A stretch of DNA of 64,000 nucleotides, taken from positions 310,001 through 374,000 of the forward strand of contig BAAIJX010000006.1 in the NCBI GenBank assembly GCA_054600435.1, written 5' to 3'. Under the pieces are notes generated by a model. The model was given only the letters and a program-made list of their open reading frames with translations. It searched no databases and was not told the DNA's origin. Positions within the stretch are counted from its first letter, which is position 1; each line of letters opens with the position of its first letter. Both the position numbers and the translations under genes were made by a program. This document shows positions 1-64,000 of the stretch, piece by piece. Source of the stretch: Neophaeotheca triangularis. Lineage: Eukaryota.

Positions 1-433
1 CAGCAGGTGTGAAGAGAGTCTTAGCAAAAACAGTCAGAACCCACTTATTCCCACCCTCCTCCTCGCCCCACCCTAAAACCTCCCAGTGGCTCCCCGCAAT
101 TACTAACCACCCCTTTCCCCTCCAATCCCACGAACCTCTTCCATCTCCTACAGCAGCTTTGTCTACACCCTGCACGCTCTGCACTTTCGTGCCCGTGAGA
201 GATTGATACGTCACCAAATCGTCTAAGCGGTCGGTGTTGTCGGCTGGAATAGAGGGGTCCGAGGGCGGAAGCGGCGTGTACGTTATTCGCACGTTTCTCT
301 TGGACTTCCACATTGGAAGGGTAGAGTGCGTTACATGCCAGGTTTCCGCTAGCCAGGGGACGGAGGGGTCGATGTAGGTTGCGGATTGGCTGGCGGGGGA
401 GAAGGTTGGGGGGCGGATTGTGATTTGTGACAT
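1..433 (-). CDS. Conserved fungal calycin/lipocalin-like hypothetical protein, 3' end outside the window
   Basis: Absent from the ORF track because there is no stop in the window. Manual translation from ATG at 433 is open to base 1: MSQITIRPP...WLAETWHVTHSTLPMWKSKRNVRITY...WDWRGKGWLVIAGSHWEVLGWG...FAKTLFTPA. These Trp-rich motifs match a fungal family I recognise; the fold is inferred. Confidence 0.75.
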   Translation of the reverse strand, partial: MSQITIRPPTFSPASQSATYIDPSVPWLAETWHVTHSTLPMWKSKRNVRITYTPLPPSDPSIPADNTDRLDDLVTYQSLTGTKVQSVQGVDKAAVGDGRGSWDWRGKGWLVIAGSHWEVLGWGEEEGGNKWVLTVFAKTLFTPA

Positions 434-924
434 TTCTGGTTTGGCGATGCTGTGGCTTAACTGTGGCTGCAACTATCTATGCAGAGAACTAGGTTACTAC
501 ATGTTGCACAACCTCAGAAATCCCTTTGTTGACGACCGCGATTGTCGTTGCTGTCGTGTTACGTGGCTGACTAAGCATTCTATCCGCTTAATAAAGCATA
601 CCTAGGTACCTAGGTACTAGTAGGTCTCCAACTCCACTGCGTACCTTGTATCGCCACCTTAAGTGAACAACCTTGGAACAAGTCCTCCTTGATTTAACGA
701 GCCTGAAGTCTCGAGCTTCCTGACTCAGGAGAGCCCACGATAAGAAGAATACTCGTCAACAGTTTCGTCAATCGGAACCAATAGCGACTATACGCAAGGA
801 TCGGAACGGCAGCCGAGCTATCCAGGACCAAGGCGAGCCCCAGGCCTCGAGTGACACAACATTGTCACCATAGACCAGTACGCAATTTTCAAGGGATATT
901 CAAAACACAAGCCCCAAGCTTTCG

Positions 925-2529
925 ATGCCCAAGAAACGCACGCCCAATTTCAAACCCTACTCAACAACCTCAGCCACTTCCAACACCAACACCCCCAACA
1001 ATGCTCCCACCGGCAGTGTCAACGAAAAACTCTCCGCCCTTCGCCTCGAGGAAACTCCCGAAGCGCTAGCGAAGAAACGCGCCCTGGCCGAAGCAGCGAA
1101 CCAGAAATCCGTCCATCCCTCTGTTCGAGGACTCCTGGGACAAGCGGAGACTGCGCCACCGAAACCGAAAGCAGGTGTCCGGGCGAGGGAGCGGTTGAGG
1201 ACGCCTGGGCCCGCGCCGCCGAAGTCGTGGACCAAAGGGTCTGCGTCCGGAGCGGGTGGGATGGCAGGGCTGGCGGTTCCCAGGCGGAAACGTCTGGCGG
1301 GGCAGAAGAAGCAGGCGGAGATTGATCGTCGACGTCCTCGGGAGCCTCAACGGTTGGCGAATATGATGGGCTTTCCTTGGGCGGAAGAGAAGAGTGGTGT
1401 GGTTCCGAAACTTTCGCATTTGACGTTGAAGGCGCTTGCCAGGAATTGGGATCTGCTGGATGAGGAGGATTACCCTGCTCTTGTTGATCTGCCGTTACAT
1501 TTACGGTTGAAGTTGATTTCGTTCCTTGGGGTTTATGGACCAACGATTGATGTCGGAGTACTCAAAGCACTGCTGCAAGACGTCAAGGTTCTTGGATCGT
1601 TGGACCTTGGTGGACTGGCCGGTCACGGTGAACTCACGATCAGACGACTGACACAGTTTATTAGAGGACGCAAGGAGTTCTTTACTGCGAGTTCCGACGG
1701 TCTAGCTATCGAACATTCTGCACCAGAGTCCTGGGAGTTAGAAGACGCCACCCATGGCCAACCTCATCTCGCTTCTGTTCTACCCAGTTGCCGAGTATCT
1801 GCTCTGGCATATCTCTCCCTATCACATCCGCCACCAACAGTGTCGTGGGGCGATTTACTTGCCCTGTCCAAACATACGACGCAACTGCGCTACCTTTCTC
1901 TCGCCTACTGGCCCAGGCCGACTTTGACACCCAATCTTGCAACAACGACGGTAACAAATTCCCGAGGTCCAGACGTCACCGCTGGAGGTTCTCACTTCTA
2001 CTCGGATCTAGACTCGGATACAGCCGAGCCGTTCGTGCTCCTCAGACGTCTCAGCGCGAATACGAACTTCCTTGAGTGGCTCGATCTTGAAGGCTGCAGG
2101 TGGATCGTCGCCCTAGCGGTAGGAGAGAAAGGCGTGCCCGGCGAGCAGGCCGAAAAGGGTGCCGAAACCCAAAACGATGATTGGTCGAGCAGTGGGTCAG
2201 GCGTAAGGCACACTTGCCACGATAATTGGAGGGCTTTGAGTTACATCAACTGCTCCCAAGGTTGGGTGCCTGATCGCTATGCCGTAAGTGAGGTAGCTTC
2301 AGTCGTGGCAGGAACTTGGGAAGAGAGCGACATGAACGAAGGGCTCGTAGCGTGGGCGGGTTCGGTTGAGGGATTCGAGTACAGTGATTGGAGTCTCAAT
2401 GAAGCCAGGGTTTGGCGCGACCGAGAGTTGGTGTTGCTGCGCTTGGGTAGAGCCATTCATGCCTTGCGAAGGTCCAAGCGGTGCTCGGCGACGACTCTGG
2501 ACTATGGATGGCGGCAGATCACGAGTTGA
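925..2529 (+). CDS. Conserved fungal hypothetical protein with RNI/LRR-like repeats
   Basis: 534-aa intronless ORF with a basic N-terminus and LxxLxL repeats (LGSLDLG, LAYLSLS, LRYLSLAYWP, LEWLDLEGC). Confidence 0.7.
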   Translation: MPKKRTPNFKPYSTTSATSNTNTPNNAPTGSVNEKLSALRLEETPEALAKKRALAEAANQKSVHPSVRGLLGQAETAPPKPKAGVRARERLRTPGPAPPKSWTKGSASGAGGMAGLAVPRRKRLAGQKKQAEIDRRRPREPQRLANMMGFPWAEEKSGVVPKLSHLTLKALARNWDLLDEEDYPALVDLPLHLRLKLISFLGVYGPTIDVGVLKALLQDVKVLGSLDLGGLAGHGELTIRRLTQFIRGRKEFFTASSDGLAIEHSAPESWELEDATHGQPHLASVLPSCRVSALAYLSLSHPPPTVSWGDLLALSKHTTQLRYLSLAYWPRPTLTPNLATTTVTNSRGPDVTAGGSHFYSDLDSDTAEPFVLLRRLSANTNFLEWLDLEGCRWIVALAVGEKGVPGEQAEKGAETQNDDWSSSGSGVRHTCHDNWRALSYINCSQGWVPDRYAVSEVASVVAGTWEESDMNEGLVAWAGSVEGFEYSDWSLNEARVWRDRELVLLRLGRAIHALRRSKRCSATTLDYGWRQITS

Positions 2530-2536
2530 GGAACTG

Positions 2537-3652
2537 TCAAAGGCGCGCTGTCTTATCCTCAAAGTGCATGCTCTCCAGAGCGGTCTCTGCTTCTTCCCGC
2601 AGTGTGGCCCATTGCGAATGGCGTGAGGCGTAGAAAGAAGCAGTGTCGATGCTTTGGCCGTCCCGCGAGAAGCAATCCGCAAGTTGAACGGCGTCTTCCA
2701 TCGCGGCATTGGCACCTTGTCCTCCCAAGATGGGCAGGGCGTGCACGGCGTCACCCAGGAAGGCAACATGTCCCTCTTTTGCTGTACGCTCAAGAGTCGC
2801 TGGATCAAGTAGATTAGAACGCATAAGCCAGTGGGTGATTCGGTCTTGTTTGACGGCGCTCGGGTCAAATGATTCCTTGAATGGAGTTGGCAGAGGGCCC
2901 AGACTGTGAAGTTCCTCGAGAAAGGACGTCTGTTTGTCTTCAGCGGCCAAGACAGACCGCCCGAGAAGCGCTTGATCATCGGTAGTGGCTGGTCGCGAAA
3001 AAGTGTAGCTGATGTTCACGCGGTCACCATCTTTGCCAGCTGCCGAGACATTCAATCTCGTCGAGCCAATAAGATGCGTGACCCCCTCGAGTTTCGAGAA
3101 CGCCGCATCAAGACCAAGTTTCTCGCACTCAGACCAAGCCAAGCGTCTCCTGCCATTGTACACAACATATGGCAGAACCTTTAGCGAAGACTCGTTCGGT
3201 AGCATAATACCTCGAACAGGCGAGTGCGCTCCATCCGCCGCCACCACCACTTTCGTCTCCATTCTCTCCCCATTGTCGAAGTGCACCACCACCTCATCGT
3301 TAGCAGTCCCCGACGGCGTGACAAACTTGACAGCATGCCGCCAGCGTATCTCAAGCCCCTCGCGCAGCATCTCCTCCAAAGCCCATCGGTTAGCGCGGAG
3401 AGCCTCATGGTTTTCCACGACCGACATTTGTTCGCGAAACCGCTTTTTGCTGGTTTTCATACGCTTTAGCAAAGGCTCGTAGGTTTTTTGGTCCAATGTC
3501 ATGCCGTAATCGTAGCGCTTGCCGCCGTTGTGTTTGTCGAAGAGGATGGCGGGGATTCCCCTGCTGCGGAGGCATTGGCCGAGCGAGAGGCCTCCGATGC
3601 CTGCGCCGATGATGCTTACGGGGCGTTGCATGTTTGGTGCGGTGGAGGACAT
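2537..3652 (-). CDS. FAD-dependent monooxygenase (aromatic hydroxylase family)
   Basis: Motifs IIGAGIGG (Rossmann), VVAADGAHS (DG) and FLGDAVHALPILGGQGANAAMEDA (GD). Likely ATG at 3652 (MSSTAPNMQ) with a TATA-like AT stretch about 40 bp upstream; the ORF-track start at 3868 is a non-ATG extension. Confidence 0.88.
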   Translation of the reverse strand: MSSTAPNMQRPVSIIGAGIGGLSLGQCLRSRGIPAILFDKHNGGKRYDYGMTLDQKTYEPLLKRMKTSKKRFREQMSVVENHEALRANRWALEEMLREGLEIRWRHAVKFVTPSGTANDEVVVHFDNGERMETKVVVAADGAHSPVRGIMLPNESSLKVLPYVVYNGRRRLAWSECEKLGLDAAFSKLEGVTHLIGSTRLNVSAAGKDGDRVNISYTFSRPATTDDQALLGRSVLAAEDKQTSFLEELHSLGPLPTPFKESFDPSAVKQDRITHWLMRSNLLDPATLERTAKEGHVAFLGDAVHALPILGGQGANAAMEDAVQLADCFSRDGQSIDTASFYASRHSQWATLREEAETALESMHFEDKTARL

Positions 3653-3954
3653 CAAGGAGGTCGATGAAGTAGCTTGGAGTCGGGAAATTTTAAATAGGGG
3701 AGCGAGTTGGGGGATTGCAGAGCTAGCTCGCAGTGCAGTGAAGAATGTAAGAAAGGTCTTGGCGGCGGAGGCGGGGTGCAGGAAAAGCGGGGCTAGATTG
3801 CTGACAGGTGAAGGGACAACGCTTGGATCCTGGCCTCCTTTGTACTCATGCATAAGCGAGGGGGGCAAGACTGTATTCGAATGAGTCCAGATGGCTTGGT
3901 ATAGAGGACAAGCAACCGTTGCTACATGGGGGAAAGTTTACAAACTGCCTTCGC

Positions 3955-6692
3955 TCACGTCCTACTCCTCCGTGAATTCAACTTGTTGTAAGCTTTTGTC
4001 ACCGGACTCTCGACAAGCTCGAAATGCTCCGAGAAGCGTTTCCTCAACCCCTGGCGACCCTCTGACGTAGTCATCTCTTGGTTCTCCATGTAAACATGCC
4101 CGCCCTCTTGATTGAGCTTCCAACTAAGGCGATACTGCTCTCCATGTGGTCCACCGCCGCCGGCGCCCGCGAGCTTCTCGCTTGGAGGGCTGTTGACGGC
4201 TATGGAGAACATATTCGGTGGTTCGCTGAAGTCTGTGAACCAATGGCGGTGGGATAGGAAGTAAGCGAGCACGATGACGTTGGTGACGAATACCACGGTC
4301 AAGACAATGTAGAAGGGTTTCTGGTAAGCTGCTGTGCCGCCAGAGGCGTATTGCTGGGCGCGGATGCTGGCGTTGAAGTATTGGTATTGACCTGGGTCTA
4401 GAATCTTGTCTGGAGCAGAGTAGTTCTGCTATGTGTTAGCGCTGACCCTCATGGCTTGGGTTGCTTGTGACTTACAAAAAACTGCACAAACGGGGAGTCC
4501 TTCGATGCTGAAAGGAGCGTGTTGCCGGCCATGACTGATAGTGCTTCAGCCGGGGAGGGCATGTGGAGGCTGAGTGCGGGCGTCGTGGGGATGCCGTGGG
4601 TCAAGAGTCTCGAGTTTGAGCCGTTGCCGTCGAACATCCCGCCGTTGAGGGCGAGTGCCCATGACCAGAGTGATCCAATGTTGGCCCAGTCGGGTGCTAC
4701 AGAGAAATTACCGCTCGTCGCGTTCTTGAGACTTTCGATGTATCGCATGTCGTCGTTGGGGTCTTCGCAAATGGCTTCGAGCGTCGCCCCACTGTTACTT
4801 GCGCTGTAAACCGTCGAGCAGTCAGGCGAAAGACTCGCACGGAGTTGGCATAGGGCGTAAGTAGGGGCCTCTGGGTCTTCCGCATCTGGTCCCTTGCCTA
4901 GAACATACAATGAATCCCGGCCCCATGGGATGCCAGTAGTGTCGTTGACGATAGTGTTGAAATTTATGGGGAGTTTGGGAAAGACCGGCGGCCACTTTGC
5001 ATAACCATACGCCTCGCCCCATCTGAAGATGTCGTCGTACTTCGTACCGCCAAGGAAAGGGTCCGCATACGCCAGCTGCGATGGCCAGATGGTAGTGTCG
5101 ACCGGCCGTACGGCGCCCTCCCAGGAATCGTAAACGAATGGCGCGAGCTCATCAGCGGTAGCGGAGATGCATAGTGTCCTGATCACGGGCGACGGCACTG
5201 ATGCTCGGACAGAATAAATTCCCAAGCCGTCCAGGTCCGAAGGCTGCATGATTCCGTTCACTGGATCCTGGCTCGCTTGTACTACGCCAACGTGCGGCAT
5301 GGCCATGCTGACATTGTTGACGATGATGCTAGTTCTCTCGAAGGTTTCCGTCATGTTGCTTTCGTAAAGTTCGATGAAAGGCGCCGTGATGGTAGTGTTA
5401 TCGTTCAACAGCGCGAACCCAGGGGGTCGGAAGGCTAGGTCAGGGCTTCCAGTTCCATTCATGGATACAGCGGCCCATGTAGTATGGTACTTTTGGAAAT
5501 TGTGGAAAGCGAAAGCTGCATGTTCTAACTGCAGGCAAGCTTGCGGTCCCTCTTCAGGATCTGCCGACTCAGGCACTGGCGATTTGCATTCTTTTTGGAT
5601 GTATGATGGATTGGCAAATTGGGTCTTGACAAGACCTGCCATTTCGCGGCCTCTCGTAACATGCCACTTGAGCTGAGGCTGTACCAATGCGTTGCTTGCT
5701 GTTGTATAAAGCATGGCAGTGAGAGTACTAGACAGCGCTATCAGGCCAAGAAGGGACAACCCTGCGTAACGGACCGATTCGAAGTTGGTAAAGAGACTTC
5801 CGGGCTGCATGATCCAGGTTCTCATACTCATCTCTGCCAACGTCACCCCAGCAGCGCCAGTCTTCCGACTGGCGGCACGCCGTGCGAGCACTTGCCCGAG
5901 GAAAGCGACGACCGCCGTGACAAACGACAGCTCGATTGTCTTGGCGAAAAGTGCAACGAGGACTGAGGCCGTTGCGTAATTCATTGCCCCTGACGTGCTG
6001 ATCCATTTTCCATAGCGAGGACCGTGGAATGCGATGACCAGGAAGATGCCCGAGAAGACGGTGGAGTAAATGGATAGAGCGAGCAAGGCCAGAGCTAACC
6101 AGCTGGCCTTGCCTTGCTTGACACTTGGTGCGCTTCGACAGGCCTCAGCGGCAGCAAATTCGTTGTATGCTGTTCTCAAGGAAGCATTTGTGTCTCTGTT
6201 GCGCAACAGCTCGGACTCTGAGTTGGTGGATTGCAAAGAGGCCAGAGAGGTTTTGGCAAACGTTTTGCCGCCAGGGTAGGAGGTATCTGTCTCCGGCGAA
6301 TCCCAAGCTGCTGTGCTGCCGCTCAGTGCTCCTATGGATAGTGGCGATGCAATGTTGTCGTACGGCTGGGAGCTCAGGGGCACCCTAGACGACAGAGGCT
6401 GAATGCTCACCCGGCGAGCCTTCTTTGGCGAGCTTTCGCCTGGACCGTAGTTGATCCCAAGACCATGATGTGAAGTCTGCTTGGGTGATTCGGCATCGAG
6501 GGAGTGAATTGTGTCCTCATCAATGACCGGGATCGAAGGAACCCGTGAGTATCCAGGCCTATGTCGTGCAGAAGGGGTCTGAGCTGCTGCGGACGGCGGC
6601 GCAGTTGGAGCAACATGTTTTGGGCTCTCGTGAAGCGTCGGATCGTCGCTCGAAAGCAGTGTGCTTTGTTCCTGGTCTTTCGTGTCGGCCAT
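3955..6692 (-). CDS. Conserved fungal multi-pass membrane protein of unknown function (2 exons)
   Basis: ORF 4449-6701 has a disordered N-terminus, three hydrophobic helices and a glycosylated lumenal region. A GTAAGT...GCTAAC...CAG intron (about 4426-4475) joins it to the exon NYSAPDKILDPG...SGG, a TM helix and WFTDFSEPPNMFSIAVNSPPS. Confidence 0.78.
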
Positions 6693-9349
6693 GTGCGGCA
6701 AAAGTTGGCCGCAAATCAGACACTAGTGCCTGGGTGTGTATGTCTGTTCAACTTTCCGCCGAGTGTAGGTAGCAAATTGACCGTGCTGAGCAGCGCACTG
6801 CAGCGTAACAGATTGAGGTGGGCGGCGGGGGTTGTACAAAGTGAGCGAGGGGAGGGAATAATCCCAGCCTTGTAGGAAAAGCAAACATATTGTACTTACT
6901 TCTGCTTCACGCTGTCTATCGAGCTTTGAACCAGCCGCGTGTAATAGGATGGAGCTATTCACCGGTGTGGCAGCTTGTATAGAAGTTATGCCAACATATA
7001 CTGTGTACCTAGATAGGTCAAAGCCGAGTAGTGATGGCGTCGGAATTGGGTACAAACCTCTCCCGAAGACACGCACCTCGCGAGGTTCTGGCCAGATTTG
7101 GCCTGTCAGACAAGGCTGAAAGAGACAGTACACAGCACACATGTTTGTACTCGTCGCTGTCGCTCTTGGAAGTACTCATGTGAGCTGTGGTCATCTTGGA
7201 AGGGAATGGCTATTTTATATTCCAGCGGTCCGTGCTAGAATGTTATCTCAGCCTCTCGCTTACAACGTGCCTTTCTCACCTCTCATTATTAGCAACTGTC
7301 CTGGTCGAGGGTAACCGTGGCGAGTCCAAAGACTCCCCTGTAGCTACAAGTAAGTACGATGTAGGTTTCGAATCAAGAGAACTTGGTACAAATCTACTAG
7401 GGACACTTACAGTTAGCTGGGTCACCTTGATTACCGCGCTCCCTGGCGGTAGCTCTTGAAACGAGATCGTACGCCGTTGCTATCTACCTAGTAGGAGAGA
7501 AGAGAGAGTATAGGTTCCTCCTATAACGTGCTATGTAATACTGCGGAGGGGTACATACATGTACTATGTAGTACTATGGTATCGGCCATGGCCCGGGGGG
7601 AAATCGCACGTACAGTAAGTTACCATTGGGTACTGATTAGGCAGTGTTTCTAGTCTTGCACGCCAAAGCGCTAGCCAATCCTGGACTAGGAAGAGACTGG
7701 TATCGAGACTTCACATTTGGCTGCATACACCGCATCCACGGATAGTAGGTACTAGTAGAGCTTCGATCCTTCGCCAACACGACCTCAAATAGGTACATAC
7801 AACATATAAATCCCTCTTTATCCGAATGGACGTAATGTGTCTTAACCTGGAATGTTGGAACGCCGTTGACCTTTTAATGAACGACCGCCGCCCCTTCATC
7901 ACAATTCCTGACATTAGTGTTGTATGGTACCCAACAAGGTAATCTCGCCTCAGCCTCCAGAACGGGACTATTTCCCTGCGCGTTTGATTCGAGAGAGCTC
8001 TCTGCAGTCTTGCTATGAGAGACATTCGGCATTGCCGATGCCCTCAAATGGCTGCATGGCAAACGCCCACCAGTGTACGCGATGCAGTCCTTAGGACTTA
8101 GGAGCCTTGGCCGTAAGTGTGCGCCTGATTGTAATCAAATCATGGCGGCACGCTTCTTTTCTGAATTTAAAGATTTTCGCTGGCATGGCTCATGTTCAGC
8201 CGACTGCCAAAGCACTAGGCTGCAGCGACGCATCCCCCTCGGCAAGGCAAAAACTCTTTGAGCTCCAACGTTGCTCTCGGACACTCAGCTTTCACTGTTT
8301 CACTACCCTTGGGTAGCTTCGGCATGCTTCTACTTCCTGTGCTCAACAGAGCACTTCACCAAGCAAAGTTAGTTCTATGTAGCAGCAGCAGCAGCTGAGT
8401 GGTCGAACGGCGATGCACATCTATCTCTTCTATGGCCAGGATGAATAACTAAAGGATCCATACGCCCCACGACCTCGGGCTTCACCAGTCACTGTTCCAG
8501 ATATTTCAGCAGGGCTGGGTCCCATCGCCCCTCGAGAATATACCACGCATTTGATCGCTACTCATCGACATCTTGTAAGCGTTTTCTGAGCGACTCAACA
8601 TGTGCTCTTCAATGCCACTCATTTCTATTTCGGGAGAGCTGTTCGTCAACCCCAAGCCCTGACCCGCGAAAGGCCCCTCGTCACGTCAGCGACTGGTTGC
8701 TACCTTTCCATTTCCCGGCTTCACTGGTTCATACTCGTTGAAAGTGTGTCTCTGGCAGAAGGAATGTCAGAGAGACTGTCTGTTTGACTCTTCCCACCTG
8801 CAACTGTTTTACCCTGGCTGTAGCTAGCGGGCTTAGGTATGAAAACACAATGTATGAGAGAAGGATGAAGTGTCTCTTCGCTTGACCATTTTTGCGTTAT
8901 TGACTAGCTAGGAGCGCAGGTGAAGCAAATGCGGAAGGGCCTGGCGTCGTCGAGGAAGACGTTGTGAAGTAGCACCCTTCTGCTTCGAAGATATATTTAA
9001 GGATTCGCCCATTGGCTGTCGAACACCAGAGCAAATCTTCACATTGGTGCTATTGATCACGTGCGCTGCAAGCTGGCAACCGCCTACAACCGTTCGTTGG
9101 CAGTCATACGCCGCACGGCATGAGCAGGTCAAGTTCAAATCCAACTGAGGAGATGTGCGTTCCACCACCCTCCATTATGCACGACAACCTGTTTTCACGG
9201 CGTACAGAGGGCTTGGTGTGAACTATATTATATATTGAAGCTGTCCTTCGGCATCGAGCAAGATATCGCAGCAGAATCCGTTCGGAACTGGAGAACGAGA
9301 ATACTCAACCATCCGCTGAGATCTCTCCGACAACAACAATAAAATCATC

Positions 9350-10295
9350 ATGGCCCGCCACTCCGAACCCAGAACCGCGCCCAAACAATCCATTATCCGC
9401 GGCCACGCCGTAGCAGCCATAGGCGAGCTCGTAGGCACTTTCCTCTTCCTCTTCGCCGCCTTCCTAGGGCACACAATGTCGGTTGAGCAAGCGCCCTCGC
9501 TCGGCCCCAACAACGGGCCCAGCAACCAGACCATCCTCTCCATAGCCCTCAGCTACGGTTTCTCCCTCCTCGTGACGGCTTGGGCTCTCTACCGTTCTCC
9601 GGGGGCTTATTCAACCCGGCCGTCACGCTGGGCATGGTCGCCAGCGGCACTTTGCCTCTCTGGCGGGGCCTCTGGCTTTTGCCCGCGCAGCTGCTGGGGG
9701 GAATCTGCGCGGCTGCCGTGGCGAGCGCGATTGTGCCTGGCGATATCACGGTCGTGCGGACATCGCTGGCTCCCGGGATGAGCGTGGCCAGGGGCGTGTT
9801 TCTGGAAATGGTACGATTGGGCAGATTCTTGCTCGCCATGGGTGTCTGACGGCTTGCTGATTTCGCAGAGCAGTTTCTCACTTCACAGCTCGTGTTTACG
9901 GTTTTGATGCTCGCGGCCGAGAAGTCCAAGGACACCTTCGTCGCTCCTGTCGGGATTGGGCAAGTCTTTCCACCATGACCGACGCCTTGACAGCAAAGTT
10001 GCTGACTTTCCGCAGACTCTCCCTTTTCGTCGCGGAGATTGCTGGCGTCTACTACACCGGAGCCTCTCTAAATCCCGCGAGGTCGTTCGGTCCCTGCGTC
10101 GCTGCCGCGTCGTTTCAAGGCTATCATTGGATCTACTGGGTCGGGCCTGCTCTGGGCGCCTTGCTTGCTGCGGGCTTTTATTGGTTGATCAAGTTTCTCA
10201 ACTATGAGGAGGCCAACCCCGGGCAGGATAGTGCTGGTCGGGATGAAAGTTGGAAGCCTACTTCGCCGGAGCAGGTGGAGAGTCAACGTCTATGA
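9350..10295 (+). pseudogene. Aquaporin (MIP family) with an apparent 1-nt deletion before the first NPA; pseudogene or assembly error
   Basis: GELVGTFLFLF, SGGLFNPAVT and [14 protein letters not shown]...HWIYWVGP are present, with introns 9811-9873 (GT-AG) and 9960-10015 (GC-AG). The sequence TAC CGT TC TCC GGG GGC at 9590-9606 shifts frame between YR and SGG, with no room for an intron. Confidence 0.75.
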
Positions 10296-10373
10296 ACCAG
10301 GTGATGCCTAAGGGAGGCGCAGCATAACGCTGTCTGGCAGGACTGGAAAAGCAAGTTTACTAATCGATGGACC

Positions 10374-10400
10374 AAAAAAAAAAAAAAAAAAAAAAAAAAA
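10374..10400 (+). repeat. Poly(A) tract, 27 nt
   Basis: Uninterrupted A run between the convergent aquaporin and esterase 3' ends. Confidence 0.95.
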
Positions 10401-10502
10401 GCGAAGACACGATCAATCTCAGACAGGAATCCCATTATCACGTTGGCATATCTATATCCACATAGGAGTCTTATAAGATACGAACCAGACCCACAGCCCT
10501 CC

Positions 10503-11794
10503 TTACTTCGCAGCCATCTGGTTCACACCATACTCTGTCGCATTGATCATTTCCTCGACCGACTTATCGCCCGGCGGCAACACCTGCGTAGCAAACACAA
10601 GCGCCAAATCCGAAGCCGGATCGACGGTCCAAAAAGTATTACAAACCCCACCCCAGCTCAGCGTCCCCTTCTTCCTCCTCCCCTGATCATCCCGCAAATA
10701 CAACATACCCCCTAGCCCATAACTCACCTCAACCTCCGGCTTCGCCTCCCCGATAAAGAAAGCCCCATACGGCCCGCACAGCAGCTGCTGCAGCGCAGCC
10801 TGGCACTCGCCACTCAACTGCGGCTCAAAGACCATGCCCGTGACCGTCTCGGGCTTCAAAAGCCGCCCGTCGTTCTTGAGCAAGCTCCGCAGCACTTTGA
10901 GGTAAGCCGGCACCGTGCCGTAACCGCCGTGACCGCCAAAACAGTCCTCGGACCCGGTGTTCAGGAACGGTTCCGTAAAGGGCGAGAGCTTTGCTTCCGG
11001 CGTCCGGGTCGTGAGTTGCGGTACTCGCGCCCCTGCGCCGGCTTTCTCCGGCCAGAAGGTAATGTCTCGCTTCTCGATGCCTAGCTGCGGGAACATGTGC
11101 TCGTGCATCCAGGTCTCGAGAGTCGTCCCTGCGGTGCGTTCGAGGAGCTTGCCTGCCCAGTCGATACCTGTCGACGCGGTTAGTGAAGAGACTTGGCGAG
11201 ATGAGTGAGAATTGCAATACCTGCTCCATAAGTCCAGGAGGTGCCTGGCTCGAAAACTAGAGGGAAGTCGTAACGGGTCTCGACCGTCGAGCCGGCGCCG
11301 AGGGGCTTGTTCCGGTGGGCTTGGTATTTCATCAGGTTGCGGTCGAAGGCGTCGTAAGCAATTCCCGAGGTGTGGGTGAGGAGTTGGCGGAGGGTCAGCG
11401 GTTTGGTGCGTTTGACTAGGATGGGCTCCGAGGTCGAAGCGTCGAAGCCGGTGAGGATCGAGATGTCTTTGAATTCTGTGAGGGTGGGGGAGACGTCGGC
11501 GTCGAGGGTCAGGAGCCAGCGTTCCACGGCTTGTAGGCAGGCTATTGTTGTCAACAGCTTGGTTTGAGAGGCCATCATGAACAGGCTGTCGTTGGTGATT
11601 GGGCTGGCGTTGGAGGAGAGGTCCATTTTGCCCGTGGCTTGGTCGTAAATGAAGGTGCCTGGGTAATCTGTCAGTGGGAGTCTAGCCGTGACGAGATTGC
11701 TTTTCGCAATACCATCTTTGTTTGTTGCTCCGACCACTGCGTGAGGGATCTTGCCGTCTGCAACGCCAACTGCTAAGGTGTCTTCTAAGCCCAT
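10503..11794 (-). CDS. Beta-lactamase/transpeptidase-fold esterase or acyltransferase (LovD/EstB-like)
   Basis: Motifs SxxK (MASQTKL), LRQLLTHTSG, PLVFEPGTSWTYGAGIDWAG and LSWGG. Introns 11659-11712 and 11168-11220 both start GTATTGC. Confidence 0.88.
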
Positions 11795-12636
11795 CCTGTA
11801 GACGACGATTTGGCGGAATACTGGGAGGGATAGCCCGACGGTTTGAGACTCCAGAACGCAATGTATACCTGGGGCAAGATAAGTAACTGATGGGAGGCTG
11901 CCCCGCCATTTAAATAGTAGACACCTTCCCTACCTTGTAAACTCACGGTGAGCTGACTGTGAAGCCTGGCTGAGGTTGACCTCGGTTACGGGTGTTGGTC
12001 GCTTGCGGTCCACCGTTGCACTTGCCCGCGACGAAACGCTTACTATCTATTGTGAATTGATATCTTCCTACCTAGGTAGTACCTACAATAACTGCTTGGT
12101 GTCTGACTGTCTACCTAGGTAGGTAAGGTCACCATCGAATGGATGCGATAATATTACTCAGCTTGTCCATCACCGACGACCGTGATTGCCCCCGGCTGTC
12201 CATCGCGCCGAAGCATCGACTCCACGCTTCTCGGACTCTCGAGGTCCCCACGTGATAGCAGCCTCACCTTAGGCACGGTACACCTGAAAGTCATAAGTAC
12301 TAACGTTACGCACAGGCACATACTGTAGTATGATGTCGTGTTTCCTAGACGCCACCCATCTCCGACACGCTGCCGTCTACATTAGCACGCCGCCATTTTC
12401 TATTTCCATCCTCTATGCATCCTTATTCTCGTCCGGCCCAATGACACGAAAGTTGACTGTCGGAGCCCTTCGAGAACACGAGCATCATGTCTTCCCGAAA
12501 GTCTGAATACGCGCATTGGTATGCCTATCCCCTTTAAGCATCTGGAAGAGTAAATAAGTCTCTCTCGTCTTTCTCTTGTCTCCCTCCATCCCTTCCGCTC
12601 TCTCAACCCATCGCTCTCAGCAAACACTTTCCGATC

Positions 12637-13568
12637 ATGCGCCTCACCACTACTCTCGCCGCCTTAGCCGCGAGCGCCCTCCCCTCAGCAACCGCCTACT
12701 GGAAAGGCTTCAACATCGGCGCCAACAACGCCGACGGCAGCTGCAAAACCACCGCGCAATGGACCACAGCTTTCAACAAATTGAAAACCCTCCCGCAACA
12801 CATAACCTCCGTGCGCCTCTACGCCAGCAGCGACTGCAACACTCTGGACCTCGCAGTCCCCGCGGCGCAAAAAACCGGCACCAACATCCTCGTGGGCGTG
12901 TGGACGGAAGACGAAGCGCATTTTGATCGCGAGAAAGCGGCGCTGAGGAGCGCGATTCAGAAGTTTGGCAAGGATTGGATTTTGGCTATTAGTGTCGGGA
13001 GTGAGGATCTGTACCGTGGGGATACGAGCGCGGGTAGGTTGGCGCAGCAGATTTATGACGTTAGGGGGATGGTGAGGGCCATGGGAGTGCAGGCCGAGGT
13101 TGGGCATGTGGATACTTGGAACGCGTGGGTGGATGGGGCGAATGCTGCTGTTATTAGGGCGGCGGATTTTGTTGGTATGGATGGTTGTGAGTGTCTCCCT
13201 CGATTCTTTCTGCGCGGCGAAATTTACTGACATGTTTGTCTGCAGACCCTTACTTCCAAAACGCTCGCATCGAAGACGCGGCTTCCGTTTTCTGGAAGTC
13301 CGTCGAGGACACTCGCAACGCCGTCAACGCCGTGAGCCCGGGCAAATGGGTGTGGGTAACCGAGACCGGTTGGCCGGTCAGCGGGCCCAACAGCGGTGCT
13401 GCGGTTCCTTCGGTGGCGAATGCTCAGAAGTACTGGCGGGACGTCGCTTGCACCGCTTTCAACCGTGTCCATCTCTTCTACTACGCCTACCAGGATTATG
13501 CGGATAGCCCGAGTTTTGGCGCGTTCGACAGGAATGGCAAGGCGATTTATGACTTGAAGGCTTGCTAG
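12637..13568 (+). CDS. Secreted GH17 beta-1,3-glucanase/glucanosyltransferase (EglC-like catalytic domain, no GPI tail)
   Basis: Signal peptide; SVRLYASSDC, AISVGSEDLYR, GHVDTW, DGYPYFQ (across intron 13187-13245) and WVTETGWP. Confidence 0.9.
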
Positions 13569-13752
13569 GGGAATTGGGGATATGCTTGAGGGCTCAAAAC
13601 ACGTGAACTAAGCTAGTAGTTCTCTTGGTCTAGAATACGACCAAGAATCAAAGTATTGATTCGTTCCATCAATCATTAATATCGGCTGTGTTTCGTTCGC
13701 GACGTAACTTGGGTATTCACATACGACAACCCCGGCCTATTGGTAGGTGCCC

Positions 13753-14760
13753 TCAAAGCTCTTGCTTCCCACCCCCTTTTTGCCCATACTTGCGAACCAA
13801 TCTACTCATGATACTCATAGCCCCACTCCTATACCCACCCCCAAAGAGCGCAAAATGGTTCAAATGATGGTACAGCTCATACAGCGCCACGCGATCCTCG
13901 TACTCACTCGCCGGCTCCGTCTTGGGACACAATTTGTGATACTCACCCATGATGCCGCCGAAACCGCCAAACATCTTCATGATGCCCAGATCGAACTCGG
14001 AATGCGCGTAGCTGGCGCTGGGGTCGAAGACGACGTCCTCGGGTGCTTCCATGCCGGGGAGAAGGCCTTTGCCGGCGTTGCCGGCCCAGAGGTCGCCGTG
14101 GACTACGACTGGTTTGATGCCTCGGCCGTTGTTGAGGTGGTCGTCGCCGATGAGGCGGGGTACGACTTCGGAAGCTGTGCGCTCGATCAACGCCTCGAGT
14201 TCGCCATCTTTGCCGTTGTTTTTGCGGGAGAAGTTGGCCATGAAGCGCAGCCGGCGGTTGGCGTAGAAGTCCGCCCACGAAGGGTTGAAAGTGTTGTCTT
14301 GCGGCGTGTCGCCGCAGCAGGTCTCGACTGGGAAGCCGAATTGCGGTCTCTCGAAGCCATCCGGGGTGGGTGCGGGCGTCGTGTGGAGTTTGGCTAGCTT
14401 TTGGGCAATGTTGGCGGCGCCTTTGCTGGTCGTGGAGCGGCCCGAGAGGTCGAGGAAGTCGGTTACTAGGAAGGATTTGGAAGGGGTGTCTTTGAGTTGA
14501 CCGTGGCCAAAGGATTGGGGGCAGAGGGTTGGTACCGAGTTGTGGATGGCGTTGAGGGAGGCGTGCTCGCCCGCAAACATTATGTCCCCTTCGGAGCTTG
14601 GAGCGGTCTTCATGAAGAATTGTTTTGTGCTGCCATTGGGTAGATTGGCGACGATTTTGGCGGTGCTTGCTGAACTCATTCCTCCGCCGCCATGGCTCTG
14701 GACCGTGGCCGCGGACGGGTCGAGAGATAGAACCGACGCAACTGCTGGGTCGATCTTCAT
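13753..14760 (-). CDS. Fructosamine/ketosamine-3-kinase family protein
   Basis: FGFPVETCCGDTPQDN, HGDLWAGN, FDPSASYAHSEFDLGIM and LYELYHHLNHFALFGGGY. The start could be 14760 (MKIDPAV) or 14805. Confidence 0.9.
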   Translation of the reverse strand: MKIDPAVASVLSLDPSAATVQSHGGGGMSSASTAKIVANLPNGSTKQFFMKTAPSSEGDIMFAGEHASLNAIHNSVPTLCPQSFGHGQLKDTPSKSFLVTDFLDLSGRSTTSKGAANIAQKLAKLHTTPAPTPDGFERPQFGFPVETCCGDTPQDNTFNPSWADFYANRRLRFMANFSRKNNGKDGELEALIERTASEVVPRLIGDDHLNNGRGIKPVVVHGDLWAGNAGKGLLPGMEAPEDVVFDPSASYAHSEFDLGIMKMFGGFGGIMGEYHKLCPKTEPASEYEDRVALYELYHHLNHFALFGGGYRSGAMSIMSRLVRKYGQKGGGKQEL

Positions 14761-15374
14761 GGTTTTTGTCTGGTTTGTGGCTTTGGTGAAGCTGGATCTT
14801 AACATAAGAGAGAGAAGGAACTTTAATAAGGAACTTTAATAGGAAAACTCGAGTATTACCTGAGGGGACATCTGGGGTTGAGGTGGGAGGGAGTCTTTGA
14901 AAGTTGTGTTGACGGATATGACGTTGTCGTCGCATCTTGCGCCAACACGCCCGGCTCGTCAACGCGTGTGGAGATCACGTCTCTTCGTTTTTCTGTGCAT
15001 CGTCTTCTTTTTCACGCACAAGAGCTGACCGAAGGATTCCGGTAAAGTAGAATCTGTCAGACCTGCGACGAAACGGACTCAGTCACCTTGTTATTGTTTG
15101 GGCAAAGGGGCTGCCCAGGTGTTTGCTTGTGTGTAGGTAATCATAACAACCAATTTCCTGATTAGGTCAAGCCTCGGATCCCGTGGAAGCTGAAAAAGTT
15201 TAGACGAGATAAACAACGCCCCCATCTCCTCCTTAATCCGCCTCTTGCTGCTTTGCCAGTTGTTCAATTGTGGTTATTCAGCGGAAGAATTCTCCTCTGA
15301 TCACAGCGAGGAGAATTTGAGCTTCTTCGGTCGTAATTGGTAACGCCATCGCCGTCGGCGCAGACCAGCCCGCC

Positions 15375-17178
15375 ATGTCTGAAAGAGTGACCCGGTCCCA
15401 GACGGGCAGTACTCCCAGGTAGAACGCGACAAGGTTGAAAGACGTCTCTTGCCGCGACTAACTAATGACTTCTCTAGAAAACCAACATCGAACGGCTTCG
15501 TTGAAACTCCGGGCACCAAGCGCCGTACTCGAAATGCCACCCCTGCTCGATCCGTTTCCCCCTCCGAACGCGCCTCCAACGCGATTGGCGCGAACCCGAC
15601 CGTCGAGATAGCCGAAGCCAAACAAGAACGTGGAGGTCTGATCAACGAACGTCCGGATGGAACGGCGAATGGCTCCGCCAAACCACCAAAGGGCAAGATC
15701 ATTGATGGGTGGCTTGTGGGCGGAGACCCCAAGATCGATCAAAACCCACACTTCGACTTTGGAGGCAGCTTCGGTGTGACGGCCATGATGGTTGGCTTCC
15801 CGCTGTTGATGTGGTACATGTGGATAGGGGCCACCTACTATGACGGTGGCTTCCCTAGAGAGCCGAACATGAGCTGGGACGAATACGCGCATCATCTTTT
15901 CAACCTCGCCTACGTTGGTGCATTCCCTCACCTGCGCGCCTGGGTCATCTACTGGGTTTTCCTCATCGGTCAAGGTGCGATGTACCTTTACATGCCCGGC
16001 GTCTATTCCACTGGCAAGCCGCTACCTCACGAGGGCGGTAAGCAGTTGAAATACTACTGCAGCGCCATGTACAGTTTCTACACCACCATCGCACTGGCCG
16101 CCATCTTTCACTTTACCGGAATCTTCAAGCTCTACACCTTGATCGACGAATTCGGCCCACTTATGTCTGTTGCCATCATCACAGGGTTCCTCGTCTCGAT
16201 AGTGGCCTACATCTCTGCATTGTACCGCGGCAAGCAGCACCGTATGACCGGCTACCACGTCTACGACTTCTTCATGGGCGCCGAGCTGAACCCTCGCATG
16301 TTTACATGGTTGGACTTCAAGATGTTCTTCGAGGTTCGCTTGCCTTGGTTCATCCTCTTTCTCATCAGCTTGAGCGTTGCAGCTAGGCAATACGAGGACT
16401 ATGGCTACGTTTCTGGCGAAGTTGGCTTCTTGTGCATGGCCCATTTTCTTTATGCAAACGCTTGCGCAAAGGGTGAGGAGATGATTGTCATTACATGGTG
16501 CGTTTTCACTAATAAATACCTTCTTACTCGCGCCAGCTGCTAACCACCTGTACAGGGACATGTACTACGAGAAATGGGGATTCATGCTGATCTTTTGGAA
16601 CTTGGCCGGCGTGCCCCTTTCCTACTGCCACTGCAGCATCTACCTCGCCAACCACCACCCCAGCACCTACGCTTACTCTAAGCCAGTACTCGTCTTCCTT
16701 TACGCATCCTACCTCTTCGCCTACTGGGTTTGGGACACATGCGGCTCGCAGAAAAACAACTTCCGTGCCAAAGAGCGCGGCGTCAACGTCGAGCGCAACA
16801 CCTTCCCGCAACTTCCCTGGCGACACGTCCCTCAGAACCCCAAGAAGATCACGACCGATGCCGGCGACTCTCTCCTCGTCGATGGCTGGTACCAGTACGC
16901 GCGCAAGATCCACTACACCTGCGACATGTACTTTGCGCTGTGCTGGGGCTTGATCACCGGTTTCGACTCGCCCTTTCCTTGGTTCTACCCAGTCTTCTTT
17001 GGAATCATGATTGTGCACAGAGCGTACAGGGACATCCAGAGGTGCAAGGAGAAGTATGGAAAGTCGTGGGAGGAGTATGAGAAGAGAGTGCCGTATCTGT
17101 TCATTCCGGTAAGTCTGCTGCTCGCCAAAGATCCGCTTCTGGGCAGTCTGCTAACGATGGTAATAGTACCTGTTCTAA
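15375..17178 (+). CDS. ERG4: Delta24(24(1))-sterol reductase
   Basis: [56 protein letters not shown] and [15 protein letters not shown]. Introns 15419-15477, 16498-16555 and 17109-17166; ends FIPYLF*. Confidence 0.93.
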
Positions 17179-18864
17179 GGGGGAGTAGACTGTGCACTTG
17201 GACTCTTCAGGAGGATGCTGTTTTACAGCAGTACATATTGTAATAGTCGTTCTAGCCAATTGTTCACCAGGCTAGGCATTCCGGACGACATGATGCTGGG
17301 GACATTACAAAAGATGGTAGAAACTGACTTCTCAGCTGAGACTGACTTACACGAACTCAAAGATAGTAGGCACTCGAAGATAGGGAGCAACAGACCGAAG
17401 AAGATCCCCGAAAGGCTGGTGTCCGATGTTAAAACTCGCAGCCGATGTTGGTCGATGCAGAGTGGACGCGGCAAACTCTTGCCTCAATACGTAGGGCTGT
17501 CTATTGCTGACTCGGAGAATCGTGTATTAAAATCGTTCATGGTCGAGAATCACTGTTATTAGTTGGTTGTATTGTGGTGCTATTATTGGGCCGAACGTTC
17601 CACCTAGGGCTCCACAGGTAGACGAGCGAGACTATTTGTTTAACGATCGTTTTTGGGGTCTCCTCTTTCTCGAGCTGCCACGTGCGATGAATGAGTTCGG
17701 TAACGACGACCCGCGTCGAGGCTACCCTCTGGTTCCGTGCTTGGGTGGTTGGACGGCGGAGACGGCTAGAGATTCCCACGAGTTGCCGGAGACTCGCCAG
17801 GCGAGCTCGACAGAAGACGAATGTCACAATAATGTGGCTCTGTCTACCATATCGAATCTTACGCAGGCCCATCTTGGTCCACAAATTCGAGCAAGGGCCC
17901 AGTCGAGGCAGGGCGGTTCCATTAAATTGTACCAACGTCGGCTTCTTTGGATGCGTCGGATCGTGGAGTCACTCACTTCTCCTTGCAAGATACTCGATTG
18001 CTTGACTTAGCTATACAAAGCACACTTGTACCCCGCGTGATCCTTTACAACTTTAGAGCAGCATCAAGAGTGCCACGAGCTGCCCACGCAGGATGACGAA
18101 TGACTACCACAAAGAGGTCGACGACGCCCGTGGATCCGTCGATGTATGCACGTCTGTGCACGGCTCAAGCCAAGAGAGGTAAAGTCAACGAAGCTAAATG
18201 CAAAGCTTTACGCCGTGTGGAGGGGATCTCTCGGCAGGCTTGAGAGTAATGCTTACCTTAGCCAGCTAGAACAACTTTAATCGGCCGTATATCCCGACAT
18301 CATCATACACCCACAACCGGAGCCGCACTCGGCCCTCCTCCAATTGCCATGCCCTAGCAAGTAGCACCAGCTCGCGCACAGCTCACGCGCAGCTACATCA
18401 GCGGCACCCCTGCGCCCGCCGAGAGAACGACCGACGCCGTCACAAACCGCCACAGACCGCCCGTATCTGAGACTCTGCACGCGCCAGCCATGGTCCCCGT
18501 CTCAGCTTGTCAAGGGCAAAGATGCCAAAGAATTGTACATGTTTCTGTCGCGCTGGAGACCCCGCCGGCAACCCCTCGCCATTCTGGCCGCCCACAGCTG
18601 CCCTCATGGGCCCCCTCCTGACCCCTCCACCGCGGAGACTCTGCCCAGACTGCTGTTTTTGTTTGCACTCCATGCCATGGGCTAGGGCGTCATGGCCCGC
18701 GGGCAGCTTGGTCCAAGCATTGCTTCGCCCATCCCCCTCCACTCTGGGCAGAAGTCTTATATTCGGGGCTTGGTAGCTCTTCGTTGCTTGGTCTCCCCAT
18801 CCCTCCAACTTCACGCCTTGCCTTCCCTCGCCGCACACTTTTCTTTTCGCGACCGGCAGCTATC

Positions 18865-20740
18865 ATGGGTCTTCTTCTCAAAAAGCCCGAGGGCGAGGAG
18901 GGTGCAGCATGGCCTGCCATTTGCGTTGGTCTCTTTGCTGCTTTTGCTGGTATCCTTTATGGTTACGACACAGGTGAGCACACGACCGCATCTCGACCCT
19001 CAAAAGCACATCACTGACGGAATCTCTTGCCAAGGTACCATCTCCGGTATCCAAAATATGGACACCTGGAAAGCGCAATTCTTTCCCAACGAGACCGGCG
19101 ACCCTCCGGAGAGTGAGATCTCTCTTATCGTTTCAATTCTCTCCGTCGGTACTTTTGTTGGTGCTTTGATGGCCGGTATTCTGGCAGATGTCGCAGGCCG
19201 CAAGTGGGGAATTATCCTTTCCGCCATGATCCCCTTCAACCTTGGTGTCGCTCTTCAGACTGGCGCGCACACCAAGGCTACCTTTATCGCTGGCCGCTTC
19301 TTCGCTGGTCTCGGTGTTGGTTTGATCTCGGTGCAGATTCCCATGTTTCAGTAAGTAGATTTCGAGCCAGTCTGTTTCCCAACAACTGCAGAGTGCTAAC
19401 CGATTCGACAGAGCCGAGACTCTCCCCAAGTGGATCCGCGGTTTCATTATCGGCTCTTACCAGCTCGCCATTACGATCGGTCTGCTCCTCGCTGCCCTTG
19501 TCAACTATGGGACTGAGAACAGGAATGACAGCAGCGCCTACCGCATCCCGCTGGGCATTCAGTTTGCCTGGTCTCTAATCCTTGCGGGGGGTCTTGCCTT
19601 TTTACCCGAGACACCTCGTTACCTCATCAAGGCTGGCAAAGACTCTAAGGCTATCAAATCTCTCACTCAACTTCGCCGACTTCCTGCCGATCACCCAGCG
19701 ATTCAAGCGGAATTTGAAGAGATTCACGGCAATTACGAGTACGAAAAGTCGTTGGGCAGTGCATCATACTTGGACTGCTTCAGGGGTGACATTGGCAAGC
19801 GGACAATGACTGGTATCGGCATCCAGTGCCTGCAGCAACTCGTCGGTGTCAACTTCATCTTGTAAGCAGCGATTCCATTTACCCTTGAAATGCTCGACCA
19901 GCTACTAACAAAATCTCAGCTACTACGGTACCACCTACTTCTCCAACAACTACGGCGACGCCCTCCCCGACGCTTTCATCCTCCAAACCATCACCAATGT
20001 CGTCAACGTCGTCGGCACCTTCCCAGGTCTCTACGTCATCGACGCTTTCGGAAGACGTCCGCTTTTGCTTGCCGGAGCTCTGGGCATGGGTATCTGCCAA
20101 TACATTGTGGCGGCGTGCGGTGTAGCCACGGAGAACGACAACAACAGCTCTGCCATTGCGCAATTCTCCTTCATCTGCATCTACATCGTCTTCTTCGCCA
20201 GTACCTTTGGTCCCGGTGCCTGGGTGGTCACGGGAGAGATCTTCCCTCTCAAGGTCCGCGCAAAGTGCTTGTCCTTGACAACTGCCTCGAACTGGTAAGC
20301 CAGGCCATTCCCTGTAAGCACAAACTCGCAGAAGACATCGCTAACACCGTTCTCCCTCTGAAGGCTCTTTAACTGGCTCCTCTCCTTCATCACTCCCTAC
20401 CTCACCGGCGCCGACTACGCCAACCTCGGCACCAACATTTTCTGGATCTGGGGCGGTTTCTGGTAAGCCCTTCCCTACACAAAATCCTAACCAACTTCAC
20501 TACAGCCAGTCTAACTATCAATTCCGCAGCTGGATCGCCGTCGGTTTCGTCTGGCTGCTCGTCTACGAGACCAAGGACACAACGCTCGAGCAGGTCAACG
20601 AGCTTTACGCGAACGAGAAGTGTGCGTGGAAGAGCGCGGGTTACAAGAACCAGTTGCAAGAGCGCAGGTGGAGCGCTACGGCTCAGGAGGGTCTGGAGAG
20701 GGAGAAGGAGGGGAGTGTCATGAAGGAGGATGCTTCTTAA
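18865..20740 (+). CDS. MFS sugar porter (high-affinity hexose transporter-like)
   Basis: FAAFAGILYGYDTG, DVAGRKWG, GRFFAGLGVG, PETPRYL, QQLVGVNFIFYYG, DAFGRRPLL and GEIFPLKVRAK. Five GT-AG introns near 18974, 19350, 19862, 20295 and 20463. Confidence 0.92.
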
Positions 20741-21312
20741 AGCCGTTGAGCAAGATTGGGGTTGGTGTTGACAGGCGTCTTCGTGCAATGCTTGATCGGC
20801 TTGATGTTAAAGCCTGCATACCAGGCAGCATGTCTCGAGAAGTTTTTCGAGAATTGTATATGTTCTTCAAATTTGACCCATTCTCTTGGATGATGGATAC
20901 GGTTGAGGATCTTGTTCGACAACGTCGCCGGCGAAAATGGCTCCATCGAGGGGAAAGGCTGCGTGCGGGCTTCCTCCGGCTCGGTCCAACTGGTTGTTCG
21001 CTCCCCTTACAATTGCTCTATCTCTACATTTCTTTGCTTCCTAGCTAAGGTGGGAGTCGCGCCAGGAGGGCGGTCCCCAGCGCCACCAGCTCGAAGCGGA
21101 CGGTCTCTGCGGCGAAACCGACGTTGACCGGAGCCACTACGCCGAAGAGCTCTTCCGGGTTGAAGGCAAGTTAGCTCAGTAACCTTTTAGAAAAAGAACA
21201 GCATTGTGAAAGCAAACTCTATAGCCCCGCACTTTACCATCATACGATACAAAGTATCAAAGTGAGTTGTTAATCACAAGTTGTTGACCACGGTAGAAGC
21301 CATTACCGCCCA

Positions 21313-24300
21313 ATGTGTGTTGGCACAAGAGGCTCAACTCTCGGCGAGCTGCTAGCAGAAAAATCGACGAAAGACTCCCAGAATCTCGCGTTGGTTTGCA
21401 TGCACCAGTCCGCCGACCACCTTCCCATCGACTTCTCCATGGCGATAGCTCAGGCCAGCCAGACCTCCTACCTCCGTTGGACGCATGGCCAACTTCAACA
21501 TGCGGGCGAACTTGTAGCTCGAAGACTCGTCACTCGCCTACAAAGGCATTCGCCGTGGCGATCCGATCGCTACGTTACTCTTCAACTGCGTTGAATAGGT
21601 TGTCCTCGTTCATGCCGCCGCAATTCTCGGATGTCCGTTTGTGCCGCTTAACGCGAAGGGCGTGTCGAACGCCGCTGAGCTGGAGTATATGCTCACGCTT
21701 TCCGGGGCGCGAATACTCGTTTTGCCCGAAGTTGAGACCATTAAGAAACTGGATCATATTGTTCCAGAAGTCTTGCGGGAATCGAGGCTAGGTATTGTGC
21801 TGGGTGGTGGTAGCGGGGGCTCGCCTCGGGGATGGATGTGTTGCAATGAGCTGTGTAAAGAAGCAGTTGGTGATGCTAGCTGCACTAACGGCCACGAGGA
21901 TGGTAACGAAACAGGAACTCAAGCAACTGTTCGCGGGGGAGGCAAAGACTCCGATGCCACGGATAAGATGGAAGCACTAGCAATGATCATCTTCACCAGC
22001 GGTCAGTCCTCCATACTTACTCCTTGCCGCGGTGCTGATGTTCTGCCAAAGGTACCGCCTCCAACCCCAAGGGCGCCATCTACAGTAATACGACAATCTC
22101 GGCAAGTCTGCTGTCGGTGAAAGCGGCTTTGGGGTTAGATGCTCCGAGCAAGATCTGCGGGCACATGCCAAACCATCACATTGGCGGCGCAGGTATCCTG
22201 CTCAGTTTCCTCGTCTCTGGTGGCTGTGTCGTTTTTCCTTCGGCTTCCTTCGATCCAAGGCGGTCGCTGAAAGCGTAAGTCCGTCGTTGTTCCCAATTAC
22301 GGAAGTGTCTGGAACTGATCAAAACCATAGCGTCGCCGCGTAGAAGTGCACAAATATCCCAAGCGTTCCCGCAATGATTCAAACCCTATCACTTCACCCG
22401 AAGCTAGCCACGAGCGGCATGTCCAGTCTCACCAGCGTGCAAACTGGGACCACGACCATCCTTCCGGAGCACTTGAAATTGGCCAACACGGCTTTCGAAT
22501 GTGGAGGGGCTAGCAACTCTTTCGCCGCTACAGAAGGCACCCTTGTTACGTTCCGTTGGCACGACGCTACCGCACACAAGCCGGTGCGAGGGTACGAATC
22601 TGTGCGCCCGAGGCTCGCGAGCCTGTCCCGAGAGGCGAGACGGGCGAGATCCATATTAGCGGCCCTCAGGTCATCCGAGGACATCTAGACAATATTTCAG
22701 CAAAGGGCTTCTACGACGACGACCAGGGCCGTTGGTTCGTTACTGGGGATCAAGCAGTCATGGCATCAGATGGCGATATGACCACTTCTGGCCGGTACAA
22801 GGATTTAATCATCCGGGGAGGAGAGAGCATCGCTCCCGCAGCGATCGAGGCGGTATTTGATGCGAAGATGGGATATCGGTAAGTCAAGGAGAGGTATTCT
22901 ATCCCACGTGAGCGGACCATTGGCAAAAGCACAAGTTGTCGGCATCCCGGATAAACTGAGTGGCGAGGTCCCAGTGGCTGTCTTCCAACCACAGAAAGGG
23001 AATGACCTTCCGGCTAAAGGTGATATTCGAGACATATTGGTGAGGGAGTTGGGTCCCGCATCAGTCCTGGAAAGAATGTATACCCTTGCGGAGCTTGGAC
23101 TCCAGGATTGTCCAAGGACTTCCAGTGGCAAAGTACGGAAAATAGATCTCAAAGATCTACTGGTGACGCACGAGGCTACTGTTGATGATCAGATCGAGGA
23201 GTCTATCGATGGCACCGGACCGCATGATGTAGAGAACAATGTAGCGCGTTTATGGGCGAGAGTCTTTGGCATCGATGCGAAAACGATGGATCCCAACTGT
23301 CATGTTGACGAATTTGCCGACAGCCTTATGATGTTGCGACTGCGTAGCCATGTCAAGAAGGAATTTGGCTCTGATGTTAGCATTGAAGAATTGCAGCGGG
23401 CTGGCACGGTCGAGAAACAGGCGGAGTTATTGCAGTCGCGGCAAGAAACCGCTGCAGGAGTAGTTGCTACACGTGAGGGACCACCAGGCGTCGATGACAT
23501 GGTCGTGTAGTCGTGGCTCTTGGTGACGACGAAGTGGCTGCTCGGATCCGCGAACATGTTACCAAGGCGATCGAGCCGATGGGCATGGGCTGGGAAGAAG
23601 ACGTGGAAGACGTCCTTCCTTCTCTTCGTGGGACCATGAATCGCACATATTTGGTTCTGTGAAGGGATCGCATTGAAACGTTCGCGCAATCATGGCGACC
23701 AAGACTGCTGGTGTGAGACAACTTGTGGTAGCGATACAAGCAGCGCTCAAGAACTTCTCGATGAATCGAAGTTACGAGATCAAGAGCATCAATGACGAAA
23801 CGACATTCCGAGTAATTATGCGGCCGAATGAACGCTGGTTCAGAGTAGTAATCGAAGAAATCGAGCGGTCGACAATTTGGAAGACTTGAGCAAACTCCGC
23901 TTCGATGGCACCCACTTCAAGACCGGCGACACACAGCATCCCTACACAGCACTCCGCGTCGAGGTCGCCCACCTCAACTCAACGAACACTGCGGGCTTCA
24001 CGTGGTCCGCAGAGCATTCGGCCTTTGACGGTCTGAGCCTATACTCCTTCATCGAAGATCTGGACGCCCTCCTCGCGAGACCAAACATTCCCCCACAACC
24101 GCATGTCTCGTACAAACTCTGGGCGGACACGTACTGGCCGCAGCGCACATCCCAAACAGCGAAAACATCAGCGAAACGACAAGCCCGACGTCTGCGCAAT
24201 CTAGGAACCCACCGCGCATCACTCTTCCCAGCCCCCGCCAACGCACCCAACCCCGCAGCCGACCAAATATCCTACTTACAACAAACCACCTCCGTAGCCC

Positions 24301-24990
24301 CGGTCCTCTGGACCACCGTCCCAGACCTTGGCCTCAAAACCACGCACAACCTAAGCCCCTTCCTCCTCCCCAAAGCCGCCCTCTCCCTCTTCCTAACGCG
24401 CAAAACCCCCACCCCCACCGCCCTCTTCGCGCAAAACGAAAACGGCCGCTCCTGGCCCAACACCCCCGCCTAGACGCAAGCCCATCTCCCGGACTGCATG
24501 CCAGTGGCGGGTCCAACGCTAGAGCGCACGGCGCAAACGGTCTCGGTGCCGCCTTCGGCCACCGCGCTGGAGCTCATGAGGGATAGCGCAGAGCGTCAGG
24601 GAGCCGAGGCCGCGGACGTGCATGCGCCTGTGCGTGTGGTGCGCGAGGAGCTTGAGACAAGCGAGCGGGGCGTTTTTCACGAGGTTTTGAGGGGGGCTTG
24701 TATCAATTATATCCCCGTGTGGACGGTGCGGGGACGGGTTGTCTTGGACGAGATAGTTTTTAATGATTTGAGTAGTAATCGTGAGACTAGATGGTTGTTT
24801 ACTTGTGGGTTCGAGGGCGAGGGCGACGGGCGCGAGGCGGTGGTTTGGGCGAAGGTTTTTGCTGTGGAGGATTTTTGTGAGGCCCGAGGACGCTGTGGCT
24901 TGGGGTAAGGAGGTTTTGGATCTTGCGGCTTGGATGGCTGAGGAAGGGAATTGGGAGAGCTGTGTTGGGGAGTGTCCAATTGGAAGGGAT
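21313..24990 (+). pseudogene. Decayed monomodular NRPS-like gene (A-T-C)
   Basis: A-domain motifs FTSGTASNPKG (across an intron), TGDQA, GRYKDLIIRGGE and PRTSSGKVRK; T-domain FADSLMML; C-domain EHSAFDGLS. In-frame TAG stops at 21596, 22341, 23508 and 24471, plus several frameshifts. The 3' boundary is approximate. Confidence 0.8.
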
Positions 24991-25090
24991 TAGAAGTGTC
25001 TTGGATTGATTGAGTGGGGAGCAGTAGCATCTAGAATCTATAAAGCATGGCTGACGTTTCGCAATCTCAGTGATGCCCGCAACCCTCCTG

Positions 25091-26666
25091 CTACTGTTCA
25101 CCCTGGATGTAGGCTTCCGCTGCTTGCTGCTGGCGATGGATAATGTTCATAGCCTCGTCATCATCATAAAGGTCATACCATCCCGGCGCCTCGTGAGGGG
25201 GATCACCGGCCCAAACCTCACCGAACTCATTCAGTGTTTGTGTCTCCGGCCTAAAAACGCCGCCATAAGCCCAAGGGCAAGTACCAACGTACGCACCGTC
25301 GCCGGTCAAGAAATCCTGCAGCGCAGCACCGATGATAGCTTCGAAGTAGTCGTCCTTGTTGCTGGTACCGGCCGAAGACAGGTAAGTATACTCCTTACCC
25401 TCGTTCTCCCAGTTGTTGCGCGCCATGCCGAACTCCTCGAGGAAAACGGGTTTGTTGATTTCGCGGGCCCAGTCGGAGGTGTTGCGGATGAAATCGCGAG
25501 CGAAATTGTTGGCTTCGACCAGATTGGCGGCCGAAGCGTTGAGCATATCGTACACACCCCAGTTCTGCACCCAGCAGTGCGAAGTGGTGTAGTCGACGGT
25601 GGTGAAGTTGTGGACCGCTTGGAAGTACCATTTGCCTTGCTTGCCCTCGAAGCCGACGTTGATGAGTTGGTTTGGGGCGGCGGCTCGGATGTAAGAGCTG
25701 GTCTTTTCAATCCAGGGAAGGACGGCGTCTTCCGGTGTCGGTGGTAGGACCAGGCTGTAGGGGCCGAGGTAGTCTGCCTCGATTTCCGGTTGGGGTTCGT
25801 TCGCGAGCTGCCAGGTCATGACGGTCGGGTCTTCTTTGTAGGTCCGGCCATTGACGGTGTTGACACGGTTGAGTACAGTGTCAATGTGGTCGTGGTACCA
25901 TTCCTGGCACTGGTCGCAAGTGTAAAAGCGGTTGGCGAACTCGGTAAAGTTGGAGTATGGAGCGGCGTTCACGCCTTCCTCCGTGTAGTTGCCCCAGCCC
26001 CGTGTCCCAGGCGGGTCGCGCTGGGGAGGCGCCGTGAGGTTCCAGCTCTCAGGATACGGGATTTCAGCATTGTCGTTGGCCCACGAGACGTACTGAGCGA
26101 AGCCGCCGGACCTGGAGCATCGTTAGACTGTGTTCCCACTTCCAACCGGCAGGAGTCAAAACTTACCATTGCCACTCGTTCGCCAAGGTCATCGTGGCAC
26201 GCATGCCTCGCTTCGACATCTCAGCCAAACACCTATCCATCCCAACAAAGATCTCCTCGTTGTACTCCCCAGGTGACTGCATCAATGGCGGGTCCATGCG
26301 GAAGGGCTGATGGGTCGGAGCACCCTCGCTCGAAGCCATGAGACGAAGATGGTTGACGCCTTTGGAAGCCATTTGGTCCAGCTCGGTGATGAATCGAGAG
26401 TGGTTGCCGCCTACGGAGTCGTCTGCCGCAAGGTTCATGCAAGACCAATAGTTCAGGCCGGTGAGGTAGACCGTCGTGCCATGGCTGTCTTTGAGACGGT
26501 TGCCGTCGACGCTGACGTAGTCGTCGGGTGTAATTGATCCGTCGTTCTCAGACTGGCCATAGCCGTGGTGTCCCTTGGGTCCATGGGGAGGGTGGTCGCC
26601 ATTGGGAGTAGGAGATGCGGTCGCCAGTGGCAAGGCCAAAAGGCCGAGTGACAGTAGGGAATGCAT
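25091..26666 (-). CDS. Secreted GH5 beta-mannanase/mannosidase
   Basis: Signal peptide; GLNYW, NEWQWSGGFAQY (across intron 26112-26166), acid/base WQLANEP and nucleophile PVFLEEFG. Confidence 0.9.
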
Positions 26667-27581
26667 TTTCGCTGGTAGATGAAGAAGAAGAAGATGACCT
26701 TTCGAGAGGCCCGCTAGGTATATATATGATACTTACAACATCATTTGACTACGGGAACAGATCGTCTTGGCTGATGCCACATGAAGACTGCTCGGTGCAA
26801 GTGACCCAGATTTCAGCGGCTTTCGACGACAGACTCTCATCGAAAGCCAATGGCCTTGCATGTCCGCCATGACCGAAAGTGCAGTTACGGTACCTCTCAC
26901 CTATGTGTTGGAGACGGATGTGTTGAAGTGGAGGTGCAGCAAGTAGGAGAGGTGGAGAATCGGGAGGCCAAGCCTGAAACAGCGACGGTGAGCCATCTTC
27001 CGCATTTTATTCAGGAAGGTCGGCTGGTTTGACGGCTCCGCAAACATGCACCGTCGACGTCAGTCGAACCGGGCATGGTTGGGTTTTGGGAAGACAAGCT
27101 CCACAGATGCGCTGAATTGCAAAGTTCAAGCCTGGCGAAGGACCGCCTCGTAGCTTGGTCAATGGTCAGTCATCGTTAGCTCTTTACGTGGTGGATATCG
27201 AGGTCGGCACTTCATCTCCTGTGCTGATATTCAACGAAGACGAACGGCGAGGTTGCTTCGAAATGTCGAGAGACGGCATCTGGAAGTGCTGCAAGTAGAG
27301 CAACTTGCTCAGCAATAATGTCTACGACTGACTGCAAAACGGGTGCAGCATGAAGATCGGAGCAAACAATGAACGTCGAATGACATGGCTGTACACGCAC
27401 ACTCTGCACTGCTCACATATCGAATCCCTCAATTCAACCGTATCGTGCCACCCTAGACTGAACCAAGGTCGACATCCGCCTTTCACTTCGCAGCAACATG
27501 GATCTCCTTCGATAGCACTGCACCACCTCACTCACGTCTGCACATTTGCATGGTCTATACAGCTCCCATTCACGGCTGCTG

Positions 27582-28592
27582 CTACAGGGCAGCACGAGCA
27601 GCCTGACCATCCCGGACGCACTTGCAGTCCCCATACGGTTGCTCGATGGCTTCCATACACTCCCAGCAGAAGTTCGTCCGGCATTGCGAACCTGTAAAAT
27701 CGTTAGCAAGAAGATCCAATGTTGTCATTTTCGTACAGGTACGAAACTTACAGAACATGCTGGGACAGCCGCCGTTCTTCTGGATTGGGCGCCTGCACTT
27801 TGGGCACTTCCTGGTAAGCTGCTCGATGGTCTTCAAACTCCGGTCTTCCTCGTCCTCGCGATCTCTGGTCCTCTTCTTATACTCGTCGCAAGTCTCACCC
27901 TCGTGCCAAGGCCGGTCGCAAGGCACGCACGCTTTGGCGCCACACTCATCGCAGGTCCAAACATCGGGTGGCGACAAAACCTCGTCTTCGATCGCGCTGA
28001 CTTCACTCTTCGATAGCTTACCACTGGCCTTCTTCCCGGTTGTGAGGTACTCGTTGAGAGCCTTCCTATGTGCCTGTTCCTGGCGATCCTCCACAGCAGC
28101 CTTCTTGGCCTCTCTCAACTCGCGCTCCACGTCCGCGGCATCCGGCGAGACATGCACCTTCCCAGCGCGGCACGAAGCAGACATGCACCACCTCCAACCC
28201 GGCGTTGAATCAGCAACGTGGCGACGATGCAGCTCCTCAAACCTAGACCGAAAAGTCAGCAAAACCCCCCTTTCGCGAACCAGAACAGCGCACGAAAACA
28301 CTCACCGCTTGAAAACCGCCTTGGGAACGCAAAGCCCGACCCCCTTCTCTTCCATAACCTCCTCGCACTCGGGACACTTGATACCCCCGGCGGCGACGGC
28401 GCCGTTGTCGATCTGGAACTCGATCCATTCGCGCAAGCAGGCTTTGCAAGTGTGGATTAGGTGCTTGCAGTCGTCGGTGGGGTTGAAGGCGTGGAATTGG
28501 CTACTGACGCGCTGGGTATCGCAGGTTTTGCAGAGGTAGCGGGTAGCTGCCCTTTTTCGGTTGAACTTGCGGCGTTTGGCTGCTGGGGCCAT
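27582..28592 (-). CDS. Small RBR (RING1-IBR-Rcat) E3 ubiquitin ligase-like protein, copy 1
   Basis: CKTC...CKHLIHTCKAC...CPEC, then WRWCMSASC...CDECGAKACVPCDRPWHEGETC, then [30 protein letters not shown]. Introns 28243-28305 and 27692-27751. Confidence 0.85.
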
Positions 28593-29376
28593 GTTTTGGA
28601 GTGATGAGGGTTGGTGGTAGTAGTGGTGGTGGTGAGGTGAGGTTACTGTCACAGGGTGGTCGGTGGTTGGTTGTTTGTTTGTTCGAAAGCGGTGCGTAGT
28701 TACCTAGGTGAGTATGTGTTTTGGGTGACGTGAGGTGTTGAGGTGGCCTGGCGTGACTGCCACGTGAATGTCCTGTGTTGGTAAAGGTGAGGTGCCTTGG
28801 CGCACATGACTGGAAAGGACAGGAGTCGTGCCTTCCCTTTGAAGCTGCTGCCTTGGATTTGTTGCTAATCGATAAGACATGTGACTCCTGCAATTCGACT
28901 TCACTCGGAATCAAGGTGGAATACAAGGCAATATAGATTATCATCAAGTGAAGTAAAGCGCCTTGCCTTGACTACCTCGTCCCATCAGGCGCCCGCTAGT
29001 GGTTGCCTCTTTGCCTTGGTTCCGCTTTTCACGTGACCTCAGAGTTGGTCAAGAGGCTGATTCATGCTTTCCGGCATGTACTGCGTGGAAGGGTTCACTC
29101 AGCTAGGCTTCATCTACAAAGAATGCATCGTGACTGTGGACTGGAGACGTAGGGCAACTGTTAAATTGTTGAATTGGCAAGGGAGTCAGCAACGAGCTCG
29201 CATTGTTGTCATTTCAGACCCATGTGTACCCCTGGACGTCGTCTCGAGAGCGTCGACTATATCGATAGACACCCCCCCGGCAATCCTTCAATTCTGCCAG
29301 GCACCATCTTCATCCCCTCTTGCGTATCTCATGGACAGTCAGAGACCGTTCCACTCGAGCCCGACACAAGAGAAGC

Positions 29377-30151
29377 TCAATCACGACGCGCCGGGATCGG
29401 TACAGGAAGCGTGCCGGTACTCATCTTACTGGGGCAGTCTTCAGCATGTCCATCCCCGTTGGTGTCAGAAGCCGAAATGCCGCAGTAGAAGCAGAAGTGC
29501 TCTTCGCAGCGCGTGCCTGTTGTTCAGTCAGTCAGATTGCTCAAACTCGCCCGTCGTTCAGAAAGGGTAACAGTATATCTTACAGTGAATGTGGTCGCAA
29601 CCCTCTCCTAGCTCGATTCGTACACGGCATTTCGGGCACGGTTTCGTGGTTTCGTCGATCAGGTCTTGTGAATCTTCATCGGTTCTGTTGGAGCTGGTAC
29701 GGGATTGGAAGACTTCGCACGTTTCGTTGTCGTGGTAGGGACGGTCGCACTTCGCGCATGCACGAGCGCCGCAGGTGTTGCAGGTGAAGATGTCATTGAC
29801 GTTCGGGTGTTGCTGCCCGGCATCGCAAGAGGGGTTGAGGCACCAGCGCCAGTCGGGAATTCGCTCTTGCTTGGCACGCTCTAGGAGTCTGAAGTGGCGG
29901 CGAGCGGTCTCGGGGGAAGCGTTCTTTCTGATGTCGCTGTCGGTGAGCAGTTGGTCGCAATGGCGGGAGGGGCAAGGGATGTTGGCCGTACCCACTCGGC
30001 TGCTAATCCAAGCGTTGATATGGAGCTTGCAAGCGTCTACTGAGTGCATGCAACCTTCTGTCGGTCCGTGATTGTAGAAGTCTGCGGGTGTGGACAATTT
30101 GTCCTCGTCGAAGCAGATCTCACAATCCGGGGGGTATTCGTTGTACTCCAT
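29377..30151 (-). CDS. Small RBR E3 ubiquitin ligase-like protein, copy 2
   Basis: CEIC...CMHSVDACKLH...CPSRHC, then WRWCLNPSC...CNTCGARACAKCDRPYHDNETC, then CPKCRVRIELGEGCDHIHCTRCEEHFCFYC. Intron 29517-29583; the stop position is less certain. Confidence 0.82.
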
Positions 30152-32918
30152 CGTCAGGACAACTCGTCCACAGTAGAGGGAGGCTTGAGGGAGTTGAAGA
30201 GAGCGCAAGGGTATTGGCGGGAGAGCGTGGAGTAGGAGAAAGCGTAGGTAAGGTGGAGGAAGTATGTGCAGATGCGTTGTGGAAGCTCCGTGAAGGCACC
30301 CGGAGCAAGGCCCAAGTGAACTTTTGGCCGCACGGACCATATTGTCGCAATAGGGCCTGGGGCCTGAGGTGAACGATTCTCCTTGCGAGGACGAAACGAA
30401 AGCCCCGACAGAGCGTAGCATTCAGTAGCCTCTGGTGGAGGGGTCGGTGGAGGTCTGCGCACGGATTGTCCCTTCTAAATCGACAAGAAAGTGCCATCGT
30501 AAGAACGCTAGAAGTTGGCCAGGGATAATCTCCAGTTCTCAAGCTCGTAGGTTAATAACCAACGCATGGCAAGAATGCCCGCCAAAACGCTTCTGGCAGG
30601 GTATTGAGGTTCGGTCTCCGCAGTATGGCCACTCTTGTACGACAAGCGAGTCTGATTGCTAGAACGCCAGAAGTAGGCCCGGAACACTCCAGACTTCTAA
30701 CTTTTGCATGTTGATCGCCCATTCCCGGCGAAAAATACCTTCCAGTTTCGTTACAGAAAGAGTGGCCGGAGGAGGTTTCTGCACGGATGGTTCTTGAATC
30801 TAGCAACGATGCAATTCAGAGAACGAAAGGAATTGGCCGGGAAGGCGCCAATTCATCTCACTCTTTTGTTGACAGCCAACTCCTGCCGACAAATACCTGA
30901 CGAACGCCCCCTACGAGTGCTCCGGAGTAGCTCTCTCTGCACGACCGTCTCCTTGAAATCGACGGACGAGCCTAGTCGCAACAACGCAACCATTCGGCTG
31001 AGGATCTTTCCAACTTTTTCCACTCATGTCTCGATAGCCAGTCCGCGGCGGTAAGGCTTCTCAATTCCTTCCTTGCAAATGCTGCGAGCAGCTAGCTCCG
31101 CGCGATTGTCGGTTTTGGGCTGACTAATGAACGCAAACAATCGGTCAAGTTTTCCCGTTCCTATGTTCATATGTTAATAGCAAACTGGATGCGAGAATGC
31201 GTGCCGTGTTCATTTCCTCAAACTCTTCGATAAGCTGCCTCTGCTCAGTCGCTTCGAAATGTCAATGACTAAGTCTCCAATGAGCATCGAAATGGCTTTG
31301 CCAGAGACCTCCCAGACCCACCTCATTTTAGACCAAAGCCGTGGAGCGATACTCGCGAGGGGGGTGATAGCCAGAGGCTGTTAGTAGTTGAGTTGGTCTT
31401 TGATCCACTGAACCGAGTGCAGAGATGCTGAGGATGGCTTTGCTACGGACGCTTGCGCCGGGCAGCCTCTTGAAAATCCTGGTAAGAGACACGTCGGCTG
31501 TCTCGAACGTGCTTATCGAACGTGCTTACAGCTACCCGTGGCGTTTTCAGCGTGGAGTTCGGCGTCAGGATAGCCGTGTATCGCGGCTCGCTGGCATGAA
31601 GTTGCTGTCCCACGAAGAGGTTTGAGCGGGACACATCGCCAGCTGTCCTCCCCGTACAGACGTCCGTAATCGCAAGGAAAATTTCGGTTCTGCTATTACG
31701 CCATCGTCGACGTCGCAGGATTGCCGGGTGGCCGGGGTGATATCTCGCAGAGATCGCGTGGTCTTTGTCCTTAGCCGCACATCTGTCTACATCTGCGTGG
31801 GCGAGTCTTGCGGTCTTCTCAGCGGCACCGCAAGGCTATCGAGACGAGTCCGCGGCGGGCTTTCAAGACTCGAGAGCGGTGATGTGCGAGGCAACGTGGG
31901 CGGCGCGATCACGCACACGCGGGCAAAAGAGGATAGTGTTCTGCCATTTCTGTCCTTGAGGCCTGAGCCCTCGGGTGTCAAGTCTTACTTCTACGACGAG
32001 CCCGATGTTGAGCTGGCTGGCATCGGGTGATCCAGCCAAGCGGGGTTATGTCCATTGAATGGAGGATTCTACTCCCCGCTGGACGATGTTATCTTGCACG
32101 AGACGAGTCGTCCCAGGTGGGCACCTCGTAGATCTCGATAGGTTTCATCATAGTGTGTCGAGAGTGTTGGACTTGGATGTCTCCGGGGGGTTTGGGATCA
32201 AGACCAGAGCTGGGAATCTGGGAGCTGCCCTGAGGTGATTGTCCGAGGTTCTTACACCGCACCGCTTGATTCGGCCGTCGTCGTCTGGGCGTCAGCGGTG
32301 GTGCCTGCACGCCTCTGTCAAGATTCTAGAGACTTGGACTGTCCGTTACATGACATGCCACCACAAATAGAATCGGTTCAGTCCCCTAACATTCAAAAGC
32401 AGCAGTCTCAATTGCAGACTGTTACCCTTGGATTGTTGTTCAACAAGGATGAGACAACATGGTCTGGGCAAACTTTAGAAGCACCAAGGAGAAGCGACAG
32501 GCCTTGTGCAAAGTACATAGTCTCGATAGTTCTGCCACCACTTTATTAAAGACGGCATAGCCGCATGTGTTTACATGTACATACATATCCCCCATCCAGC
32601 ATCGATCATTAACAGAATTAGCGAAAATTACAGCAAACCCCCATCTGATAAATATATCTCTCACGATCGTCTCTGAACCTCAAACCCAACACCCCCCGAC
32701 GCAACCCGTCGTACGCGAGCATCGTAGATCAAAATCCGCACCCTCAAGGAGTGTCGTCGACGGAAGCACAGATGGCCGTCAGACGCGCATGTCTGTCGTG
32801 CATGGATACGCATTCCAGTCGTCAAGCAAAAGCGCGAGCAATAAAAAAATTGTTTTCCGTGATCTTCGGTCCCGAAGTTTCGTTTGCGCTTACTCGAGGC
32901 TGAGCTACCTTGGCCGCT

Positions 32919-33382
32919 CTACCTCGCAATAGTGCCGTTGACAACGGGAGCGACGCTACCATCACCAGACTCGGCGTCGGTGTTGGCGAGAGTGCCGTTC
33001 AAGAAACGGCCGTTGCTGACTTGCATGAGCATGCCGTTGACACAGCTGGGATGAAAGTCAGTAACCGGATTCTTTTCTGGCAAGTCTGCTGGCCCTTGGG
33101 GTGTGTGGGAACTCACTTGTACTGCTGAGGGTCAAAGCAAGCGTCGAGACAAGCTTGCGTGCGGCGGTTGTTGATGACGGGGCACAGGTAGATGTCGTCG
33201 TAGCAGGTGTAGGCGGTTTGGTAGTAGGGCTGGGAGCCGCAGATCTCGATGGCGCCGGCGGGAGTCGTCTCGTTGACCGGGGCGGTGATGTTGGAGAGGG
33301 GGAGGTTGGTGGGGACTTGAGGGACGGGGGAAGCGACGACAGTGGTGGCGGCGGCGGCCAGGGCGAGGAGGGTGGTGAACAT
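32919..33382 (-). CDS. Small secreted Cys-rich protein with a CBM52/Carb_bind-like beta-1,3-glucan-binding module
   Basis: Signal peptide MFTTLLALAAAATTVVA, then CGSQPYYQTAYTCYDDIYLCP...ACLDACFDPQQYNCVNGML (6 Cys) across intron 33046-33116. Confidence 0.75.
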
Positions 33383-35163
33383 GTTTGCGGTTTTTAGTGT
33401 TTGAGGATGGGTGATTGTTTGGAATGAATGGTGTTTGGATAGTTTGTACGGTGTAGTGAAAGGTCAGATCAGGGAATCGCGAAAGAGAGAAAAAGAGAGC
33501 AGGACCCTACCTTATGAACCTACACAACGACATCATGCTTTGCTAGGGTTCAATCGCCTCCTCCGCCAAAACCAACCAGGCCCTTTCCTAATCCTGCCTG
33601 CCATGGCGAAAGTATTGAAAAACGGTAGGCGGACATAGGCGCTACCATCCGACGTACCTTCGCGGCAGTGCTGCAGCTACGTCATGATCAAAAGAAAACT
33701 CACCACCCATTACTAGCGTCCAGGCGGACGGGTAAAGTAAAAAGCTTGGGAGAAGGCGGAAAATCAATCGTGGTTCGTGGTTCGTTGAGAAAAAGGCCAG
33801 AACTTGCACAACAACGGTCCGGCCGCCATGCCGGACTACTCTGCGAGACTTTGTCATCGACGCCGTGCGCAGCGGCTGTGCGACTCGCGGCTCCCGATCA
33901 ACTAAAAAAACCCAAGGCAGTAGTATAGTACTAGAGGTACTGGGCCATGGTCGAGTCCGTCCAGTCAAGACTTTTCAATCGCCTCAACTCCAGCGTCATA
34001 GTCCGGACGTCTACACCACGGTGCCCACGGTGCCTCTCTAGTTCTCCGCCTTCCATGTCGATCGATCTACGGACGGACGACCGTGGAGACGACGGACATG
34101 GAGATGGGGAGATGAAGTCGACAACAAGGCGAAAAAGCGTGCGTAGTCCGAACGAAGCAGACGGGATGGGATTGCGTAGAGCCAAGCCACGGATACCTAC
34201 TAGTTCCACCATCGATGGCGTGGACGGTAACATTCATGTACGTACGGTGTGGCGGAAGTCTTAGGCCAGCGAGTTGGCGCCGAGCATTGGATTTGTTGAT
34301 GATGATGGGACAGTAATAATCAACGGGTGGAAGAACATCATTGTGCATCGTTTGTGCAACTACCCTTTTTCATCGAAAACCGCTGGAAATCGCTAGTTTC
34401 CGGCACATGGCTGGAGGGGGCTCGTCTGGGGCTCGTTTGTGGAGAGCGAGAGTTTGGTCGCGGCGAGTCTATCTTTGCCCCCCAACTGCGCATGTGAAGA
34501 TTCCCGTCCACACATGCCGGACCGGCTGTCGTTTCGGGGTAAAATACATTCGGTTGAGAAGAAGTGGTATACTGCCATCATCATTGTCATCAAGAATATA
34601 GGTAGGTAGGTGTTGAACGGACTGCTATGTAGAACCCAATACAGCAGACGAGAAACAGACGTCTGTATGTGCATATAGTATATACTACCTTTGGTACGGT
34701 ACCTTAAGATCAAGTCCACAACGTCTGATCTCAAGAAGCAGTACGAGACTACGAGTACCTGCATGCATGCATGCATACAAAACCACCGCAACTGCAACCA
34801 CAAACACAACCACAACCACAAGATACCAAGGTACTGTATATAGCTCAAGATGACAGTATCACTACCTCCTACAGAAGTACCACACACTTCAAAAGAAAAC
34901 CCACACAAAAAAGCGATCGACCATCTCCATGACCCACCCCATCTCAGTCCCCAACCCCAAGCTATGAAGTCCTTTCTTCCAACCAACCCCCTCCCTGAAG
35001 AAGAGCTAGCAGACCGAGTGCGAATTATTACCTACAGTAGGTACACAATCTGATATAACAATAGAGAGGAGAAAAAAAGAAAAACCGGGTATATCTGCAA
35101 GCTAGCGAGCCAGCCGGCCAGCCAAAGATCATGAGCCCAGCAAGTATATGCTAAAAACGACGA

Positions 35164-35187
35164 CAACAACAACAACAACAACAACAA
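35164..35187 (+). repeat. (CAA)8 microsatellite in the SSK1 3' flank
   Basis: Direct reading; a C homopolymer follows at about 35306-35319. Confidence 0.85.
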
Positions 35188-35373
35188 CTCAAGAGTCCAA
35201 TGAACCCTGAATCCCGAGACCCAAAAAAACGCCTCGCTGCCACCAAAATGCAAAAACAAAATTCCCTTTCCAACACGAGGAGCGCGACGAGGAGGGAGAG
35301 AAACGACCCCCCCCCCCCCGGGGACCAATTACAAAAAAGCAAAGGACGATATTAGCAAAAGGGTCCAGAGCAT

Positions 35374-35577
35374 TCAGTCCGCGGCTTCGTCCTCCTTGGC
35401 CTCGTCGGCACTGCGCTCCCCATCGACCTTGGTCCCGTCCTCAACAGCGTGCTGCCCGCCATCCTTGGCATTCTCCGCCTCGGCCTCCTCCCCCTCAGCT
35501 TCCTCCTTGACCCCATTCATCTGCCGCACAACCCCACTGGAAGAATTCCTCTTAGCCTTAGCCGGCGGTTGGCCACC

Positions 35578-35609
<32 letters not shown>

Positions 35610-38605
35610 CACTAGCCGCCCCAGCACCGGCAGTAGTAACAAACCGCCCCGACTCCTTCTTGCGATTAACCTCCAACAACCGCTCCCGCTCGCTCTTCTC
35701 CTCTTCATTCTTCTTCTTAACCTTCTCCTGATGCTGCGCAAACTTCTCCATCTTCTCGCGCTTCCTCGCCTCCTTCTCCGCCTCTTTGCGCTTCTCCTCT
35801 TCGCTCTTGCCACTGTCTTTTTCCTCGCCGTAGTCTTTCCATTTGCGCCACCCGTCAAAGTCGATGAGCGCTTGCATGCAGCCCCATTCTTTCACTTTAC
35901 GCTCCAGCCAGACGAAATTGACGGGTTTGGTTAAGAAGTCGTTGCAGCCTGCCGCGAGGGCTTCGTGACGGTCGGATTGCAAGGAAGAGGCGGTTAAGGC
36001 GACGATGATGATGGGGGATTTGAAAAGCGTGTCTGGGCCCGTTTGGAGTTTGTCGTCTTCTTTGCTACGAGGTTTGGTTTCCTCGTTGGGGGTTTCATCG
36101 TCTTCGCCGTTCATGGTCGTGGTATTGTTGGTGGTGGTGCGGACGTCTTTGCCGTCGCTTCTGTGCTCGGCTGGGCTGCTAGGCGCGCTCGAGCTGAAGA
36201 CGCCGATGCCATTGACGCGCTCTAGGCGGCGGATCTCTTTGGTCGCTTGCAGGCCGTTCATGATGGGCATTTGAATGTCCATGAGCACCAAGTGGAAACC
36301 ACCGGCACGCCATTTGTCTAGAGCGATTTGTCCGTTCATGGCCGTTGTCCAGCGTACTTTTAGCCTCTTCATTAATCCCTCCAGGATACGCAAGTTGATG
36401 ATGTTGTCTTCGACGATTAAGACGTTGATTGGGGGGACCGAGCCGTCTAAGAGACCGGAGTATGAAGGGTGCGGGTTGGGTGAGTCTGTTCCTGCGGCAT
36501 TGGGTCGCCTAGACCGTGAGCGCGAGTCATTTTGATCTGGTTTGCGATTTTTCCTCGGTCGCGGAGGTCGATTGATATTCGCTGGCCCTACGGGTGGCGT
36601 CTGGGGAGTAGAGCTCGGCATGGCAGTTGGCTCCGCTTGCGGCGCGGGTGGAGTGGGAAGCGGAGGTGGTGGTGCGCCGACAGCCTCACTGTGGTGGTCA
36701 GAAGTCGTCGAGTCCATTCGGTTTCGTACACCCGATGGGCGATGCGGTAGATGTGCTTGAGGGACGAGAGTGTTGGGCTGCACCGCAACAGCTCCTCCGT
36801 TTGGGTGTGCCACAATGGTAGGCGAGGATGTTTGCTGGCGGTTGAACTTGGGTCTATGGTCCCGAGCATGGCGTCGCGTCCCTCCCGGCGAGGGAAGAGG
36901 CGGTACCTGCCCGGTACTGAGAACTGACATGGAGCGGGCGTGCTCGGGGACAGCATGGACAGCAGGGGGATGGTGACTGTTTCTGCTATCGTGAGAGCCG
37001 GAAGTCTGCGGCATGGTGGGCGGCACGATAGCAGGCATTGGGGGAAAGTAATCCGTCCCGTTCTCCAGAGGCCTGTAATCATCTGCAACCTGATAGCTTG
37101 GGTGCTGAAAAACTCTCGGGCTCGGCCGCGGCGTGCGCTTCGTAGGCACATTGATCAGCAAGGCGTCGTCCACCGTCTGCCCCCCGGGATAATAAGAGTC
37201 GATAGTCCTGCACATCTCTTCCTCGGGTCCCAGCTGCCTCTCATGCCGCTGTGCCCCATGTTCCGACCGCGTCACGATATGAAGCGTCATATCCGGCGCG
37301 TCAAACGTCTTGCCCAGCGAATTGGCGTATTTTCTCAGAATCATATCCCGCACGTCGTCCACCAGGTCATCCTCCCGTATCTGCACCAGCGTCGCCGAGG
37401 CACCGGGCCTTCGCACCCATATCTTGCGGTGGAGGGCGTGTGCCATGTCGGTGGGTAGGCCGGAAGTAAAGAAATCAAGCCCTCGCGTATCTGTCGGTAG
37501 AGCGGAAGGGAGGTCGATGGATTGCGGTTTGTTGTGTGAAGGTACGTCGATGAGGGTTCTGGCTACTTTGGCATTGACGTGATTGACCAAACTCTGCTGG
37601 CGTACGTTGGTATCTGTTGGCCGCTTGGAGGAGCGCGAGGTATCAAAGGGAGACAGAGAGCGACCGGTGGAGGTGGTGGAGTTGAGCCGGCTGGAGCGAT
37701 TAGTTTGCTCTTCTTGGTCTTGGGGAAGTCGCTGCTGCTGTTGAAGTGGTGCACTCTCAAGCGATGACTTGCGGGAGTGGGAACGCTTGGAGGCTTCGGG
37801 AGAGACAAGGTCGGTGTGTTGGCTGTTGAGGTGATGGAAAAGAGATTGTTAGCAACGAGCTCTCCCCACATGCACACACAGCTTCAGCTGCAGCTTCTCA
37901 GCCTCAGCTTCTCAGCGGGATGTCGTCTGCGTACAAGACAAGAGTACTAGTCAAGTCTTATGCACGGCATCGAGAGGGAAGTCTTGAAGGAACAAAGATC
38001 ACAAGCAGTGGCATGCAATGCAATGCAAGCCTGAAGTGGGTAATGGTGCAAACTTACTCGGCCTCTCCCGCGTCCCTATCATCAGTAGTAGTAGTTATCA
38101 CCTCAGCACCGCCAGCCGCGAGAGCATCAACCCCATCCGCGAAATCCGGCGTAGGCTGCTGAACGGTCAACGTAGGCTGCTCCTTGGTATCGAGCTGCTC
38201 GAGCCTCAACTCCTGCACCTGCGCGACGACAGCTTCAGACTTATCGCCCATCCGCTTGGACTTGCCGGACCGACGCGGAGAACTGCCCTCCTCCAAACAG
38301 GCAACGTCCCCCCCGTCCCCCTCAAGCTCAGGCAACCCAACACCACCCTCCCCCCTCTCACCCACACTCTCAGGCACCTGCGCTTGCGCCGAGTATAGCT
38401 CCCTCAGCCTCGCAAACGAGGAACTCTTCCGCGGCCGAGCGACAACAGGTTTCGGCTCGGGCGACGGCGACGGCGTGGTGTCGTGTTGCGGACTGTTGGA
38501 CCCGCTATTGCCGCGGTGGTCGCGGTGCTCGCTCGAGGAAGTCGTCGTCGTGGCTTGCGAGCGCGAGCGGCGGAAGAGCGGCCGTTGGAAGAGGCTTAGG
38601 CGCAT
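35374..38605 (-). CDS. SSK1: Two-component response regulator of the HOG pathway
   Basis: KIWVRRPGASATLV...DDVRDMILRKYANSLG block; receiver domain PPINVLIVEDNIIN...LVLMDIQMP...VALTASSLQSDRHEALAAGCNDFLTKPV...EWGCMQALIDFDGW. Exon 1 (38058-38605) is joined in frame by intron 37823-38057. Confidence 0.9.
35578..35607 (-). repeat. CAG trinucleotide repeat encoding polyQ in the SSK1 C-terminus
   Basis: (CTG)n on the + strand gives the poly-Gln run in the ORF. Confidence 0.9.
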
Positions 38606-39150
38606 GACCTCGTCTCCCTGGTCGGGTGTGGGGTGGGGGTGTGCATGCGGTGTTGTATATAAGGTTTGCGTGGCAGGGCGAGTCGTCCAGTATAATGGAT
38701 TTAGTGGATAAAGGTGTAGTGTCAATGAATGTGTTTGTGGATGCCGCGAGTGTTTGTCGCTGCCGTGTTCAGGAGCGTCCAAGGACGTGTAACTACTATG
38801 TATGTACTTACTACCCGCGGTTCCATCCATGCTTGGACGTTCTTTTTCCTTGATCGCCCTGGGATTTACCTGCTTACGCCGCCTCATCTCACAACCCGCT
38901 AGGTCGATCGAGCCAGCCTGGGCAAATGAAGAATAAGCGATTGTCTTGTACTGATGATCATTCTATATCGACAAAACATCACTGTCGACACTCACGAGAC
39001 TGCGATGATGATGAAATCACGTCGGATTCAGCGTATCGTTATAAAAAGACGTCCCAAAAAGTCCAAACATTTACAACAAAAAGCTCGGGTATCTACCATA
39101 ACGATATACAAACACCCAAACGCCCTTCCACACCATTCTCCTCCCCACCA

Positions 39151-41565
39151 CTAAAACTTCTCCATCAAATTCCTCCTCACAGTCCACATCCTCGCCCTCT
39201 TCCCATAAACATACATGGGCACAGTCGTCAACAACAAAGCAATGTGAATTCCCCCAATCGCAACAAAAGTATCCCTCGACCCCTCACTCTCAAGCCAATG
39301 GTTGAAAAACAGCGAAAAAACCAAGCCATGCAGCACATTCTTGCTAAAATTGAGCGTCACGAGCGCCTCGCCGGCGTACTGACGGTACGAGTCGACGGCA
39401 AAAGTTATGGCTGTCGTGGAACCGAGCGAGCAGCCAAAGGAGATGAAACCGAAAAATACCGTCGGCACGATCCAGTTGTCGTGGGCTTCGGCGCTCCAGC
39501 CAAAGGCCATGAGCCCGATGGTGGTGAAGAGGGCGACGGGGATGGCCATGACGAGCCGGAATTCCGGCTCGTAGACGCCGCCGTTGCGGCGGGACATCCA
39601 GCGCACGATTAGGTCCGAGAGCTTGCCCGCGACTGCGGTGCCCAGGACGCCGCCGATGAAAGGGGAGATGTAGACGAGACCTGTTTGAAGGGGGGTAAAA
39701 TTGTAGCTGTCTGGGTCTTGGTATATGTGCGCAACGGATTCCGAGAGCACGATTAGCCAGCCTACGCTTAGGGAGTAGACGAGTCCGCTCCATAGGATTG
39801 AGGGGTAAGCGAAGAGGATAAACGGTCGTAGGCAGACGCGGTGCCAGGAGACTTTGCACAGGCGGCCGGAAAAGGGGCGGAGTTGCTCGAGGAAGGTCTT
39901 GGGTGGAGCTGTCGTGTAGTGCGATGTGTACGGATTGGGGGTTGCGAGAGGGGTGTGTGCGCCTGCCTCAAGAGAGTTGGTGCGTGAAACTGGAGTTGCA
40001 GAGCCCGTGTGGGAGGGCTTTTGTGTTGCGTTTGCAAAGTAATCGTGCACTGCGGCGCGTGCGTTGTCTGTTTGAGAGTCGGCTAGAGGCTGGCTTGATG
40101 CTGGTTCAGCTGGAACTGCTTCATCAGTCGTTGTTGGTAGATTGGGTTCCGGCGTGGAGACTTTGCGGTGGGGCTCGCTGTCCATAGCTAGCGTGGACGC
40201 TTTCTCGTTCTCCTCGTCAGTATCATTCTCCGGTCCAAAGTGAGCATGACGTTGAGCTCGGCGCTCGGCTATCGTCTTTATCTGGTCTGTCCCTGCCTTT
40301 TCGCCTTCTTCACCGGGCTTGGGCGTCCTGGGGGTGCCTTCTTTTGCAGAAGTAGGATGAAAGAGATTGAACGTCGATTTTGACAATCTTCTGCCATGCC
40401 TGTGAGACTTGTGAGGTCGTGGTGCTCGATCCCAGAATCTGCAGCAAAAAGTCAGCCATGCTCAAACCTGGAGGAAATCCTTTGAGGGGACCACTCACGT
40501 CTCAGGCACGAACACAAAAAGCAAACATCCAGCAAACCCAACCACCATGGCCAAGATCCAAAACACCCACCTCCATCCCAAGCTCTGCACAATCGCCGCA
40601 CTGACCAAGGGCACCAAATTCTTCCCTCCCAACAGCAAAAGCGTGTATATACCCAACCTGTAAGCCTTCTCATGCAAGAAGAATATCTCAGCAATCGTAG
40701 CCGAAGGCAGTGCCTCCACACTGCTGACCGCCATACCTTGCACTATACGCGCGATCAAGAGGCTGGCGTACGTGGGACTGAGAGCGCACCATACGGAAGA
40801 CAAGATGAAGACGACTGCCGAGGCGAGATAGACGGGGCGCTTTCCGTAGAGGATTGCGGTGGGCGACAGCAGCACGCAACCAATGCCTTGTCCCAGCATG
40901 TACAGGCCTACCGTCAAAGCAACTTGGGGGACTGTCACATCGTAGGTTTCGGCGACGTCTTCGAATCCGGCCGCCAGGATGGGCGTCACACCGCCACCAA
41001 TCATGCAGTAGATGCCCAAACTCAGCAGTGCGAGGTCGCGGCGCCATACTGCCCAGTTGAGAGGGTCGTTGGGAGTCTCGTCTGGTTGGGGTTCGAGGAT
41101 GATGCGGCCGTCTTTGGTGAGTTTCTTCTCTGGAACAGGAGCTCGACGGCGGTGGGAACCGATGGAGCCGGAACGAGAGGGTGGTGGATAGGGGGAGTGG
41201 ATGGAGGAGACGGAGTTGCGGGCCGGCGCATTGCGCAGACCCAAGGGTTCGTTGAACTCGCTGACCTTGCTGAGGAGGAGGATGCTACCAGGCACCTCAT
41301 CGGTCTCGGGGTCGTTGAGCATGCCCATGGACCACTTGGGTTTGGATTGGCGTTGGTTTACGTCGTCCGGCAAGTCGCCACTATTGTTGGAGGCTTGATT
41401 GTTATCAGCTCCCCGTCGGCCTAGTATATTCTTCCATCCTACTCGTCTTTTCTCTTTTGCTTCCTGCAGCTGCACGTCTTCAGTGACAAGGGGTGGAGCA
41501 GACGGCCTCGAGGCGTCCTCGGCGTGTGTATCATCGTGGGGGGGCATTTGAGCGTTGCCCGTCAT
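39151..41565 (-). CDS. MFS transporter (DHA1/HOL1-like)
   Basis: PQPDETPNDPLNW, YGKRPVYL, IAEIFFLHEKAYRLG, GWRWVFW, VPETFWDR (across intron 40439-40498) and GVYEPEFRL. Confidence 0.88.
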
Positions 41566-42795
41566 GGTGTATCGTGTTGGTACTTAGATTGTTCACAATA
41601 CAATAAGCAAATGCAGAGCGACTATGCGTGAGATGACAGCAAAGATTGCGAGGCTGGCGGCATGCTAAATAGAAGTGGCGGCCCGTCCAAGTGGAATGCA
41701 AGGGAAAGGAAAGCTCTCAAATCTTCGGAATGGTAGATATGATTCAAAGATGGTAGTGTAGTCGGGGCTGGCGGGTGTAGAAGAGTGTCTAAATGTCAGC
41801 GAACCAGTGCCCTGTCCTGTGGATGGGGGTGGAGGTCAGCAGGAAGGCGGATGGGGCGACGACAAGCTCCCTGTGGGCCACGCTGATGCTGATGCTGTTG
41901 CTTCTGCTGCTGCTGCTGCTGCTATCATGGTCGTGAGGGCGGATCAGCTGACGGTGATGATGATAAGAAGAGGGATCACGGTCGTCGTCCCAAACACGGC
42001 GGGCGTGCGTCGGCGACGAGTCGTTGTTTGGGATTCATTCGGAAAAGGCTGATGATCCATGTTCGTTGACTTGGCAAGGTCTTGGGTTCCAAGGTTCAAG
42101 GAGGTGTGTGTATCCAAAGCGGAAGACGAGGAGAGTGGAGAGTTCAGGTTGATTGACGCGTGTGGGGGAAGACATGGAAGGGCTAGAACCGGACCGGACT
42201 GGAGTCTCTTATCTCCATATATCTGAACATGGCTTGATTTACATACCTCATACCTCCCGTCCTAAATAATAGTCTTGAATACATAGTATCTTACTGTAGG
42301 TACGCCAACACACCGCCACCCGACCATCAGTATCATCTCAGTCCTTGTGCATCATCCGCTAAACTAATAAACTGTACACATGATGCGCACTACTAGTACT
42401 GTACAGTACGTTATCTCCACATGATACCCTATCCTCTGTACTGTCTGTACCTTATCGTGATATGACTTACCGCCTGTCGCGCCCTTGCCGCCAGTCGTAT
42501 AGTGTATACCCATCTCTCTAAGCATCGTCTACTAGTACATGTGGGTCCGACTCCACGAAACTCCAAGTCGAAGCGTCAAGCAAAACTCCCGACCACACCC
42601 CGATGCAACACGCTACATCTGCATCACCCACTTCCTAGTCAAACCCGAGCACCAAGTATCAAACCTGCCATCGAGTCAACCTTGAAACCAACAAACCCGC
42701 CACACTAAACCAAACCAACCATGCAAAAGCCGTAAACCACAAACTCCAACCCCAACCCCCAACCCCCACCCTCCCCCCCTCCAATCTCCCTAACA

Positions 42796-43938
42796 ATGCA
42801 CTCCATCCCCCCACCCCACCCAAACCTTCCCGCAAACCCCCCTCCCGCCCTCCCAACCCTAGCAACCCTAACCACGCACCTCCAAACCCACCTCCCCTGG
42901 CCCCCTCATCCCCGCGAAGTCCCCTACAACTACCACACCCCCCGTCCCCCGCTCCCCCCCTCAACCCCCATCCCCAAACTCCTCCTCAGCCTCACCCCGA
43001 CCCGGACCCTCTACAAAACCCCCCAAACCACTCGATCTCCAACTCTGATCTTCCTCCACCGCCCCTGGACCCTCGACCGCAAAGCCCTTCCCCAAGCCAC
43101 CACGGTCCTGGCCAGCCACAAAGGCTTCGACGAGCTCTTGACCGTCGGCTGGAATCTCGCGCTCGCTGGGAAGCTAGGAGTGGGAGTTGGGGACGGGGGC
43201 GAGGGGCTTGAGAGCGGTGAAGGGGTGATGGCCGGGAGGGCGGTTTGCGTGAGGGGCTACAAGGGGGAAGCGGGGAGGAGGGTTGGGCTTGTGGGGTTGT
43301 TGGAGGGGGGGAGGGGGGTCGTTGCGCGAGAGGTGCTGGAGAGGGTGAGGGGGGAGTTTGGGGCGTTGGAGGGGGTTTGGGGGTTTGGGCCGCTGGAGGG
43401 GGCTTGGGGGTTTGAGGGTGAGGGACTGGGTTTAGGAGACGATGGGCGTGAGGGTGGCGTGCCGTTGCCTGGTACTGCGTTTCAAGATCACGGCGGCGGG
43501 GCCGACGACCTTGTCAAGGTAGTCGCGGTTATGAACGCTTTTCGCCTCGAAGAGGTCGAGCGGGTTGCTGCCGCCGCTCGCCAGCTTCAAACTCTCGCCA
43601 CTCCTTCGGAGGTATCGTCCGAGGTCAAGTGCACCGAGGTTCTCTACCTCACTGGCGCCGTCCGCGAGCCGGGTTTGGAGGCCGCTCGTGCTAAGGGTAT
43701 GCGCGTTATATGTGTCGGTCATCGGGCGTGCGAGGAATGGGGGATTCGGTATCTAGCGGAGGTGGCTAGGAGGGAGTTTCCTTTGTTGGACGTTGAGGTG
43801 CTTCTTGAGGAGGAGGAGGAGGAGGAACTGAGAGCTAAAGCGGTTAAAGTGCAGGGGGAGAATGCTGGTGATGGGCGGGGATCGAAGAGGAAGGTGGCGA
43901 CGTCCCGAGGCGACGGTGTTGCTGGCGCTGGTATCTGA
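42796..43938 (+). CDS. NIF3/NGG1-interacting-factor-like protein, divergent fungal form
   Basis: FLHRPWTLDR, ASHKGFDELLTVGWN, YLTGAVRE and VGHRACEEWG correspond to NIF3-type metal-binding His/Glu motifs. Confidence 0.72.
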   Translation: MHSIPPPHPNLPANPPPALPTLATLTTHLQTHLPWPPHPREVPYNYHTPRPPLPPSTPIPKLLLSLTPTRTLYKTPQTTRSPTLIFLHRPWTLDRKALPQATTVLASHKGFDELLTVGWNLALAGKLGVGVGDGGEGLESGEGVMAGRAVCVRGYKGEAGRRVGLVGLLEGGRGVVAREVLERVRGEFGALEGVWGFGPLEGAWGFEGEGLGLGDDGREGGVPLPGTAFQDHGGGADDLVKVVAVMNAFRLEEVERVAAAARQLQTLATPSEVSSEVKCTEVLYLTGAVREPGLEAARAKGMRVICVGHRACEEWGIRYLAEVARREFPLLDVEVLLEEEEEEELRAKAVKVQGENAGDGRGSKRKVATSRGDGVAGAGI

Positions 43939-44322
43939 GTTCGAGGGGAAGTGCTGCTCGACTGATAAATTCAACTGGCTTCTATTTCATGTATGCCGAT
44001 TGCGAAAGAAAAGTGGCCATGATAGTAAGCTGTAGCGGCGTGTGCTACTCCTTCCAAGCATGTCAATTGGATCAAGCCACCCAATCGGCCTATTAATCTG
44101 TCTACTGAGGTTTGTACGGAAGCAGCCAGAACAGTCAGGTAGTGAGTCGTACGACAAGGAAGAAACAAGCACAAAAGTTGGCAGAGAATTTGTCAATTGT
44201 GGTGCTACGTAAAAACGTTGCACCTAATGACTATCTACTGCGAATTTCGCACAAAAACAGTTGGTATCGCCCTCCATCGAACTCCTCCACAACGATGTCC
44301 ACCCAGCTACATAAGCAAGCAA

Positions 44323-45885
44323 TCACTTCTGGTGAACAGCAGAGCTGTTACCATTAGTGGCATTGCGAGCAGCATTGGCGGCATCGATGTCGAAACCGCA
44401 AGAAGATTCCGCAGCACCGCAAAAGCCGAAAGAGTCGGGAAGTCCACCTCCCCCTCTAACAGGCTTGGGCGCAGGTGGTGGGGTGAAGACAGCGGGAGAC
44501 CTTCTAGTGGTTCGACCTAGAACTGAAAGAAGTTGAGCTAGCTGTGGATTAGGATTGCGTTTGCTAAGAGCAACATACGTCGAAGTCACGAAGGTCGTGG
44601 CCGTAGGAGTCGTAGCAGCGATGGTGCGGACAATGCCTTCACCCTCGCCGTCGATGCCGGCGCAGGAAGCACCCTTGGCGCCTGGTAGAAGGAGGTTAGC
44701 ATGACGTTTGATCGAATGGTAGAGTGAGGTTGGTGACGTACCGCAGAAGCCGAATGTCGCGACCTGGTCCGCCTCCTTCTTGTCGAGGGGCTTGGGAACA
44801 GCAGCGGTCTGGACGGGGCGTTTGGCGTCGGAGTTGTCGATGCCAGCACCAACGCCGGCGCCGGCGCAGGAGGCACCTGGGGCACCTGTGTTGGATGACG
44901 TTAGAGAGAAGTCTTTGTCTGTGGTAGAGGATGGGTACGTACCGCAGAAGCCGAAACGAGGAGGGAGGGCAGAGCGTGCCTCAGTCAAAGAACGACGGCA
45001 ACGAGCGTCGGTCCAGGCCTTGGTGAAACGGGCGCACCAGCCGTACTGGGGTACAGCGTCGGCGGATCGTTTATCGTTGGCGGACAGGCGGCAACGAGTG
45101 TCGGTCCACGCCCTGGAGAAGCGAGCGCACCAGCCGTATTGAGGTACAGCCTCAGCGGAGCGTGCGTCGATGGACCTGCGGCAACGAGAGTCGGTCCAGG
45201 CCTTGGTGAAGCGGGCGCACCAGCCTTCACCAAACTGAGCCTTGGCCTCAGGAGAGCGCTTGTCGACGACATCCGGGAAAGAGACAGGAGAGCGCTTGAA
45301 GGCCGCAGCTACGTCCTTGGCTTCGAAAAGGGCCTCGGGCTCGGAAACCGGGAGGCAATTCTCGCCAGTCTCGTAGCACTGGTCGGCGCCATCCATGACA
45401 CGGCGGGCGACGAGTGCGGACGTGGTGGCGATGTCCTGGTCGAGTTCGGTGGAACGCTCGCCCTCAAAGGTAGCGGCATGGTCTTCACAAGCCATCTCCG
45501 CATCAAGAGGGGTACGATCACCGGCAAGACCACAGACCTCGTCGAGGCAAGTGGTCAAGAGCTGGTAAAAGTCAGTACAGCTCTTCTGTTGTGAAGTGAG
45601 GTGAAGGAAAGCTACTTACAGAGTAGACCTGAGGGTCTGGGCAGATACAGGCCTTAGTGAGGCCACAGTTGGCGACGTCGCCAACCGTGGTCCAGCAGTG
45701 CTCGACACAGCCTGGCAAGAAAGTTAGTAAGAATGGTTGAGGAGAAGAGGTGAGGTGAGGTGAGGTTATTGCTTACTTGCGACAGCCATGTCGGTGGTGC
45801 TGGCCGCCACACCTGTGAAGGTGGTGACGGCAAGGAGCTGCAACATGGCAAGCATGTGCAACGCCTTGGAGGTGAAGCCCATCAT
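44323..45885 (-). CDS. Secreted CFEM-domain, Kex2-processed repeat peptide precursor (alpha-pheromone-precursor-like polyprotein)
   Basis: Signal peptide MMGFTSKALHMLAMLQLLAVTTFTGVAA; introns 45712-45776, 45562-45619, 44886-44942 and 44682-44741, all GT..CT(A/G)AC..AG. 8-Cys module C-x3-C-x9-C-x5-C-x-C-x12-C-x4-C-x15-C; KR/RR sites followed by X-A/X-P dipeptides; two peptide repeat families. Confidence 0.8.
44990..45261 (-). repeat. Three coding tandem repeats of about 93 bp (GWCARFxxAWTDxRC peptides)
   Basis: Near-identical units such as GGCTGGTGCGCCCGCTTCACCAAGGCCTGGACCGAC on the minus strand. Confidence 0.92.
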
Positions 45886-46474
45886 GGCGCTGATGGTGGA
45901 CTTGGTAGTGTTGGTAATCGGTTGGTATACTAGTGAAGGGTGTTGACAATAGTATGGGCGAAGGAGAGAGTATTGTGTCGTTCGTATTGTCGAAGAGGAA
46001 GAAAGGAAGAGGAACAAAGTTGGAGGGGCGGCCAAAGTTATAGTTGTGAGATTAGGGCGCTCGGACCTGGTTGCGCTGTCATGCAGCCAAGGCTGAGGGC
46101 AGGAAGGTACGGTTAGATGAGGCAGGAGCGGGCCTTGGTGCAGACGCGGCCTGCGGCGGTGACGTCGGTAGGGATGGGCGACGAGGTAGAGGTGAAGGCA
46201 GTGAAGTGAAGTGAAGTGAGGATCGCAGGAAACCACCATAAAGACTTTCTGGGGAAGATACGAGAGTCAGCTATATACGAACAGACAAACAGTCCTACAA
46301 GCAACTACAGCGTTTAGAGTAAAGCATGGCTGATGAGGTATTCGTGAGAAGCTGCGGTCTTGTCGGTGCCGGCAGGGAGTGACACTATTGCTGGGCTTAC
46401 GCCTTCTATCGATTTTGCCCATTGGCCTACAAAACATGTGCTGCGCGAACGCTTCTCGAAAGCTTTTAGTGGTA

Positions 46475-47434
46475 TCAAAAGAACAGCAAGTCAATCCTCT
46501 TGTCATCCGCAGCACCATATCGTTCCTTGAACTCTGGCTTGCTCAGCAAAGTCAAAAGCGGCACCTGGATCTCCTTCATATCGAGTATGCCACGCTTCTT
46601 CTGGTCAATATGCGAAGCATCCACGACAATTCTCTCCAACTTTGAAGCGGAGAGTGCACCTGGTAACGTCAGCAACCTGTCGTTCGGCCACCAATTATAG
46701 TTGGAACTCACCAGCATCCAGCAAATCGAGCAGCCTCTGCGGAGTTCCAACACCAATTCCCATCCTCGTCTTCTTCGCCATCTCTGTAGCCTCCTTCAGC
46801 TTGATATGCTTGGCAAAAAGCTTCGCCACCATCGACTCCTTAGTCTGGTATTGTCGCAGTGCCCTCGTCAAATCTGCGGCGCGAATGCCCGAAGGGGCTA
46901 TAACAAGCGTGTGCGGATGACCCTTCTCCTCGGCCGCGTGGATGAGTTTCTGCTCTCCTTTCTTTTTGCGACGGGGGCCGGCGAACTTTTGCACAAAGTC
47001 GGCGAGATCCTGCGTAGCTCGGGACTTCTCATAGCGGGAGGTGTTGATGATGGCTTTCTCTAAATTCGAGAAGTTAGAGCAAAGTAATGCGGAAGCACGA
47101 AAGAGGTCCTATAAATACCAGGTATGTACAAATCTTCAATTTCCACCATACTAAGATCCGGCAGGTGTCTTCTCGTTCGCTGGGCGACGTGGTCGGCCAT
47201 CAACTTGCTATCCATGTGCGCGATCGCATGGTTGACTCCTGCCTCCACATCCAGTGCCTCATCATCAATATCCTTTGGCTTCTTCGTCTGTTTCTGCTTC
47301 TTCGCAGCTCTTTTGCTCGTTGGCTTCGAATCGTCTTCCCGCTTTCGCTTGGTGGATGTCGTTTCCGGGGAAGGAGATGGGGAGATTTTCTCGATCAGCG
47401 GAACACCGCCTTGCCCGTCTTCTGACTCGGACAT
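46475..47434 (-). CDS. CMS1: Cms1 family 90S pre-ribosome-associated protein
   Basis: GVNHAIAHMD, GHPHTLVIAPSGIRAADLTRAL, AKLFAKHIKL, GVGTPQRL and RIVVDASHIDQKKRGILDM; two introns (about 47060-47118 and 46660-46711). Confidence 0.9.
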
Positions 47435-47671
47435 GTTTGAATATCGCACGAAATGCAAATTGGATGAATTCGTAGTTGGCTGTAAGTTATGTGAGGTAGC
47501 AAAAGTTCACTTCCAGATCTTAGCGCCGATTTATGCGCTCCAATGAGATTGTGCAGAAGTCGGAGGTCTGACTTGCATGAGCGTCTTGGCGACATCATCT
47601 TCCGAACAGGTCGAGCATACGAGCAGACAGTGCATACTACCAACTTCAATTTATCGCCATTGACCAGCATC

Positions 47672-48709
47672 ATGGAACGCACATATCAAGCCGCCAGAGC
47701 GTTTGCTCGACCTAGGTCGACAACACAAACAGCCTCAAACCCGCAATGGACCTGCTCTCGTTGCCTCCACCTCCAACGGCAATCCCGCCAAACACTCCAC
47801 CAAAGACGGCAGCCCAACATCCTCTCCCAAACTTCCCGCCGCCACGCCTCCGACCAACCCGGAGACGCCTCAGGTTTCCGCAGCATTGTCGATAACCCCC
47901 CTACTCCCCTCCGCGCAAACCGCAAACACAACAAACTCGGCTTAGCAATACTAGCAGCAATACCCATAACCTCCTTCTTCCTCGGATGCTGGCAAGTCCA
48001 ACGTCTAGGCTGGAAGACCGACCTCATAGCCCGGTTCGAAGACAGACTGATACGGGACCCTCTCCCCCTGCCACCACAAATCGACCCCACGGCCGTTGGC
48101 GAGTTCGACTACCGCCGAGTCTACGCCAGAGGGATCCTTCGACACGACCAAGAGATGCTCATCGGACCACGCTTACACGACGGCAAAGATGGATACCTAG
48201 TCATCACACCCCTAGACCGCAGCGCCGAGTACCCCGACTTCCCGAAAAGCGAAGCAACCGTGCTCGTCAACCGCGGCTGGATCTCTAAAGAAAAAGCCGC
48301 GCAATCTGCTCGCCCGACCAGCTTACCCACAGGTCCAGTGACGGTGCAAGGTCTCCTTCGCTCGCCGTGGAAGAAGAACATGTTCACGCCTTCCAACTCT
48401 CCGCAACAGAACATCTGGCATTTCCCCGACGTCTACGAAATGGCGGCGCATACGGGCTCGCAGCCTGTGTGGATCGAAGCTACAATGCCTCCAGATCTGT
48501 TGACGGCGTATGACCGCGAGTCAAAGGGGTTACCGATTGGGAGGCCTGCGGAGGTCAATTTGCGGAACAATCATGCGCAGTACATTGCTACGTGGTTTGC
48601 GCTTTCGGCTGCGACGACGGTCATGATGTGGATGATTCTGCGGCAGCCGAGGAGTGGGACGCAGGGTTTGAGGGCTGGTGGCAGGGCTAGGCGGAGTAGG
48701 GAGTGGTAG
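47672..48709 (+). CDS. SHY1: SURF1/Shy1 cytochrome c oxidase assembly factor
   Basis: Arg/Ser/Gln-rich mitochondrial presequence; FLGCWQVQRLGWK, FDYRRV, GYLVITPL, VLVNRGWI and NLRNNHAQYIATWF. Confidence 0.92.
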   Translation: MERTYQAARAFARPRSTTQTASNPQWTCSRCLHLQRQSRQTLHQRRQPNILSQTSRRHASDQPGDASGFRSIVDNPPTPLRANRKHNKLGLAILAAIPITSFFLGCWQVQRLGWKTDLIARFEDRLIRDPLPLPPQIDPTAVGEFDYRRVYARGILRHDQEMLIGPRLHDGKDGYLVITPLDRSAEYPDFPKSEATVLVNRGWISKEKAAQSARPTSLPTGPVTVQGLLRSPWKKNMFTPSNSPQQNIWHFPDVYEMAAHTGSQPVWIEATMPPDLLTAYDRESKGLPIGRPAEVNLRNNHAQYIATWFALSAATTVMMWMILRQPRSGTQGLRAGGRARRSREW

Positions 48710-49349
48710 GCTATAGGAGGTGCTGGGTGGTACTGGTACACAAGCTGCTCGCAACTCGCGGTACGGCAATGATGCCGCTATAGTAGAGGTCACACTCGGT
48801 TTCTGCGACGACTGCATGCCAAGCTTTGCTGGAATTGTAGACACTCTTCCAGCCATCTGACGGCGTCTACACTCACCCAAGCAACCTAGATTTCTCTCCC
48901 CAAGCCTACCAATCCCCTCAGGCCCCAGCCGTATAACTCAGGCCCGTTTTGGCAACCTTCCAGGAGCTGTGGAAGCATGGCGTCGTGGAGATCTTGCTCT
49001 CTCGAATTAGCACGACCTCTGCGGGCCACTCTAGTTTGAGATGGGAGCTGTGGCCTTCGTTTGTGTGTGCGAGCACGAGGGTGAGCTGAAAGAGACAGAC
49101 GACAAGGGCAAGGCGATATGCGAGGATGTGGCATCACAAGTGCCCTCCTAGCGAGAATAATGCGCTGGACCATGAGGCTCAGTTGAAGGCGTCGCGAGAA
49201 TGCATTCTCAAGGAATGGCGAAATATTTGATCGCGAGCAAGCGACCTGTAGGTTTTTAGACGTAGCAGAATGATCCCAAGACTATGACTGGGAGTACTTC
49301 ATCACATCACTCTGCAATCAGCTAGGAAAACTAACCGCCTCCCCGACCC

Positions 49350-50945
49350 TCAACCTCGCTTGTCTTTCTTATCCTCATCCCTACTCTCAAAATCTAAAGA
49401 ATTCCCATTGTAAAACTCAGCCTCACCCTTCTTGGCAGCTTCCGCCCTCTGATCCGCAAGCGTCTTAACCCTCACCTTCCCCTTGGGCGCCGACTCTTCC
49501 TCTGCCATAGCCGCGCCCTCAGCATTACTATCATCCCTCTCATCCCCCGTGCCACCAATATAAGGCCCCGAGCCCTCCGTCGCACCCGCACCCTCCCCAC
49601 CACGCCCATAACCCGTCACAGCCCCGAACACCGAAGAAGCCAGCTCCCAAACCCCACCCACCAGCCCCGTCCCCGCCCCTAGCGCTCTCGAAACCACACC
49701 CTCGCCCCCTGCTCCCGCGTACGCTTCCGTGTACCCCGCCACCGGCACCAACACCAACGTCGCCGACGGACACAAGCCCAGCTCCAGCAAGCTGCGGTGT
49801 TCGTCGCTCATCTCGATACTGCGGGAAGGCTGGGGAGCGAGAATCTGTCTGAAAGTAAAAGGGATTTCGGCGACATTGCCGGCTTCGGGAGGGGCTTGGG
49901 CGGAGATGTGGGCGCGGACGCTCGAGGCGAGGGTGTCTGTGGGTGAGAAGCGGGATTTGAGGGAGGAGCCGTCGAAGAGGCGGATTTGGAGGGCGCAGAC
50001 GCTGCCGAGGCCGCGGGTTGAGGGACGGGAGGGGCGGGAGAAGGGGCCTTGAGGGCTGGTTGGGTTCGAGGCGGCGGTAGTGTTTGTGGGGGTTTCGGCG
50101 CTTTCTTTGCGCGCTTGTTCGCGGGCGCGCCGGGTGAGTTTGTCGTTTTCGATTTGGGCTAGGATGCGTTCGCGTTCGGATTTGGCTTCGTCGTTGCGTT
50201 TCTTTTGTTGCCGGATCCAGTCAGTGCGGGCTTTGGCGCGGTCGGGGGGGTTTGAGGAGGAGGCGGGTTGTTTGCCTTTGCCTTTTTCGGTGGGTGTGGA
50301 GGTGGATGTTGCTAGGGCTTCTTGTTCTTCTTTCTGCCGCCGCTTTGTGCGTTCTTTTCGCTCTGCTGCTTCCGCTTCTAATCGTTTTTGGCGCTCGGCT
50401 TCGAGTCGTTGGGCGCGGTCTGGGAACATTGATTGCAGATTGCAGGACTGGTCTTGAGATGTGGGTGTAGATGTGTTCGCTTGAATTGATGGTGATACTG
50501 CTGCGCCCCCTAATGGATCTTGGCTGACGGCGATGTTGGCTTGAGAGTCTGACAGTATCTCCCCTTGTCCTTCCAAAGTACTCTCAGCATCCGCCCCAAG
50601 ACCCACAGCATTCAACAGCCGCTCCCTGAATTCATCCTCCCCTGTGTTGCGCTCCAGTTGCGCCAGTATCTGTCCATTCCTGATAATCACCAACGTCGGT
50701 GCGGCACTGATGGAACAGAAAGCCGAGAGGAACCCGGCCTCTTGAGAGCCAAACTCGATCCGTAGCAACACGGCCTTGTCTTTGATCATGTCTCCCAGCC
50801 CACCTTCCACAAGCCACTGCTCTTCCCAGAGCTTTGAGGTCTCATCGTCCTCCTGACGGACGAAGCAGGCTACGAGCTTCTGCTGCTGAATGGCTAGAGC
50901 GATGCCTGATTGGAGGTCACCGGGGTGGAAGATGGAATCAGACAT
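49350..50945 (-). CDS. UBX-domain Cdc48/p97 cofactor (Ubx7/UBXN4-like)
   Basis: N-terminal thioredoxin-like region (GSQEAGFLSAFC...PTLVII), coiled coil, UBX (LQIRLFDGSSL...LGLCPSATLVL) and C-terminal FYNGNSLDFE. Confidence 0.88.
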   Translation of the reverse strand: MSDSIFHPGDLQSGIALAIQQQKLVACFVRQEDDETSKLWEEQWLVEGGLGDMIKDKAVLLRIEFGSQEAGFLSAFCSISAAPTLVIIRNGQILAQLERNTGEDEFRERLLNAVGLGADAESTLEGQGEILSDSQANIAVSQDPLGGAAVSPSIQANTSTPTSQDQSCNLQSMFPDRAQRLEAERQKRLEAEAAERKERTKRRQKEEQEALATSTSTPTEKGKGKQPASSSNPPDRAKARTDWIRQQKKRNDEAKSERERILAQIENDKLTRRAREQARKESAETPTNTTAASNPTSPQGPFSRPSRPSTRGLGSVCALQIRLFDGSSLKSRFSPTDTLASSVRAHISAQAPPEAGNVAEIPFTFRQILAPQPSRSIEMSDEHRSLLELGLCPSATLVLVPVAGYTEAYAGAGGEGVVSRALGAGTGLVGGVWELASSVFGAVTGYGRGGEGAGATEGSGPYIGGTGDERDDSNAEGAAMAEEESAPKGKVRVKTLADQRAEAAKKGEAEFYNGNSLDFESRDEDKKDKRG

Positions 50946-51540
50946 GCTTGTCGCGGGTGTCAAGTTAGTTTGATATTGATTGAAAGACGTTCACGGGTAC
51001 GTACGCGATCTCATCAGTCAGCACCACCTTGACCACCTTAGCTTAGGTTCACATGTTGCTGTATCCGTCCCAATGCGGTCTAGTCGGTGTCTAAGGACCC
51101 TGGCTGGAAATGAAAATAGAATAACGGAACCCACCTGCAGCATAACTTAGGTAAGGTTATTATTACATCAGACACGTAACTTACGGTATTAAGGTACCTC
51201 AGGTGGTCGCAGTATTCTTGTCACAATCTCTACACGGCTCACATCATACCTACATAAGTACATTAGAACACAGGCAAAAAAAAAGAAAATCACTCGCATC
51301 CAAGAGACAGACTCTGAAGCGTTCAAGTTCATGTTCGAGAGACCCCCCGACGTAAGGTATCGTCAGCCAACGAAGCATCATCATCGTCGCCACGATCAAG
51401 ACACCCGGACAGCTGACGACAGCCCCGTCGGCTTAGCTCTTAGCATACGACACGAACAAACATTTATCGACAAGATCCATTGTCTATCCGCGTGTCCAAG
51501 GAGAGTCACTACTACTGTCTTGCTCTTTGTTTGCCTACAT

Positions 51541-51543
51541 CTG

Positions 51544-51574
<31 letters not shown>

Positions 51575-51588
51575 TCCTCTCTCTCTCT
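51541..51588 (+). repeat. (CT)n microsatellite upstream of the PLC-like gene
   Basis: Imperfect CT dinucleotide run. Confidence 0.88.
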
Positions 51589-51801
51589 TGCAACAAAACA
51601 CTTTCACTTTGGTAAGAACTGTCGACCCGATCTTGATCTTTCCATATTTTCATTTTCATTTCATTTCAGTATCTGTTTCCTCATAACAGTCGCTTTGGAC
51701 TTTCCTCGAACTGCAACAAGAACCCTTATTCAGCAAAAGACCAAACACTACCTTATCTCATCTCTTCCTGCATCCACCTCATCGAAACCCCAACCACAGC
51801 C

Positions 51802-52884
51802 ATGCTGCTCACTTCACTATCCAAGCTCTTGCTGCTGCCAGCAGTACTGCGCACCGCCCTCGCTCAAAACACCACTTCTTCATCATCAGGAGCCTGCAAC
51901 AACGACCCCTCCCTCTGCAGCAGACAATACAACGAAATCACCCACCTTGGCGCCCACGACTCCCCCTACCTCCGAGACGAATCAACCCGCTTCAGCACGA
52001 GCGGTAACCAATACTTCAACACCACTATCCAGCTTTCCGCAGGAGTCCGACTTCTCACGACTCAGGTGCACTCGCGGAATGGCGAATGGCATCTTTGCCA
52101 CACCAGTTGCGATCTTCTCGATGCTGGGACGTTAAGCGATTGGCTGGGCGAGATCCGAGACTGGATGGAGGATAATCCGAACGACGTGGTGACGGTGCTG
52201 CTCGTGAACTCCAACGACGCCAGCGCGAGTGACTTGGCGGGCGAATACGAGGCCGCGGGCATCACGCAATACTCGTACACGCCGAGTTCGACCGAAGGGA
52301 CGTTGGAATGGCCGACTTTGCAAGAGCTCATCAATGCCGACACACGCTTGCTCACCTTTGTTGCGAGCCTCGACGACAACGCCGCCGCACCCTACCTCCT
52401 GGACCAGTTCAACTACATCTTCGAGAACGACTACGACAACACGCAGTTCTCGGACTTCTCGTGCGCGCCTTCTCGCCCTTCCAGTGTCAGCGGCGACGCG
52501 AGCTCGGCTATCAGCCAAGGCCTGATGCCGCTGATGAACCACTTCTTGTACGAGGAGCAGGGCTTTGGCCTTCAAGTCCCGGACGAGGGCAACGTGACCA
52601 CCACCAACGCTCCCGGCTCAGAGGTCGGCATGCTCGGTCGCGCGGCAGACGAATGCACCTCGCAGTACGGCCGGGCTCCCACCTTCATTCTCGTCGACTT
52701 CTTTAACGTCGGGCCTGCGATTGAGACGGTGGATGCCCTCAACCAGGTCAGCAACCCCGTCGGCAGACGGAGTGTGCCCGAGACGGTGCAGACGCAGTCA
52801 TCGGCGGCATCGGGAATGGTTCGTGTGACAGCGAGCTGGGGTTGTTTGATCGTCGCTGCGATGTTGGTGTCGGGTGCTGCGTAA
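51802..52884 (+). CDS. Secreted, probably GPI-anchored PI-PLC X-box-like phosphodiesterase
   Basis: Signal peptide; ACNNDPSLC...THLGAHDS, QLSAGVRLL, HLCHTSC, NPNDVVTVLLVN, LMNHFLY and PTFILVDFFN; hydrophobic C-terminus after SSAASG. Confidence 0.88.
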   Translation: MLLTSLSKLLLLPAVLRTALAQNTTSSSSGACNNDPSLCSRQYNEITHLGAHDSPYLRDESTRFSTSGNQYFNTTIQLSAGVRLLTTQVHSRNGEWHLCHTSCDLLDAGTLSDWLGEIRDWMEDNPNDVVTVLLVNSNDASASDLAGEYEAAGITQYSYTPSSTEGTLEWPTLQELINADTRLLTFVASLDDNAAAPYLLDQFNYIFENDYDNTQFSDFSCAPSRPSSVSGDASSAISQGLMPLMNHFLYEEQGFGLQVPDEGNVTTTNAPGSEVGMLGRAADECTSQYGRAPTFILVDFFNVGPAIETVDALNQVSNPVGRRSVPETVQTQSSAASGMVRVTASWGCLIVAAMLVSGAA

Positions 52885-54096
52885 TTTCACGACGAGCTTT
52901 GTCGTACGATGCGAAGACGCTATGGAAAGGAGGATTTGCGGCGAAATTGGGAGCACTGGCTCGGCATTTACTGTTTACAATCCCCTCTGCATAGCGAAAA
53001 GGAACTGGTACATACATAGATAACGAATAGACGATTAGATTGAGATATCTGCAGCTCTCGCATGCAAGCCTCCAAGAAAGTCCGTCTTTTCCAACTCACC
53101 GCTCAACTGTTGCAACCCCGTGATACCACCAGGTATCGACGTCTGATAGGCGTCCCAGCAACCTCCATTCCAACAAATGCATCCCCGTCGCACAAGGGAG
53201 CAAAAGCGGGCGGCCCTGACCGCTGTATGCCGCCTGTCAGGCGGGGCGCCGAGCGAGCGGGCCTTCGCGACCACCATCACACCGCAGCGCCCTCCATTGG
53301 TGCGAGGCGTTGGGACCGGGTCGCTGGGAAAACGCCCTGTGCCCCCGGTGACAGCTCGAGGGACCGCATCGCTTGCGGGTGCATGGGAGGGGAGGGGGAG
53401 GGCAGTGCTGTGCTGTGCTGTGCGGCGCTGTACGGCGCTGCGCGAACCAAGATGGGTGGCCCGCCCGCTCCCTTTTGCGATCGCCCGCATAATCGTGTGT
53501 GCGACGCTGTGCCACGATGTCGGGAGCCCGGGAGGCGTGCTGCCGCTGCGATGGGAAATGCTCGCGAACTGCTATAGGGTGCCCGGGAGATTCTTGTGTC
53601 GAGAGGAATGGGATTGCGTGTTTGAGAGCTGGGTGGGAGGTGGGAGGTTAATATACGGTTACACGGGACGATGCTGCGTGCGGGAGTGGCGCAGCTGCAT
53701 TCTCGAGGTGCCGTAGTGCAAGAAGCCCTCCCATTTACTCTCGCTCGCACACGCCGAGGCGGCGCGAGAAGCTGTCTGGATGGACGACGGGGGTGGGGCA
53801 GCTTTTGCGCAATGCAACTAGGCTTAGGAGCGTGGGGGGGTTTTGCGCTGTCGTGCGCTACTAATTATCCCGCTGGCTGCGCGGTGGGCGTGTGAGATTT
53901 GTGTCTGGGATCGATCGACTCATCGTGTGGTATCTCAGCCACTCGCCGCACCGCATGGGCTGGCAGGAGTGTTCATGTTTCGTTACCGCCGTGACGGAAG
54001 CGCCTGGTCACGGGCATGCTCGGGCAGGATGCTGTTGGCTGCTGGACGCTGCACATGCCTGGCTGGAGATTACTTGGAAGCTGATAGATAGTGTAT

Positions 54097-54136
54097 GTAG
54101 TAGTAGTGGTGGTGGTGGTGGTGGTGGTGGTGGTAG
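54097..54136 (+). repeat. Compound (TAG)/(TGG) microsatellite
   Basis: gtagtagtagt followed by a GGT run. Confidence 0.88.
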
Positions 54137-54892
54137 TATGTACACCAAGGACAAGGGATGATGACGTGAGGTCGGGTTCTGAGTACCTATCTGTCTAACT
54201 CTAATGGGCTGTCAAGCGTGATATGAGAACGATGGTCATGTGACTGGAACGTTTGACCGACAGCCGTCGGCGAGCGGCGAGCGGGCCAAGCTACGGAGGT
54301 AAGAAGGAGGTACTGAGGTACTGTACTAAAGTAAGGTACATAGTGACCAGACAGATCTCATCCCATGTGCCAGACTGGGCGTGTTAAAAACCTTGCCTAA
54401 ACTCACGACAGCTAGCTGGAAACTGTGTTTGAACCCGAAAGCCCGTTGCGCGCATCACTGGAAATATTGAATACTGGCTCGGTGCAAAGAGTTCCGCAGA
54501 GTGTAAAAGCCTATAAGATATTGAGCACTCCGACCGCGCGGCAACGGGAATATTAATAATGCGGCGGGAGGTGACAGCAGCGGTTCATTTGGCATTATTA
54601 GTCTAAGTATTATTATTATTATTATCATTGTATAAGGTTCCCATTTGGCGAGTATGTACACACCGAAAGTACCCCCGTACCGCTATCAAACTCACCTCCC
54701 TGCCTACAGTAGGTAGTACGGTGGTACTCTGCCTTCTACGTCTATCATGTCCCAAGAGCCCACGATCCGAGGAGTTGGGCAGCCCTTGATCAACATGTGA
54801 TCATGTCCATCGGCATGCAGATTTCAGTCGCGCTCCTCATGGCCAAGGCATTATGACCAATTATGTCGCGAGGACATCCGAGTGCCCCGACC

Positions 54893-54906
54893 TACTACTT
54901 ACTACT

Positions 54907-54948
<42 letters not shown>
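54893..54948 (+). repeat. (TAC)n microsatellite
   Basis: Long TAC run with two interruptions at the 5' end. Confidence 0.92.
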
Positions 54949-56984
54949 CGAAGTACTGTCTCTCTGCTTCTGCTCCCGCAAGGACACGAGTCAGTTGCAT
55001 GTCAGTGCCGGTGGCCGCTCGGAGTACCGAGGAATACTTAAAACGTTGACAAGTGACATGTCAAATCGACCCGGCCCTGGATTGTTAATAATAATAATCA
55101 CGATGCGGCAAGGCTGTGTTGTATCACTACTGGGTAAATAATACAGCCTCCTGGCATCACAAGCTACGTGGGAGTCGGTCACAGAACTTTCTGGACTAGT
55201 TATCCGACTTCTAGTCTGGTCATTCGGGCAAGATGATTGGGCCCCCTTTTGCACCGCTCGACGTTGTTCTACAGACTACGAGGTAGCAGTCAAACAATGG
55301 CGTGACGTTTCATATAGTCATGCATGCCCGACAGGGCGCCAGCTGTGCTCAAGGCACGCGCCGCTCTGGGCATGTCAAGTTGTCAACGGTAGGTTTTCCG
55401 TCAAAACCCTACATACATCAGTAGGTACTTGTACTACTGTACGAGGTACAAGTACCTACTGTATGCTGCCACGCATGCAAGCGCTTCTGCACATGCATTC
55501 CCCACTTCCGGTTCCCAGGTGAAGCAAAGCTTGCGCCGAGTGCCCGGTTCTGTCTGGGGACTCGGACCTTGACTGGAAGATCTTGGAACGCGAATCGCCT
55601 CAAACAATAATCATCATCCACACCTACCTTAACTTACACCTCCCTGGCAGCTATAGACGGAGACCGAAATTCCGTTCCACTTCGCGGGTTCGGTACGAGA
55701 TCCGACTTGGGTTCTGTTCGAAACGTCAGTGACATGCAGTAGTGACGAGGCGGGCTATTGACAATCGTGGGCCTTTAGCCTTGTCCCTAAACTCTGAGAG
55801 TTTTGACGGCTAGACCGCGACCAGGACTTGTCGATTTTGAGGCGTCGTTCATTCCAAGACAGCAGCAATCACTCGGTCGTCTTTAGTAATTATTGGACAC
55901 GGTTGTGGAGCAAAACACTGGGCGGCTTCCGCTTTCTCAGTTGAAGACCGCGTTTCGTGAGCGGCATGCTTGCCGGGAACGAGTGTCAAGCACGGGCGAA
56001 CCAGATGTCAACCATGCCGCGCGCGTAGGGACGACCCTCAGTGCAATTCCGCTTTTGAGATTTGTTGACATGGCTCTGCAATACTCTGTGTGATACCGGT
56101 CAGAATGTCCGACGTAGCCCTCTGCACCGCGAGCATTCTGCACAGACTGCAATGCCTTAGAAAGGACTGGAGCTAAAGGGTACTTTGACCAAATCAAAAA
56201 TGCATCGTCAGACCGCACAAGCTGTGGGCTGCATCGTATCGTGCATTGGCGTCGACGAATAATGGCCCGCCTGCTGCAGACAGTAGTAGCGCCATCTGAG
56301 GGTGCGTGCGGGCCGTTGGATCCTGCCTCTGTCCGCGTCAAGGGTGAAGCAGTAGTGTCTGGCGGAAGCTGGCGATCCCTGAAGAGCCTTTTGACATTAG
56401 GTTATCACCGGCTTGCAGCTCATCATCGCCCTCTTACGCAGCTATCCGCTTGTCCTGGCTACCGACTCACAAGGTACCCCCAAGTTGCTTCTCTTGCCAA
56501 CCCCCGAGATCTTCGGCATTGAGCGCCACATTCTTGCGCAAGGCCCGACTCCAGATTCCGGGACCACGCTCTGTGAACCAAGTACGACGGGACCCGGCTT
56601 GCTTTGCTTCACACTACACTCAACAGTCCTATCGGAACCTTTTTTGACTCTCTTCTTGAAACCTGCGACACTTGCGACACCCGGACTCGAAATAAGGAAA
56701 TCGCACCCACAACTTTTCGACTCAACCCGTGGTCCGTGTCGTCACGAGCCAGAGGCACCTACATCTAGTCACGCTGATATAGTGTCAGCCCTGCCGTCTT
56801 CACATTCCTCCAAGGGGCGCTTGCGAAATACGACGATACGCACATAGTCGTGCCCTCGATCCATCGACATTTTGCCCGCTTGTCAAACGTTCGAAGACGA
56901 GTCAGTTTAGCTGTCGCAACCTGCAACATCTTTTTAGCCGGACCAAACCTCCAGCACAAGCACGGGGCACAACGGCACTTGATC

Positions 56985-58423
56985 ATGGCTTATGGCGAAA
57001 CGCTTGTTCTGGGTACTCCATCGACCAGTCGCGTTCGATATGACGAATGTAGACAGCATCCCACCCGTCTCATAACACCAGACGGTTCCCGCGGCAGCGC
57101 TCGCTCCAACAACTCCTCGAGCCCATCCAGTGTCGTTCGAAGAGGCGCACCTGTTCACGATTTGCTGTTACCTCGCACACCCGAGACCACAGTCGGACGT
57201 TCTGAAGCAGGACAATCAATGTCTCATTCCCGAAGGGATAGCTTTCACGATCCATTGCTCAAGCCCAACGATCAAAGATTGAGCGATCAAAATCTGCCTT
57301 CGCTGCCACCTTTGAAACAACTGTTTGGGAGCAACATATCAAGTCCGCCAGATACACCGCATCCGTTTTCCGCTGGTGGACAGCCATTCCCATGCGAGCC
57401 CGCCTACACAACATCAACATACAAGCCACCGGCACTCTATCCGAGCAAAAGACCTAGAACCGACATTCCGCTCGACGCAAACAGATCGCTGCGTTCTCCG
57501 GTTTGTCAACCTGTGCACCTGCCGAGAGTCGAAACTAGCAGCGAACGATGGGCTTCCGATAGCCGCACTCGTGCTTCACCACCACGAAACCACGATGGAG
57601 GTATTCGTACCAGCCGCGAGCAACATCGCTCTAGTGTTAGCATGGAGTCACGTCGCATTCATGGCCAGGATGGCACGAATGGTTTGACGCGGTCAGGGTA
57701 CGGACAACCATCGTACCGAACGCCTGAGCACACGCCTACCTCTACACACTTTGACATGGGTAAGCAATCCTTCAACTACCACGTAACAACGTTCACAGAA
57801 CTGATAAATGAACTAGACCACTACGCACATCGTCCTGACATGGATATGTCCCGGAGATCGTCTACCAACAGCTTCGCCGGATTCGACAGTCGAGTTCTTG
57901 AGGGCACACAGTCTAGCCAAGCATACCAACAAGGGCCGAGATATCCAATGTCTCACAGGGACAGTCGAGTGCAAGGGCCAGAAGACCATCCTATCGATGG
58001 CTACGCCCCGGGTCCATACCATCTGAGCCAAACCCCTTACTTTGTGCCCAGCCATTACGAGTATCAACATGGCAAGGCTCGGAAACGGAGCAACCTGCCT
58101 AAACGGTCGACAGACATTATGAAAACATGGTTCGATCAGGTATGCAATCGATCGATTCAATGGCTTCGCTTTGCAAAGTGCTCGGCTGACTCTTCTCCCA
58201 GAACATACAAAACCCCTACCCCAGCGAGGAGCAGAAAGTGGTGTTCTCCAACGTATGTGGCCAGTTCTCTACACTTCCCCTCGATGGTGAAACTGATAAT
58301 ATACTGCAGGCGACTGGTATTAGCATGACACAGGTCAGCAACTGGTTCATCAACCACCGCAGACGCTGCCCGGAGCTACGAGACAAGAGGGACAAGGGCC
58401 GACCACGTGATTGTGACATGTGA
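56985..58423 (+). CDS. TALE-class (Homeobox_KN) transcription factor, Cup9/Tos8-like
   Basis: Spliced homeodomain RKRSNLPKRSTDIMKTWFDQ|NIQNPYPSEEQKVVFSN|ATGISMTQVSNWFINHRRR with the PYP loop. Introns 57760-57816, 58140-58201 and about 58253-58309. Confidence 0.88.
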
Positions 58424-61011
58424 TTGATTGCATAGAGTTCCACGAGGGGATGTAATGATAGAGCCAAAACTATGCGGTCCCAGTCCGCCAACAAACAGCA
58501 TTAGAACAGCCCAGCAATGACGAACTAATGGAATCCGACAGCCAGTGGCCGTCTCACGGCCTTTGGGCACAAAGATATCACGCTACTTCTAAGGAGTTCT
58601 CATTTCACTCGCCATTGTTTTATTTCGCTCTCGAATATCTTGCCTTCAACCACTTGCGTGTACAGCACAGGCAGGGAAACCTCCATCGGCCGAAAGCCGG
58701 GCCTCAAGTGAACTTCCTCATCCTCCTCGGTTTCCCATCAGTCAGTGGCAATCGCAAGTTGCAACAACACGCCTGCGGGGTGCGCGGTCTAGCCCAAGCA
58801 AAGATAGTAAGCACGGAGCAACCGACGTTGCCCCTTTGGTCAGCCTCCACAACGACAATCTAGCGTTCGGGCACAGCGTCGGGTGCACAGGCGGGCGGGC
58901 CAGAGCAGCCGATGCTTTTTAGCCAGCATTTGGGACGCATCGCACTACTGACATCTGTCCATCGCACGTTCGTCGCTCGTCACACGCACGCCGCGGACTT
59001 TGATGGCCTCGACAACCGCCTGCGCCGCGGCTGCCAAACCCCGTTCCCAACGCAAACGCTGGTGCAGGGTGATTATAGGGCACAGTGTCCGAGTCTTGGA
59101 TTGTTTTCTGCGTCAAGGTTTGTGGCTACTTGAGAGGGTTGTTGGCCTTGTAAGGGCAGTGGACGCGAGTGGCTTGGTGTTTGACGCTTGGCGGATGCGA
59201 GCGGCAGCTGGGGGCGGCGGATAGGAAGGTGGAGGAGCGCGACACGAAACGTCTTGTCAGCTTCCTCTTCGGGCGGTAACGATGACTTTTTCAAGTGTCA
59301 TGAAGGTCCCATGTGAGTGTCCACTACTACCGGCGAGCAACCGCATGACTACTTGGGCCATTCGATGTAATAGCGATGATCGATTGGGGATCCATTATTG
59401 CCGTCTTATGTGCGATGAGCCAACGCCTCGCTCGAAAGCCCTCCTAAGTTCCTCGGTCACCACGATCCACTGTTGACCACCACCACCACCACTCGTACCG
59501 CACGGGATTAAGCCCGGAGATGTCTAGCGCAGAGATTGTTCAGATGGGACTCGGTCACAGTTACCGGAACACTGATCGATCCCTCTTGGTCTTCAAAGCA
59601 GGCGTCAACTCTCACGAGTCGCGCCTTGGTCAAGACGGTACATGCAGTTCGTTATAGGATAGGCTAACAAGAAGCCAAGGATTCAAGGAAGCCGGAACGC
59701 AAAATTCCCGTCCAAGCCCTCGCCAATTCTCTCCTTAAAAGGTGACTAAGCTTTGGGCCAAAGTTGAACGACTCGAAAGCTTATGCGACGGTCTCCGCTT
59801 GACACAAACGCCCGCTTCCTGTGCCGAGGCGATGAGATTAGAGTTAGAGTTCCCTCTCCGACTACCACCTCCTACTACTGGACTGTCTTTACGGAGCAGA
59901 CCACTGTAGTAGTGGCATAGGCTTTAAAGTTTTTAGCAGCAGCAGGGGTCAGCGCAGCCGCGTGCGGACTGCGAGTTCCGGTCTCAGGATCTCACAGTCT
60001 GGGACTCTGGGTGGAGCAATGGTAGGTAACATTATTAATAAACATGGCGGCCTCCAACGTGAGAAGCGTGTCTGGGTAAACGTCTTGTCGGAGCCGGCCG
60101 ACGGCGTTGGCTGACTGAGCGCCACGCGCGCTTCTTCCTTGGTACCTAGGTAGCTAAGTTCCCACTGCACAGTCATCATACCATACCACCGCAAGACTAC
60201 TTACCTAGGGCTGCTCTTACTCTTGCCCGCTTGGCGTCGACGTTTCCATAGGCTTCCTCGCTCTCACGGCGGCGTTGGCGGTGGAGGCGCAGCGCGTGCA
60301 AGCCCTCCCCTCAAGAATAATGACAGATCTGTGCGTTGCTCAAACTCGCGAGAATCCATGGGTCTGGCCCACGCCGGGCTGGCAAGATGCAGCCGCGAGC
60401 GCCGCGAGGTGGAGTGTTGACTGACGGGAGACTACTTCTGGTTGACGTCTGGACTGGCGTGGATAGATCACTACTAACTACTGCTACGGCACGGTAGATC
60501 AGGGACGGCTGTAGGGCTTACGTTTTCCCAAATGCCGGGAGTGTTCCGCCCCGCGGGCGCTGCTCGAGTAGCACGCCAATGGGGGATCGGCGGGTTGCCG
60601 CGAGTCATTGGCAATGCGTTTTTGACATTCTACGCGAATACCATCTTGGAAGAACTAGGAGGTGAGTGGAGCGGCATGACACGTGAACAGCCTCGGTGAG
60701 TGAGGCTCCCAAAATTCCTCTTTTGACACTCAAGGTACTGAGTTCGGAGCACGTTGAGCGAAGGCTTCGTCGTCTCTGCTGCAGAGGAGGCAGTCGCTGA
60801 CGGCAAAGCGAGCGAGTCAAGGGCGGATTCGCCTGCATGGTTCGATGAGAATGCGGTCGATGTGTTTGGTAGAGTAAAGCAAACAACGCTACAGCATGCC
60901 TTCTTTGCGAACACTCCAGGGTATATTGTCATCCTCCATGCAACGCGCGACCTCCACAAGCGTCACCAGTGCGCCAATGACGCCTCGCAAAAAAGAAACA
61001 ATGTACGTTGC

Positions 61012-62727
61012 TCAACGCACTGCATCCCTCCCCCGGTGATGATGGTGCTCCCTCATCTTCGAACGCCGCTCATTTCGTACCCTCCTGGCCTCCTTCTCCG
61101 AAACCCATCCATCAGGCCTCTCCCCGTTCTGCCATCCAGAACTCAATCGCCTTTTCTTCCGGCCATTGTGGCTTTTGTGGCTGCGCCCAGCGTGCGAGTG
61201 GCGCCCGCCGCTCGAACTAGGCTGCTCTTGCACCAGTCCCGCATCTTCTAGCAAGTCTGCAAAATCCATGCCTAGAGGAAAGTGGCTCACGGTAGAGCTG
61301 TGATCAGTGCAAGGTGAGAATCGCACAGGGAGTAACCAGTGGTGTAAGCGGTTACCGAAGATCTGGACTAGATTTTGGTAAGGACCCAAGTCCCAAGGAT
61401 TCATACCAGGTTCAGTCCGCAGGATTGCAAAAGTGCGTAGCACGGGGGCCGGTACGGGCGGTCGGTCCTGTGGCAAATGTAATGGGTAGGTAATCGTGCC
61501 CTGCATGATAGGGGAAATAGCCGGGGGCAGCCTTTGACGGTCATGCTGACCATGCTGTGATCGCGAGCGAGAAGAACGCTGATGGCTCTGCCGACTGAAA
61601 TATGTCGAATGACTCGGATCGTCGAGATCTGATGTCAGCGGCCTCTCGCTACCACCAGAGGTATCTGGAGGTGTGATTGTCCGTGTCGGGGGCGGTTGCA
61701 GTATCGATTGCCCGTGTGGCTGCATGTGGGGTGGCAGCAAGACTGCAAGGTGCATTACCCGGGACCCGACATCCAGGTTTTCGATTGTCGTTACGCCCTT
61801 CATTATATTTTGCAAGGTCATTAGCGTCATGCCCAGAGTGAACAATAGGAAAAATGCTGCAAGCCCAAGTCCAACGACCCAATGCACATTCCATACACCG
61901 CCTGTGTTACTCCTAGTTTCCGCCACGAAGAATGCGAGCAGAATCGTCGCATATGCTGTGAATAACGCAGCGTACGCTACGAATTGCACAAAGAACTTCA
62001 AGCTGTGCTCAGCCACCACCCCTCCTACCCAGGGGCAGAAGTGGTCCATCATAGCACAGCACCGGCCGACATCGGAGCAGTGATGACTTCGGTCTGGCTT
62101 CCAAATGTGACAGGTATTGCACCATTCCGGTAGTCCGTTTGGATCGCACACGAATACATCCTTTGAATAGAAGGCCTCAAGTCCGGGCGGAGGCGGCACT
62201 CGGCCTTGGAATATGCCCTCTCTGTCCAGCGATGGTCGCCTCTTCCCACCAGCTTTGTCCTGTCCCAAGCCATCAGATGTCTCGGAGCTGCGGTCTGCGA
62301 TAGTCGTCGGGGTGCAAGAGCGCGTTATGATAGTCCGATGCTGACCCTCCTCGTCTCTGCCTTCAGCAATGTAGGTATCCTGCCCGGAAGGAATGTAGCT
62401 CTTGTTGTCAACAGCGGCGGTCATGAGCAGTCGCAGGTACGTGACGGCCATGGGAATGAGCAGAGCGACCGTGGCTATAGGTATGGCGATGCCAGTAGCG
62501 ACACGCTCCTCCACATTCGCCGAGCTGGGGGTATTTATCAGGTAGTTGACTAGGAGCCCCTGATTAGCCTTGAAATGCCTTCAACTTCTTGCTAGACGGG
62601 GACACTTACTACATAGCGGATGTATGATGACCCAACAGGCATACGCGACTATGCATACTAGAAAGGCGGGTATGAATCTGCTAACTCCCTTGTTGATGGC
62701 CTGCCGCCGGCGCAGCTCGCTATCCAT
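61012..62727 (-). CDS. PFA5: DHHC-family palmitoyltransferase, Pfa5-like (DHFC variant)
   Basis: FYSKDVFVCDPNGLPEWCNTCHIWKPDRSHHCSDVGRCCAMMDHFCPWVGGVV, TTIEN and NPWDLGPYQN. Exon 1 MDSELRRRQAINKG is joined by intron 62550-62609. Confidence 0.85.
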
Positions 62728-64000
62728 GCCGGCGAATTTGAGATCATTGTTGGCTCATGAGTGCTCTGAGCGAAGAGGCGCACTGGTGTAGGTGTTAGCA
62801 GCACTTTGAGCGAGAAGTGTGGGCAAGCGAAGTTGTTCCTTGGATCAATATTACTCGACGAGGTGTTGTTGACGGCAAGGCTGGAAGTACTACCTTGCTA
62901 GTACCTGGTAGTAGTCTCCATGAATCTGCAGGGTGTGCCACGATTCGACGACATGACGTGCCGCTCTAGCAACCGGCGAAACTTCCGATAGCCGAGACTC
63001 TAGGGTTGTCTTTCAGGGTTACCTTAACACCTTTCGTAACTCCTACCTATCTCCTACTTGGAATCGACAACGAGCGTCGTATGTACACTTCGGCATGCTT
63101 CTTCACGGCATTTAGAGGTGCCTCTGCGCGAGCAGCGATGGCGACGGCGGTGGCGATGACAAGCGGTGGCGAGATTTACGAACCTGAAGCTCATCGTAGC
63201 CCTTAGCAAGAGATAGCAAACCAATACCCTAACAATTCCTCGTTGTTCTGCGCAGATAAAAAGAGCATACTTAGGTTCGATTTCATCTCTCGAGACGTTA
63301 GTGAACAGAGCTAAACAAACCCTACCAGTAGCCTCACCATCTTTAAGCAAGCACTCAGTCACGTATATCGCTGCCTACTAAAGAGCTCTTTTGACAACAG
63401 CAGCAGCAGCAGATGCCGGAGGTTGTACGGTCTCGACCTCGATTTCTCGCCGGCATTTTCCTTCCGCATAGCCCTCTAAACCACTGGTGCTGCATCAGAT
63501 CCGCAGACATCTCGATATTCCCTAGCCTCAAGGGCGTAAAGCGCATCTCTTATCTCGTACAGCCGTAGAAAAGACCGTGATCGAGCTCGGAAGCTGAGCA
63601 ATCAAGGGATAAGACGCTCTCGCCTGTATGATTACTCTCCTGGAGATCAGATGAAATGGGACGACATCCTACTAATGACCCGAGAACTGATCCGCATTTC
63701 GCTTCAAATTGGGAACTTTTATTCACGGCCAGCGCAGTTGCCTAATCAGTCTGCAATCACCACCACTTGCGACTGTTGTATCGGCATTATCATCGACAGC
63801 TCTGCCCCATGCTGTCAGTGATGCGTGAACACAGAATTTAAAAATGGTAAATTCGATGTCGATTTTACCATCCCGGATAGGTTTGAATAATACAAAAGGG
63901 CCGAATGCTGCATCACTAGAACTCTGAAGCCTAGGAGGTCATGAGAAGACAGCAGGACTAGCTCTCGGTCGGTTGAAGGTCACGACGGCTTTCGTCAAAT

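Follow-up and report, generated by a model that had tools for sequence, protein, structure and literature searches.

KEPs are defined operationally by a signal peptide, no transmembrane segment and at least four fragments between KR/RR sites, at least three of which share a motif (Le Marquer 2019). Two or three repeat types are reported for 79 of 1193 KEPs (Le Marquer 2019, PMC6339444) and a CFEM profile for nine of 7878, an example being Dothistroma EME38747.1 (Umemura 2020 Table S2, PMC7329392). P0001, the protein encoded by the gene g6847 of Neophaeotheca triangularis, has a leader, no transmembrane segment by hydropathy, ten fragments and three repeats of each of two types, W-C and F-C, which places it within this operational definition.

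Alpha-factor-like pheromone precursors of Pezizomycotina, those of the PPG1/CCG-4 kind, are among the known systems close to g6847. Those of the two-cysteine subgroup, represented in the same genome by P0004, have a signal peptide, a C-x2-[PK]-G-x2-C core, KR sites and X-A/X-P dipeptides, and all of these recur in g6847. Two cysteines are described for the alpha pheromones of non-Pleosporales Dothideomycetes (Le Marquer 2019, PMC6339444). P0001 differs in that its homology to these precursors is limited to residues 267-333, without the ECFxEGxEC or C-terminal module; its cores are split by introns and are not closely followed by KR, and it also contains a module of the CFEM-like kind and repeats of another type.

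VdTRP of Verticillium dahliae has a signal peptide, a non-canonical CFEM with six cysteines and four tandem 14-residue repeats that contain cysteine; both parts are needed together, and the word 'Kex2' is absent from the text searched (PMC11584738). P0001 resembles it in having a signal peptide, a CFEM-like module that is non-canonical and escapes Pfam-type searches, and short tandem repeats with two cysteines each. VdTRP differs in its length of 196 residues and its single type of repeat; no processing by Kex2 is reported for it, and it acts whole on plant membranes. Searches for relatives found no sequence relation between the two. Hum3 of Ustilago maydis combines Kex2-separated repeats with a hydrophobin domain, and Rep1 is processed into peptides (PMC4617103). 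In the g6847 precursor, too, a Cys-rich and putatively folded extracellular domain stands together with repeats between Kex2 motifs. In contrast to g6847, Hum3 and Rep1 are basidiomycete proteins whose amphipathic repeats of 31-55 residues lack Cys loops, while the domain of Hum3 is C-terminal and has no described relation to a pheromone. For precursors with several products, pro-opiomelanocortin has been cited as an analogy (Umemura 2020, PMC7329392). The arrangement of several peptides between dibasic sites in g6847 is like that of such prohormones by analogy only, not by homology. Ece1/candidalysin is another multi-product precursor.

The initial annotation held the architecture of this gene to be undescribed, which overstates the case, since KEPs with several repeat types, KEPs with CFEM, VdTRP and Hum3 are precedents for its separate elements; P0001 is probably an unusual variant of a known fungal peptide-precursor class. 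For the catalogued KEPs, the available portions of the catalogues describe no case in which CFEM occurs together with a pheromone core and another disulfide peptide, a comparison by description and not by sequence, and the motifs sought are not present in the Le Marquer 2019 text searched. Titles and abstracts of the literature searched contain no report of a fusion between CFEM and a pheromone precursor, and none of the papers listed for CFEM in a Kex2-processed repeat polyprotein is relevant.

Gene structure

In the window, a stretch of 64,000 nucleotides of N. triangularis DNA, g6847 occupies positions 45885 to 44323 of the minus strand (Table 1). In-silico splicing joins five exons into 1323 nt that encode 440 residues, letter for letter identical to the independent NCBI model MBLNU230_g6847t1. 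The gene and its sequence anatomy are confirmed, and the four-intron model of the initial annotation is supported.

Table 1. Features of g6847 in window coordinates
Feature	Position	Strand	Basis or remark
Whole coding region, stop included	45885-45777, 45711-45620, 45561-44943, 44885-44742, 44681-44323	-	splicing; equals P0001
Intron 1	45776-45712	-	65 nt
Intron 2	45619-45562	-	58 nt
Intron 3	44942-44886	-	57 nt
Intron 4	44741-44682	-	60 nt
Probable signal peptide, residues 1-28	45802..45885	-	only hydrophobic stretch; cleavage after ..GVAA judged by eye
CFEM-like 8-Cys module, Cys38-Cys92	45487..45709	-	spans intron 2; Pfam, Cys spacing, Atlas clusters
Fragment 122-157, RR120 to KR156, C-x6-C pair 129/136	45292..45399	-	in-silico cutting
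Single-copy peptide 158-169, KR on both sides, no Cys	45256..45291	-	in-silico cutting
Three W-C-x11-C units, 170-196, 197-232 and 233-257	44992..45255	-	repeats, cutting, pN/pS
Fragment 258-296, first pheromone-core unit, FGFCGAPGASCA	44818..44991	-	core split by intron 3
Fragment 297-363, second pheromone-core unit, FGFCGAKGASCA	44557..44817	-	core split by intron 4
Single-copy peptide 364-382 (KR, then NP-NP-Q...TT, then RR), no Cys	44500..44556	-	kept in P0002
C-terminal fragment 383-440, third, divergent core FGFCGAAESSC, two N-x-S/T sequons	44326..44499	-	in-silico cutting

All four introns have a GT[A]AG[CT] or GTACGT donor and a CAG acceptor, with the branch motif CT[AG]A[CT] lying 14-19 nt from the intron's 3' end. 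A fifth candidate, at 44578-44523 or 44578-44517, was rejected because it breaks the frame. Introns 3 and 4 contain no stop and preserve the frame; their splicing is supported by the 11-mers of P0004, which arise in g6847 only once both are removed. X1, the only run found with part of the stretch (share 0.06), is labelled metatranscriptomic but is probably DNA; it yields a single contig of 268 nt at 44275-44542 that covers no intron. The window contains no second copy of the gene by tblastn with P0001, P0004 and P0002, nothing outside g6847 having E < 0.02.

Leader, cysteines and dibasic sites

The sole hydrophobic stretch of P0001 runs from about residue 8 to residue 28, with a KD maximum of 1.73 at residues 12-26. 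With a mean KD of -0.53, the C-terminal 30 residues are hydrophilic and form no hydrophobic tail. Hydropathy is therefore in accord with the signal peptide first proposed, here an N-terminal hydrophobic leader, and with the absence of a GPI or transmembrane tail.

The protein contains 22 cysteines, an even number, in regularly spaced pairs. Eight of them (38, 42, 52, 58, 60, 72, 77 and 92) make up the N-terminal module, six form the W-C-x11-C pairs (182/194, 212/224 and 243/255) and six form the F-C-x6-C pairs (273/280, 321/328 and 409/416). An additional C-x6-C pair, missing from the initial annotation, is found at 129/136.

There are nine KR/RR sites, at 120, 156, 168, 195, 231, 256, 295, 362 and 381, and a KK at 309. 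Cutting at KR/RR in silico gives ten fragments, and all unit borders fall on KR/RR sites; two unit borders, before residues 202 and 264, read AR and not KR. Kex2 favours Lys or Arg at P2. An X-A or X-P dipeptide follows directly after five of the nine sites, but after just one of the four RR sites. Ala and Pro together make up 21% of the protein, and the odds of five in nine are about 0.02 by hand arithmetic from the counts. Once the dipeptides were removed, four peptides would be predicted to begin with Gln. The earlier description of units delimited by KR/RR with X-A/X-P spacers, comprising three WC-x11-C, three FC-x6-C and two single-copy peptides, thus stands, with dipeptides at those five sites. 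At the DNA level, three copies of an 85-nt repeat (82% and 67% identity to the reference copy) occur together with two smaller families, and these repeats are not due to chance.

CFEM-like module

For the N-terminal module, Pfam CFEM (PF05730) scores 17.6 bits where the cut-off is 22 (E 0.0041), with residues 35-80 aligned to positions 5-52 of its 66; when the exons are taken separately it has no match. Repeat-rich relatives draw spurious Pfam matches with E from 5.4e-5 to 5e-3, values similar to or better than that of the CFEM match. The CFEM consensus is C-x3-C-x8-12-C-x5-10-C-x-C-x9-14-C-x3-4-C-x15-16-C (Kulkarni 2003, as quoted in PMC13586796). The gaps in the module are 3, 9, 5, 1, 11, 4 and 14, so that six of the seven lie within the consensus and the last is short by one residue; randomly placed cysteines reach at least six in about 4-5 of 100,000 trials, under a crude null. 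The interval between Cys52 and Cys58 reads G-L-T-K-A and lacks the consensus Asp between the third and fourth cysteines. In Candida hemophores this Asp is the haem ligand. The consensus Pro two residues before the first cysteine is also absent, position -2 of Cys38 being Ala.

The top two Atlas feature clusters for the module are CFEM (0.79 and 0.76), no more than a lead. Single-sequence models of it are helical but poor: the whole-protein model has a pLDDT of about 51-81 per ten-residue block across residues 21-90, and the domain-only model a mean of 58. No CFEM chain is among the matches listed for the three fold searches. The whole model reached at best Z 5.8 and, with Foldseek, E 0.31, and the domain model E 2.6, none of them a clear match; because the models are poor, this says nothing about a CFEM fold. 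Solved structures gave no sequence match at E <= 10. Of the CFEM assignment made in the initial annotation, the eight-cysteine module holds, while the PF05730 score and the missing Asp and Pro leave the assignment weaker than proposed. The module is non-canonical and CFEM-like, its identity as CFEM being partly supported.

W-C units and single-copy peptides

Each W-C unit is preceded by the dipeptides S-[PA], [ED]-A and x-[AP], followed by Gln. In comparisons between pairs of W-C cores, pN/pS is 0.11/0.21, 0.05/0.26 and 0.10/0.42, so that pN is the lower in all three, on small counts. No relatives of these units were found in database and metagenome searches, and the Atlas gave no usable match. 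Their action may be in signalling or may be antimicrobial, which is our best guess.

Pheromone core of the F-C units

The F-C-x6-C units, judged by sequence, are the core of the alpha-factor-like pheromone of N. triangularis itself, an identification that is new here; neither it nor the splitting of the core by introns 3 and 4 was part of the initial annotation. The 11-mers GFCGAPGASCA and GFCGAKGASCA are common to g6847 and its paralogue P0004 (g6077), and BLASTP between P0001 and P0004 gives E 1e-8. At E <= 0.01 P0004 finds 29 relatives other than itself, two of which are named 'Pheromone' and 'Clock-controlled pheromone ccg-4' in UniRef, and the repeats of these relatives are C-x2-PG-x2-C units between KR sites. 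An alignment of 13 sequences of the pheromone family matches residues 267-333 of P0001 in hhalign with a probability of 84.7% and E 6.7e-6; outside these residues hhalign aligns no homology to the family. The family's ECFxEGxEC module is not detectable in P0001, the candidate QCYETGENC (128-136) being rejected with an HMM score of -2.7 that 424 of 2000 shuffles equal or exceed.

In P0004 a KR lies within a few residues of the core. In g6847 the next KR is 14 and 33 residues past the first two cores, and none follows the third; because of this distance, no pheromone-sized peptide would be released. Between pairs of F-C cores pN is lower than pS in all three comparisons, again on small counts. 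The TGAAACA (Ste12-type/PRE) motif is absent from the 815 nt upstream of g6847 and occurs four times in the whole window; this absence does not settle whether expression is under mating-type control. Our best guess is that the F-C units serve an extracellular peptide signalling tied to the pheromone system.

Relatives

Among 1.84 billion representatives, four matches have E <= 0.001: P0001 itself, one paralogue, P0002 and one that is probably spurious. P0003 (1173 residues, Cys-rich repeats, E 2.3e-7) was rejected as a relative and is taken as a composition match. P0002, the sole partial relative found, is 54% identical over the C-terminal 120 residues or so. Conserved in it are the 364-382 peptide with its KR on one side and a dibasic site on the other, as well as the sequence flanking the last core; its aligned tail also carries two N-glycosylation sequons. 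Just upstream of GAPGASCAG, where FGFC is expected, the P0002 reading frame has other residues, which is consistent with an intron there. P0001 itself was the only relative of near length among 8000 candidates scored, P0002 the only shorter one among 1647 candidates, and two metagenome scans (159 and 519 pattern matches) yielded no relative.

Processing and alternative readings

On balance, g6847 probably encodes a lineage-restricted secreted pre-pro-polyprotein of the KEP kind that is predicted to be processed by Kex2. The leader would carry the protein into the ER, where its 22 cysteines would pair; a Kex2-type protease would cut behind KR/RR in the late Golgi, a Ste13-type aminopeptidase would take off the X-A/X-P dipeptides and a Kex1-type carboxypeptidase would trim the basic ends. 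The expected products are a non-canonical CFEM-like module (approximately residues 29-119), three cationic loop peptides of the W-C-x11-C type, rich in Trp and with Gln first, a linear Gln-led peptide from 364-382 and longer fragments, each with one GFCGA[PK]GASCA alpha-pheromone core. That the product is secreted, cleaved at each site and disulfide-bonded, and all that is said of its functions, we infer from the sequence. If processing occurs in this way, pheromone cores copied from the mating-pheromone gene would have been rebuilt beside unrelated peptides and a folded module, which would give fungal peptide signals a way to diversify; if it does not, g6847 encodes a further lineage-specific, cysteine-rich secreted protein with repeats. 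The gene supplies synthesisable peptides that can be tested on the pheromone receptor and on microbes, and it comes from the poorly studied extremotolerant black yeasts. A bolder version, which we consider improbable, is a fungal 'multi-hormone' precursor that co-releases core variants, a W-C peptide, a Gln-led peptide and the CFEM-like module. Outside mating, its cores might act on a Ste2-type receptor, whether as agonists, as antagonists or as autocrine signals of density, and retention of introns 3 or 4 could switch cores on or off.

With a lower but appreciable probability, the product is an intact or lightly trimmed secreted CFEM-type protein with repeats, similar to VdTRP, in which the dibasic sites are incidental or partly used, the N-terminal module would direct the protein to a surface or a ligand and the repeats with their Cys loops would act while attached. 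VdTRP is a precedent for CFEM and Cys repeats that act uncut, and the lengths of the fragments that hold the F-C cores (39, 67 and 58 residues) are not those of pheromones. The two AR borders point in the same direction, as do the two C-terminal sequons, which together with the two in the P0002 tail would suit a stable glycoprotein. Such a protein does not readily account for the framing of the W-C units, which is that of alpha-factor units: a dibasic site, three X-A/X-P dipeptides, Gln, the core and RR. Nor does it account for P0002, where the dibasic sites around 364-382 are kept though adjacent residues have changed. The repeat region is also predicted to be unstructured, with pLDDT < 50 over residues 96-366, which is weak evidence from a poor single-sequence model.

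The remaining alternatives concern the origin of the gene and the correctness of its model. A young chimera of a CFEM-like gene, captured pheromone-gene fragments and a new repeat, with little or no function and weak or silent expression, is unlikely. It would fit the restricted distribution, with few database matches and none in the two metagenome scans, the divergence of the third core, and the in-frame, stop-free introns 3 and 4, a feature that sequence intronised or duplicated in recent times would show. Conservation argues against it: P0002 retains the C-terminal 120 residues and possibly a matching intron, each of the six core comparisons has a pN lower than its pS, and the 22 cysteines remain in even, regular pairs. 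That a small CFEM gene and a repeat-peptide precursor gene were wrongly merged by annotation is very improbable. Even though support for the gene model is solely ab initio, exon 3 (45561-44943) is one uninterrupted open frame that holds Cys72, Cys77 and Cys92 of the 8-Cys module and the three W-C units, so that two separate genes would require a start inside this frame. The repeat part, moreover, lacks its own signal peptide or Met-led hydrophobic leader.

Neighbouring genes

Fifteen ORFs, hand-chosen from the 53 of at least 120 residues between 34000 and 56000, were compared with Pfam. None of these 15 matches DUF3328 (UstYa), a scan that shorter, intron-broken or unchosen ORFs could escape; since no DUF3328 gene was found among them, an ustiloxin-type (dikaritin) RiPP precursor was rejected. 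The Pfam matches of the neighbouring ORFs are to a response regulator, MFS, NIF3, CMS1, SURF1 and UBX.

Gene structure

The gene g6847 lies on the minus strand. Fungal intron signals mark four introns in it (table), with donors GTAAG[CT] or GTACGT, acceptors CAG and a branch motif CT[AG]A[CT] 14-19 nt from the acceptor. A fifth candidate (44578-44523 or 44578-44517) was discarded because it would disrupt the reading frame. The five exons together make up 1323 nt and encode a product of 440 aa (P0001), which is identical in every letter to NCBI 'hypothetical protein MBLNU230_g6847t1 [Neophaeotheca triangularis]', so the exon model of the initial annotation agrees with an independent one. Exon 3 is a single open frame in which the last three Cys of the N-terminal module are followed by the three W-C units (W-C-x11-C). 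The N-terminal and repeat halves therefore cannot be separate genes, and this speaks against separate transcripts for CFEM and repeat exons. The 11-mers GFCGAPGASCA and GFCGAKGASCA, unbroken in P0004, the product of the paralogous gene g6077, are formed in g6847 only once introns 3 and 4 are removed. Both the uninterrupted exon and the matching 11-mers support the predicted gene model.

Introns 3 and 4 are in frame and have no stop codons in the reading frame. They share a position within the pheromone-like core, between FGFC and G, where the third core has no intron; if either is retained, the frame is kept and the Cys loop gains 19-20 residues. In X1, a public environmental run labelled metatranscriptomic but probably DNA, one 268-nt contig of depth 2 covers the 3' end of the gene (44275-44542) and crosses no intron. 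It is ~98.5% identical to the window, probably comes from another strain, and has the coding differences E413G and N431D, the former restoring to the third F-C unit (F-C-x6-C) the Gly that is conserved in pheromone-type cores.

Features of g6847, its product and its neighbourhood
Feature	Position	Strand	Description
Intron 1	45776-45712	-	65 nt
Intron 2	45619-45562	-	58 nt
Intron 3	44942-44886	-	57 nt
Intron 4	44741-44682	-	60 nt
Fragment 1-121			leader + 8-Cys module
36-aa fragment			C-x6-C pair
12-aa fragment			single-copy peptide
Three fragments			one W-C-x11-C unit each
Two long fragments			one F-C-x6-C unit each
19-aa fragment			single-copy peptide
C-terminal fragment, 58 aa			third F-C-x6-C unit + two N-x-S/T sequons
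W-C unit 1			after KR; SP-EA-KA
W-C unit 2			after AR; SA-EA-VP
W-C unit 3			after KR; SA-DA-VP
MFS transporter	~39.2-41.6k	-	
NIF3-like	42736-43938	+	long Pro-rich N-terminal stretch; weak match to NIF3 (DUF34), E 9e-5, slightly under the cut-off
CMS1	47060-47506 (ORF)	-	
SURF1/SHY1	47495-48709	+	
UBX	49350-50990	-	
Antisense stop-free frame	44905-45594	+	229 aa
Antisense stop-free frame	44723-45142	+	139 aa
GTGAA/GTGAG-type pentamers	46190-46225	+	short tandem run, upstream
GTGAA/GTGAG-type pentamers	45745-45772		short tandem run in intron 1, as complement

Organization of the predicted precursor

The sole hydrophobic stretch of P0001 in hydropathy comprises residues ~8-28, and a signal-peptidase site, read by eye, is plausible between GVAA and S. 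The 8-Cys module extends from Cys38 to Cys92. KR or RR occurs at nine positions (120, 156, 168, 195, 231, 256, 295, 362 and 381), and cutting at these in silico yields ten fragments, among which all the peptides proposed initially are found: three W-C-x11-C, three F-C-x6-C and two single-copy. With its hydrophilic tail, P0001 lacks a GPI-type or transmembrane end, in line with the initial claim. The observation as a whole, a gene with an 8-Cys module and KR/RR-separated units, is confirmed at the sequence level. The repeats are visible in the DNA itself as three copies of 85 nt (82% and 67% identity), and pN is below pS in 6/6 core comparisons among the internal repeats, with small counts.

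Probable pheromone cores

The main new point is that the F-C family is the core of P0004. P0001 was searched exhaustively with HMMER against 1.84 billion representatives, and four proteins match at E <= 0.001: P0001 itself, P0002, P0003 and P0004. P0003, a Cys-rich repeat protein, is taken as spurious. P0004 is encoded in the same genome, outside the window, and is annotated there merely as a hypothetical protein; after its leader come seven copies of ..GFCGA[KPR]GASCA.., with Met before five copies and KR after most. In its 29 further relatives (E <= 0.01), repeat precursors that come from Capnodiales-type fungi, Leotiomycetes and others, KR sites flank units of the form C-x2-PG-x2-C. Two of these relatives carry the UniRef names 'Pheromone' and 'Clock-controlled pheromone ccg-4'. 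Since alpha pheromones of non-Pleosporales Dothideomycetes are also described as having two conserved cysteines (Le Marquer et al. 2019, PMC6339444), P0004 is the probable alpha-pheromone precursor of N. triangularis. Its family has no Pfam family, the Pfam matches all being spurious and sub-threshold; in a 13-sequence alignment, two conserved Cys modules stand beside the repeats, ECFxEGxECH..VKRE and a C-terminal EC.AP.G.CT.A.R.LDELE.

The link between P0001 and P0004 is significant, because BLASTP gives E 1e-8 and hhalign, with the 13-member alignment, a probability of 84.7% and E 6.7e-6. The homology is limited to residues 267-333, the other conserved modules of the pheromone family are not detectable in P0001, and the F-C cores have no KR close behind, which would prevent release of a peptide of pheromone size. 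For these reasons g6847 is a different precursor carrying pheromone cores, not an ordinary second pheromone gene.

P0002, a 122-aa ORF fragment, aligns to residues 322-440 with 54% identity. It keeps the borders of the 19-aa peptide (KR, then RR in P0001 and KK in P0002) and the flanks of the last core, and like P0001 it has two tail N-glycosylation sequons. Its last core, GFCGAKGSSC, is nearer the pheromone than GFCGAAESSC of the window. The ORF starts within would-be intron read-through directly before GAPGASCAG, in keeping with an intron at the corresponding position of P0002. For the W-C unit and the N-terminal half, no relative was found in the 1.84 billion representatives or in length-matched, metagenome and Atlas searches; since ORF-based gene calls could hide them on eukaryotic contigs, this absence carries little weight.

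The N-terminal module

Pfam CFEM (PF05730) matches residues 35-80 of the spliced protein at E 0.0041, but its 17.6 bits are below the cut-off of 22, and the match is weak by itself because repeat-rich relatives draw spurious sub-threshold Pfam matches (E 5e-5 to 5e-3). The Cys gaps are 3, 9, 5, 1, 11, 4 and 14, of which 6/7 fall within the CFEM consensus ranges as given in a 2026 review (PMC13586796); random Cys placement fits equally well in ~4-5 per 100,000 trials. The top two clusters of a feature-based Atlas search are CFEM (0.79 and 0.76, leads only). Single-sequence structure models are poor (mean pLDDT 41 and 58), and the lack of a CFEM chain among the matches listed in three fold searches counts neither for nor against the call. 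The initial CFEM call thus stands for the eight Cys and their spacing but not for the HMM score or for the consensus Asp and Pro, both absent. The module is called a non-canonical CFEM-like domain, and true kinship with CFEM is likely. In Candida hemophores, the consensus Asp has a haem role; since it is missing here, haem binding of that type would not be expected.

Predicted processing and alternative explanations

Alpha-factor is matured by Kex2, Ste13 and Kex1. The W-C units are framed like those of alpha-factor, with a basic site, three X-A/X-P dipeptides, Gln, the core and RR, except for RL at the end of the second unit, and the 19-aa peptide reads KR, NP-NP-Q...TT, RR. The same three steps would yield four peptides with N-terminal Gln. 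X-A or X-P directly follows 5/9 KR/RR sites, for which a binomial calculation gives odds of ~0.02, A and P being 21% of residues. Two unit borders have AR in place of KR, and the dipeptide signature follows only 1/4 RR sites, so cleavage may be poor or lacking at some positions.

On balance, P0001 is best explained as a secreted Kex2-processed repeat protein (KEP) cut at most dibasic sites. Its products would be the CFEM-like module, three cationic disulfide loops rich in Trp, a single linear peptide and larger fragments that carry the cores. It is rather doubtful that P0001 acts largely uncut, by analogy with VdTRP of Verticillium dahliae, which likewise has a non-canonical CFEM with four Cys-containing tandem repeats, both parts reportedly needed together (PMC11584738). 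It is unlikely that g6847 arose recently as a chimera and has little function, and a mis-merged gene model is highly improbable, with one frame running through module Cys and all W-C units.

A KEP-type precursor belongs to a known class, and most of its separate features are known too. Two or three repeat types are reported in 79/1193 KEPs (Le Marquer 2019, PMC6339444), and a CFEM profile is listed for 9/7878, one from Dothistroma (Umemura 2020 Table S2, PMC7329392). Hum3 of Ustilago is described as Kex2-separated repeats joined to a hydrophobin domain (PMC4617103). The literature searches gave no precursor in which pheromone cores are combined with both a CFEM-like module and another disulfide peptide. 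The claim of an undescribed architecture is overstated, and the initial interpretation overall is partly supported. Capture of pheromone cores by g6847 is a real, testable curiosity, its basis being one genome and one fragment.

Neighbourhood

The neighbours of g6847 are housekeeping genes; no DUF3328 or other RiPP-tailoring gene is among the 15 ORFs scanned around it, and there is no second copy in the 64-kb window. The antisense frames probably just result from the high G+C content and many repeats of the g6847 coding sequence, and frames of this kind could mislead ORF-based gene callers on contigs of relatives.

What the first reader, a model, noticed from the sequence alone, without database searches (positions are those of the whole stretch)
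44390..44960. Peptide family B resembles alpha-pheromone and is only created by splicing two in-frame introns
Seen: the raw ORF reads FGFCG-TYPSS...NTG-APGASC and FGFCG-TSPTS...LPG-AKGASC. The inserts are phase-1 introns (44886-44942, 57 nt; 44682-44741, 60 nt), both GTACGT...CTAAC...CAG, at the same codon of the repeat, both multiples of 3 without stops. Spliced cores are FGFCGAPGASC and FGFCGAKGASC; a third intronless copy reads FGFCGAAESSC. Known: Pezizomycotina alpha-pheromones follow aromatic-C-x3-G-x2-C, which the first two copies match. Inference: the exon-intron unit was duplicated. Intron retention would keep the frame and so switch off only family B; the second intron even encodes a KR site. 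Caveat: dibasic sites flank these cores less tightly than family A.
Basis: partly seen in the sequence, partly recalled or inferred. Interest (0 to 1): 0.7.

Follow-up and report, generated by a model that had tools for sequence, protein, structure and literature searches.

The report
Pheromone-like peptide cores split by introns
A secreted repeat-protein gene of a black yeast carries three copies of the species' own alpha-mating-pheromone core, two of them interrupted by ordinary-looking short introns, but a conventional pheromone gene exists elsewhere and nothing supports a splicing "switch".

Summary
On the minus strand, 44942-44886 (57 nt) and 44741-44682 (60 nt) are GTACGT...CTAAC...CAG, phase-1, in-frame and stop-free. 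Removing them gives FGFCGAPGASC and FGFCGAKGASC; a third, uninterrupted copy reads FGFCGAAESSC. The five-exon translation is identical to an NCBI protein named for Neophaeotheca triangularis (g6847t1).

The pheromone resemblance is real homology. The same species has a 301-aa protein (g6077t1) with a signal peptide and six [MG]GFCGA[KPR]GASCA repeats next to basic sites. Its relatives include Leotiomycete precursors whose repeats are published alpha-factor peptides. So a conventional ppg1-type gene exists elsewhere.

The window gene is a divergent paralogue or chimera. It has a signal peptide, a sub-threshold CFEM-like 8-Cys domain, three KR/STE13-flanked "family A" peptides, then the three family B cores. 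None of the three cores has a dibasic site within five residues after the second Cys, against 138 of 190 motifs in the family. They would therefore stay inside 37-, 51- and 58-residue Kex2 fragments.

Splicing rests on sequence evidence only; no RNA data were available. The in-frame, stop-free property is near chance, so the retention-switch idea is unsupported. I rate it a new variant of a known kind, of moderate interest.

The parts
44323..45885 (-). Whole coding region, five exons and four introns, stop codon included. It encodes a 440-aa secreted repeat protein.
   Evidence: The exon join translates exactly to P0001.
45777..45885 (-). Exon 1: start codon and signal-peptide-like N-terminus (MMGFTSKALHMLAMLQLLAVTTFTGVAAS...).
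   Evidence: Kyte-Doolittle 11-residue means are 1.8-2.05 for residues 8-22. No dedicated signal-peptide predictor was available.
45487..45711 (-). Eight-Cys CFEM-like domain (protein residues 38-92), interrupted by intron 45619-45562.
   Evidence: Pfam CFEM E 0.0041, 17.6 bits, below the cut-off of 22. Cys positions.
45355..45381 (-). QCYETGENC, a fourth C-x3-G-x2-C motif. It resembles the ECFEEGNEC spacer element of ppg1-type precursors.
   Evidence: Regex comparison over P0004-P0016. Motif-level resemblance only; BLASTP did not align it.
44998..45237 (-). Three family A units, Q[FY]G(EG)WCARF[TS][KR]AWTD[STA]RC, at 45237-45181, 45141-45091 and 45048-44998. Each is preceded by three X-A/X-P dipeptides.
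44866..44955 (-). Family B copy 1: FGFCG 5' part 44955-44943, intron 44942-44886, APGASC part 44885-44866.
44886..44942 (-). Predicted intron 3, 57 nt, phase 1, GTACGT...CTAAC...CAG.
44662..44754 (-). Family B copy 2: FGFCG 5' part 44754-44742, intron 44741-44682, AKGASC part 44681-44662.
44682..44741 (-). Predicted intron 4, 60 nt, phase 1, GTACGT...CTAAC...CAG.
   Evidence: The ortholog piece P0002 loses homology exactly at this intron's 3' boundary.
44506..44556 (-). Kex2-flanked 17-mer NPNPQLAQLLSVLGRTT, conserved in the ortholog piece.
44398..44430 (-). Family B copy 3, FGFCGAAESSC, uninterrupted. The ortholog piece reads FGFCGAKGSSC here.

Best explanation
The gene at 45885-44323 (minus strand) encodes a lineage-restricted, secreted, Kex2-processed multi-peptide precursor. 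It is a divergent paralogue or chimera of the alpha-mating-pheromone precursor (ppg1/ccg-4 family).

Shown:
- The family B units are homologous to ppg1 repeats. Their cores are letter-for-letter the 10-mers GFCGAPGASC and GFCGAKGASC that are repeated in the species' conventional ppg1-type protein.

Inferred from sequence only:
- The two inserts are ordinary spliceosomal introns. One arose in a repeat unit and was copied when the exon-intron unit was tandemly duplicated. They are removed like the gene's two other introns.
- After signal-peptide removal, Kex2 cuts at ten dibasic sites. STE13-type trimming then frees the three family A 17-19-mers.
- The family B cores lack adjacent processing sites. 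They remain as C-x6-C disulfide loops inside fragments of 37, 51 and 58 residues; the last fragment carries two conserved N-glycosylation sequons.
- The canonical short pheromone is supplied by the other gene. The family B loops here are either co-opted for a different secreted function or are relics.
For: Gene model and introns:
- The spliced translation is identical to P0001.
- The inserts have canonical donor, branch and acceptor signals, lengths of 57 and 60 nt (the other introns are 65 and 58 nt) and G content of 0.10-0.11 against 0.27 in exons.
- Aligning the two introns needs 1- and 2-nt gaps while the flanking exons align without gaps, so they evolve as non-coding DNA.
- Their interiors are more alike than chance: 10 of 2000 shuffles reach the observed score.
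- The ortholog piece P0002 is 54% identical (65 of 121 positions) from G-APGASC to the C-terminus. Upstream of that Gly it reads MLPTNTPPS instead of FGFC, so homology breaks at the intron 4 acceptor.

Homology to ppg1:
- P0004, of the same species, has a signal peptide and six [MG]GFCGA[KPR]GASCA repeats.
- A search with P0004 returned 30 proteins with E <= 0.01, P0004 itself included, among them proteins named 'Pheromone' and 'ccg-4'.
- 30 of 30 carry at least 3 C-x3-G-x2-C motifs.
- hhalign gives 84.7% probability, E 6.7e-6.
- The published alpha-factor repeats RCGYPGQPCG and RCGHPGQPCG (PMC10569646 passages) are present in P0022, P0027 and P0031.

Processing:
- Ten dibasic sites and the resulting fragment lengths.

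Context:
- Of 14 neighbouring ORFs scanned, eight matched a Pfam family: response regulator, MFS (two ORFs), NIF3, CMS1 (two ORFs), SURF1 and UBX. Six had no match. No DUF3328 or tyrosinase was found.
Against: - There is no RNA evidence of any kind for splicing, expression or processing.
- The deposited gene model is probably ab initio. The genome announcement, read as its main text, mentions no RNA data (PMC13064199), so its agreement with my model is not independent proof.
- The composite intron pattern is only about twice as frequent as chance in this window (21 matches against 10.7).
- P0004's genomic DNA could not be seen, so whether its repeats are contiguous in the genome is unknown.
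- Atypical alpha-factor precursors whose KEX/STE13 sites do not directly flank the repeats have been described (PMC10569646 passage). Loose flanks therefore do not exclude release of an active peptide.
- The third core and its flanks are well conserved in P0002, which argues against a mere relic.
Confidence: 0.6

Rival explanations
1. The gene is a second working source of alpha-pheromone. Other proteases or exopeptidases trim the 37-58-residue fragments, or the extended forms themselves bind the Ste2-type receptor, so family B adds to or modulates the signal from the conventional gene.
For: - The cores are identical to P0004's repeats.
- Copy 1 keeps the PG turn dipeptide that the Leotiomycete survey stresses (PMC10569646 passage).
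- Atypical precursors with non-adjacent processing sites are on record (same passage).
- The third core is conserved, and in the ortholog piece it matches the consensus (FGFCGAKGSSC).
Against: - 0 of 3 cores have a dibasic site within five residues after the second Cys, against 138 of 190 in the family.
- No X-A/X-P dipeptides precede them, although family A in the same protein has them.
- Copy 3 in this genome has lost the central Gly.
Confidence: 0.15
2. The family B modules are decaying remnants of ppg1 repeats captured by an unrelated secreted protein (CFEM-like domain plus family A). The gene has nothing to do with mating.
For: - The gene has no relative outside one close species in 1.84 billion representatives.
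- The processing sites are lost.
- Copy 3 departs from C-x3-G-x2-C.
- The architecture is unlike that of any of the 30 ppg1-type proteins.
Against: - Cores 1 and 2 are identical to the P0004 10-mers.
- The C-terminal module, including core 3, the 17-mer and two N-glycosylation sequons, is conserved at 54% identity in P0002. This points to purifying selection.
Confidence: 0.15
3. This is the first reader's switch: regulated retention of the two in-frame introns destroys only the family B cores while leaving the rest of the protein intact.
For: Both introns are 3n and stop-free in the reading frame, so retention would not truncate the protein. Intron 4 would add a KR site.
Against: - The property is near chance: 8 of 21 candidate introns are 3n, 22 of 63 frames are stop-free, and shuffles give 0.50 and 0.56.
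- The introns are duplicates, so this amounts to one event.
- The two introns differ by frame-shifting indels, so no coding constraint is visible.
- In the ortholog piece the called ORF starts only 9 codons upstream of the acceptor. This hints, but does not prove, that the frame is not open through that intron.
- No RNA data exist.
Confidence: 0.05
4. The inserts are never spliced. The true protein is the 390-412-residue unspliced ORF, and the pheromone-like cores are an artefact of gene prediction.
For: The ORF stays open through both inserts. The intron signal pattern alone occurs by chance about 10 times in 128 kb. No RNA evidence is available.
Against: - Splicing recreates exactly the 10-mers found in P0004, and the spacing of the uninterrupted third copy.
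- The G content and GC3 of the inserts are intron-like: GC3 0.53 and 0.40 against 0.65 in the CDS.
- Both inserts sit at the identical codon phase.
- P0002 diverges at the boundary.
Confidence: 0.05

Closest known systems
Pezizomycotina alpha-factor-like pheromone precursors (ppg1 / ccg-4 / ppgA family). The nearest member is the same species' protein named MBLNU230_g6077t1 (P0004).
   Same: - Signal peptide.
- Repeated [aromatic]-C-G-x-[PK]-G-x-x-C cores, with 10-mers identical to P0004's.
- A KR site in the spacer between cores 1 and 2, which aligns with the family's KR (hhalign).
- A C-x3-G-x2-C spacer element.
   Different: - No K-x-KR directly after the cores and no basic or STE13 signal directly before them.
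- Only three cores, two of them split by introns.
- An N-terminal 8-Cys CFEM-like domain and a second peptide family lie in the same protein.
- None of the 30 family proteins seen (P0004 included) shares this architecture.
KEX2-processed repeat proteins (KEPs), as defined by Le Marquer et al. 2019 (PMC6339444) and Umemura 2020 (PMC7329392).
   Same: - A secreted protein with at least 3 near-identical short peptides separated by KR/RR sites and X-A/X-P dipeptides (family A).
- No DUF3328 gene nearby, as for pheromone-type KEPs (PMC7329392 passages).
   Different: - Two unrelated peptide families plus a Cys-rich domain sit in one precursor.
- Family B is not tightly flanked by processing sites.
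- The nearest precedent for a mixed precursor is the Rutstroemia Ccg-4 homologue, which has extra Tyr-containing repeats (PMC7329392 passage). That one sits near a DUF3328 gene.
Atypical Leotiomycete alpha-factor precursors (Hymenoscyphus repandus type; PMC10569646, Fig 5 legend passage).
   Same: The KEX1/2 and STE13 sites do not directly flank the putative mature repeats.
   Different: Those are the species' only alpha-factor gene and have no added domain. Here a conventional gene also exists.

Membership tests
alpha-factor-like pheromone precursor (ppg1/ccg-4) | N-terminal signal peptide | tested here: met
   An n-region with Lys, a 13-15-residue hydrophobic core (KD 1.8-2.05) and a small-residue c-region. 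This is hydropathy only; no SignalP was available.
alpha-factor-like pheromone precursor (ppg1/ccg-4) | Several copies of a 9-13-residue core with C-x3-G-x2-C | tested here: met
   Copies 1 and 2 meet it after splicing. Copy 3 has E in place of G. 30 of 30 family proteins have at least 3 such motifs.
alpha-factor-like pheromone precursor (ppg1/ccg-4) | Detectable sequence homology to recognised precursors | tested here: met
   phmmer against P0004, E 1.3e-4 over 1.84 billion representatives. hhalign 84.7%, E 6.7e-6. P0004 links to proteins named Pheromone and ccg-4. The homology covers the repeat region only.
alpha-factor-like pheromone precursor (ppg1/ccg-4) | Kex2/Kex1 site (dibasic) directly after each core | tested here: not met
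   0 of 3 cores have a dibasic site within five residues after Cys2, against 138 of 190 motifs in the family.
alpha-factor-like pheromone precursor (ppg1/ccg-4) | Basic site and/or STE13 X-A/X-P dipeptides directly before each core | tested here: not met
   The cores are preceded by PPR, VAT and PDS. Only family A has the dipeptides.
alpha-factor-like pheromone precursor (ppg1/ccg-4) | Mating-type-dependent expression and activation of the Ste2-type receptor | not testable with these tools
   No RNA run and no genome are held.
KEX2-processed repeat protein (KEP) | Secreted, with at least 3 repeats of a short motif separated by KR/KK/RR | tested here: met
   Family A occurs three times, in Kex2 fragments of 25, 34 and 23 residues. 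Each of the three family B cores lies in its own fragment.
CFEM domain protein (Pfam PF05730) | Score at or above Pfam's gathering threshold | tested here: not met
   17.6 bits against a cut-off of 22, E 0.0041, residues 35-80. Eight Cys are present. The fold test failed for lack of a confident model.
Fungal RiPP (dikaritin-type) precursor | A DUF3328/UstYa or tyrosinase gene in the neighbourhood | tested here: not met
   14 ORFs between 34.4 and 58.3 kb were scanned and none matched these families. Only long ORFs were scanned.
Spliceosomal intron | GT donor, CTRAY branch and YAG acceptor, fungal length, non-coding composition | tested here: met
Spliceosomal intron | Absent from mature mRNA | not testable with these tools
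   One run was listed. Its single 268-nt contig does not reach the introns.

The most novel reading that the evidence does not exclude
The gene is a working 'poly-hormone' precursor of a black yeast. One transcript yields a new disulfide peptide family (family A, with a full KR + STE13 signature). It also yields larger glycopeptides that display the species' own alpha-pheromone loop, and these act on the Ste2-type receptor as agonist, partial agonist or competitor. The gene would thereby couple pheromone-type signalling to a non-mating function, such as density sensing, in a fungus with no known sexual state. Splicing inside the pheromone core could add a further level of control.
Probability: 0.12. 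Interest if true: 0.7.

Novelty: new variant of a known kind. Interest (0 to 1): 0.4.

Why it matters
Alpha-pheromone precursors are the textbook Kex2-processed repeat proteins and are usually simple: signal peptide, pro-region, tightly flanked repeats.

This gene shows how such repeats can be carried into a different secreted protein. Introns sit inside the mature-peptide codons and were copied together with the repeat.

If the embedded loops are active, it would be a natural case of pheromone mimicry or modulation from a second locus.

The finding also gives a concrete pheromone candidate (GFCGA[KP]GASC) for an order, Neophaeothecales, that is known only from asexual black yeasts. That makes the question of cryptic sex or autocrine pheromone signalling testable.

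If the loops are not active, it is an ordinary lineage-specific secreted protein with a pheromone-derived relic.

Tried and rejected
RNA evidence
- The look-up of sequencing runs listed no RNA holder. It listed one run (X1, share 0.06, 'RNA? probably DNA').
- Read laying placed one 268-nt contig at 44275-44542 with 4 differences. It does not reach either intron, so it says nothing on splicing or expression.

Whole genome and orthologous DNA
- No genome is held for this window. The g6077 locus, Ste2 and the MAT locus could therefore not be inspected.
- The metagenome scan with the P0001/P0002 alignment matched 449 pattern stretches, but none was a relative.
- The tool that could fetch the contig encoding P0002 is closed.

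Protein and structure searches
- Word-based protein searches with the unspliced ORF found only P0001. The search for shorter proteins found only P0002.
- P0003 is a 1,173-aa Cys-repeat protein from ENA. I judge it a compositional false hit to family A.
- The ESM Atlas gave no usable hit.
- The single-sequence AlphaFold2 model is poor: mean pLDDT 41, with only residues about 31-80 near 70-80. Foldseek against the PDB gave no match with E <= 0.001. Neither is used as evidence.
- Pfam on the unspliced ORF and on exon 2 alone gave nothing.

Earlier scan findings
- None by place or by sequence.

Literature
- The peptide strings GFCGAKGASC, GFCGAPGASC, FCGAKG, FCGAPG and CGAKGASC were found in 0 papers.
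- Of GFCGVPG, GFCGLPG, GFCGAPG, FCGVPG, WCGARG and CGYPGQPC, only the last was found, in 1 paper.
- Le Marquer's Table S2 and Fig. 6, which hold the Dothideomycete pheromone sequences, are not held as text.
- Martin et al. 2011 (MBE) is not in the library.
- A search on pheromone precursor, intron retention, alternative splicing and ppg1 listed nothing on topic among the 12 papers shown of 8,399. This is not proof of absence.

Rejected on the sequence
- A GTATGT...CAG string at 44578-44523 would truncate the protein before core 3. I rejected it as an intron because that stretch is conserved as protein in P0002.
- GFCG at 61170-61181 (+) is a chance hit in a short frame.
Full report
**Observation**

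The feature lies on the minus strand. Reading 45600-43800 in reverse complement and listing ORFs shows an open frame 45495-44323.

The two inserts are 44942-44886 (57 nt) and 44741-44682 (60 nt). Each begins GTACGT, carries CTAAC 15 or 14 nt before its end, ends CAG, and follows the first base of the Gly codon after FGFC.

Upstream, two further introns (45776-45712, 65 nt; 45619-45562, 58 nt) join a start codon at 45885 to this frame. A script that joined the five exons by coordinate gave a 440-residue protein. It is identical to P0001, which the protein search returned under the NCBI name 'hypothetical protein MBLNU230_g6847t1 [Neophaeotheca triangularis]'. This fungus is a Dothideomycete of the order Neophaeothecales.

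**Are the inserts introns?**

No RNA evidence could be had. The one run listed holds a 268-nt contig at 44275-44542 that stops short of both inserts. The genome announcement for the named species, read as its main text, mentions no RNA data, so the deposited model is probably ab initio (PMC13064199).

The signal pattern alone is weak. A donor/branch/acceptor regular expression matches 21 times in the window, against 10.7 +/- 3.2 (maximum 20) in 100 simulated sequences.

Several other observations point the same way:
- **Composition.** G content is 0.11 and 0.10 in the inserts, 0.06 and 0.16 in the gene's two other introns, and 0.27 in the exons. Third-position GC in the retained frame is 0.53 and 0.40, against 0.65 in the CDS.
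- **Position.** Both inserts sit at the same phase of the same codon of a repeat whose third copy is uninterrupted.
- **Result of removal.** Taking them out recreates GFCGAPGASC and GFCGAKGASC. These 10-mers occur contiguously and repeatedly in another predicted protein of the same species, P0004, whose DNA could not be seen.
- **Mode of divergence.** The two inserts align to each other only with 1- and 2-nt gaps, while the flanking exon parts align without gaps. They therefore diverge as non-coding DNA.
- **Ortholog boundary.** A 122-residue ortholog piece from a Logan assembly (P0002) is 54% identical (65 of 121 positions) from G-APGASC to the C-terminus. Directly upstream of that Gly it reads MLPTNTPPS instead of FGFC, so homology ends at the acceptor of intron 4.
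- **Dependence on splicing.** The unspliced six-frame translation of the whole window holds no [FWY]-C-x3-G-x2-C at all, so the motif does exist only after splicing.

I take the inserts to be real introns with about 0.9 confidence, on sequence grounds only.

**What family B is**

An exhaustive phmmer search of 1.84 billion representatives with P0001 gave four proteins at E <= 0.001: P0001 itself, P0002, a 1,173-residue Cys-repeat protein that I regard as spurious (P0003), and P0004 (E 1.3e-4, aligned to residues 267-329).

P0004 carries the NCBI name 'MBLNU230_g6077t1 [Neophaeotheca triangularis]'. It is 301 residues long, starts with MKFSASLLALVAFTAVQA, and holds six [MG]GFCGA[KPR]GASCA units. 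These are preceded by basic residues and mostly followed by K-x-KR or R, with EAVAEAVAEP-type spacers.

A word-based search with P0004 returned 30 proteins at E <= 0.01 among 8,000 scored candidates, P0004 itself included:
- Dothideomycete proteins from Rachicladosporium, Saxophila and Acidomyces.
- Leotiomycete proteins that UniRef names 'Pheromone' (Pseudogymnoascus destructans) and 'Clock-controlled pheromone ccg-4' (Mollisia scopiformis).

P0022, P0027 and P0031 carry RCGYPGQPCG or RCGHPGQPCG. The Leotiomycete survey lists these as mature alpha-factor repeats (PMC10569646 passages). Le Marquer et al. state that 13 non-Pleosporales Dothideomycetes have a two-cysteine alpha pheromone like that of Leotiomycetes and Sordariomycetes (PMC6339444 passages). 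I could not see their sequences.

All 30 proteins hold at least three C-x3-G-x2-C motifs, 190 in total including spacer motifs. The residue before the first Cys is F 67, R 52, W 12, Y 11 and L 11 times. Gly follows the first Cys in 127 of 190.

A profile of the 13 closest members aligns to P0001 residues 267-333 with 84.7% probability and E 6.7e-6. The KR between cores 1 and 2 falls on the family's KR.

**What the gene is**

P0001 is not a conventional precursor. In order along the protein it has:
- A signal-peptide-like N-terminus.
- An 8-Cys region that matches Pfam CFEM below threshold (17.6 bits against 22).
- A QCYETGENC...AAAFKR element that resembles the ECFEEGNEC...KR spacer of the Dothideomycete ppg1-type proteins. 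This is a motif-level resemblance only.
- Three family A units, Q[FY]G(EG)WCARF[TS][KR]AWTD[STA]RC. Each is preceded by three X-A/X-P dipeptides (SPEAKA, SAEAVP, SADAVP) and bounded by KR/RR.
- The three family B cores.

Cutting at the ten dibasic sites gives fragments in which the B cores lie inside 37, 51 and 58 residues. None of the three cores has a dibasic site within five residues after the second Cys, against 138 of 190 motifs in the family. None is preceded by STE13 dipeptides.

The C-terminal module is conserved in P0002. That includes a Kex2-flanked 17-mer (NPNPQLAQLLSVLGRTT against DPNPQIAQLLSAIGRTS), core 3 with its flanks, and two N-glycosylation sequons.

Of the 14 neighbouring ORFs scanned, eight matched a Pfam family: response regulator, MFS (two ORFs), NIF3, CMS1 (two ORFs), SURF1 and UBX. 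Six had no match. None was a DUF3328 or tyrosinase gene, so this is not a RiPP cluster. Outside this species and the P0002 source no relative was found.

**How it most likely works**

- *Shown:* the gene structure by sequence, the homology of the B units to ppg1 repeats, and the positions of dibasic sites.
- *Inferred:* secretion, Kex2 and STE13 processing, release of family A peptides, retention of B cores as C-x6-C loops in larger fragments, and constitutive splicing.

The exon-intron unit was duplicated. The intron interiors score 7 against a null of -3.2 +/- 3.7, and 10 of 2000 shuffles reach that score.

The switch idea has no support. In this window 8 of 21 candidate introns are 3n and 22 of 63 frames are stop-free. 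Shuffled interiors of these two introns stay stop-free with P 0.50 and 0.56. A 3n, stop-free intron is thus expected roughly one time in six, and the two are copies of one event.

**Comparison and novelty**

The gene works like a KEP and is related to alpha-pheromone precursors. It fails two defining processing features of that family for the B cores, so I do not file it as a conventional ppg1.

Two precedents exist. One is precursors with non-adjacent sites (PMC10569646 passage). The other is a ccg-4 homologue with extra repeat types (PMC7329392 passage).

I found no description of introns inside pheromone core codons or of a CFEM-like domain on such a precursor. My searches for this were limited.

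It is a new variant of a known kind, with interest 0.4.

Noticed in passing
window 45237-44998 (-): Family A: three copies of Q[FY]G(EG)WCARF[TS][KR]AWTD[STA]RC. Each follows three X-A/X-P dipeptides (SPEAKA, SAEAVP, SADAVP) and KR/RR sites, a fuller Kex2 + STE13 signature than family B has. No relative was found in 1.84 billion representatives, apart from a hit I judge spurious.
   Followed up: partly
window 44556-44506 (-): A single Kex2-flanked 17-mer, KR-NPNPQLAQLLSVLGRTT-RR, is the best-conserved stretch between P0001 and the ortholog piece P0002 (KR-DPNPQIAQLLSAIGRTS-KK). It is a possible third released peptide.
   Followed up: no
window 45381-45355 (-): QCYETGENC is itself C-x3-G-x2-C and is followed by ...AAAFKR. 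It resembles the conserved ECFEEGNEC...KR spacer element of Dothideomycete ppg1-type proteins. This hints that more than the repeats derives from ppg1.
   Followed up: partly
window 45711-45487 (-): An eight-Cys N-terminal domain gives a sub-threshold Pfam CFEM match (E 0.0041, 17.6 bits against 22). None of the 30 ppg1-type proteins seen shows such an N-terminal domain.
   Followed up: partly
window 44578-44523 (-): A GTATGT...CAG string of 56 nt inside the coding region would shift the frame to an early stop. The stretch is conserved as protein in P0002, so it is probably not an intron.
   Followed up: yes
P0004 (not in the window): The same species encodes a conventional ppg1-type precursor with six [MG]GFCGA[KPR]GASCA repeats. 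I recall, from no call, that the genus is known only from asexual morphs. If so, this is a candidate for cryptic sex or autocrine pheromone signalling.
   Followed up: partly
window 35377-37848 (-): A long ORF with a response-regulator receiver domain (E 1.1e-19) lies about 6.5 kb downstream of the gene's 3' end. MFS transporter, NIF3, CMS1, SURF1 and UBX genes make up the rest of the neighbourhood.
   Followed up: no

What the first reader, a model, noticed from the sequence alone, without database searches (positions are those of the whole stretch)
44990..45261. Peptide family A: three QxGWCARF(T/S)(K/R)AWTDxRC units with in-register dipeptidyl-peptidase spacers
Seen: KR-SP-EA-KA-QFGEGWCARFTKAWTDSRC-RR, AR-SA-EA-VP-QYGWCARFSRAWTDTRC-RL and KR-SA-DA-VP-QYGWCARFTKAWTDARC-RR. 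Each spacer is exactly three X-A/X-P dipeptides that stop at Gln. Known: Ste13 removes X-A/X-P dipeptides, Kex1 trims C-terminal basic residues, and N-terminal Gln can cyclise to pyroglutamate; Neurospora-type alpha-pheromones begin QWC. Inference: mature 17-19-mers with an 11-residue disulfide loop, aromatic and mildly cationic. The loop is longer than the 6-residue pheromone loop, so these may be a new GPCR ligand or antimicrobial peptide. Copy 2 has only monobasic flanks and may be processed differently.
Basis: partly seen in the sequence, partly recalled or inferred. Interest (0 to 1): 0.72.

Follow-up and report, generated by a model that had tools for sequence, protein, structure and literature searches.

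The report
Chimeric fungal pheromone-like peptide precursor
A salt-tolerant black yeast seems to have turned an ordinary surface-protein gene into a secreted precursor that carries three new ring-shaped peptides beside copies of its own mating-pheromone core, probably a signal used outside mating, though nothing has been tested in the lab.

Summary
The three units are real and lie in exon 3 of a five-exon, 440-aa secreted-protein gene (minus strand, 45885-44323; record labelled Neophaeotheca triangularis). Kex2/Ste13 processing to 17-19-mers with an 11-residue Cys loop is well supported by anatomy, but unproven. Family A has no detectable relative. It is not this fungus's alpha-pheromone: a canonical intronless ppg1 lies on another contig, with six 6-residue-loop cores and five MAT1-1-1 consensus sites; the window gene has none of these sites. 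The surprise is the gene's origin. Its N-terminus is a CFEM-type domain orthologous, by synteny and two shared intron positions, to a plain CFEM gene that follows CMS1 in other fungi and lacks such repeats. Downstream of family A it carries two 11-residue cores identical to the ppg1 cores (silent changes only), split by introns and lacking C-terminal basic sites. Best reading: a lineage-specific chimera, pheromone-type modules grafted onto a CFEM gene, releasing pyroGlu-capped looped peptides as mating-type-independent signals. An antimicrobial role is less likely (net charge +1/+2). No expression, orthologue or binding data. New variant of a known kind (KEP).

The parts
44323..45885 (-). Whole gene, 5 exons (45885-45777, 45711-45620, 45561-44943, 44885-44742, 44681-44323), 440 aa
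   Evidence: My splice model has the length of, and agrees with, the NCBI model P0002 / GAB7359668.1; both are predictions, no transcript seen
45799..45885 (-). Probable signal peptide (end approximate)
   Evidence: Hydropathy peak 2.05 at residues 11-21; no dedicated predictor run
45712..45776 (-). Intron 1 (65 nt), position shared with the syntenic CFEM genes
   Evidence: GTAAGC...CTAAC...CAG; retention stops the frame at 39 aa; acceptor 2 nt before the first Cys codon, as in 5 of 6 loci examined
45487..45709 (-). CFEM-type 8-Cys domain (residues 38-92, spans intron 2), lacking the haem-ligand Asp
   Evidence: Pfam PF05730 E 0.004, 17.6 bits, below the cut-off of 22; Atlas lead 0.79; Cys spacing; syntenic orthologues
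45562..45619 (-). Intron 2 (58 nt), position shared with the syntenic CFEM genes
   Evidence: Donor 21 nt after the C-x-C pair, phase 0, as in 5 of 6 loci examined; retention stops the frame at 82 aa
45400..45408 (-). Dibasic site after the CFEM domain (inherited: orthologues have LRKR/LRRR at a like distance)
45355..45378 (-). Acidic C-x6-C motif resembling the conserved ECFxEGxEC spacer motif of ppg1 precursors
   Evidence: Resemblance by eye; motif seen in 9 of 30 ppg1-family proteins, but my regex did not match P0002 and the HMM score here was not significant
45238..45261 (-). Family A spacer 1: KR + three X-A/X-P dipeptides
45181..45237 (-). Family A peptide 1 (19 aa, C-x11-C), followed by RR
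   Evidence: calculated monoisotopic mass with disulfide and pyroGlu 2228.95 Da
45142..45165 (-). Family A spacer 2: single Arg + three dipeptides
45091..45141 (-). Family A peptide 2 (17 aa), followed by RL; next dibasic site 6 residues on
   Evidence: calculated mass 2086.89 Da
45049..45072 (-). Family A spacer 3: KR + three dipeptides
44998..45048 (-). Family A peptide 3 (17 aa), followed by RR
   Evidence: calculated mass 2042.89 Da
44863..44958 (-). Pheromone core B1 (C-x6-C), identical over 11 residues to ppg1 repeat 1; split by intron 3 (44942-44886, 57 nt, in frame, no stop)
   Evidence: 4 silent, 0 replacement differences
44659..44757 (-). Pheromone core B2, identical over 11 residues to 4 of the 6 ppg1 repeats; split at the same codon by intron 4 (44741-44682, 60 nt, in frame, no stop)
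   Evidence: 2-6 silent, 0 replacement differences
44578..44625 (-). Thr-rich stretch, perhaps a remnant of the ancestral S/T/P stalk
   Evidence: sequence; remnant status inferred
44395..44427 (-). Degenerate pheromone-like core B3 (4 replacements against every ppg1 repeat), no intron
45886..46885 (-). Upstream kilobase: no match to the MAT1-1-1 consensus YYATTGA[GTC]; one near-match (CTATTGT) at -67
46337..47434 (-). Upstream neighbour CMS1 (synteny anchor; low end approximate)
   Evidence: Pfam PF14617; tblastn pieces

Best explanation
Family A is the main product of a lineage-specific, secreted multi-peptide precursor (a KEP) that arose when alpha-pheromone-type modules were grafted onto a resident CFEM gene behind its inherited dibasic site. 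In the Golgi, Kex2 cuts after the basic sites, Kex1 trims the Arg residues, Ste13 removes three dipeptides and stops at Gln, Gln cyclises, and the two Cys close an 11-residue loop. The 17-19-mers are secreted with a free CFEM domain and C-terminally extended pheromone-core fragments. I think they most likely act as extracellular signals on a fungal GPCR (Ste2 as modulator or partial ligand, or another receptor), outside MAT1-1-1 control, for vegetative or autocrine communication. Shown: sequence anatomy, chimeric origin, identity of B cores with ppg1, absence of consensus MAT1-1-1 sites. Inferred: expression, processing (about 0.8), disulfide, pyroGlu, receptor and role (about 0.55).
For: In-register spacers ending at Gln in 3 of 3 units; cores better kept than spacers. 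Kexin-type and DPPIV-type genes present. The only relative found in the near-length search of 5.8 billion proteins is this genome's own ppg1, with B cores identical bar silent changes while 8-residue flanks share 0-2 residues. Family A keeps the G-aromatic-C head of Capnodiales-type pheromones (G at -2 in 26 and F/W at -1 in 29 of 53 distinct cores), seen before only 3 of 1465 background Cys (one event, noticed after looking). A plain CFEM gene with the same two intron positions follows CMS1 in 11 of 25 relatives' loci, and no KEP-like repeat was found in any of the 80 loci. MAT1-1-1 consensus sites within 1 kb: ppg1 5, STE3 5, STE2 0, this gene 0; background 0.23 per kb (consensus from PMC8022922, passages). 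The isolate looks MAT1-2 and has one STE2. Precedents: autocrine pheromone signalling in Fusarium (PMC13097639, abstract); Ste13-trimmed, pyroGlu KEP peptides detected by MS (PMC9769878, passages).
Against: Single genome, with no orthologue of family A, so conservation cannot be tested. Among the three cores replacement changes (1-3 per pair) are as many as silent ones (1-3), so purifying selection on family A is not shown. A profile of 12 ppg1 relatives does not score the family-A region significantly (-1.0 bits, E 0.05), so descent from a pheromone repeat is only suggested. Known alpha-pheromones are 9-14 aa (PMC6265332, passage), so a 17-19-mer may not fit Ste2. B cores lack C-terminal basic sites, so they are poor agonist candidates if the C-terminus must reach the pocket floor (PMC12582325, passage). 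14 of 25 CMS1 loci have no CFEM neighbour, including four where CMS1 directly follows SHY1. Lack of consensus sites does not prove lack of MAT control, and one near-match lies at -67.
Confidence: 0.5

Rival explanations
1. Family A peptides are antimicrobial or antagonistic peptides secreted against competitors, using pheromone-type processing only as an export route.
For: Disulfide-looped, Trp/Arg/Phe-rich, N-terminally blockable; helical hydrophobic moment 0.54-0.62. A Kex2-cleaved fungal antimicrobial peptide, copsin, is mentioned in PMC9769878 (passage).
Against: Net side-chain charge only +1 to +2 with a conserved Asp, lower than the species' own pheromones (+3 to +7). The moment is not clearly above shuffles (p about 0.06). 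It does not explain the pheromone cores in the same precursor.
Confidence: 0.15
2. The gene is a second alpha-pheromone gene for mating (like yeast MFalpha2), and family A is a divergent Ste2 agonist.
For: B cores identical to ppg1 cores; Ste13 spacers and N-terminal Gln; duplicated alpha-pheromone genes and mixed repeats are known (PMC13037118, passages).
Against: No MAT1-1-1 consensus site against 5 at ppg1 and 5 at STE3; 0 of 30 ppg1-family proteins have an 11-residue unit; the B cores have no C-terminal basic site; a full ppg1 exists elsewhere.
Confidence: 0.13
3. The cassette is a recent, largely neutral or decaying duplication: repeats are alike because they are young, and the peptides do nothing that matters.
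For: Orphan; replacement changes about equal silent ones among A cores; B3 is degenerate; the CFEM domain has lost the Asp.
Against: Open frame over 440 codons and four canonical introns; spacers differ in sequence yet keep exact X-A/X-P register in 3 of 3; B1 and B2 show only silent differences from ppg1 although their flanks are unalignable and introns sit inside them.
Confidence: 0.12
4. The products are surface or matrix peptides (Rep1-like, or disulfide-tethered to the wall or to the CFEM domain) or protease decoys that protect pheromone, rather than receptor ligands.
For: CFEM ancestry; L071's orthologue ends in a hydrophobic GPI-like tail; Thr-rich stretch; extended B fragments could act as decoys.
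Against: Precise Ste13 trimming to a defined N-terminus is typical of ligands, and Rep1 lacks the STE13 signature (PMC6339444, passage); no hydrophobic C-terminal tail in P0002.
Confidence: 0.07
5. The gene is a dikaritin (RiPP) precursor whose cores are oxidatively cyclised by a DUF3328 enzyme.
For: KEP architecture; Tyr/Trp in the cores; the genome has 3 UstYa/DUF3328 matches.
Against: The nearest lies about 133 kb away, whereas such genes lie on average 3 genes from the precursor (PMC7329392, abstract passage); neighbours are housekeeping genes; Ste13 spacers are absent from known dikaritin precursors (PMC6339444, passage).
Confidence: 0.03

Closest known systems
Ascomycete alpha-pheromone precursors, ppg1/ccg-4 family, two-Cys Dothideomycete type (this genome's P0004; P0005-P0033)
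   Same: Signal peptide, Kex2 sites, X-A/X-P spacers, two-Cys cores, G-aromatic-C head; B1 and B2 are identical to the species' own cores; a similar acidic C-x6-C spacer motif.
   Different: Family A loop is 11 not 6 residues with no central Gly; N-terminal CFEM domain; four introns, two inside cores (P0004 is intronless); B cores lack C-terminal basic sites; no MAT1-1-1 consensus sites; not the ppg1 orthologue.
KEX2-processed repeat proteins with STE13 signature (PMC6339444, PMC7329392, PMC9769878)
   Same: Secreted, repeats between basic sites, Ste13 spacers, N-terminal Gln, more than one repeat type (79 of 1193 KEPs had two or three types, PMC6339444 passage). A KEP fused to a folded domain (a glycoside hydrolase) is also on record (PMC9769878, legend passage).
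   Different: Disulfide-looped 17-19-mers with no known relative, and a CFEM carrier with the host's own pheromone cores; not found in my paper searches.
CFEM proteins (PF05730), in particular the unnamed CFEM gene next to CMS1 in other ascomycetes (L071, L072, L081, L111, L119)
   Same: Eight-Cys pattern, C-x3-C-W start, both intron positions, position after CMS1 on the same strand, dibasic site about 80 residues from the first Cys.
   Different: Orthologues continue with an S/T/P-rich tail, without Cys-bridged repeats, and keep Asp/Glu before the C-x-C pair; here that residue is lost and the tail is a peptide cassette.

Membership tests
KEX2-processed repeat protein (KEP) | N-terminal secretion signal | tested here: met
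   Hydropathy only; no dedicated predictor
KEX2-processed repeat protein (KEP) | Near-identical repeats between basic cleavage sites | tested here: met
   Three family A units; fragment map
KEX2-processed repeat protein (KEP) | Peptides actually released in vivo | not testable with these tools
   Needs peptidomics
Alpha-pheromone precursor (ppg1/ccg-4) | Kex2 site plus Ste13 dipeptides before each mature peptide | tested here: met
   3 of 3 family A units; only partly for B cores
Alpha-pheromone precursor (ppg1/ccg-4) | Mature core C-x6-C with central Gly | tested here: not met
   Family A is C-x11-C; 164 of 173 loops in 30 family members have 6 residues. Met by B1 and B2 only.
Alpha-pheromone precursor (ppg1/ccg-4) | Basic site directly after the pheromone core | tested here: not met
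   B1, B2 and B3 are followed by 10 or more non-basic residues; met for family A copies 1 and 3
Alpha-pheromone precursor (ppg1/ccg-4) | MAT1-1-1 consensus sites upstream | tested here: not met
   0 sites in 1 kb against 5 for ppg1 and 5 for STE3
Alpha-pheromone precursor (ppg1/ccg-4) | Being the genome's ppg1 orthologue | tested here: not met
   P0004 on C5 aligns over about its whole length with the family; P0002 scores 12.5 bits against 255 for P0004 on a profile of 12 relatives
Alpha-pheromone precursor (ppg1/ccg-4) | Peptide activates Ste2 | not testable with these tools
   Needs a receptor assay
CFEM domain (PF05730) | Eight Cys at consensus spacing | tested here: met
   Gaps 3, 9, 5, 1, 11, 4, 14; the last is one short of the published 15-16
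CFEM domain (PF05730) | Pfam gathering score | tested here: not met
   17.6 bits against 22, E 0.004; orthology to clearer members rests on synteny and introns
CFEM domain (PF05730) | Conserved Asp (haem-iron ligand in Csa2/Rbt5/Pga7) | tested here: not met
   No Asp between Cys52 and Cys58; consensus regex with D fails; role of Asp from PMC13586796 passages
CFEM domain (PF05730) | Helical-basket fold | tested here: inconclusive
   Single-sequence model, mean pLDDT 41, helical over residues 31-80; fold searches uninformative
Dikaritin RiPP precursor | DUF3328/UstYa gene clustered with the precursor | tested here: not met
   Nearest of 3 matches about 133 kb away

The most novel reading that the evidence does not exclude
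A black yeast built a second, mating-type-independent peptide hormone gene by exon recruitment: a CFEM surface-protein gene captured alpha-pheromone modules, kept exact copies of the pheromone core that can be switched off by retaining in-frame introns, and evolved from the same module a new 11-residue-loop ligand. That ligand acts on Ste2 or on an orphan GPCR to control density-dependent growth form, which would make family A a new class of fungal peptide hormone with a traceable birth.
Probability: 0.2. Interest if true: 0.8.

Novelty: new variant of a known kind. Interest (0 to 1): 0.55.

Why it matters
Most fungal KEP peptides have no known function, and few non-mating peptide-GPCR pairs are known in fungi. 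This gene gives three defined, synthesisable peptides with calculated masses, a single candidate receptor (Ste2) with its natural ligand as control, and a reconstructable origin from two known gene types. If the peptides signal, it shows how a new peptide hormone can arise from the pheromone module and escape mating-type control. It would also offer a candidate signal for the density-dependent changes of growth form described in marine Dothideomycetes (PMC13064199, introduction; stated there for species such as Hortaea werneckii, not for this gene). If they do not, it remains a tidy orphan chimera in one species.

Tried and rejected
Homologue searches for family A: longer-length word search, 1 hit among 1863 candidates, the gene itself; HMMER over 1.84 billion representatives, 2 hits, itself and P0003, an unnamed 1173-aa Cys/Asp repeat protein that I rejected as a low-complexity match; metagenome scan, 93 pattern matches, 0 confirmed; own genome, 1 match, itself; ESM Atlas residues 120-340, no usable hit; PDB sequences, 0. 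Proteins shorter than 242 aa were covered only, and only for exon 3. Pattern scan for G-x-C-x11-C in the own genome was at control level (540 against 512) and useless. Pattern scan for C-x2-[PA]-G-x2-C gave 152 matches against 92 controls; I read the first 30 loci, and only L024 (ppg1) looked like a precursor. The second P0004 match in the genome (L047, E 0.1) showed no pheromone-like unit. Expression: no RNA holder listed; one 268-nt contig from run X1 covers only 44275-44542; neither says anything about expression or splicing. Structure: low-confidence model, no informative fold match in either search. Complex prediction of Ste2 (two exon pieces, no alignment) with residues 226-255 returned no answer, score 0.00, neither support nor evidence against. 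Papers: 'CFEM + pheromone precursor + Kex2' and 'KEX2-processed + CFEM domain + repeat + peptide' each listed only one mushroom review, not read; one search found nothing. Supplement searches for the core motifs found nothing, but the text held does not appear to include the peptide sequences, so a similar peptide in those KEP catalogues is not excluded. The scan's own index held nothing by sequence, place or first word search. A fifth intron at 44578 was considered: two acceptors keep the frame to the same stop, the NCBI model omits it; left open.

Full report
1. Observation. The minus strand at 45261-44992 encodes the three units as described. The mature candidates lie at 45237-45181, 45141-45091 and 45048-44998, with 19, 17 and 17 residues, 11 between the Cys, and side-chain charge +1, +2, +2. 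The array is the strongest of 12 tandem-repeat rows in the window (period 93, score 311). Cores are 39-43 of 45 nt identical between copies, spacers 12-18 of 24, yet all three spacers keep X-A/X-P register up to Gln. Silent and replacement changes among cores are about equal (1-3 each per pair), so selection on the cores is not shown by this test.

2. The gene. Four GT-AG introns with branch sites give a 440-aa protein from 45885 to 44323. The first search returned this protein as an NCBI hypothetical protein labelled Neophaeotheca triangularis, a Dothideomycete (P0002, GAB7359668.1). Its order of parts is: hydrophobic signal, eight-Cys domain, dibasic site, acidic C-x6-C motif, three family A units, two C-x6-C cores (B1, B2), a Thr-rich stretch and a degenerate third core. 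There is no hydrophobic C-terminal tail. Neighbours are NIF3, CMS1 and SURF1/SHY1. The nearest of three DUF3328 matches is about 133 kb away, so this is not a dikaritin cluster.

3. It is not the species' alpha-pheromone gene. The only relative of P0002 among 8000 scored candidates was P0004 from the same species (E 4e-4). P0004 is an intronless 301-aa precursor at G000:C5:576399-577301 with six GFCGA[PKR]GASCA cores. Its 29 relatives include records named pheromone or clock-controlled pheromone. In these 30 proteins 164 of 173 counted Cys loops have 6 residues, and none has an 11-residue unit; three longer matches in P0015 run between units and are not loops. Two-Cys alpha-pheromones are described for non-Pleosporales Dothideomycetes (PMC6339444, section 8). 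The MAT1-1-1 consensus (PMC8022922, passages) occurs 5 times within 1 kb upstream of ppg1, 5 times at STE3, 0 times at STE2 and 0 times at the window gene, against a background of 0.23 per kb. STE3 and STE2 thus serve as positive and negative controls. One near-match sits at -67 of the window gene.

4. But it carries that pheromone's core. B1 equals ppg1 repeat 1 over 11 residues with 4 silent and no replacement differences. B2 equals four other repeats with 2-6 silent differences each. The eight residues on either side share only 0-2 positions. Both cores are split at the same codon by introns of 57 and 60 nt that are in frame and stop-free and look related to each other (p 0.01 by shuffling; introns 1 and 2 also scored high in that test, so it is soft). 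Neither core is followed by a basic site, so they would leave as C-terminally extended fragments. That makes them doubtful agonists, as the C-terminal residue of a Fusarium pheromone was modelled at the pocket floor (PMC12582325, passage). Family A shares the G-aromatic-C head of these pheromones, found before 3 of 1465 background Cys. A profile of 12 ppg1 relatives, however, scores the family A region at only -1.0 bits. Descent of family A from a pheromone repeat is therefore plausible, not shown.

5. Where the gene came from. The N-terminal domain scores as CFEM below Pfam's cut-off (E 0.004), has CFEM clusters as Atlas leads (0.79), fits the Cys spacing but lacks the consensus Asp. I fetched 80 metagenome loci through SHY1. 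Window exon 2 hit 10 of them at E 4e-5 to 0.07, each just downstream of CMS1 on the same strand. Of 25 loci that I listed with CMS1 (one more, L098, left out because CMS1 is inverted there), 11 have this CFEM exon; ten built the profile, so only L105 is an independent hit, and the 11 fall into about six distinct sequences. Window exon 2 scores E 1e-6 on that profile. In 5 of 6 loci examined both intron positions match the window gene exactly. The four that I could splice have a dibasic site 77-81 residues from the first Cys (82-84 here), followed in three of them by an S/T/P-rich tail, hydrophobic at the end in L071, with no Cys-bridged repeat. No KEP-like piece was flagged in any of the 80 loci. 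Fourteen CMS1 loci lack the CFEM neighbour, so the linkage is not universal. The simplest reading is that the resident CFEM gene is old and that its tail was replaced by a pheromone-type cassette in this lineage. The date of that event is unknown, since no close relative was available.

6. How it most likely works. The genome has one kexin-type P-domain gene, two DPPIV-type genes, one STE2 and one STE3. By the standard pathway (PMC6339444, passages) copies 1 and 3 are released cleanly. Copy 2 needs a single-Arg cut; such sites before X-A/X-P runs occur in 18 of 30 ppg1-family proteins, and single-Arg cleavage, Ste13 trimming and pyroGlu formation were seen by MS for other fungal KEPs (PMC9769878, passages). 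Without a C-terminal single-Arg cut it keeps six extra residues. An HMG-box gene beside APC5, APN2-like and PH-domain genes, and no alpha-box hit, suggest a MAT1-2 isolate (the flanking-gene argument is from my own knowledge, and one search had no positive control). In such cells ppg1 should be low and Ste2 present, so a MAT-independent source of pheromone-like peptides would allow autocrine signalling, as reported for Fusarium (PMC13097639, abstract). I put processing at about 0.8 and the whole signalling reading at 0.5. Antimicrobial action (0.15) is weakened by low charge and an unremarkable hydrophobic moment. A second mating pheromone (0.13), neutral decay (0.12), a surface or decoy role (0.07) and a dikaritin (0.03) are argued in the rivals.

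7. Novelty. It works like an alpha-pheromone precursor and is a KEP, but fails three tests of ppg1 membership (loop length, MAT1-1-1 sites, orthology). KEPs with several repeat types, KEPs fused to a folded domain and duplicated pheromone genes are all known (PMC6339444, PMC9769878, PMC13037118; passages). A CFEM carrier with the host's own pheromone cores and a new looped peptide did not appear in two full-text searches; closed-access papers and the peptide tables of the KEP surveys were not seen. Non-mating peptide-GPCR pairs in fungi are only now being found (PMC13652807, abstract). Verdict: real feature, new variant of a known kind, function untested, one genome only. Interest 0.55.

Noticed in passing
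G000:C5:576399-577301 (L024/L046, P0004): Canonical, unannotated alpha-pheromone precursor of this species: intronless, six strongly cationic 17-23-residue predicted peptides (+3 to +7), five MAT1-1-1 consensus sites upstream.
   Followed up: yes
G000:C8, about 660,235-660,520 (L034, upstream of STE3): Five MAT1-1-1 consensus sites, all in one orientation, plus further CTATTG cores; the motif known from Aspergillus and Penicillium seems kept in this Dothideomycete. The 10-mer CTATTGACAC occurs 27 times in the genome (control 13) and could point to other targets.
   Followed up: partly
G000:C6:136673-137707 (L128, L138): HMG-box gene beside APC5, APN2-like and PH-domain genes: probable MAT1-2 idiomorph, on the same contig about 217 kb from the finding; the HMG box shows no intron.
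   Followed up: partly
window 44942-44886 and 44741-44682: Introns 3 and 4 are multiples of three, stop-free in frame, and split the two pheromone cores at the same codon; retention would disable those cores and leave family A intact.
   Followed up: partly
window 44578-44504 (or 44501): Possible fifth intron (GTATGT donor, in frame, stop-free) that the NCBI model reads as exon; splicing would remove a KR site and a 25-26-residue stretch.
   Followed up: partly
L071, L072, L076, L081, L085, L089, L091, L105, L111, L117, L119, downstream of CMS1: An unnamed conserved CFEM subfamily (C-x3-CW start, LRKR/LRRR site after the domain, S/T/P tail); the L105 copy has in-frame stops and may be broken.
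   Followed up: partly
window 47675-48709 and 49353-50990: SHY1/SURF1 is inverted relative to many related loci, where the 49353-50990 gene lies upstream and divergent and CMS1 downstream.
   Followed up: no
window 42796-43938: NIF3-like gene with a strong switch in GC skew and a 27-nt tandem repeat at 43352-43414; Pfam score just under the cut-off.
   Followed up: no
P0005-P0016: Mostly unnamed ppg1-family precursors with long (about 13-23 aa) cationic N-terminally extended peptides and single-Arg processing sites, longer than the 9-14 aa usually quoted for alpha-pheromones.
   Followed up: partly
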